DNA of 30,145 bases from Candidatus Hermodarchaeota archaeon (GCA_016839365.1 JAEOUH010000066.1:1-30145), one strand, 5' to 3'; shown: positions 1 through 30,145, counted from the stretch's first letter. Notes: generated by a model from the sequence alone, not told the origin. A program made the numbers and translations.

Positions 1-26
1 ATGGTGAGAATGTGCTGTTTAGGCAT
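1..26 (-). CDS. 5' fragment of a gene running off the window (MPKQHILT...), possibly an FGGY-family carbohydrate kinase
   Basis: ATG at 26..24, 9 nt after the stop of the dehydrogenase. The first residues resemble the FGGY N-terminal strand that precedes 'D.GT', but only 8 full codons are visible. Confidence 0.25.
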
Positions 27-35
27 GCTAACCTC

Positions 36-1043
36 TCATGATTCTGGTTTCAGTACCTCTGGGTTGGCTAAGTATTTGGGCGTTTCTCCTCTCAGGAACC
101 GATCAATATCCTTCGCCAGAATCATGGATTGCCGATAAACAACGTCTTGGGTGTTACCTCCAATGTGAGGTGTCACCGTCACGTTATCGAACTGTAAGAA
201 CCGATTATCTGATCCTACGGGTTCCCGAGAATGCACATCCAACCCTGCACCTGCGATTGTCCGTGACTGAATTGCCTCGAACAGCGCATCTTCATCAATG
301 ATCGCAGATCGAGCTGTGTTGATTAGATGGGCCGAGGGTTTCATCCAGGAGAGCTGCTCTTTACCAATCATCCGGAAGGTTTCGGGTGTCGCCCGCGTGT
401 GAAGAGTCACAAAATCAGACTCACGCATTAAAGGCTCTAATTCCACCTTCTCTGCATTCACTTTCTTGCCTTGGTTTGCATCAACATGCGGATCATAAAA
501 AATAACACGAGTGCCAAACCCCTGTAGCCTGTTAGCTACTCGCCGACCAATCTGCCCTAAACCGATGATGCCAACAGTGCTTCGACCGAGCTCCTGACCC
601 TTGAGTGAATCATAAAGTTTTGTAAAGGCTTCAGCGTTCTCAATCGTAATCTTTCCTGATGCTAAAATGCGATCTGTAGCTATTAGTTTCCTTGCTTGAG
701 CGAGTATAAGGAGGATTGTCAAGTCAGCGACGGAATCAGCATTTCGTCCCGGGGCATAGAAAACCGGTACACCATGAGCTGTGGCTGACTCGATGTCCAC
801 TTCTTTGGGATTGTCGCGGGCACTCCCAATAAATTTCAGGGACAATCCTTCAAAGACTTCGTCAGTAACTGCATCTGCCTCGACGATGGCGGCATCAGCC
901 CTGACGGCTTTGAGTTTTTCCAAGAGGTCTTCACCCCAGTAAACGTGACCACTGGTTCGCCAATCTTCATGGAGGACCGTCCCATGTTCGCTAAGTATTT
1001 TGAGCCCGTCTTCATGGAATGAGGCACTGATGAATATACGCAT
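36..1043 (-). CDS. D-isomer-specific 2-hydroxyacid dehydrogenase (SerA-like, no ACT domain)
   Basis: Rossmann motif GLGQIG, NTARS (catalytic Arg), EP and TPHIGG (catalytic His). Start placed at ATG 1043 behind a GGAAGGAG RBS; the ORF track starts at 1055. Confidence 0.9.
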   Translation of the reverse strand: MRIFISASFHEDGLKILSEHGTVLHEDWRTSGHVYWGEDLLEKLKAVRADAAIVEADAVTDEVFEGLSLKFIGSARDNPKEVDIESATAHGVPVFYAPGRNADSVADLTILLILAQARKLIATDRILASGKITIENAEAFTKLYDSLKGQELGRSTVGIIGLGQIGRRVANRLQGFGTRVIFYDPHVDANQGKKVNAEKVELEPLMRESDFVTLHTRATPETFRMIGKEQLSWMKPSAHLINTARSAIIDEDALFEAIQSRTIAGAGLDVHSREPVGSDNRFLQFDNVTVTPHIGGNTQDVVYRQSMILAKDIDRFLRGETPKYLANPEVLKPES

Positions 1044-1072
1044 GCTCCTTCCCACTCCCTTCTGTAGTAGAA

Positions 1073-1408
1073 TTACATAAGGATTTGGAGTTTCAAGAGA
1101 TCCGTCATACTGCCCTTCGTTTTCAGCTTACCTACAGAATATGCATCAAGGGGACTTAGGCCTCCTTGCATGATGCCGACTAGCGTTCCACTGTCGGTAG
1201 TAACTAGAAGATTCGGTTTCTCTAATTCACCTTCAGCGAAGGGATCCATTACCCCATCATGAATACGAGTGTGAAAACTCGTTTCAAGGTCTGTAAATTT
1301 GAATTGTAATGTTCGGTCAAATCCCTCGAATTTTGATTTGGTATCCGGAGTGTCAAACTTCTCGCGTACACCTTGAAGAACCTGCTTGACCTCTTCTTTC
1401 GTTGCCAT
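1073..1408 (-). CDS. SCP2 sterol/lipid-binding domain protein
   Basis: TLQFKF..., PNLLVTTDS and 'LSPLDAYSVGKLKTKGSMTDLLKL' match the SCP2 C-terminal pattern. Confidence 0.85.
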   Translation of the reverse strand: MATKEEVKQVLQGVREKFDTPDTKSKFEGFDRTLQFKFTDLETSFHTRIHDGVMDPFAEGELEKPNLLVTTDSGTLVGIMQGGLSPLDAYSVGKLKTKGSMTDLLKLQILM

Positions 1409-1498
1409 GAGAAAAACACCTAGTGAACATTGGATTTACAATGTTGGATAAAAACACACTCCCTATTCAGTATTAGAATGCACTCCTTCAAGCTTTGT

Positions 1499-1861
1499 TT
1501 AGCCTGGGAGAAGAGGAACAAGAAGCAAACCGATTAATCCGATAAAGAGGAGCAAAACGCCGGTGACTAGAATCACTAAACCACTTCGTGATTGGTCACT
1601 GCGACGCTCTGAGTAGTGTCGGATAGTATCTCGAGTGACTTGCGGATTCACCGCGTATCGGCCTAATGCTAAAGCCTCAAAGATAGGTGTTTGTAGACAG
1701 GCACCGAAAATGAGCATAATAATGCCAATGAAGAGGGCGATTATCGAGAAGCCAAAAAGCGTCAGAACTTGATAAGCTAGAAAGGAAATGACTACTACCA
1801 AGACTAAGCAAATAACCATTGAGATTGCTAATCTTTTACCAAATGAAAGCCAATCCATCAC
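1499..1861 (-). CDS. Small integral membrane protein (about 3 TM), unknown function
   Basis: Three hydrophobic segments; fills the gap between co-oriented genes. Confidence 0.7.
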   Translation of the reverse strand: MMDWLSFGKRLAISMVICLVLVVVISFLAYQVLTLFGFSIIALFIGIIMLIFGACLQTPIFEALALGRYAVNPQVTRDTIRHYSERRSDQSRSGLVILVTGVLLLFIGLIGLLLVPLLPG

Positions 1862-1903
1862 TGAACCTCAACTAAAGAAGATGAATTCATGGCTAAAAAG
1901 TCA

Positions 1904-1912
1904 CGGTGTACA
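1904..1912 (-). promoter_or_regulatory. Putative operator TGTACACCG (reverse orientation)
   Basis: CGGTGTACA is the reverse complement of the 9-mer at 3607 and 5576; intergenic. Confidence 0.5.
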
Positions 1913-1950
1913 GAATTTTTTGTGAAATTAAGATATTTTAAAATGAAATA

Positions 1951-2787
1951 TCAATGGTGACCACACTTGTGTGTATACGTCTCTCGAGCACGGGCTTCTT
2001 GGTCCTTGTAGGTATCTAGTCGAGTAATCAGCAAATCGAAATTAACTTCGTGACCATTGAACTCTGGACCATCTACACAAGCAAATTTCATCTCTCCACC
2101 GACATCCACTCGGCAAGCGCCACACATACCTGTCCCGTCAACCATAATTGGATTGAGGCTGCATTCGGTTTTGATTCCAAAAGGCTTAGTTGTTTCAGCA
2201 ACGAATTTCATCATGATTGGCGGTCCGACGGTAAAGACATAATTGATTTTTCGATTAGATTCAAGCAATTCCTTAAGCTTCGTGGTTACAAATCCTTTCG
2301 AACCTTTAGACCCATCATCAGTGGTTATATACAATTCATCACTGATTTGATTGAGTTCGAGTTCACAAACTAATAGATCATCCTGTCGGGCACCAAGAAT
2401 AGTGATAAGGTAATTTCCCGCATCTTTGATTTGGCGAGCCCGTGGAAGGGCAGGTGCTGCCCCACAGCCACCAGCTACCACCACGGCAGTTCCATACTGT
2501 TCTACAGTGGGAGCATGACCCAAAGGACCAAGAATATCTTTGATAACGTCACCTGGCTTCAGTTTGGCTAACTCCATTGTGGATTTGCCGAGAACTTGGA
2601 AGACAATGGTTACCGATCCTTTTTCGCTATCCCAATCTTTGAAGGTAAGGGGGATACGTTCACCCTGATCATGTAATCGCAGAATTAAGAACTGCCCTGG
2701 TTGGGCTTTAGCCGCGATATCCGATGCTTCTATATCAAATTCGAAGATATCAGAGGCGATTTTACGAGTCGATAACACCTTGAACAT
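1951..2787 (-). CDS. NfnA/SudB-type FAD/NAD-binding [2Fe-2S] oxidoreductase small subunit
   Basis: PGQF...GERIPLT, GPLG, GGCG, TDDGS, GPPIMMK and MVDGTGMCGACRV...FACVDGPEF (Asp plus three Cys cluster ligands). Confidence 0.92.
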   Translation of the reverse strand: MFKVLSTRKIASDIFEFDIEASDIAAKAQPGQFLILRLHDQGERIPLTFKDWDSEKGSVTIVFQVLGKSTMELAKLKPGDVIKDILGPLGHAPTVEQYGTAVVVAGGCGAAPALPRARQIKDAGNYLITILGARQDDLLVCELELNQISDELYITTDDGSKGSKGFVTTKLKELLESNRKINYVFTVGPPIMMKFVAETTKPFGIKTECSLNPIMVDGTGMCGACRVDVGGEMKFACVDGPEFNGHEVNFDLLITRLDTYKDQEARARETYTHKCGHH

Positions 2788-2854
2788 GTATACAACCCCT
2801 TAACTTGGAACAGAGTACAAAGTGGCGGAATACTAGAAACGGTATAAAGATTCC

Positions 2855-3583
2855 TCACACATCAATAGAGATTTTCAGACCATCAACGGTGTAAGGGTAC
2901 GATTCATATGTTTTGGGATTGTATCGACCACCCGCTTTTTTAACGCGTATCAGCCGTTGATTATTTTCTCGATTCAGTTCGACGACAACCTGGGTGGTGT
3001 GTTCAATTGCTGCAAGGAACTCTTTATTATGAGCATGTCTGTTGATCGTCCAATAGGCTAATGTCTTATATGCGTACAGGGCGGGGCAGATATGTCCAAA
3101 AAGGCTCCGGGCACTCTCCTCTCCCCACAGGATTTCCATCGCTGTGAGACTATTTATCACAAGGCGGGTTCCATCACCGATAAACTCCCTCTCGATACGT
3201 CCAAAAAAGTGGTGAAACCTTTCAACTTCTCGTGACATAGGGACTTTGCGAATCCAAGATGGAGATTTATCGTAAAAATCAGTAAAAACTAGTTCCCCGC
3301 GACCTCCTGATTCTGAAAAGCAATCTAACACTAAGAGATGGTTCTCCCAACCGGAAGAGAGAGAACTAATCAAAGGCTTTAGAAAAAGTAACAAAGCTTG
3401 TGGCGGATATATGAAGTCCAGATAAATTACTTGCTTCTTTTCTTCAATTCCTTGTCGTAAGAAGTTTTGTAGAAATTCGTTGACGAAGGTTCCAGTTTCA
3501 TATTCCAAAACAACGTTTTCTCCAAGGATAAGTCCTTCACCAAGAATTTCATCAAATTTTGGAATGCCTGTTGAACTGCGCAT
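2855..3583 (-). CDS. Single-domain KaiC/RAD55-like protein with degenerate Walker A and B
   Basis: N-terminal STGIPKFDEILGEG and C-terminal RLIRVKK are KaiC-like. The P-loop position reads EYETGTFVNE (no GKT/S) and the Walker B position reads LVINSL. Confidence 0.8.
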   Translation of the reverse strand: MRSSTGIPKFDEILGEGLILGENVVLEYETGTFVNEFLQNFLRQGIEEKKQVIYLDFIYPPQALLLFLKPLISSLSSGWENHLLVLDCFSESGGRGELVFTDFYDKSPSWIRKVPMSREVERFHHFFGRIEREFIGDGTRLVINSLTAMEILWGEESARSLFGHICPALYAYKTLAYWTINRHAHNKEFLAAIEHTTQVVVELNRENNQRLIRVKKAGGRYNPKTYESYPYTVDGLKISIDV

Positions 3584-3603
3584 GAATACTCAACACTTCC
3601 AAT

Positions 3604-3688
3604 GATTGTACACCGCGAATTAAATGTTTGATTGTTGTTTGATGTACATTCATGTACAAAATGAACATAAGCTTTGAATAGTTGAACA
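3604..3688. promoter_or_regulatory. Divergent promoter region with an array of TGTACA/TGAACA boxes
   Basis: TGTACA at 3607, 3643 and 3653; TGAACA at 3662 and 3683. GATTGTACACCG (3604-3615) is identical to 5573-5584. Confidence 0.7.
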
Positions 3689-3700
3689 CTATACTCTATC

Positions 3701-3735
3701 TTAACCAGGTGAAGTCACATGCTTAACCTGGTTGA
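3701..3735 (+). promoter_or_regulatory. Inverted repeat covering the gdh RBS and start codon
   Basis: TTAACCAGGTGAAGT-CACAT-GCTTAACCTGGTTGA forms a 15-position stem with one mismatch and two G-U pairs. The SD AGGTGA (3707-3712) lies in the stem. Confidence 0.5.
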
Positions 3736-5497
3736 ATTAACACCAATTGAATTGGGCTTGCAGAAGTTAATGGTCGACTTCTTCGCTGATAAGCCTGAGT
3801 ATACAGCCGGACTGGATCAGTTCACATCCGTTCATTATGCCTTAATGACGGCATTATCTGAAAATTATAAGGTTCCCTTTGCGACAACATCAACGATTTT
3901 CGAACAACTTGCCGTGAAGATTCATCGGGCTGAATATGTAAATGTCGAATGTCCTGATGAGCCATTAGGAAATGATTGCCTTACCCGTCAAGAACTTCAA
4001 ATTCTGGGTGCCATGTTTGATTACTTCGCTGAACAACCTTCACATGTTGAGGCCAGCCTTCTCGCAAATCGTCGTGAAGCCTTTATAGATTATTTCAAAT
4101 GGATTCACGGTGGTGATATTGAAGAAATCTCATCCTCCTGTGGCAATGTGATTGATCGATTACAGAAGGCAGTTTCTGCTACAATCCAAACTCTTGATTC
4201 AGTTACGCCCACTCCGAATCCATATGAAGCGGCTCTTGAACAACTGGATCTCGCTGCCGAAAAGTTGGGATTAGACCCAGCCATTCATGAGGTGTTGCGT
4301 CATCCACAGAGAATTCTCATCGTAAATATCCCAGTTCGCATGGACGATGGAAACGTTCGTGTTTTCACTGGATATCGTTCCCAGTACAATGATGCACTGG
4401 GACCTACGAAAGGGGGGATTCGATATCATCCTGATACAACACTCGATGAAGTAATTGCCTTATCGGCATGGATGACCTTCAAAACTGCTGTCGTGGGCTT
4501 ACCTTTGGGTGGCGGTAAAGGCGGGATACGGTGTAACCCCAAAGAAATGTCATTGAGCGAGCTTGAACGTTTAACCCGTGGATATACTAGAGAAATGGTT
4601 CGATTTATTGGTCCTCAGACAGATGTCCCTGCGCCTGACGTGTATACAGATGCACAAACGATGGCGTGGATAATGGACGAATATGCCGAATGCACTGGTC
4701 TTTATTGTCCGGGTGTGGTTACAGGAAAACCGGTGGGGATTGGCGGCTCGAAAGGTCGAGAGGAAGCAACCTCACTGGGATTAGTCTTCACTGTTATTGA
4801 AGCAGTACAGGAACTCGGAATTCCCCTTAACGAAACCCGAGTAGTTGTTCAAGGTTTTGGAAATGTTGGCTTTAACGCCGCACAAATTCTATATGAGCGG
4901 GGCTGTAAAATCATCGCTGTTTCTGATTCCCAGGGAGGTATATTCAACCCCGACGGGCTAGATCCTGAGCAGGTAAAAGAACACAAGAAACAGTCCGGTT
5001 CAGTGATTGGCTACAAGGACTCTATTCAAATCAGTAATCATGATATTTTGGAACTTGATTGTGATATCCTGATTCCAGCTGCTTTGGAAAATGTCATTAC
5101 TGCTGAAAACGCCCCTAGAATCAAAGCGAAGATTATTGCTGAGGGAGCAAATGGCCCCACAACACCTGAAGCTGATGTAATCATCCACCAACAGAAAATC
5201 TTCCTTATCCCCGATATTCTCGCAAATGCTGGAGGTGTTACGGTCAGCTACTTCGAAATGGTTCAGAATCAAATCAATTACTTTTGGACTATAGAAGAAG
5301 TTCATAGCAAGCTCAAACAGATCATGCAAACTGCATTTCACGATGTGCTGGTGCTTTCAAAAGAACATGATGTTCCAATGCGTATTGCGGCCTATATGCT
5401 TGCCTTGAGCCGTATCAGCTATGCAATGCAGATGAGAAGACGTTCATCTACTAAAGAACGCGCTAAACCCCCTAAACAAAGAATCTTGAAAACCTAA
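3719..5497 (+). CDS. gdhA: Glutamate dehydrogenase (Glu/Leu/Phe/Val family) with an N-terminal extension of about 165 aa
   Basis: GPTKGGIRYHP, MTFK..LPLGGGKGG, DVPAPD, VTGKP, QGFGNVG, EGANGP and NAGGVTVSYFE are all intact. SD AGGTGA precedes ATG 3719. Confidence 0.95.
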   Translation: MLNLVELTPIELGLQKLMVDFFADKPEYTAGLDQFTSVHYALMTALSENYKVPFATTSTIFEQLAVKIHRAEYVNVECPDEPLGNDCLTRQELQILGAMFDYFAEQPSHVEASLLANRREAFIDYFKWIHGGDIEEISSSCGNVIDRLQKAVSATIQTLDSVTPTPNPYEAALEQLDLAAEKLGLDPAIHEVLRHPQRILIVNIPVRMDDGNVRVFTGYRSQYNDALGPTKGGIRYHPDTTLDEVIALSAWMTFKTAVVGLPLGGGKGGIRCNPKEMSLSELERLTRGYTREMVRFIGPQTDVPAPDVYTDAQTMAWIMDEYAECTGLYCPGVVTGKPVGIGGSKGREEATSLGLVFTVIEAVQELGIPLNETRVVVQGFGNVGFNAAQILYERGCKIIAVSDSQGGIFNPDGLDPEQVKEHKKQSGSVIGYKDSIQISNHDILELDCDILIPAALENVITAENAPRIKAKIIAEGANGPTTPEADVIIHQQKIFLIPDILANAGGVTVSYFEMVQNQINYFWTIEEVHSKLKQIMQTAFHDVLVLSKEHDVPMRIAAYMLALSRISYAMQMRRRSSTKERAKPPKQRILKT

Positions 5498-5533
5498 AAG
5501 GCAGTCAATCACTGCCTTTCCCTTTCTTATTTT
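5497..5533 (+). terminator. Hairpin plus pyrimidine tract after gdh
   Basis: AAAGGCAGT-CAATC-ACTGCCTTT (perfect 9-bp stem, 5497-5519) followed by CCCTTTCTTATTTT. Confidence 0.6.
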
Positions 5534-5545
5534 CTGGTTCCCTAG

Positions 5546-5584
5546 CGTACATAATGTACAAGATTAATAAACGATTGTACACCG
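5546..5584 (+). promoter_or_regulatory. Promoter of the RHH regulator, with GTACA boxes flanking a TATA-like element
   Basis: CGTACA at 5546, TGTACA at 5555, ATTAATAA at 5563-5570, GATTGTACACCG at 5573-5584. Confidence 0.7.
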
Positions 5585-5605
5585 ATTGAAATTTAGGGAA
5601 CATCA

Positions 5606-7537
5606 ATGTCGGTGCATATTCACACAACCATCCCCAAAAAAACTGGAGCAATTTTAGATGAATTGGCGGGAACCTACGGAACCAAAAGTCGTGTTATTGA
5701 AACGGCTTTAGAGACGTTACTTCGTGTTGATAAGGTGGGGTCTTGCGATGATTGCCAATTAAAGGCTCAAATCGAAGAAGAAATCAAACTCCGAGAATCC
5801 CTAGAGCTAGCCTCAATTCGTCGAGACTTGCTGGATGAGCTTCTAAAAATTGCGTTAGCAGATAAAACATTTGAAGAATTCATTCAATGGCAGCAAAATG
5901 AGGTTCAGAATACGATAGAACTAATTCAGAGTACCATCCATTGGAAATCCCCCACCCAATTTCGTGAATTTCTTGCGGTGATTGACCAAATCAGTAAGAC
6001 AACGAGGGCGTTTGAAATTGCTTCTCACCGAGAAACGGATAACATGGTTGTGTTACGGCCCTTGGTTTTTGTTAGCTTACCCGAATTGGTTGCTTTACAA
6101 CTCACGATTGTACTTGAAGGGATTGGCTGTCATTTTGATCTTCGATTTATGCGTAAAGAAATCATTATCAAAATGCTTAGAAGAGATTTATCAACTATCC
6201 GACGCACTGACCCCATGCAACTCGTTCTTCAAAGCCTGCAGGAGAAGTTAAGCAGCCTTCGACCGGCACTCTTTAAGGACCAACTTGCTTTGGTTGGACC
6301 AGCATTCTTGAAATGGGCGACGAAGAACCTTGAAGGCTCGGTTACGGACTTAGGGACTGCTATAGAAGATATCCAGTTATTTCTGAAACCCAAAGAACTA
6401 TCTGATGTACCCCAAGAATTCATGCGAGGATTACTCGAAGCTGTTCGAGGAATGAATTGGATTTCACAATTTAAAATTAAAATCGAGTCCAACAACCAAT
6501 GCCATATCACCTTTCAAGCAACCTCTCCACCTATCGCAAATATCACAACAGTATACCTTGCCATTATTTTGGCGACGCGTGGATGGAAACTCATCCGACA
6601 CTCAACTGAATACAATAATGGCTCCCTAATCGTGGAATTAGCAGGAGAAGGGGCTCAAAATATTTTAGACCAGCTGAGTGATTTGAATCTTTATGGCGTG
6701 GTAAATGAGCAGTTCCTTGATTCCATTCCAGTCCCCCGAGAATTATACGAAACTTTCGCTATCAAAATATATGATAGTGATCGGCGACGATTTGAAGAAA
6801 TCTATAGAAACATGGGCTTTCGAGTCGCAAATGCAATTCGTATGCTAGGTAACAATGATGATTCGCGCATACTGCAACTCATTCAAATGTTTATCGAAAA
6901 GAATGTTCACCAATCTCAACCCAATGCTGACGTTCGCTTTGTCGATGATGAAAATTTCTCGATAGTCTTCAAGAAAATGAATGTAGTGATATTAGCTAGC
7001 CAACGATTAATCATTGGGGCGATGCTTGAAGCATTGGGGTATCAGGTCTCATTTACAGAATTTCAAAACCTACTGAATGTTGTGATGAAGAAAATTGACA
7101 AACCCTTTCTGAGCCCACTTCATCGAAGAGAAGTCGTCCAGATGGTGAGTGACGCTATTGCAGCGGATTCAGCGAAGAGCGCCCTTAACCAGGTGAAACC
7201 AACCTTAGATGATCTATTCCCTCTGGAATATCCTTGGACGATTCATGAAATTGGAGACCGGCTCTTAGAAATGTATCGTGAGTTGGGAATACAGGTAGAA
7301 GTCGAGTACTTCGAAGGTGGATTTACGCTCAAATACCGCACTTGCCCCTATTACAAGCTAGTGAAAAATGATCAAAAGACCTGGCTCTGTACCTTCCGTA
7401 AAAAAGCCATCGAGTACATTCTTTCACGCGTTACAAAGACCGGAAAAGGACGGATTAGGGTGATTAAATCGCTTGTTCAAGATGGTACACATCCCTGCGA
7501 ATATGCAGTTTTCTTAGAAGAATTTCTAGCAACCTAG
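5606..7537 (+). CDS. Putative transcription regulator: N-terminal ribbon-helix-helix, CxxC, then repeated V4R-like alpha/beta domains
   Basis: VHIHTTIP..TGAILDELA...TKSRVIETALE fits the RHH strand-helix-helix pattern. SCDDC follows. The C-terminal TCPY...WLC...HPCEY is a V4R-type three-Cys arrangement. Confidence 0.7.
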   Translation: MSVHIHTTIPKKTGAILDELAGTYGTKSRVIETALETLLRVDKVGSCDDCQLKAQIEEEIKLRESLELASIRRDLLDELLKIALADKTFEEFIQWQQNEVQNTIELIQSTIHWKSPTQFREFLAVIDQISKTTRAFEIASHRETDNMVVLRPLVFVSLPELVALQLTIVLEGIGCHFDLRFMRKEIIIKMLRRDLSTIRRTDPMQLVLQSLQEKLSSLRPALFKDQLALVGPAFLKWATKNLEGSVTDLGTAIEDIQLFLKPKELSDVPQEFMRGLLEAVRGMNWISQFKIKIESNNQCHITFQATSPPIANITTVYLAIILATRGWKLIRHSTEYNNGSLIVELAGEGAQNILDQLSDLNLYGVVNEQFLDSIPVPRELYETFAIKIYDSDRRRFEEIYRNMGFRVANAIRMLGNNDDSRILQLIQMFIEKNVHQSQPNADVRFVDDENFSIVFKKMNVVILASQRLIIGAMLEALGYQVSFTEFQNLLNVVMKKIDKPFLSPLHRREVVQMVSDAIAADSAKSALNQVKPTLDDLFPLEYPWTIHEIGDRLLEMYRELGIQVEVEYFEGGFTLKYRTCPYYKLVKNDQKTWLCTFRKKAIEYILSRVTKTGKGRIRVIKSLVQDGTHPCEYAVFLEEFLAT

Positions 7538-7638
7538 TTGGAGAAAGGGAAATCTTGTGTTCCGAATTCAATTGTATAAACAAAGCGTGTTCAATGTGGG
7601 AAATTTCATAGATTAAGGGAATTAAGGAGGATTCGCTG

Positions 7639-10452
7639 TTGGTAACTACCAATTTAGACCGCATTTTTAATCCTAAGAACATTGTCGTTATTGGTGCTAG
7701 CGAAGAGGAGGGATCAGTGGGACAAATTCTGATGCGTAATTTGGTAATGAATGGATTTGGTGAAAAAGTCTTTCCTGTGAATATTCGTCGCCAAGAAGTA
7801 ATGGGCATTAAGGCTTATCCGACAGTAAGTGAAATCCCCCAGTCTATTGATTTGGCAATCATAGCAACTCCGGCAAAAACTGTGCCTGACATTGTTGAAG
7901 AATGTGGAAAAAAAGGAATTAAGGGAATAATAATCATTTCGGCTGGGTTCAAGGAAATCGGCTCTGAGGGTCTTGCGCTCGAGAAGGAATTAATTGAATT
8001 AAAAAGGAAGTACAATCTTCGAATAATCGGACCCAACTGCTTTGGCATCATTCGTCCGAGTATCCAATTAAATGCAACCTTTGCAGAAGCGATGCCAAAG
8101 ACTGGGAATATTGCATTCATCTCTCAGAGTGGAGCCTTAGGTTCGGCCATAATCGATTGGGCGCTTGGCCAAAATCTGGGATTCAGTAACTTTGTTTCGG
8201 TTGGTTCGATGATTGATGTGGATTTTGGGGATTTAATCGACTATTTTGGAACCGATCCCCAAACACGAAGCATAATCCTGTACATTGAGGGCATATCCGA
8301 TGCACGGAAGTTTATGAGCGCGGCCCGTCACTTTGCGAAAACTAAACCCATTATTGTGGTAAAAGCAGGTAAGTTTAGCGAAAGTGCCCAGGCAGCTGCC
8401 TCACACACCGGCTCATTGACAGGGTCAGATCTGGTTTACGATGCAGCTTTCAAACGGGCAGGCATTGTACGTATCGAAGAAATTTCGGATTTATTTAATG
8501 CATCAGAAACACTGGGAATGCAACCGTTACCAGAAGGCCCGCGCTTAGCAATCATCACAAATGCGGGGGGCCCAGGCGTGATGGCAGCAGATGCATTACT
8601 CCAAAAAGGAGGAAAACTTGCCCATCTATCAGAAACCACAATGAAAGAATTGGACAAGATTCTCCCGCCATTTTGGAGCCAAGGAAATCCTATCGATATT
8701 TTAGGTGACGCCGATGCCCAACGCTACCGCGAAGCGATGAGTATATGTCTGGCTGATAAAAACGTTGATGGCATCCTGCTTATTTACACTCCACAAGCGA
8801 TTGCCGCCGCAGAAACTATTGCACAGAATATCGTTTCAGCTTGTGATGCCCGCGGAGGATGTGAAAAAACCATATTGACATCATTTATGGGCGGAAATAA
8901 AGTTGAAAAAGCTAACCAAATTTTCACAGAAAACGGATATCCTACATATTGGACTCCTGAACACGCTGTTAAAACTTATTTGTACATGTACCAATACAAA
9001 CGAAATCTTGAGTTATTATATGAAACCCCTGAAGAACTACCCATCGAGAGTGCACCTCCAAAACGTCCCGTTTTGATAATTTTACGAAATGCGGCCAAGC
9101 AGAAGCGTGAGATCCTTACTGAAGTAGAAGCCAAACAGCTTTTAGAATTTTATAATATCCCTGTGGTAAAAACCCGAATCGCTAAATCTGTGGATGAAGC
9201 CGCTGCAGCCGCAGCCACAATAGGGTATCCAGTCGTCCTGAAAATTTACTCACCGGATATCACACACAAATCTGATGCCGGTGGAGTAAAACTCAACCTA
9301 AATGACGATAACGAAGTCCGCAATGCTTACAATCTCATCATCGAAGCAGCTAAAGCTTACAAGCCAACGGCAAAAATTCAAGGCGTGACGGTCCAGGAAA
9401 TGATTGAACCCCCAGGAACAGAAGTGATTCTAGGTGCAAAACGCGATCCTCTCTTTGGACCCGTCATACTATTTGGAATGGGAGGCGTAGGTGTAGAATT
9501 CTTCCAGGATGTATCACTCGGTTTTCCTCCTCTCAATCAAACTCTTGCAAGACGCATCATGGAGGACACCCGAGTGTATGAGGTTCTCGTCAAAGGACAC
9601 CGACGAACACCCCCAGCCAATCTTAAATTATTGGAAGAACTCATAGTCCGTTTCTCACAAATGATTGTCGATTTTCCCGAAATCAAAGAGATGGACATCA
9701 ATCCACTTCTTGTCGATGACAAACAAGCCATTGCACTAGACGCCCGAATAGTAATCGATTTATCACGGATAGAGAAAAAAGGAGATACCCCACAAGAACT
9801 CGTGATAAGTCCTTATCCAAAACGGTATGAACAGATTTGGCGCATACGAGATGGACGTATGGTCTTATTCCGTCCAATCAAACCTGAGGATGAACCACTT
9901 TGGTTAGAAATGTTTCAAAACTTTTCTGAAGAATCGATTCGCTACCGGTTTTTTGAAATCATCAAAGATACCCCCCACGAAGTTAGGATACGGTACACAA
10001 ATATTGATTATGACCGGGAAATCGCCATCGTCCCTATATTACACGAAAAAGGTAAAGATAGAATCTTGGGTGTGGTGCGATTAATTGAAGAACCAGATGG
10101 AAAACGGGGAGAAATCGCCTTTATCATCGCTGATCCATGGCAAGGTCTTGGACTCGGTTCCAAATTACTTGACTATATGGTTGAAATAGCAATTGACAGA
10201 GGATTGGAAGAAATCTATGGAGTGATGCTCCCCGATAATTATCGAGCGCATAAACTAATGGAAAAAATGGGATTTACGCTCGAACGGACGAGGGATGGGC
10301 TGGTTAAAGCTACACTCGATTTAAAGGAAGAAAAACACTGGCGAGCTCCACGAGAATTTCGAACTATTCATGAACCTGCAATAGAAGCAGAAGAACTGAA
10401 GAAGCATGTTCAACCAATAAAGAAACGAAAGAAAAAAGCCAAAAAGTCCTGA
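7639..10452 (+). CDS. Bifunctional ADP-forming acetate--CoA ligase family / GNAT acetyltransferase (Pat-like)
   Basis: VIGAS, GPNC.G, SQSGA, ASHTG, TNAGGPG, NPIDILG, ATP-grasp HKSDAGGV and DINP, and a C-terminal GNAT with WQGLGLG. TTG start behind AAGGAGG. Confidence 0.93.
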   Translation: MVTTNLDRIFNPKNIVVIGASEEEGSVGQILMRNLVMNGFGEKVFPVNIRRQEVMGIKAYPTVSEIPQSIDLAIIATPAKTVPDIVEECGKKGIKGIIIISAGFKEIGSEGLALEKELIELKRKYNLRIIGPNCFGIIRPSIQLNATFAEAMPKTGNIAFISQSGALGSAIIDWALGQNLGFSNFVSVGSMIDVDFGDLIDYFGTDPQTRSIILYIEGISDARKFMSAARHFAKTKPIIVVKAGKFSESAQAAASHTGSLTGSDLVYDAAFKRAGIVRIEEISDLFNASETLGMQPLPEGPRLAIITNAGGPGVMAADALLQKGGKLAHLSETTMKELDKILPPFWSQGNPIDILGDADAQRYREAMSICLADKNVDGILLIYTPQAIAAAETIAQNIVSACDARGGCEKTILTSFMGGNKVEKANQIFTENGYPTYWTPEHAVKTYLYMYQYKRNLELLYETPEELPIESAPPKRPVLIILRNAAKQKREILTEVEAKQLLEFYNIPVVKTRIAKSVDEAAAAAATIGYPVVLKIYSPDITHKSDAGGVKLNLNDDNEVRNAYNLIIEAAKAYKPTAKIQGVTVQEMIEPPGTEVILGAKRDPLFGPVILFGMGGVGVEFFQDVSLGFPPLNQTLARRIMEDTRVYEVLVKGHRRTPPANLKLLEELIVRFSQMIVDFPEIKEMDINPLLVDDKQAIALDARIVIDLSRIEKKGDTPQELVISPYPKRYEQIWRIRDGRMVLFRPIKPEDEPLWLEMFQNFSEESIRYRFFEIIKDTPHEVRIRYTNIDYDREIAIVPILHEKGKDRILGVVRLIEEPDGKRGEIAFIIADPWQGLGLGSKLLDYMVEIAIDRGLEEIYGVMLPDNYRAHKLMEKMGFTLERTRDGLVKATLDLKEEKHWRAPREFRTIHEPAIEAEELKKHVQPIKKRKKKAKKS

Positions 10453-10481
10453 ATCAAGTGAACCAAAGGTGTGAATTTCTT

Positions 10482-11018
10482 ATGACAAATTTATGGCGAA
10501 TTTTACCCCCAGGTTCGAATCCGCCAAAACGCGTTAATGTAATCGTTGAAGTTCCTAAGGGAGAGACAAACAAATACGAATACGATTATAAATTAGGGTT
10601 CTTTCGCTTGGACCGAGTGCTGTATGGGGCACTATATTATCCGGCTGACTATGGGATTATTCCACAGACCTGGTATACAGATGGCGACCCGTTAGATATA
10701 ATGGTGCTAACCTCCAAACCCACGTTTACTGGTTGCGTTCTGGAAGCCAGACCTATTGGCGTCCTCACCATGGAAGATGAAAAGGGTGAAGATGATAAAA
10801 TCATCGGGGTGCCCGTAACTGATCCACGGTTTCAAGAGCTAACTGATTGTTCATCGATGGCCAATCATCTTCGTGCCGAGATTGCAGACTTTTTCTTGAA
10901 TTATAAGAATCTTGAACCGCGGAAATGGGTTAAGGTTAAAGAATGGAAAGACTCCCCTGAAGCAGAGAAAATCATCAATCTAGCAATCAAGATGTATCAG
11001 GAGAGATCGGCCGACTAG
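10482..11018 (+). CDS. ppa: Family I inorganic pyrophosphatase
   Basis: NKYEYD, LDRVL, YPADYG, DGDPLD, DDKI and FFLNYK. Start placed at ATG 10482; the ORF track starts at 10458. Confidence 0.95.
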   Translation: MTNLWRILPPGSNPPKRVNVIVEVPKGETNKYEYDYKLGFFRLDRVLYGALYYPADYGIIPQTWYTDGDPLDIMVLTSKPTFTGCVLEARPIGVLTMEDEKGEDDKIIGVPVTDPRFQELTDCSSMANHLRAEIADFFLNYKNLEPRKWVKVKEWKDSPEAEKIINLAIKMYQERSAD

Positions 11019-11616
11019 CAGATTTGCTAGAAGCCATTTTCTTTCGACGTTGAGCAAAAAACATCCAAATACTTGGAACCAGAAAAGGAGTCTTTCGTTT
11101 ATATTTCAGATACTCTTCGCCAAATCGGCGTGTTAGATTGGGTTCCTCACGTCTCTTGATTATGATGACTTGAACTCCGAGCACGATGGCAGGAATGAAC
11201 AAGGTCATACCAAGGGACCTGAATAGTAATCCCATGCCCAGTGGAAGTAGTGTATACCCAAAGGTCATAGGATTCCGTGTATAGGTGAAAATTCCGGAGA
11301 TCACCAGAGTAGAGGATTGAGAGGCTTGTACCGCTTCGCCCCACGGAAGCCCTTTACCTACCTTCCGCAATTGCCGAGTTGCCTTGATGCCTATCGCTGC
11401 ACCCCCCAGCATCACAATTACTCCGAAAACAATGTTGAAGGGGAAGGGAGGAAAAGGTGGAAGGTTAAGGACGAGGTCGATCCAGCTTCCGAGTAGAAAG
11501 GTTCCAAGTGGAACCAACAGAAAGATGAGGAAGTAGGGAATGAAATAACGCAAATGGATTTTTGGCAGAGCCTTCGTATCCGCCTTTGTTTCACTGTCTG
11601 GCATCACTGTCTCCAT
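10987..11616 (-). CDS. Isoprenylcysteine carboxyl methyltransferase / PEMT-family membrane methyltransferase
   Basis: LVISGIFTYTRNPM, EE..L..RFGEEY..YKRKTP and several TM segments. Confidence 0.88.
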   Translation of the reverse strand: METVMPDSETKADTKALPKIHLRYFIPYFLIFLLVPLGTFLLGSWIDLVLNLPPFPPFPFNIVFGVIVMLGGAAIGIKATRQLRKVGKGLPWGEAVQASQSSTLVISGIFTYTRNPMTFGYTLLPLGMGLLFRSLGMTLFIPAIVLGVQVIIIKRREEPNLTRRFGEEYLKYKRKTPFLVPSIWMFFAQRRKKMASSKSASRPISPDTS

Positions 11617-11623
11617 CCAGGAA

Positions 11624-11700
11624 TGGCGGGCCCGCGGGGATTCGAACCCCGGTTCTTCGGCTTAGAGGGCCGATGCCTTATCCAGCTTGGCCACGGGCCC
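11624..11700 (-). tRNA. tRNA-Arg(UCU), intronless, CCA encoded, with atypical C33
   Basis: Acceptor stem GGGCCCG/CGGGCCC plus G-CCA; D-loop GG followed by A20; anticodon stem TCGGC/GCCGA with loop CCTCTAA; T-arm CGGGG-TTCGAAT-CCCCG. Confidence 0.95.
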
Positions 11701-11809
11701 AGAGTGTGTCAATAAGGATTTCGGGATATTTGCAGGAAACAGCGGGCGGAGCTGGATATATTTTTATCTGTACATCGTGTTGTGAGTGTAGTATTGCGGG
11801 TGCTTATCG

Positions 11810-12025
11810 ATGGAAACAGACATCTATTCCACAGAGATGGCGTTACGCAGCGGCATTTCTGAGGTTCACGTGACTAAAAACAAAACTGTACGGGCTCTTT
11901 TAAAGGAATTGGGTTTACTTTATCGACACCATGTGGTTTTAGTCGATGGAAAACGAGCCTATTTAGACGATGAAATCACTGAAGGGCAACGCGTTATCGT
12001 CCTCCCAATCATCGCAGGTGGATAG
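11810..12025 (+). CDS. MoaD/ThiS/SAMP-family ubiquitin-fold protein
   Basis: TVRALLKELG, VVLVDG and C-terminal LPIIAGG di-glycine. Confidence 0.88.
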   Translation: METDIYSTEMALRSGISEVHVTKNKTVRALLKELGLLYRHHVVLVDGKRAYLDDEITEGQRVIVLPIIAGG

Positions 12026-12214
12026 AACCACCTCTTCATCTTCAGACTATTCCTAATCATTTTAATTAAGAAAAGGAACTTCTAACAGCATGTTCTCAGG
12101 GGTTGGTTGATGAGATGCTGTTAAGAAATGCTCCTATCGGAAAATCTTTTTAAAACCTTTGAGCATTCGGGTTCATTCCCGTTATTCCGTTCACGGGCTC
12201 GTTGGTGTATTGCT

Positions 12215-13591
12215 TTGATTAAAAAGACGACTCTAATTCCACTCATGATTTTGCTAGGTTTTCTCTTTCTTAACCCCTTACTTGCTCCTGGTCTTATTTT
12301 TCAAGTGAATGAGCCAGCAATTAGTTCTCGCTTGAATGCGAATGCACCGCCTACTCCCCAATCAACACCAGATTGGATCGACGTCTACCTCGATGCTGAA
12401 TACACCTTTGATAATGATTCAGTCGTCATTAGTTGGACCGGGCGCCCACGAACAAATCCGGATTCGCCCTTTAACTCGTTATACAACTGGACGAAGTCTG
12501 GATACATTGATGGTGGCATTTGGGATGGAAATCCTGGTAATGCAACCATTCATGCCGTTGCGTGGGATAACACAACTACAGCCACTGAAGTCAGAGATTT
12601 CCTCAACCATACTATGGTGACCTATGTACGCTACACTAGTTTCCCATCCTTGAGCAGCTTCAACTTCACCGACTATGAAAACCAAACCATGTGGGTTTTC
12701 GATGATGCGATTGCCTCTCATGAAGAATTCCTGAACACAACCTTCTTTCTCGTCAACAACGCGACAGGCTATCTAATGGACGGGTTCAATGCGACAGGAA
12801 TCGGAGCAGATCTCACCAACTACCACATACATCTTGAATGGTTTGAAAATGAACCTATTGCCCAAGTGAGCTTCACTTATACCATTGCAAATGTCATCGA
12901 AGCCCAAGATGACGCCTTCATATTTCGACTCGGCCATGCTCTGGGTTTAACAGCACCCCTGAACCTAACGGGGCAAGGGCAATTAACCATCCATGGTCCA
13001 TTCAATCGCGTCTATCTTGAAGGCACTCCAGAGATAGCATTTGAAGGAACCATCTTTCCATTTTATCCAATTGGCGTGGAGGCTTTTGGTTTTTCAGATG
13101 AAACGTCAGAGTTTGATTATACAATCAGATTCCAGGAAGGAGCCTCAATTCTTACTGTAACTCGTGAGTTTAGTACAACCATATTTAACCGAGGAGATCT
13201 TCTCTCTGCCCGAGTGCTTGTGGAGAACACTGGCAACACCATCTTCTCTCAAGTGACTGTGCGCGATGTGATTGGCATCGAAACAGGTATTTTTCAGCTC
13301 GTGAGCGGATTGGCTTCAACGACTGCTTTCAATATCCACCCCGGTGACAATGTGACCCTCGAGTATACCCTAATGGCGCTTGCCTCAGGAGTATATGAAT
13401 ACCCCGCAGCTCAGATTGTGGGAATTGATGTTTTCTCCCAACAACGTACTTTTACCTCATCAACGCAGTCATTTACAATCGGAAACGGCTTAACACCGAA
13501 TGAAATCACGCTAATCGGACTGGGAGCAGGGCTTATCATCATCGTCGTTATCCTTCTGATTCTTTACCGATTCCGAAGACGCATCTTCTAA
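12215..13591 (+). CDS. Secreted, C-terminally anchored glycoprotein with a membrane-proximal TRAP-beta/BatD/DUF11-like Ig domain
   Basis: Signal peptide (KK plus hydrophobic stretch) if started at TTG 12215; 12 N-x-S/T sequons counted; V.VENTG...V.VRD motif; C-terminal TM followed by RFRRRIF. Confidence 0.75.
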   Translation: MIKKTTLIPLMILLGFLFLNPLLAPGLIFQVNEPAISSRLNANAPPTPQSTPDWIDVYLDAEYTFDNDSVVISWTGRPRTNPDSPFNSLYNWTKSGYIDGGIWDGNPGNATIHAVAWDNTTTATEVRDFLNHTMVTYVRYTSFPSLSSFNFTDYENQTMWVFDDAIASHEEFLNTTFFLVNNATGYLMDGFNATGIGADLTNYHIHLEWFENEPIAQVSFTYTIANVIEAQDDAFIFRLGHALGLTAPLNLTGQGQLTIHGPFNRVYLEGTPEIAFEGTIFPFYPIGVEAFGFSDETSEFDYTIRFQEGASILTVTREFSTTIFNRGDLLSARVLVENTGNTIFSQVTVRDVIGIETGIFQLVSGLASTTAFNIHPGDNVTLEYTLMALASGVYEYPAAQIVGIDVFSQQRTFTSSTQSFTIGNGLTPNEITLIGLGAGLIIIVVILLILYRFRRRIF

Positions 13592-13715
13592 TGTCTCAGA
13601 CGCCACAAACAAATCCTAATTCCTTCACCCAACCCCCAGTTGAGATACCCAAGTGTGCTATGGGCAAAGTCCTAAAAGCCCAGAGCTCCAACATCCATAC
13701 AGGCGGTCGTTTGAT

Positions 13716-15071
13716 ATGCCATCAGAAGAACCTGCAGGTTATTTGGGAAAAGCCCAGAAAACCCTAGAAAAAGCTAAGGTCCAAATCGGTGATCGTATAT
13801 CTATTCAGACCCTGGATAATACCTTCGAGGGTATTGTTATTCCCCGCGCTGAGATTGGTGCTGATGATCAGCACATAGTCCTCAAACTCGATTCGGGCTA
13901 TAATGTTGGCATCCACGTCGATAGAATCCAGCAGCTGAAACATCTTCAATCAGGGAAAATCATCGAACCAGAACTCCCAGCAGTACCCCGGAAAACCAAG
14001 AAAGGGTTGCCCTGGGTAAGTATCCTTAGCACAGGAGGCACCATAGCTAGCCGAGTAGACTATCATACCGGAGCTGTTAATCCTGCATTATCCGCAGATG
14101 ACCTCTATACAGTCGTTCCTGAACTGGGTGACTTGGCTAACATTCGCGCTGATGTGCTCTTTAGCGAGTTCAGTGAAAATCTCACCCCAAACCACTGGAC
14201 AACCATAGCCAAACAAACGGCAAAGCACCTCGAGGAATCTGAAGGAGTAGTAATTGCACACGGTACTGATACCATGGGGTACACTGCGGCCGCGCTCAGC
14301 TTTGCCCTCCAGAATCTCCCGCGACCTGTTATTCTGACTGGCTCACAACGTTCATCAGACCGCCCCTCTTCAGATGCGGCATTGAACCTAATGGGAGCCG
14401 TGATAACAGCTTATCAAGCGCCATTCGCTGAAGTCGTCGTGGCTATGCATCGATCACCAGATGATACAAAGATTGCGCTTCACCCCGGAACCCAAGTTCG
14501 CAAATGCCATACCAGCCGGCGTGACGCCTTCTTGACCATTAACGCAGACCTTCTGGGAGAGGTCAGTGATGGCAAAGTACACATGCTGGTTGATGATTCC
14601 GCTTATCGGCATCGCAATTCGAAACGGAAACTTACCCTTCAACCAGAATTTGATACTAAAGTAGCCTTACTTAAAACCACTCCAGGAATGACAGGGGATC
14701 TCATCGATTCTCTCATCGATCGTGGATATCATGGAATTGTGCTCGAAGGAACGGGACTTGGTCATGCACCTGCCTCCTTATTGAAAGCCATAGAACGGAC
14801 GCAAGAAGAACAGATACCAATTATCATGACCTCACAATGCATTTGGGGGCGAGTCCAGATGCGTGTGTATCGAACAGGTGTAGAGCTGGTACAACGCGGA
14901 GTGATTTCCGCTGAAGACATGATTGCTGAGACTGCTTATGTGAAGTTGATGTGGATACTTGCCCAAACTCGAGATATTAACGAAGTGCAAACAAGAATGA
15001 GAGCCAACCTAGTTGGAGAAATTACAGAGTGTTCCAAGCGTAGCCAATATGAAGAGATGAGCCACCTATGA
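13716..15071 (+). CDS. gatD: Glu-tRNA(Gln) amidotransferase subunit D
   Basis: VLKLDSGYNVG, STGGTIASRVDY.TG, HGTDT, GSQRSSDRPSSD and K.HTSRRDAF. Start placed at ATG 13716. Confidence 0.97.
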   Translation: MPSEEPAGYLGKAQKTLEKAKVQIGDRISIQTLDNTFEGIVIPRAEIGADDQHIVLKLDSGYNVGIHVDRIQQLKHLQSGKIIEPELPAVPRKTKKGLPWVSILSTGGTIASRVDYHTGAVNPALSADDLYTVVPELGDLANIRADVLFSEFSENLTPNHWTTIAKQTAKHLEESEGVVIAHGTDTMGYTAAALSFALQNLPRPVILTGSQRSSDRPSSDAALNLMGAVITAYQAPFAEVVVAMHRSPDDTKIALHPGTQVRKCHTSRRDAFLTINADLLGEVSDGKVHMLVDDSAYRHRNSKRKLTLQPEFDTKVALLKTTPGMTGDLIDSLIDRGYHGIVLEGTGLGHAPASLLKAIERTQEEQIPIIMTSQCIWGRVQMRVYRTGVELVQRGVISAEDMIAETAYVKLMWILAQTRDINEVQTRMRANLVGEITECSKRSQYEEMSHL

Positions 15072-16975
15072 CTAAAATCGATTACGAAAAAGTAGGAGCC
15101 CTTATTGGCATCGAAGTCCATCAGCAACTCGACACCCGAACGAAGTTATTCTGCAGCTGCCCTACAAAAATCCGAGAAGACGACCCGGAGTTCACCTTTA
15201 TCAGGCGGTTACGACCCACACAAAGTGAACTGGGCGAAGTAGATCCAGCAGCGCTATTTGAGTTTCAAAGGGGTCGGGTCCATATCTATGAAAATTATGA
15301 CGATTCAATCTGTTTGGTTGAACAGGACGAAGAACCACCTCATCTTTTGGATGAAGAAGCAGTGGATTTTGCCCTCGAAATCTCATTGCTCATGAACTCG
15401 CAACCTGTTGATGAGATACAGATCATGCGAAAGCTGGTAATTGACGGTTCCAATACAACGGGATTTCAGCGAAGCGTAGTAGTGGCATTCGGAGGTTCGA
15501 TCGATGTGAACGGATTCACGGTTCCTATTCAAACCATCGGAGTGGAAGAGGACGCGGCCAGAAAAATTCGTGAGAATGGAAGCCAAACCTATTGGCGGCT
15601 TGACCGGCTTGGAATTCCTCTCATTGAAGTAGCAACCGCTCCAGTGATGAAAACCCCCCAACAGGTTCTTGATACGGCCTTGCGTATAGGTCAGATTTTT
15701 CGTGTGACGGGGAAAGTCAAACGTGGATTAGGCACCATTCGACAAGACATTAATGTCTCGGTGAAAGGGGGCGCTATCATTGAAATTAAAGGTGTGCAAA
15801 AACTCAATCTCATTGGACAGGTTGTCGAATATGAGGTTCAACGACAGCTGCAACTGCTAAAAATCCGCGATGAACTGAAAGAGAGAGGCGTTCGCAGCGG
15901 ACAGATTAAGAGTATGGCTCACGATGTTACTTCTCTTTTCGAGAAAAGCAGCAGCAAGGTCATTCAGAGCGCGTTAAAAAGGAAAGAGGGGGTGTATGCT
16001 CTAGTACTGCCAGGATTCGCTGGAATGGTTGGAAGAGAGGTACAGCCAGGACGACGGTTGGGCAGTGAACTGGCAGACTATGCTAAGTTCTGGGGAGGTG
16101 TTCAAGGTTTGTTCCACACCGATGAACTGCCAAATTACGGCATTACTTCGGTCGAAGTGACTGCATTACAGAAATACTTGAAGGCTCAGGATGTCGACGC
16201 AATTATTATTGTAGCGGCTACTGAGACAGCATCCAAGGAAGCGCTGAAAGCCGTCGCTGACCGGGCACGCCAGGCCTTGAAGTGTGTCCCCGATGAGACG
16301 CGGGGACCACTTATTGATGGAACCACACGTTACTCTCGTCCACGCCCTGGTGCCGCTCGTATGTATCCGGAAACGGATGTAGCACCTGTTGCAGTGACAC
16401 AAGAGCGACTAGAACGAATCCGACAGGGTTTGCCAGAACTCCCCGAAGAGAAGCTACAGAAATTCCGAGAGGAGTACCACCTGAGTGACGAGTTGGCCGG
16501 GATTATGATTCGTTCCCTGCGTATTGACCTTTTTGAACACATCATCACGCAGCACCCAGAATTAGCTGTGACTGTGGCCGCTGCCCTTGAATCGACGTGG
16601 CGAAACCTTGAACGTGAGGGAGTTGATGTCGAAGGGATTCCGGAAGAGCAAATTGCCCTCCTCTTTGATCGACTAGCGGCTGACCAGTTCGCCAAAGAGG
16701 CCATCGAAGAACTTCTAATCTGGTTGGCTCAGCACCCCGAAAAGACTGTTGATGATGCCGTTGTAGACCTTGGACTGGGAGTAATATCTCATTCTGAACT
16801 AAAAGGTATCATTGACCAAATTGTAAAGGCAAATGCAGCCATGGTGGCTGAGCGGGGGGAAAGAGCCGTCGGTCCGTTGATGGGCTTGGTGATGAAAGAA
16901 GTTCGGGGCCGTGCAGATGGAAAGCTAGTAAATAAGCTTCTCCAGGATGCAGTGAAAACCCAGATGAAATCATGA
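15068..16975 (+). CDS. gatE: Glu-tRNA(Gln) amidotransferase subunit E
   Basis: GIEVHQQL..KLFC.CP, RLRPTQSELGEVD, DGSNTTGFQR, RGLGTIRQD and RPRPGAARMYPETD; 4-nt overlap with gatD. Confidence 0.97.
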   Translation: MTKIDYEKVGALIGIEVHQQLDTRTKLFCSCPTKIREDDPEFTFIRRLRPTQSELGEVDPAALFEFQRGRVHIYENYDDSICLVEQDEEPPHLLDEEAVDFALEISLLMNSQPVDEIQIMRKLVIDGSNTTGFQRSVVVAFGGSIDVNGFTVPIQTIGVEEDAARKIRENGSQTYWRLDRLGIPLIEVATAPVMKTPQQVLDTALRIGQIFRVTGKVKRGLGTIRQDINVSVKGGAIIEIKGVQKLNLIGQVVEYEVQRQLQLLKIRDELKERGVRSGQIKSMAHDVTSLFEKSSSKVIQSALKRKEGVYALVLPGFAGMVGREVQPGRRLGSELADYAKFWGGVQGLFHTDELPNYGITSVEVTALQKYLKAQDVDAIIIVAATETASKEALKAVADRARQALKCVPDETRGPLIDGTTRYSRPRPGAARMYPETDVAPVAVTQERLERIRQGLPELPEEKLQKFREEYHLSDELAGIMIRSLRIDLFEHIITQHPELAVTVAAALESTWRNLEREGVDVEGIPEEQIALLFDRLAADQFAKEAIEELLIWLAQHPEKTVDDAVVDLGLGVISHSELKGIIDQIVKANAAMVAERGERAVGPLMGLVMKEVRGRADGKLVNKLLQDAVKTQMKS

Positions 16976-17000
16976 ACCGACGCCTTCAGCATCTTATGTA

Positions 17001-17618
17001 CTAATGAAACACTGCGGCAAGCACAACCAAGATAACCGATGTGATGACTCCAGCAAGCACCATTCGTAATCCCCCTGAAATCAGATTCGCCTTCGCGAGA
17101 TGCCCCATCCACAAGCCTAGAACAAAGAGAAACAACATTGTGGTGATCACTGAAATGACACCTGCTAATATGAAATCAAAAGGGATAAGCATCAGGGGAA
17201 CTAAGGGAAGAACAGCAGCCGGGAGTGGAGCAAATCCGTGAACGAACGATGCCCAGACCGTGGCAAAGCGAACCGCGGAATCGACCATACACCCGTCCAT
17301 TGGACGATGCATTTGCCGCTCAAGATTTTTGATTTCCAGCTTCCGTTCCACTCGTTCAGCCTCATAAGCACCCCATCCACTTGAAATGGCTAAACCTATT
17401 GCCGCAGCCAATCCTGCACTAACAAGAATCCTCACATCCAGTGGCTCAATTATCGCGCCAAATAACATCACGGCTGCAAGTGCACCTAGGACAATGGCGA
17501 CAATTGTTAGTGCACCATCAAAAGCGCCAATCACGATATACCGGCGAGTCAGAGATCCCAAATCTGTCATTCGCCAATACAACCTCCAGCATTGAAACCG
17601 ACCCATTGATTCTGCCAT
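17001..17618 (-). CDS. VIT1/CCC1 family membrane transporter
   Basis: RRY.VIGAFDG.LT, G.YEAE..E and LFVLG...G..A; about 5 TM segments. Confidence 0.85.
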   Translation of the reverse strand: MAESMGRFQCWRLYWRMTDLGSLTRRYIVIGAFDGALTIVAIVLGALAAVMLFGAIIEPLDVRILVSAGLAAAIGLAISSGWGAYEAERVERKLEIKNLERQMHRPMDGCMVDSAVRFATVWASFVHGFAPLPAAVLPLVPLMLIPFDFILAGVISVITTMLFLFVLGLWMGHLAKANLISGGLRMVLAGVITSVILVVLAAVFH

Positions 17619-17697
17619 AACTGTCGACCTAACCTGACATCAAATTGCCTTAAGGAGAAACTAGTACTACTAAATAGATAAGGAATCTGAAAAAGGT

Positions 17698-19230
17698 TCA
17701 GGGTTTGGGAGATAATCGGAAGAAAGAGCTAAAGTCGTGTTGTAATTTCAATAGGTTTGGTATTTCGCTGATTAAGTGTCGAGTTTGGTCCCCTGTATCT
17801 CGATACCGAATAGTAGCAGTCTGGTCTTCAAGACTTTGCGGATCGATTGTGACCGCCTTCGGAATCCCAATTTCATCGGCCCGAGCGTACCGTCGACCGA
17901 TTCGTCCACTCGCATCGTAGAGTACATCGAGACCTTGACCCCTACAAACCGAGTATAATGTCGTTGCCCTTTCTTCCAACTCAGAACGGTTCAAAAGGGG
18001 TAGGACAACTCCATGATATGGGGCAAGTTGAGGAGGTAGCTGGAACCAGTTCCACCCTCGCGTTTTATCTTGGGGCCGATAGGTGTGCTCCAGAATCGCA
18101 TAGATTAGTCGATCAATGCCAAATGAAGGTTCAAGGACGTGAGGAATTACCTTTGCCCCTTCAAGGTCATAGCTCAGATCTTTTTGGCTTCCCTTCATAT
18201 GAGATTTCAAATCATGATCCCGACGATATGCATTCCCAATGACTTCCTTCCACCCAAAACTCAAATTGACCTCTAAATCAAAGTTCCCCCCACTGTAATG
18301 AGGAGTTTCCTCAGGCCGCATGTGTCGGAACCGAATTGCTTGATCCGGAATGCCTAATAACTTGAAGAATTCCACTTCATCACCGAGAATGCAAGCCATC
18401 CACTGATTCGGAACGTACTTCTTTTCGAAGGCTTCCTGGACGCTAATTTGAATGGAGGTGAAGTCGGTAGCTGATTGTTTCGCAGCTTTTTCTTGAGCTT
18501 CTCGGGTCACAAAATTTAGTGGAATTGGGGCTAATTCCTCAAAGAGAGGACACTCGTCCAATTGGTCAGGATCAACGAAATACTCGATTTCCATCTGGCC
18601 AAATTCTCGAACCCGCACAATACTCTGACGAGGAGAAATCTCATTACGATAGGAGCGCCCGATTTGTGCCACTCCAAAGGGTAGCTTAGCTCGCATAGCA
18701 GTTTGCACACGTTTAAATCCCAGAAAAATATTCTGCGCTGTTTCAGGGCGGAGAAAAGCCTGACGCCGTTCACCACCTACACTAGTTCCAAACATGAGCC
18801 CAAAACTTGTTACTTCACCCAAGGGGTCTCCACACACAGGACAACGAAGCTTCTTTTCTCGAACGATTGCTTCCAACTCGTCATTGCGTTTCCCTTCCGC
18901 TGGAATTTTCAAACGCTCTTCAATTAATTGATCAATACGGGTAATGTGACCTTTAGAACAACTAGCAGATGGATCAGTGAAATGATCCAGATGACCTGAA
19001 GCTTCGAAAACAGGGCTTGGCAGAAGCGTGTTCCCACTTACCTCGAAGACATTATCTCGATTTTCAACGAACCGTGTACGCCATAGACGAATCAAATTAT
19101 TACGGATTCTGGTCCCAATGGGACCGAAATCATAAAATCCAGCAAGTCCTCCATAGATTTCAGCAGTGGGATAAAGAATACCACGCCGTAGGGAGACAGT
19201 CATCACTTCTTCGAGTAGCGATTTTGTCAT
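17698..19230 (-). CDS. glyS: Glycyl-tRNA synthetase (archaeal/eukaryotic alpha2 type)
   Basis: EIYGG..GFYDFGP.G, ASGH..HF.D, LRPETAQ, RNEISPRQ, RVREF.QMEIE, EPSFGIDR and the anticodon domain IGRRYARADEIG. Confidence 0.97.
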   Translation of the reverse strand: MTKSLLEEVMTVSLRRGILYPTAEIYGGLAGFYDFGPIGTRIRNNLIRLWRTRFVENRDNVFEVSGNTLLPSPVFEASGHLDHFTDPSASCSKGHITRIDQLIEERLKIPAEGKRNDELEAIVREKKLRCPVCGDPLGEVTSFGLMFGTSVGGERRQAFLRPETAQNIFLGFKRVQTAMRAKLPFGVAQIGRSYRNEISPRQSIVRVREFGQMEIEYFVDPDQLDECPLFEELAPIPLNFVTREAQEKAAKQSATDFTSIQISVQEAFEKKYVPNQWMACILGDEVEFFKLLGIPDQAIRFRHMRPEETPHYSGGNFDLEVNLSFGWKEVIGNAYRRDHDLKSHMKGSQKDLSYDLEGAKVIPHVLEPSFGIDRLIYAILEHTYRPQDKTRGWNWFQLPPQLAPYHGVVLPLLNRSELEERATTLYSVCRGQGLDVLYDASGRIGRRYARADEIGIPKAVTIDPQSLEDQTATIRYRDTGDQTRHLISEIPNLLKLQHDFSSFFRLSPKP

Positions 19231-19430
19231 TGAGAACCCACACCAATGAAGGAACAGCGCACTGTATTAAAGCCTGTCGCGTCGATTCATTGTTTTATTC
19301 CTTCCTGAATAGGCGTTGTCACCTCAATAGATTGACGAAACATTTTAAGCAATATGTGGGAGTGGTTAACTATCGCTCATTGAGCGTACTTACCACGTTT
19401 GCTTACATGTGGGAAAGGTGTAATCGAGAA

Positions 19431-20135
19431 ATGTCACAGGAAGAATTTGGACAAATGTACTGGAACGGCGTCCGTGATGCATTGCGCATGACCCAAACGT
19501 TCCTTTTTTGGAAAGAAAAGAATCCCAATGAGAACCGCACAATTGAGACTTTCATCAGCGAAGCCCTCGAAGCCGTTCGTCAAAAATGCGCGCCTTGCTT
19601 GAAAGAAATCCTTGGCGTAACTTTTGGCGAAGATGAAGCTGCAGTAGAAGAAATGCTGCCTGGCCTCCAAGAGATCGAAACTCCCGCCCCGGAACCTGAA
19701 CCGGCACCACCAACCTTCGAACCCGCACTTGAGTTTGAACCAACCATGGAACCGATTCCAGAACCAATTCCCGAGCCTGAACTAGAGCCTGAAGCCATAC
19801 CACCACCCGTACCTCCAGTTCCTGAACCTGCTGAAGTTCCTGAACCTATTCCTGAACCAGAGCCTATCGAAGCACCACTGGAGCCTGAAGTCTTTCTTGC
19901 TGACGAACCAGCCCCTGAACCGGAGCCAACCTTTGATTTTGACGAATCCGAACCAGCTCCTGAACCAGCACCAACCTTTGAACCAGCTCCTGAGTTTGAA
20001 GCCACTCCTGAACCAGCGCCAGCATTTGAACCTACTCCCGAACCCGTAGCCCCTCCACCTGCTGAACCAGCAGCCGAAGAAGAACCAACAGAGGGGGAAG
20101 AGGAAGAACCCAAACGACGAACCTTCTTCTTCTAG
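19431..20135 (+). CDS. Hypothetical protein: helical domain of about 70 aa with CxxC, then an acidic Pro/Glu repeat tail
   Basis: ATG 19431 follows an AAGGTG SD. The upstream in-frame extension overlaps glyS and is taken as spurious. Ends in EEEEPKRRTFFF. Confidence 0.8.
   Translation: MSQEEFGQMYWNGVRDALRMTQTFLFWKEKNPNENRTIETFISEALEAVRQKCAPCLKEILGVTFGEDEAAVEEMLPGLQEIETPAPEPEPAPPTFEPALEFEPTMEPIPEPIPEPELEPEAIPPPVPPVPEPAEVPEPIPEPEPIEAPLEPEVFLADEPAPEPEPTFDFDESEPAPEPAPTFEPAPEFEATPEPAPAFEPTPEPVAPPPAEPAAEEEPTEGEEEEPKRRTFFF
19680..20075 (+). repeat. Degenerate coding repeats (EP/EPAP/TFEP units)
   Basis: Recurrent gaacc(a/t/g) units. PTFEPALEFEPT recurs as PTFEPAPEFEAT and, more loosely, PAFEPT. 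Confidence 0.75.
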
Positions 20136-20182
20136 CTCCCCACTTTCTACGTACCAGGCGAAGTTCACACCGTTAATGCACA

Positions 20183-20569
20183 TTAGGTTGACGGAAATAA
20201 TTTTGAGAGCTTTTTTGATGCTTGCTCTATCAATAGCAAAATCGCACCTAAATGCTGCCGCTTAAACACAGCCACCAGCACCATATCATCGTTCAAGCCA
20301 CGCAAGATAAGGCTACCACCCTCTGTATCCAAGATAATTCGTGCTGGTGTTAAGGTGAACAACTTATCCGATAGATCCACGGCCACATTCAGCAGCGTCG
20401 CCAGACTCGCGGAGAGAAAAGTTTCATCAACGTGGGCCCGAATTCGAGCTGTCACAGGTAACCCCGTCTTCATTAGCAGCACAACAGCCACAAGCCCCCC
20501 AGCCCGCTCATCAAACTCCTCTAACACCTTCTCAACATCTTCCATCAGACGATATGCTTCAGCAGTCAT
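20183..20569 (-). CDS. Roadblock/LC7 (MglB-like) domain protein
   Basis: Helix, then GLVAVVLLMKTGLPV, DE..LSA..A, IILDTEGGSLIL and LGAILL. Start placed at ATG 20569. Confidence 0.9.
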   Translation of the reverse strand: MTAEAYRLMEDVEKVLEEFDERAGGLVAVVLLMKTGLPVTARIRAHVDETFLSASLATLLNVAVDLSDKLFTLTPARIILDTEGGSLILRGLNDDMVLVAVFKRQHLGAILLLIEQASKKLSKLFPST

Positions 20570-20711
20570 GCAAGCATCCCCTAAACATACTAACCACATA
20601 ACCCTTGAAAAGACCTGTGGTCAAGAGTTGGGGCTCACCCCAAAAACCGTAAAGCTAACCATAAAGTAAAATGATGTGTCGAAAAAACCCAACACCACGA
20701 AGAATCATCAC

Positions 20712-21029
20712 TTAAAGAATCGCAGCCAGTTCCTTTTCAATCTCTTCCCGCGGCCAAACACCAACATGCGTGGTGACCGGCTTCCCCTTTTGAAACAGGA
20801 TCAGTGTTGGAATCGCACGGACCTGATACTTCATGGACGTCTCAGGCGCTTGGTCAGCATCGATTTTGGCAATCCGCACCCGACCCTTATCCAACTCCTT
20901 CTCTAAATTCTCTAAAATTGGTGTCTGCATCTTACAAGGACCACACCAAACAGTGTAGACGTCTAGTAATACGATTTCGTGTTCGTTAAGAAATGCGTCA
21001 ATGGTGGTATCAGTTAATTCTTCAACCAT
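20712..21029 (-). CDS. trxA: Thioredoxin
   Basis: WCGPC active site, cis-Pro motif VRAIPTL, 105 aa. Confidence 0.95.
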   Translation of the reverse strand: MVEELTDTTIDAFLNEHEIVLLDVYTVWCGPCKMQTPILENLEKELDKGRVRIAKIDADQAPETSMKYQVRAIPTLILFQKGKPVTTHVGVWPREEIEKELAAIL

Positions 21030-21107
21030 GGTAGTTGTCTCCGTGATGCGCCATCAATCCTATTACTGCTTGAAAAGCCTTGTGCACTTTCCGTTATTGA
21101 TAATTCA

Positions 21108-21626
21108 TTACGCGTTTTCGAGGAGTGTCGTGATATTGAGACCTTTTCCGATATCACCGAGATATCTGATGAAGTTAACAAAGAGCTGATCGAGCCCAAT
21201 ACCTCTGTTAGCCTGAGTGGGGAACACGGGGGCTCTGATTTTCATCAGAGTCTCGATTTGTTTGGGATGAATTGCACCAGGTAAGTCTTGTTTGTTGGCG
21301 GCGACAGCGACAGGGGGAGGATTTGGACCAAAGATTTCAAAGAGATAGCGTTCGGCTTGGACAAGTGTGTGGGGATTGGCACTGTCAACGACGAGGATGA
21401 CGCCATCGGTGCCGCCTGAGAGGGCTTTGCGAACGAGTCCGAATTGTTGGAGTCCGGGGCTGCCAAATAGATGGGCCTTGAATTCTTTATATTCGAGGGT
21501 GCCAAAATCTAGACAGACAGTGCAGCCGTTGACTTCGGTGGAGATGGTGTGGTTGGTGACCTTTTTGATGAGCGTGGTTTTGCCAACGCCTTGGGGTCCA
21601 ATAACCAGGAGTTTCAGATGCCGCAT
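21108..21626 (-). CDS. MglA-like small GTPase
   Basis: G1 GPQGVGKTT, switch I CTVCLDFG, G3 FGSPGL, VVDS, G4 NKQD and G5 TQA. Start placed at ATG 21626. Confidence 0.92.
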   Translation of the reverse strand: MRHLKLLVIGPQGVGKTTLIKKVTNHTISTEVNGCTVCLDFGTLEYKEFKAHLFGSPGLQQFGLVRKALSGGTDGVILVVDSANPHTLVQAERYLFEIFGPNPPPVAVAANKQDLPGAIHPKQIETLMKIRAPVFPTQANRGIGLDQLFVNFIRYLGDIGKGLNITTLLENA

Positions 21627-21988
21627 GTACCCACCCCGCAATGATTAAGCGGTTGGTTGTGTGGTCTTAAGCCTTAAGGTTTGCGTTTTCCCGCGTTTTC
21701 TATGCCCTTTAGTGATAGACGATGGAAAGTGGGTCGCTGGAAATCCGCGCGGTTGCCTTAATGACAGGGCTGTGGAGAGATATTGAGGTAAAGAAGATTA
21801 TATCAATTCATGCGAGGAGGAGGGGAGGGAAATATTGGGATAGGAGGGAGTTCCGGGTTCCTCAACATCTTTTCTCCGCAATTTTCGGTATTTCGGGTTT
21901 TTGTCGGCTCTTTATTATTAAGCCTTACGGCTCATAGAACCTTACAGAAATGGGAGTTTCCCCAAAATGCTGGTGAGGACTGGATGAA

Positions 21989-22318
21989 TTAATCTTCCAC
22001 ATACACAACCGTGACGTATTCTATGATGGCAAACCGGTCCTTACTCCGGGAGATGAGTTTCAAATCCTCACGAAGTGCGTTGAGATGGAGGAATCGCTTG
22101 ATATAGGTGCGTAGTTGAGTCTTGCTAGGATGGTTGGGGAAATCACTGCGAACGTAGGCTTCAGTATCAGATAACGTTACGGTGATGTCCTTGGCGAGTT
22201 TTTCACTAAGGAAATTCACCATGGCTGTGCCAAGTTCCCCTCCGTGTGAAATCAAATCTTTGATTTCAATGGTGATAAAGGTCTTGGCTGACTCCGGTTC
22301 TGTGGTGGCTTTTGACAT
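21989..22318 (-). CDS. rpl22e: Ribosomal protein eL22 (L22e)-like
   Basis: FLSEKL and SKTQLRTYIKRFLHLNALREDLKLIS...F.I parallel, from memory, the eukaryotic eL22 pattern FL.ERI...SKRYLKYLTKKYLKK..LRDWLRVV. Confidence 0.75.
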   Translation of the reverse strand: MSKATTEPESAKTFITIEIKDLISHGGELGTAMVNFLSEKLAKDITVTLSDTEAYVRSDFPNHPSKTQLRTYIKRFLHLNALREDLKLISRSKDRFAIIEYVTVVYVED

Positions 22319-22369
22319 AGATAAGACCCCTCAAAGGAGAGAGTGATGCCCTTACCAAAAGCATGCCCC

Positions 22370-22993
22370 TTAAAAACCCTCCTCTTCATCACGCACCGGA
22401 TTTTCAGAGTCGATGGAACTAGCTCTTATTGAGAGAGGAGGAGGATTGTCCTCGTGGAGGGCATGGCGTTTCTCACGCCAACGGATGATTCGGGGGGCTA
22501 GCGCGCCGAACCCCAAAGTGTACCCACTGTAGAGGACGACAACAATGAGGTAGTAGATGATATTGAAGGAAGAGAGGACAAATCCGACAGCATAGCCCAA
22601 CAGAAAGCCGGTGAGGGCACGCATGGGATTTCGGCTCTCACGCATTTGTAGCGTCTGTGTGGACCAATCAACGACCGCAGGTAGGCTGAGAAGAAAAGCC
22701 CCAAGGAAGGTAATCGGAGTGATTGGAATGTAAATGAGGAAGATGTGGATGTAAAGAGATAGAATGATCCCAACAAGGAGGGCAGAGCATCGGGCACAAA
22801 TATGGAGCGTATGACCGCGAAAGGAGATAGCCCAGGTCCGATGCATGTAGGGTGGATCATGATGGCTAATGAGCAAGTGAATGGTATCCAGTAGTCGCTG
22901 TTTCCGTGATTTTTGGGGTGTTTGATTGGTCACGTTGACACCAACTATTGTTGGTTGTACACGGTAGTGAGGGATTAAAAAACCATTACTCAA
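22370..22993 (-). CDS. DUF2085-family membrane protein
   Basis: H..P...R, ICARC, P...DW..Q....RES.N..R..TG.L.G. The true start may be downstream (GTG 22933). Confidence 0.8.
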   Translation of the reverse strand: MSNGFLIPHYRVQPTIVGVNVTNQTPQKSRKQRLLDTIHLLISHHDPPYMHRTWAISFRGHTLHICARCSALLVGIILSLYIHIFLIYIPITPITFLGAFLLSLPAVVDWSTQTLQMRESRNPMRALTGFLLGYAVGFVLSSFNIIYYLIVVVLYSGYTLGFGALAPRIIRWREKRHALHEDNPPPLSIRASSIDSENPVRDEEEGF

Positions 22994-23031
22994 CCTAGAA
23001 TTCTTGTATGAGAATTGCGTTTATGGTGTAG

Positions 23032-23427
23032 GTGAATCCTCTGTCAGCTTCAGATCTTCTCATCGCAGCGGTGGGAGTCATTGTAAGAGGTAAAAGGCTT
23101 TGGGTTCACGAATCACCCCAGGCAAGCCTTGAGCTCCCCGGATATCTTGTCGCAAGGGGAGAAAAAGCTGTGATCCATCTAAACAAATTCCTATCTGACT
23201 TGGAATTACAGGACCTACCGCAAGAAACCCTTTACCTCACCGCCGTGACCATTGACCAGAAACCGAGTCGGAACGCAACCGCTTTGGTGAGGATCATCCG
23301 GTTTACCAAAAAACCAGACTTAGAGTTGCCCAACCATCGATGGGCAACTTTGAAGGATCTTCTAGAAGATGAACAAGCATCTTCCTTAACGAAGGTAGTT
23401 GCCCGTTGGTTAATCCTAGCCCATTAG
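23032..23427 (+). CDS. NUDIX-fold protein lacking the catalytic Nudix box
   Basis: AAVGVIVRGKRLWV, LELPG.....GE and HRW at typical positions, but no RE..EE. Confidence 0.55.
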   Translation: MNPLSASDLLIAAVGVIVRGKRLWVHESPQASLELPGYLVARGEKAVIHLNKFLSDLELQDLPQETLYLTAVTIDQKPSRNATALVRIIRFTKKPDLELPNHRWATLKDLLEDEQASSLTKVVARWLILAH

Positions 23428-23915
23428 GCGTCGATGAGTATTCGAAGGAGTTCCACACTGAAGTATCCCTTGGCTCGGAGCTCCTCTAACGGAGTGTGGA
23501 GTTTGATGGTCACGTAAGAGGCCTCACCGGTCGCCCCCACCATCTTCTTATAAGCTTTCTTGAATTCCGCTAGTGAAGAAGTCATTGCTAAATCCCCCGC
23601 AGCGGCCTCTGATATCCGAATGAAAACATCAGTTTGGACACTCCGTTCCAATGACAAACGCATCGGCGCGACGCCCTCCTTTTTCATTAGAAGTGGTTCA
23701 CCACCGACTATGAGCTGTAATGTGGTGTCCTTGATGGCTTTGGTTTTTGCACTGATTTCGGGTTCCGCTAGCAGATCGTCGAGTCGTTGAATATAGGCTT
23801 CTACGGGATTGGCTATCGAGACTATCGAACTGACCGGCAAGACCGAACTTCCAACTTCGGGGTCCTCCGAAACTCGTTCGGGAGTAGCCGTTTTCTTTCG
23901 TTTAAACCATCGCAT
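23424..23915 (-). CDS. Hypothetical protein, possibly a divergent SCP2-like fold
   Basis: TTLQLIVGG...TDVFIRISEAA..DL pattern; basic/aromatic N-terminus MRWFKRKK. Confidence 0.5.
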   Translation of the reverse strand: MRWFKRKKTATPERVSEDPEVGSSVLPVSSIVSIANPVEAYIQRLDDLLAEPEISAKTKAIKDTTLQLIVGGEPLLMKKEGVAPMRLSLERSVQTDVFIRISEAAAGDLAMTSSLAEFKKAYKKMVGATGEASYVTIKLHTPLEELRAKGYFSVELLRILIDA

Positions 23916-24094
23916 TTTCTTTCATTCCAAATCATTTCTCAAAACGCGGTAGGATATATTGGGAAAACGATGGGAGCCATAAAAGCATGCCGGGGAGAAA
24001 TCATTGAATACGACGGAAGAATAGGAAAGCGCAGAAGCTCCAGAAAGAGCTGACTTTATAACCGTCATCACCCAATAGCCTTCGGTGACCCTCC

Positions 24095-24391
24095 ATGACG
24101 AAAGTAACCGAAATCGTTCACTTCTTCGATCAAAAAATCTCGTCCGTTCTCACTATAGATGGGTTTCTACCTGAAACAAAAAAGGATAGATTTGTGAAAG
24201 AAGGGGGCTTCTGGCTTCGTGTAGCCGATGGTGAGGGAAATTCTCAGACTATCAAGTTAAGCGATACAGAAATGACCAACCTTCTGCAAGATATTAAGCT
24301 TGCTTTAAAGAAGCATCGTGAACTTAAATTGAAATTATTCGCAGATATTGATCAGCGGGAACGTTCTGCATCTAGTAAAGATCGCGACTAG
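24095..24391 (+). CDS. Hypothetical protein (beta-strands plus long C-terminal helix)
   Basis: ATG preceded by a GGTGA SD and TTTATA at about 24055; fills an intergenic gap. Confidence 0.65.
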   Translation: MTKVTEIVHFFDQKISSVLTIDGFLPETKKDRFVKEGGFWLRVADGEGNSQTIKLSDTEMTNLLQDIKLALKKHRELKLKLFADIDQRERSASSKDRD

Positions 24392-24398
24392 TCTGATT

Positions 24399-25124
<726 letters not shown>

Positions 25125-25238
25125 TTAACCTTTACCCAAAACTAAAGAAGAAACTTCCTGAAGCTCTTCTATGGAGTCGCCCATATATTTTTAATAAGAA
25201 TCAGGGCGAGGAAAAGAAGCTCACAAGGATGTGATGCA

Positions 25239-25634
25239 ATGTCAACAAATGAACAGATGCTGGAAGAATTAAGAAAAATTCGAGAAGCTTTGGTTCCCCC
25301 GCCACCGCCACCACCAACAAAGAAAGGACTTTGGCAGGAATTCAAAGAATTCCTCGAACAATACAAGGTTATGGGTCTTGCCGTAGCTTTCATCATGGGA
25401 TTATACCTAGGACAACTCGTACAAGCCCTAGTAACTGCATGGATTACGCCTATCATCAATGTCATCCTCATATCAATTGGGCTCCTAACGCCAGACCAAG
25501 TTACGCTTAATCCAAGTGCTTATCCACTCACCTTTAACCCAACATTATTCATCAGTGCACTCATTACCTTCCTAATTGTTGCTGTTGTAATATTCATCAT
25601 CGTCAAATTCACAAAACGAATTGGACTCAAGTAA
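25239..25634 (+). CDS. mscL: Large-conductance mechanosensitive channel, MscL family
   Basis: EFKEFL...V.GLAVAFI.G, I.PII and FI.ALI.FLIVA..IF.IVK. Confidence 0.9.
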   Translation: MSTNEQMLEELRKIREALVPPPPPPPTKKGLWQEFKEFLEQYKVMGLAVAFIMGLYLGQLVQALVTAWITPIINVILISIGLLTPDQVTLNPSAYPLTFNPTLFISALITFLIVAVVIFIIVKFTKRIGLK

Positions 25635-25988
25635 CCCAGAACCTCCTGGGCTAGCCTTCAATGCAATTACGCTAAAGCCATGCCCGCGAAAGGTATGCCT
25701 AACTGAAATTTGCGTCTAGTTCATTATAGTACATTTTTTATGCAAGATTTTGTTAGTGGTTAAGGGGAGAAAAGTCTAAACTTAACTTAATTGTTAATTC
25801 CACGGATAATTTACGCCTTTGTTTTAACGATTGTCTGTTATTTCATCTCAGTACATACCTATAAGGAACAAATTAACTAAATTAAAAAAAAGAAGCAAAA
25901 TTTACAGTTTGAATTTCGCCAGATTCATTTATATTTAATATTTTAATTACGAAAACTAAATTTACTCATCTAAGTAGGAATATTCACC

Positions 25989-26792
25989 ATGATTGATCGT
26001 CGGGTGGCAGATTTTTTCCAATATTGGCGTCAGCAATATCAATGGCCATTGAGACGATCGAGAGTTAATACAGAAAGGAAGATTCAAGAGTTCAAAGAAA
26101 ACGCCCGCTTAGCAGTAGCATCAGGAAAGGAGGAGAGATTGGCAAGCACATTGATTCAGGTTCACCGTTGGAAGACACGCAATCAAGCTGGGATTACCGA
26201 TGATTATGCCCGCCAGTTGAACAAGACACCGAAGCGTCTCAGAGAACTCCAAAAAGTACTACCCCTCACACTCGAATCACCAAATGAGATACTAAAAAAA
26301 GCCCTTGACTTATTGCGATTCCCCGATTGCAATCTACCCGTCTGTACAGCACAATTAAGCTTTCTGTCAGGTCGGGTATTCCCAATCCTTGACCGGTTCT
26401 TAGCTCAATTCTTTAGTCGAAAAGTTCATCCTATGATTCTCAAATGGGCGGATTTTGACATTCTAAACGTTTTCGAAACTCTTGGTTTAATCGACTTTGC
26501 ACTCGAAGATGACGGACGTGGAAAAGGAGTTCCCCGAATGGCAGTGTATACTGAAAAATTCTATCGCTATAATCGGAACCTGTTTGTAGACGAACTTATC
26601 CCACGGCTCCAAAATTTAGCAAAACAGCTGGGTGAAGCAGATATAACATATGAAGGCATCGATCGGAACTTACATTATTTCACCAGTGTTGACCTGCAAA
26701 TGGCGATTTTTATCTTTGGTAAAAAGAATCCGCGACTATTCAGGCAATTCTATAAAGTTCCTCCAATCCCAAGTATGCCAACACATCTTTAA
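25989..26792 (+). CDS. Hypothetical protein with HhH-GPD glycosylase-like motifs
   Basis: RWKT, L..L..P....PV.TA.L.......FPILDR and C-terminal T..DLQMAIF. Confidence 0.5.
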   Translation: MIDRRVADFFQYWRQQYQWPLRRSRVNTERKIQEFKENARLAVASGKEERLASTLIQVHRWKTRNQAGITDDYARQLNKTPKRLRELQKVLPLTLESPNEILKKALDLLRFPDCNLPVCTAQLSFLSGRVFPILDRFLAQFFSRKVHPMILKWADFDILNVFETLGLIDFALEDDGRGKGVPRMAVYTEKFYRYNRNLFVDELIPRLQNLAKQLGEADITYEGIDRNLHYFTSVDLQMAIFIFGKKNPRLFRQFYKVPPIPSMPTHL

Positions 26793-26852
26793 CAAATGGA
26801 CACACTCAAATGGCTGAAAAATTCCGTATTTTTTGGTGGTGGAATCAAAAGG

Positions 26853-27440
26853 ATGGAACGAATTGAAAGATATCGGCAATTTGCGAAATTCTCGCAATCA
26901 GGAGCCATAAATCGACGATATTTTGCCACCAATGCTTTTGATGGCACCTTAACAATTGTGGGTTTAATACTAGGGAGCTATTTTGCAGTCATACTCAATC
27001 CAATTACTGTTTTGAGAGCAGGAATCGGTGCTTGCATAGCAATGATGTTTTCAGGGTTTGCAGGAACCTTTTTTGCAGAGCGACTTCTTCAACGCGAACA
27101 GATACAGGAACTAGAAAAAGCCATGCTTCGTAAACTCGATAAATCGCTTCCCAGCAAAGCCTCCAACTTTGTGATTATCTCTTCCGCATTCGTAGATGGA
27201 ATTGCCCCTCTTCTTACGGGGTTATTATGTCTTATTCCAATAATTGCTGCAGCCATGGGATTAATAACATGGAATCTAGCGGTGTTTGTATCTTGTATTA
27301 TTGGATTAGCTATTCTTTTCACTTTAGGATTCTATATCGGAAAAGTTGCGCGAATGAATCCACTTGTTCAGGGGGCTCAAACATTTTTCATCGGAATTGG
27401 AACAGTAATTGCTATTATTCTAATACAACTCGCAATATAG
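26853..27440 (+). CDS. VIT1/CCC1 family membrane transporter (second copy)
   Basis: RRYFATNAFDG.LT, G.FFAE, ELEKAML..L and VDG.AP. Start at 26853 or 26796. Confidence 0.85.
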   Translation: MERIERYRQFAKFSQSGAINRRYFATNAFDGTLTIVGLILGSYFAVILNPITVLRAGIGACIAMMFSGFAGTFFAERLLQREQIQELEKAMLRKLDKSLPSKASNFVIISSAFVDGIAPLLTGLLCLIPIIAAAMGLITWNLAVFVSCIIGLAILFTLGFYIGKVARMNPLVQGAQTFFIGIGTVIAIILIQLAI

Positions 27441-27467
27441 CTTAAATGACAAATAAAGAGGAATAAC

Positions 27468-28007
27468 GTGTTCACAAAATCATGTTCGATTAAAAAAGGA
27501 GGTTTAAGATTGAAAATCGGTGAAATCTTAGAAAAAAGTAAAAACCGCCTGTCAAGCTATGGAATTAATTATCGACACCCTTTTGACGCCTACTACGATT
27601 TATTTCTGTCAAATGATGATATAAAACCGGTTCAGATCAAATCTGTGTTGGTTCTAACAGATAATCGTCCTCGATCATTAGTAGCTATCGCCTATGCCTT
27701 ACGATTAACAAAAGCCCTCGATGCCAACCTTTTAGCGATAACAAGAGGTGTACATCAAGAACTAATTAAAGGCGAAGCTGAATTCTACGGCATCAATTTA
27801 TCTCTTCTACATATTTTGAAACAACAACCTTCATTGGACTTCATTCTAAGAACAATCCAACAGCATGACGTCGGAATGGTCATATTTCACAATCTGTATG
27901 CACTTTCTGGCGAACTCCAAGAAAATTCACCCGTTCCAGTGTTAGTTGTGAAAATCGACCAATTCTTCAGGGTAACAAGGGACAAATCAGCAGAACACAT
28001 ATCATAA
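27468..28007 (+). CDS. Universal stress protein (USP)-like
   Basis: IKSVLVLTD....S..A..YA..L......L and C-terminal SPVPVLVV. The G-x-x-G ATP motif is absent and the start is uncertain. Confidence 0.75.
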   Translation: MFTKSCSIKKGGLRLKIGEILEKSKNRLSSYGINYRHPFDAYYDLFLSNDDIKPVQIKSVLVLTDNRPRSLVAIAYALRLTKALDANLLAITRGVHQELIKGEAEFYGINLSLLHILKQQPSLDFILRTIQQHDVGMVIFHNLYALSGELQENSPVPVLVVKIDQFFRVTRDKSAEHIS

Positions 28008-28014
28008 AAAGGGC

Positions 28015-29478
28015 TTGGTGACTTGCTTGGCGACAAGGGCAGGCAGCTTAACGAAGGCCCAGTTAAGAAGACTTTATGCACCATTTCAACGATTCTTCCG
28101 GTTAGAAGCTTCAAGCAGTATCCTACTTATCCTTTGCATAATTATAGCGCTTATTTGGGCAAATTCGATATGGAGTGCTAGCTATTTCATTTTGTGGGAG
28201 ACGAATCTAACCATAGCTATTGGACCTTATGTTATTTCTGAACCCCTACGGTGGTGGATTAACGAGGGACTAATGGCCTTATTCTTCTTCGTTGTTGGAC
28301 TTGAAATTAAACGTGCAGTAGTCGTTGGAGAACTTTCTCGAATAGAAGATGCGTTATTTCCCATTATTGCGGCGATTGGTGGAATGCTTCTCCCAGCGAT
28401 TATTTATTTCGCGGTCAACTTTGGAACAGCAGGTATTATCGGATGGCCTGTTCCAATGGCGACTGATATTGCATTGGCAATAGGCGTTCTTGCTTTATTA
28501 GGTAGCAGAGCACCAATATCACTGAAATTATTTCTAAGCACCTTAGCAATCGCCGACGATATTGGTTCCGTAATAGTCATTGGCTTGTTTTTCTCGGCGA
28601 TCGCGCCACTTATCCCATTAATCGTAGGTGTGATACTCATTGTTGTGCTATTCATTTTGAACCGCACAGGAATTCACTACATTCTAGTCTTTGCCATTTT
28701 AGGAGTAGGAGTGTGGTTGGCATTTCTGCTTTCAGGCGTACACGCAACCCTAGCGGGTGTAGTGGTAGCAATGGCAATTCCCGCAATGGCCCGAGTGAAT
28801 ACTGAAGACTTTTGCACTAAGGGCCATATCCTTTTGAAAGATTTCGAAGAATCAAGAAAACCTGGTGAAAGTGTTTTAACAAACAAGACCCAGCGAACAG
28901 CTGTATTAGGTATGCAAGCGATTTGCCGAGATGTTCAAGCACCACTTCAGCGGATGGAATACTTCTTGCAGCCATGGGTTGGTTTTGTAATCATTCCACT
29001 CTTTGCTTTGGCGAATTCAGGTGTTTTACTTGCCTTCGACTTCAGTCTTCCAGCAGCAGGACCGGTCGCCCTTGGAATCATCTTCGGTTTAGTCTTGGGG
29101 AAACAAATCGGAATCATACTGTTTTCATGGTTGAGTGTTCGGTTTCGAATTGCAAAAAAGCCCAAAGATATATCTTGGCGGCAGATACATGGAGTCAGTT
29201 GTCTTGCGGGAATGGGATTTACAATGTCACTATTTATGGCAGACTTGACCTTCAGTGGAATGCCATTACTCGATGTCGCTAAGATTGCCATTCTTTGTGC
29301 CTCATTAATTTCGGGGCTTTTAGGTTTCTTCCTTTTAGGAGGAGCTAGAATACTTACAAAATTACAAAAAGAAATTTTGAAAGGCATACAGGGGAAGATG
29401 AAATCTACTGGAGAATCTAAGCAACCTATCACTGATATTCAGGTTCCTCTTGAAGAAAACGAAAACAAGGATAACTGA
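28015..29478 (+). CDS. nhaA: Na+/H+ antiporter NhaA
   Basis: WIN.GLMALFFF.VGLEIKR, PMATDIA, LAIADD, SGVHAT.AG, PLFALAN.G, GK..GI and G.GFTMSLF. Confidence 0.96.
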   Translation: MVTCLATRAGSLTKAQLRRLYAPFQRFFRLEASSSILLILCIIIALIWANSIWSASYFILWETNLTIAIGPYVISEPLRWWINEGLMALFFFVVGLEIKRAVVVGELSRIEDALFPIIAAIGGMLLPAIIYFAVNFGTAGIIGWPVPMATDIALAIGVLALLGSRAPISLKLFLSTLAIADDIGSVIVIGLFFSAIAPLIPLIVGVILIVVLFILNRTGIHYILVFAILGVGVWLAFLLSGVHATLAGVVVAMAIPAMARVNTEDFCTKGHILLKDFEESRKPGESVLTNKTQRTAVLGMQAICRDVQAPLQRMEYFLQPWVGFVIIPLFALANSGVLLAFDFSLPAAGPVALGIIFGLVLGKQIGIILFSWLSVRFRIAKKPKDISWRQIHGVSCLAGMGFTMSLFMADLTFSGMPLLDVAKIAILCASLISGLLGFFLLGGARILTKLQKEILKGIQGKMKSTGESKQPITDIQVPLEENENKDN

Positions 29479-29507
29479 AAACCATACAGTCAATTCGTTT
29501 GTAGAGA

Positions 29508-29852
29508 TTAGAAAATGCTGCGATTTTCGACCTTCTTCCGCCAAAAACCGCCCCAGCCCAATAAAATCAGAGATACAACTAATGCACCCATACCGATGAA
29601 AACTCCAAGAAAAACTGAGATGTCCTCAAGTGAAAACCCTAGTGCGAGAGTCATCAGTCCCGCATAGACAAGACCGATCACTCCAACGACCACGCCAACA
29701 ACGGATGTAATGATAAAGCGGGTTGCATACCAATAGATTCTTTCATAAACATGGTTTGTAACTTGTTCCCATGTTGGGGTAGGTTTTTTCACTTTTTGCC
29801 TAGGTTTTGTTTCCTTTTTGTGTTCAGTCACTGGAATTCCACCCCTTTTCAT
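29508..29852 (-). CDS. Small 2-TM membrane protein (paralog of 29849-30133)
   Basis: Basic N-terminus, two hydrophobic segments and WG.FW + basic tail. Confidence 0.65.
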   Translation of the reverse strand: MKRGGIPVTEHKKETKPRQKVKKPTPTWEQVTNHVYERIYWYATRFIITSVVGVVVGVIGLVYAGLMTLALGFSLEDISVFLGVFIGMGALVVSLILLGWGGFWRKKVENRSIF

Positions 29853-30133
29853 TGTGCAGGTTTGAATTTATTCTTCATTCGTTTCCCTTCACTTCGCATC
29901 CAATACAGGCCCCAGAATGTGAGAAAAACGCCAATGGTGATGAATGCAACCCCAATAAATAGACCTGCAAGTATAGAAAACTGAATTGCAAAATAACCGT
30001 ATACTACAAAGGCCAAAACCGAATATACTAGACTCACTGCACCAATTGCAACCGCAACCACACTAATAATGATGTATTTTGCTGCAAGTGAAATGATTTC
30101 GGCACTAGCCTCCAGAGCCATTTCTTCGGTCAT
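29849..30133 (-). CDS. Small 2-TM membrane protein (may extend beyond the window)
   Basis: Two hydrophobic segments and WG.YW + basic tail; overlaps or abuts its paralog. Confidence 0.65.
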   Translation of the reverse strand: MTEEMALEASAEIISLAAKYIIISVVAVAIGAVSLVYSVLAFVVYGYFAIQFSILAGLFIGVAFITIGVFLTFWGLYWMRSEGKRMKNKFKPAQ

Positions 30134-30145
30134 TATTTGAAATCA

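Follow-up and report, generated by a model that had tools for sequence, protein, structure and literature searches.

In Bacillus, RocG and GudB act on GltC, which is a case of trigger-enzyme control of glutamate genes, and the glutamate dehydrogenase (GDH) of Thermus is hetero-oligomeric, with regulatory subunits. The locus described here resembles these systems in that a GDH seems to be tied to dedicated regulatory proteins and to the transcription of glutamate genes. However, their partner proteins are not homologous to those of the present cassette, and they are without both the extra domain of the GDH and the P-loop-less KaiC-like protein (pseudo-KaiC). Among transcription factors, CopG, Arc, and MetJ are plain RHH repressors, and NikR is an RHH repressor with a fused sensor domain. 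RHH domains bind as a dimer of dimers to boxes that are short and repeated. The likeness of the cassette regulator to these proteins lies in a polar-alternating strand followed by a helix, a G-x-S/T turn, and another helix, in tandem or inverted boxes about one helical turn apart over the core promoter, and in putative autoregulation. In contrast, the described repressors have 45–140 residues and at most one sensor domain, whereas the cassette regulator has 643 residues and matches RHH_3 below the threshold.

MsvR, a methanogen-specific V4R regulator, binds repeated boxes at its own promoter and represses, and its cysteines modulate DNA binding (PMC3729527). It is a one-component regulator of archaea with Cys residues in a V4R-type sensor, and so, putatively, is the cassette regulator, which likewise has boxes at its own promoter. 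It is, however, a small protein with an HTH head and one V4R domain, is found in methanogens only, and has oxidative-stress targets, whereas the cassette regulator has an RHH-like head, a CxxC motif, as many as four modules over about 600 residues, a GDH gene as its putative target, and two dedicated partner genes. Membership of the 643-residue protein in MsvR was rejected, since the head, module number, target, and partners differ. MetOD1 is related to V4R and H-NOX and is found after REC domains in methanogens, and a three-Cys cluster has been described for MetOD1 and V4R (PMC5847659). The C-terminal module of the cassette regulator, of ~130 residues with three conserved Cys residues, resembles this group, including the phenol sensors PoxR, MopR, and DmpR. 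However, its scores are below the family cut-offs, and MetOD1 follows REC rather than RHH.

The window analysed here is a stretch of 30,145 nucleotides from Candidatus Hermodarchaeota archaeon. The initial annotation described it as carrying a candidate five-gene system with a shared TGTACA motif, and the five genes and the motif were all found:

1951–2787, minus strand: NfnA/SudB-type FAD/NAD/2Fe-2S protein, 278 residues (NF004862, 394 bits)
2855–3583, minus strand: pseudo-KaiC, 242 residues (PF06745, 31 bits)
3719–5497, plus strand: extended GDH, 592 residues (ELFV_dehydrog_N and ELFV_dehydrog), with an N-terminal tandem domain, the full core, and a short basic tail
5606–7537, plus strand: 643-residue candidate regulator, with an RHH-like head, CxxC, and a V4R/MetOD1-like tail
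7639–10452, plus strand: ACD-GNAT protein (Pat-type architecture), 937 residues, with ADP-forming acyl-CoA synthetase domains and a GNAT domain

In Bathyarchaeia and in Asgard archaea of the Hermod type, three of these genes, for pseudo-KaiC, the extended GDH, and the 643-residue protein, are one inherited unit. The other two, NfnA-like and Pat-like, are local neighbours within the Hermod lineage only. The proposed system is supported as a three-gene unit, and membership of its two outer genes is not supported. No published description of the three-gene cassette was found in the literature.

For comparison of gene neighbourhoods, 80 metagenome loci were collected through the regulator family, and counts were limited to loci with enough flank; outside Asgard archaea, GDH or pseudo-KaiC orthologues without the regulator would escape this sampling. 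The extended GDH gene lies immediately upstream of the regulator gene in 62 of 63 loci, and the pseudo-KaiC gene lies upstream of the extended GDH gene and divergent from it in 55 of 56. At the exceptional locus L072, a GDH of canonical length precedes the regulator and pseudo-KaiC is absent. Among 400 Asgard genomes from 85 genera, orthologues of all three genes are confined to one family (f1) and occur in the same genomes; the sole gaps in this all-or-none pattern are where contigs are cut. The synteny and the co-occurrence, together with conservation of the operator described below, bear out the earlier view that a special GDH is the centre of a regulatory unit that is conserved and apparently undescribed.

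The promoter regions of the unit and other elements are as follows:

1904–1912, minus strand: third copy of TGTACACCG, in the spacer between the gene for the NfnA-like protein and that for a small membrane protein
3607–3615, plus strand: copy of TGTACACCG near the pseudo-KaiC start, not conserved
3643–3688: putative operator in the divergent gdh/pseudo-KaiC promoter region, with four boxes (TGTACA 3643–3648, TGTACA 3653–3658, TGAACA 3662–3667, and TGAACA 3683–3688) bracketing the gdh TATA box
3673–3680: TATA-like TTTGAATA of gdh, within this operator
5500–5516, plus strand: hairpin (GGCAGT-CAATC-ACTGCC) with a T-rich run after it, immediately 3' of the GDH stop codon
5546–5584: putative operator at the regulator's own promoter (CGTACA 5546–5551, TGTACA 5555–5560, and TGTACA(CCG) 5576–5584)
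5564–5571: TATA-like TTAATAAA of the regulator promoter, between the TGTACA boxes

TGTACA occurs 12 times in the window as against 4.5 expected, a number reached in 1 of 100 shuffles, and six of the copies fall in three intergenic spacers. A box cluster was defined as at least three TGTACA/TGAACA within 50–60 bp, at least two of them TGTACA. In the 2.2-Mb genome, such a cluster is found at 3607–3667 only (shuffles give 0–1), and the pair TGTACA-N3/4-TGTACA also has a single occurrence. In 61 non-redundant loci, the consensus of the gdh operator is TGTaCA-N4-TGTACA-N3-TG.ACATAA-N2-TTTctATA-N2-TGAACAT, and the TGTACA-N3/4-TGTACA pair is present in 48 of the 61. The operator at the regulator promoter has an identical layout across all loci of the Hermod genus; the promoter in Bathyarchaeia reads ATGTACAT-N13-TGAACAT-N2-TTTAAAAG, and TGTACA is carried by 61 of 65 non-redundant spacers. 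Both layouts are still seen where the regulators share as little as 47% identity (61 non-redundant spacers for the gdh promoter and 65 for the regulator promoter), and the conserved putative cis-element is TGTACA/TGAACA. No boxes were found before the canonical GDH gene and the GltB-like gene on contig C46.

The longer word TGTACACCG, which had been taken as the shared motif, did not hold up: already in the 94%-identical relative, the copies at 1904 and 3607 and the CCG tail have been lost. Its three copies in the window are all intergenic; the genome has 12, and 7 of the 9 outside the window are within ORFs of 100 residues or more. At the position of the 3607–3615 copy, L025 (94% identical) has TATAAACCG and L039 has TATACACCG. 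The copy at 1904–1912 is kept in the 98%-identical contig L039 only, reads CGGTGCACT at 94% identity, and is missing from the rest of the genus; it is probably due to chance. The stem of the hairpin (GGCAG/CTGCC) is retained with variable loops in relatives of the Hermod genus, and the hairpin probably functions as a terminator separating gdh from the regulator gene.

The 643-residue protein consists of an RHH-like head (residues 1–40), CxxC (47–50), three α/β modules, and the C-terminal MetOD1/V4R-like module; hhalign detected no mutual sequence similarity among the four body modules (below 3%). No match over threshold was found in Pfam and NCBIfam. More than 333 full-length homologues were found, all unnamed, and those in Bathyarchaeia are about 50% identical. 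For a plain regulator, it is unusual to find so high an identity across phyla and over 640 residues, and this could reflect a structural role in a complex.

The head shows the RHH sequence pattern: a strand at residues 3–9 (VHIHTTI), helices at 11–24 and 27–40, and the turn G25-T-K-S28. His4, His6, Thr7, Thr8, and Gly25 are invariant in 24 homologues, and the turn as a whole is invariant or nearly so. The strand was not modelled in the predicted structure, as expected for a monomer. RHH_3 matched residues 6–40 below the threshold (E 0.046–0.11) in 4 of 24 members, some homologues are labelled CopG or RelB-type antitoxin by JGI, and a profile of the first 60 residues matched, in the PDB, only helix-hairpin-helix segments of DNA ligase (E 4e-4). 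The RHH label comes from sub-threshold profile matches, the pattern, and the predicted fold; boxes of a kind suitable for RHH are present at the cassette promoters and conserved in two archaeal phyla, as expected from the earlier claim of an RHH-type regulator with a shared operator. Cys580, Cys595, His629, and Cys631 in the C-terminal module are invariant in the 24 homologues. The MetOD1 profile gave at best 21.0 bits (P0054, C-terminus) against a cut-off of 23.8, with E ≤5 in 18 of 24 members and no match to the window's own regulator, and PF02830 (V4R) was never listed in the profile searches. As for RHH, the V4R label comes from sub-threshold profile matches, the sequence pattern, and the predicted fold, and both the RHH_3 and the MetOD1 scores are under the curated cut-offs. 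In the predicted structure (mean pLDDT 67.5), Foldseek matched TRAPP and H-NOX chains at E 1e-2 or weaker. Residues 375–500 aligned in sensor-fold comparisons, which included PDB 5fru and 6iy8 from the PoxR, MopR, and DmpR group, with VIA Z values of 6.8–7.8 (Bet3, 7.8; DmpR, 7.2; PoxR, 7.1; H-NOX, 6.8), which are middling matches.

In the extended GDH, in which an extra domain had been noted, the core comprises residues 167–573 and is preceded by an extra N-terminal domain of 165 residues (3719–4213). Both GDH family profiles matched (PF02812, 195 bits; PF00208, 277 bits), and GGGKGG with the catalytic Lys, the GxGNVG dinucleotide-binding motif, and the other invariant columns of the family are retained, in common with the canonical paralogues. 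The score for the NCBIfam equivalog GdhA_Arch was 562 bits, short of its cut-off of 750. Superposition of the core on Thermus GDH (3aoe_E) gave a Z value of 50.1 and an rmsd of 2.4 over 410 residues. Judging from these features, the enzyme is catalytically intact. The extra domain, which was seen on this GDH only, is a tandem duplication: its two 80-residue halves are homologous (hhalign 98.2%, E 5.6e-14) and it is predicted to fold as β-3α-β twice, with block-mean pLDDT mostly 65–92 and loops below 50. Its start, MLxLVEL, is kept across phyla. In a phylogenetic tree, the extended GDHs are placed outside the clade of the canonical GDHs of both phyla; monophyly of the extended forms is not settled by this tree.

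Pseudo-KaiC matches PF06745 with 31.1 bits (cut-off, 26.6), and the match covers residues 4–235. However, the Walker A site is E-x-E-S/T-G-T-F (EYETGTF), without the Walker A lysine, and the Walker B site is hhhhN-S-L (LVINS), with Asp replaced by Asn; both changes are present in 22 of 22 homologues. This means that the 242-residue protein is a pseudo-ATPase and not a working KaiC, and the initial annotation was right on this point. Its closest relatives are N-terminal domains of XRE-cupin regulators, NifA-like regulators, and a dikinase-like protein, that is, domains fused to HTH_3-Cupin_2, GAF-Sigma54-HTH_8, and PPDK_N; pseudo-KaiC itself is probably a stand-alone sensor or adaptor domain. 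The N-terminal domain of the dikinase-like protein is homologous to it (hhalign 99.3%, E 1e-20). These PPDK_N proteins, annotated as PEP synthase, also lack the P-loop lysine and are also adjacent to a GDH, which belongs to another subfamily (11 of 17 sampled Asgard loci). On the other hand, they are 870-residue fusions with an ATP-grasp domain, whereas the pseudo-KaiC of the window stands alone and has a 55-residue insert; they retain the Walker-B-like Asp, and they pair with a bacterial-type NADP-GDH without the N-extension. No published description of this dikinase-like family was found in the literature.

The best explanation, which we regard as fairly probable, is that the three-gene cassette controls a specialised second GDH through its own operator, with the 643-residue protein as a one-component transcription factor. 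In the mechanism that we infer, including which protein binds the boxes, the sign of the regulation, the signal, and every protein–protein contact, the N-terminal RHH head would read the tandem TGTACA/TGAACA boxes, which are spaced about one helical turn apart. The boxes bracket the TATA-like elements of the extended gdh and of the regulator gene and sit between the divergent gdh/pseudo-KaiC promoters; binding there would most likely shut out TBP/TFB and repress transcription. A signal at the V4R/MetOD1-like modules (a small ligand, a metal, or redox via the Cys/His cluster and CxxC) would lift the repression. Pseudo-KaiC might serve as a hydrolysis-dead sensor or adaptor, and probably relays nitrogen or glutamate status to the regulator, the GDH, or both; elsewhere, its family supplies the N-terminal domain to transcription factors and to the GDH-linked dikinase-like protein. 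The duplicated N-terminal domain of the GDH is a likely docking surface. A more far-reaching reading, which we regard as possible though doubtful, joins two ideas: a trigger-enzyme circuit, in which this domain and the dead KaiC would control, by physical contact, whether the RHH/V4R protein binds DNA, with transcription set by GDH flux or substrate state, and a P-loop-less KaiC-like domain that would be widespread and, though so far unrecognised, act in sensing or docking for GDH and nitrogen status, common to the cassette, the NifA-like and XRE-cupin regulators, and the GDH-linked dikinase-like family.

A circuit of all five genes, in which the NfnA-like and Pat-like proteins add redox balance and lysine acetylation of the GDH, seems improbable. 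The five genes are adjacent and collinear in nine relatives of the genus, a Pat-like gene follows the regulator gene also in L046 and, at 1.8 kb, in a second genus, and a redox partner recurs after pseudo-KaiC; in Bathyarchaeia it is another flavin/Fe-S protein, of the glutamate-synthase type and present in 33 of 45 loci, together with a canonical GDH, present in 36 of the 45. However, the entire 15 kb is collinear within the genus, unrelated genes included (pyrophosphatase, PEMT, and 2-hydroxyacid dehydrogenase), so that adjacency there says little. The NfnA-like gene follows pseudo-KaiC in 3 of 45 metagenome loci that have at least 6 kb of flank, and the Pat-like gene is immediately downstream of the regulator gene in 2 of 69: linkage across phyla is seen for the three core genes, and for these two adjacency is limited to the Hermod lineage. 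Neither has conserved boxes upstream. A TATA-like element of its own is conserved at the NfnA-like gene, which a 2-kb insertion sets apart from the cassette in the relative G005, and the relative G009 has no Pat-like gene at this locus. The NfnA-like protein is of the NfnA/SudB/PyrK type (FAD/NAD/2Fe-2S), well over the NF004862 cut-off of 220; no GltD-like NfnB gene was found beside its gene, which is flanked by those for pseudo-KaiC and a 120-residue membrane protein. The Pat-like protein has CoA_binding_2, Succ_CoA_lig, Ligase_CoA_2, and ATP-grasp_5 domains with Acetyltransf_1 at 788–879, as in the Pat-type architecture, and retains the ACD His motif SHTGSLTGS; its score for the equivalog ActPatMycb56 was 67 bits against a cut-off of 460.

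Alternatively, the 643-residue protein and pseudo-KaiC might be mainly non-catalytic allosteric subunits of a large GDH complex, as in hetero-oligomeric GDHs, with the boxes read by another factor or DNA binding being secondary. The very strong conservation of all three proteins (mean column identity 72–76%; about 50–65% between phyla), the extra domain dedicated to this GDH, the association, in other Asgard lineages, of a pseudo-KaiC domain with another subfamily of GDH, and the hetero-hexameric Thermus GDH as the best structural match of the core would fit such a complex. We consider it unlikely, because the RHH pattern lies at the N-terminus of the regulator, its most invariant part, and the boxes occur both at the regulator's own promoter and at that of a distant paralogue, the family of which has other neighbours. 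This 25%-identical paralogue adjoins other genes, with no GDH nearby, and has three TTGAACA boxes at its own promoter; its locus contains nine TTGAACA copies as against 3.3 expected (0 of 200 shuffles). Since the boxes are retained there without a GDH, they go with the regulator rather than with the GDH. It is highly improbable that the genes cluster simply because a single block was transferred horizontally, with no functional tie beyond common descent. The patchy distribution, in 1 of about 33 sampled Asgard families versus many Bathyarchaeia, would agree with such a transfer. However, gene order, orientation, and operator are kept at 47–50% protein identity despite completely different flanks (MCM/GINS/RFC in Bathyarchaeia versus SCP2/PPase in Hermod), the three genes are all present or all absent within family f1, and the promoter boxes are under selection.

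Carbon and nitrogen metabolism meet at GDH, and the enzyme has a central place in the fermentation of amino acids that has been proposed for Bathyarchaeia and Asgard archaea. We know of no genetic system for these archaea, and to our knowledge almost nothing is known about their GDH regulation. The cassette has the look of a switch on glutamate metabolism that is undescribed and can be tested. It is compact, since it brings together a defined operator, candidates for the regulator and the sensor domain, and an enzyme that carries a new domain, and all of it is amenable to work with purified protein and DNA. Furthermore, the stand-alone pseudo-KaiC is linked to a large unstudied domain family on transcription factors and GDH-linked ATP-grasp proteins, and this family could raise a general question on nitrogen sensing.

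The contig derives from an Asgard metagenome-assembled genome (MAG) that is 84% complete. All five genes of the initial annotation are present as described in the flagged stretch, and the flanking genes are ordinary ones (2-hydroxyacid dehydrogenase, SCP2, pyrophosphatase, PEMT, GatD, and GatE). The genes of the stretch and the promoter boxes (TGTACA/TGAACA words) between them are listed here.

Features of the flagged stretch
1951-2787, reverse strand: NfnA/SudB-type flavoprotein
2855-3583, reverse strand: KaiC-family protein (pseudo-KaiC)
3643-3688: box array of the pseudo-KaiC/gdh spacer
3719-5497, forward strand: GDH, 592 aa
5546-5581: boxes of the regulator promoter, CGTACA-N3-TGTACA-N3-TTAATAAA-N4-TGTACA
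5606-7537, forward strand: 643-aa protein without a family match (the regulator)
7639-10452: ACD-GNAT fusion, 937 aa

The sequence SHTGSLTGS, which is the ADP-forming acyl-CoA synthetase His motif, is retained in the ACD-GNAT protein. Because of this, the protein may be an active fusion of synthetase and acetyltransferase, rather than a Pat protein with a dead N-domain. Directly 3' of the gdh stop codon (5500-5516) is a hairpin, GGCAGT-CAATC-ACTGCC, followed by a T-rich run. Its stem is retained in the Hermod genus, with varying loops, and the hairpin is missing in Bathyarchaeia.

The entire 15 kb is collinear across the genus. Synteny within the genus was thus rejected as evidence, and the regulator was therefore used as the query for a wider search. 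More than 333 full-length homologues were found, all unnamed, and those in Bathyarchaeia are about 50% identical. Through the alignment of these homologues, 80 metagenome loci were fetched; the denominators below are the loci with enough flank. The extended GDH gene lies immediately upstream of the regulator gene in 62/63 loci, and the divergent pseudo-KaiC gene is present in 55 of 56. Furthermore, 400 Asgard genomes from 85 genera were compared for orthologues of three sequences (regulator, GDH N-domain, and pseudo-KaiC); these are limited to one Hermod-type family, where they are found in the same genomes. Within this family, gaps in the co-occurrence are found at contig ends only, and all three genes are absent together in six or seven members. 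The expected linkage and co-occurrence of the GDH extension, the pseudo-KaiC, and the regulator were thus borne out. The initial annotation had proposed a five-gene system with three layers of control. This proposal is supported in part only: the triad is conserved, whereas the NfnA-like gene follows the pseudo-KaiC gene in 3/45 loci and the ACD-GNAT gene follows the regulator gene in 2/69. Neither of these two genes has conserved boxes, and the NfnA-like gene has a TATA-like element of its own.

In Bathyarchaeia, the genes usually following the pseudo-KaiC gene encode a GltB-like FMN/Fe-S protein (33/45) and a canonical 416-aa GDH (36/45); genes for MCM, GINS, and RFC are found farther out. 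In the genome of the window, the canonical GDH and the GltB-like protein are encoded on a different contig (C46, 36257-40028), and no boxes were found before either gene there. These two genes are convergent, with a Cys-rich ORF between them, and are the pair found right behind the pseudo-KaiC gene in Bathyarchaeia. A variant metagenome locus (L072:132-5145) has the order GltB-like gene, canonical-length GDH, regulator on a single strand; the pseudo-KaiC is missing from this locus and its GDH has no N-extension.

The nine-base word TGTACACCG occurs three times in the window, every time in spacers of the flagged stretch. The whole 2.2-Mb genome contains 12 copies, and seven of the nine others are inside ORFs of at least 100 aa. 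This word was rejected as the operator, since a 94%-identical relative has already lost two of the copies, those at 1904 and 3607. Of the shared TGTACA(CCG) motif first noticed, what holds is the enrichment of TGTACA (12 copies in the window against 4.5 expected) and a conserved box layout; conservation does not extend to the full nine-base word. In 61 non-redundant loci, compared down to 47% regulator identity, the consensus of the pseudo-KaiC/gdh spacer is TGTaCA-N4-TGTACA-N3-TG.ACATAA-N2-TTTctATA-N2-TGAACAT. This means that three boxes about 10 bp apart are followed by a TATA-like element and then by a fourth box, and the array sits 30-50 bp before the gdh start. The spacer upstream of the regulator gene also has boxes around a TATA-like element, with the layout ATGTACAT-N13-TGAACAT-N2-TTTAAAAG in Bathyarchaeia, and 61 of 65 such spacers contain TGTACA. 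Throughout the genome of the window, clusters of at least three boxes are confined to the flagged stretch, as is the pair TGTACA-N3/4-TGTACA; no further cluster that would point to a wider regulon was found in this genome.

Residues 3-40 of the regulator follow an RHH pattern (VHIHTTI, helix, G-T-K-S, helix), in which H4, H6, T7, and T8 are invariant; the RHH profile score of this head is sub-threshold. A CxxC motif (residues 47-50) comes after it. The body is predicted to consist of four helix-hairpin-helix-hairpin modules, among which no sequence repeats or similarity were detected. The final module has three invariant Cys residues, and its homologues give a near-threshold match to MetOD1, a domain related to V4R and H-NOX in the literature (PMC5847659). 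In the predicted model, residues 375-500 resemble Bet3, DmpR, PoxR, and H-NOX (Z 6.8-7.8). A Foldseek search of the PDB gave no match at E ≤0.001, and a PDB profile search with the first 60 residues yielded nothing but DNA ligase HhH segments. Among studied archaeal regulators, MsvR is the nearest in kind, but the 643-aa protein falls outside the MsvR family.

A distant paralogue of the regulator (515 aa, 25% identical, with RHH and CxxC) is found in another Asgard family, at L120:4064-5611 and L119:6790-8349. Its neighbours are radical-SAM and flavin amine-oxidase genes, not GDH. At its promoter in one of the two loci (L120:3975-4030), three TTGAACA boxes 21-23 bp apart surround TATA-like runs; the other locus shows no clear enrichment. 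As boxes are present at a paralogue promoter without GDH nearby, they follow the regulator. This co-occurrence makes the strongest case for the regulator as the reader of the boxes.

The GDH core (residues 167-573) retains the catalytic and dinucleotide-binding columns common to the canonical paralogues, and its predicted model matches Thermus and Pyrobaculum GDH with Z of 49-50. The first 165 residues form the N-domain, whose opening MLxLVEL is conserved in both phyla. This domain is an 80-residue unit duplicated in tandem (hhalign 98.2%, E 5.6e-14), each copy predicted to fold as beta-3alpha-beta. It gave no usable Pfam match and no PDB sequence or Atlas match, and all matches of a fold search with the whole GDH model were taken up by the core. 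With the queries of this analysis, the N-domain was found on GDHs only. A stand-alone N-domain family was rejected, as the short homologues appear to be fragments at contig ends. In the GDH tree, where the Asgard and Bathyarchaeia labels are a crude identity cut, the canonical GDHs of the two phyla group together in a single clade, apart from the extended GDHs; the tree gave no resolution on the latter as one clade.

In the pseudo-KaiC, the Walker A lysine is missing and Asn occupies the Walker B position in 22/22 homologues; a large number of His, Cys, and aromatic positions are also invariant among them. When 1.84 billion representatives were searched with a profile, 522 relatives were found. 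In the nearest ones outside the cassette, the P-loop-less domain is N-terminal in three architectures.

Fusions with an N-terminal P-loop-less KaiC-like domain (the first two from metagenome representatives P0164, P0165, P0168, P0179, and P0192)
HTH_3-Cupin_2 fusion, about 430 aa
GAF-Sigma54-HTH_8 activator (GAF, Sigma54_activat, and HTH_8), about 774 aa; one is named Nif-specific regulatory protein
PPDK_N fusion, 870 aa, annotated as PEP synthase; L121:3397-6021 and loci L122-L139, other Asgard families

The PPDK_N fusion aligns with the pseudo-KaiC at an hhalign probability of 99.3%, and of 17 sampled loci, 11 have a bacterial-type NADP-GDH gene adjoining it, often in divergent orientation. 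The domain is thus tied to GDH in two independent arrangements, and the GDH cassette and this dikinase-like family are connected via it. The fusion architectures, together with the GDH adjacency, suggest that the domain behaves as an input or docking domain. Several loci have a ThiF-family gene beside the PPDK_N fusion. The genome of the window encodes a second P-loop-less KaiC-like protein on another contig (C5, 11368-12480, reverse strand), a 371-residue open frame with an acidic, Glu/Pro-rich tail of about 130 residues ending in DTFFF.

No description of the cassette was found in the literature on V4R/GDH, RHH/V4R, MetOD1, and KaiC/GDH. The findings are best read as a self-contained cassette, for which we infer the binding partners, the signal, and the sign of regulation. 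In this reading, an RHH-type sensor protein that also regulates its own gene would control the special GDH, as well as the transcript of the divergent pseudo-KaiC gene, via boxes bracketing the TATA elements, probably by repression. Input at the protein level would come from the pseudo-KaiC and from the N-domain of the GDH.
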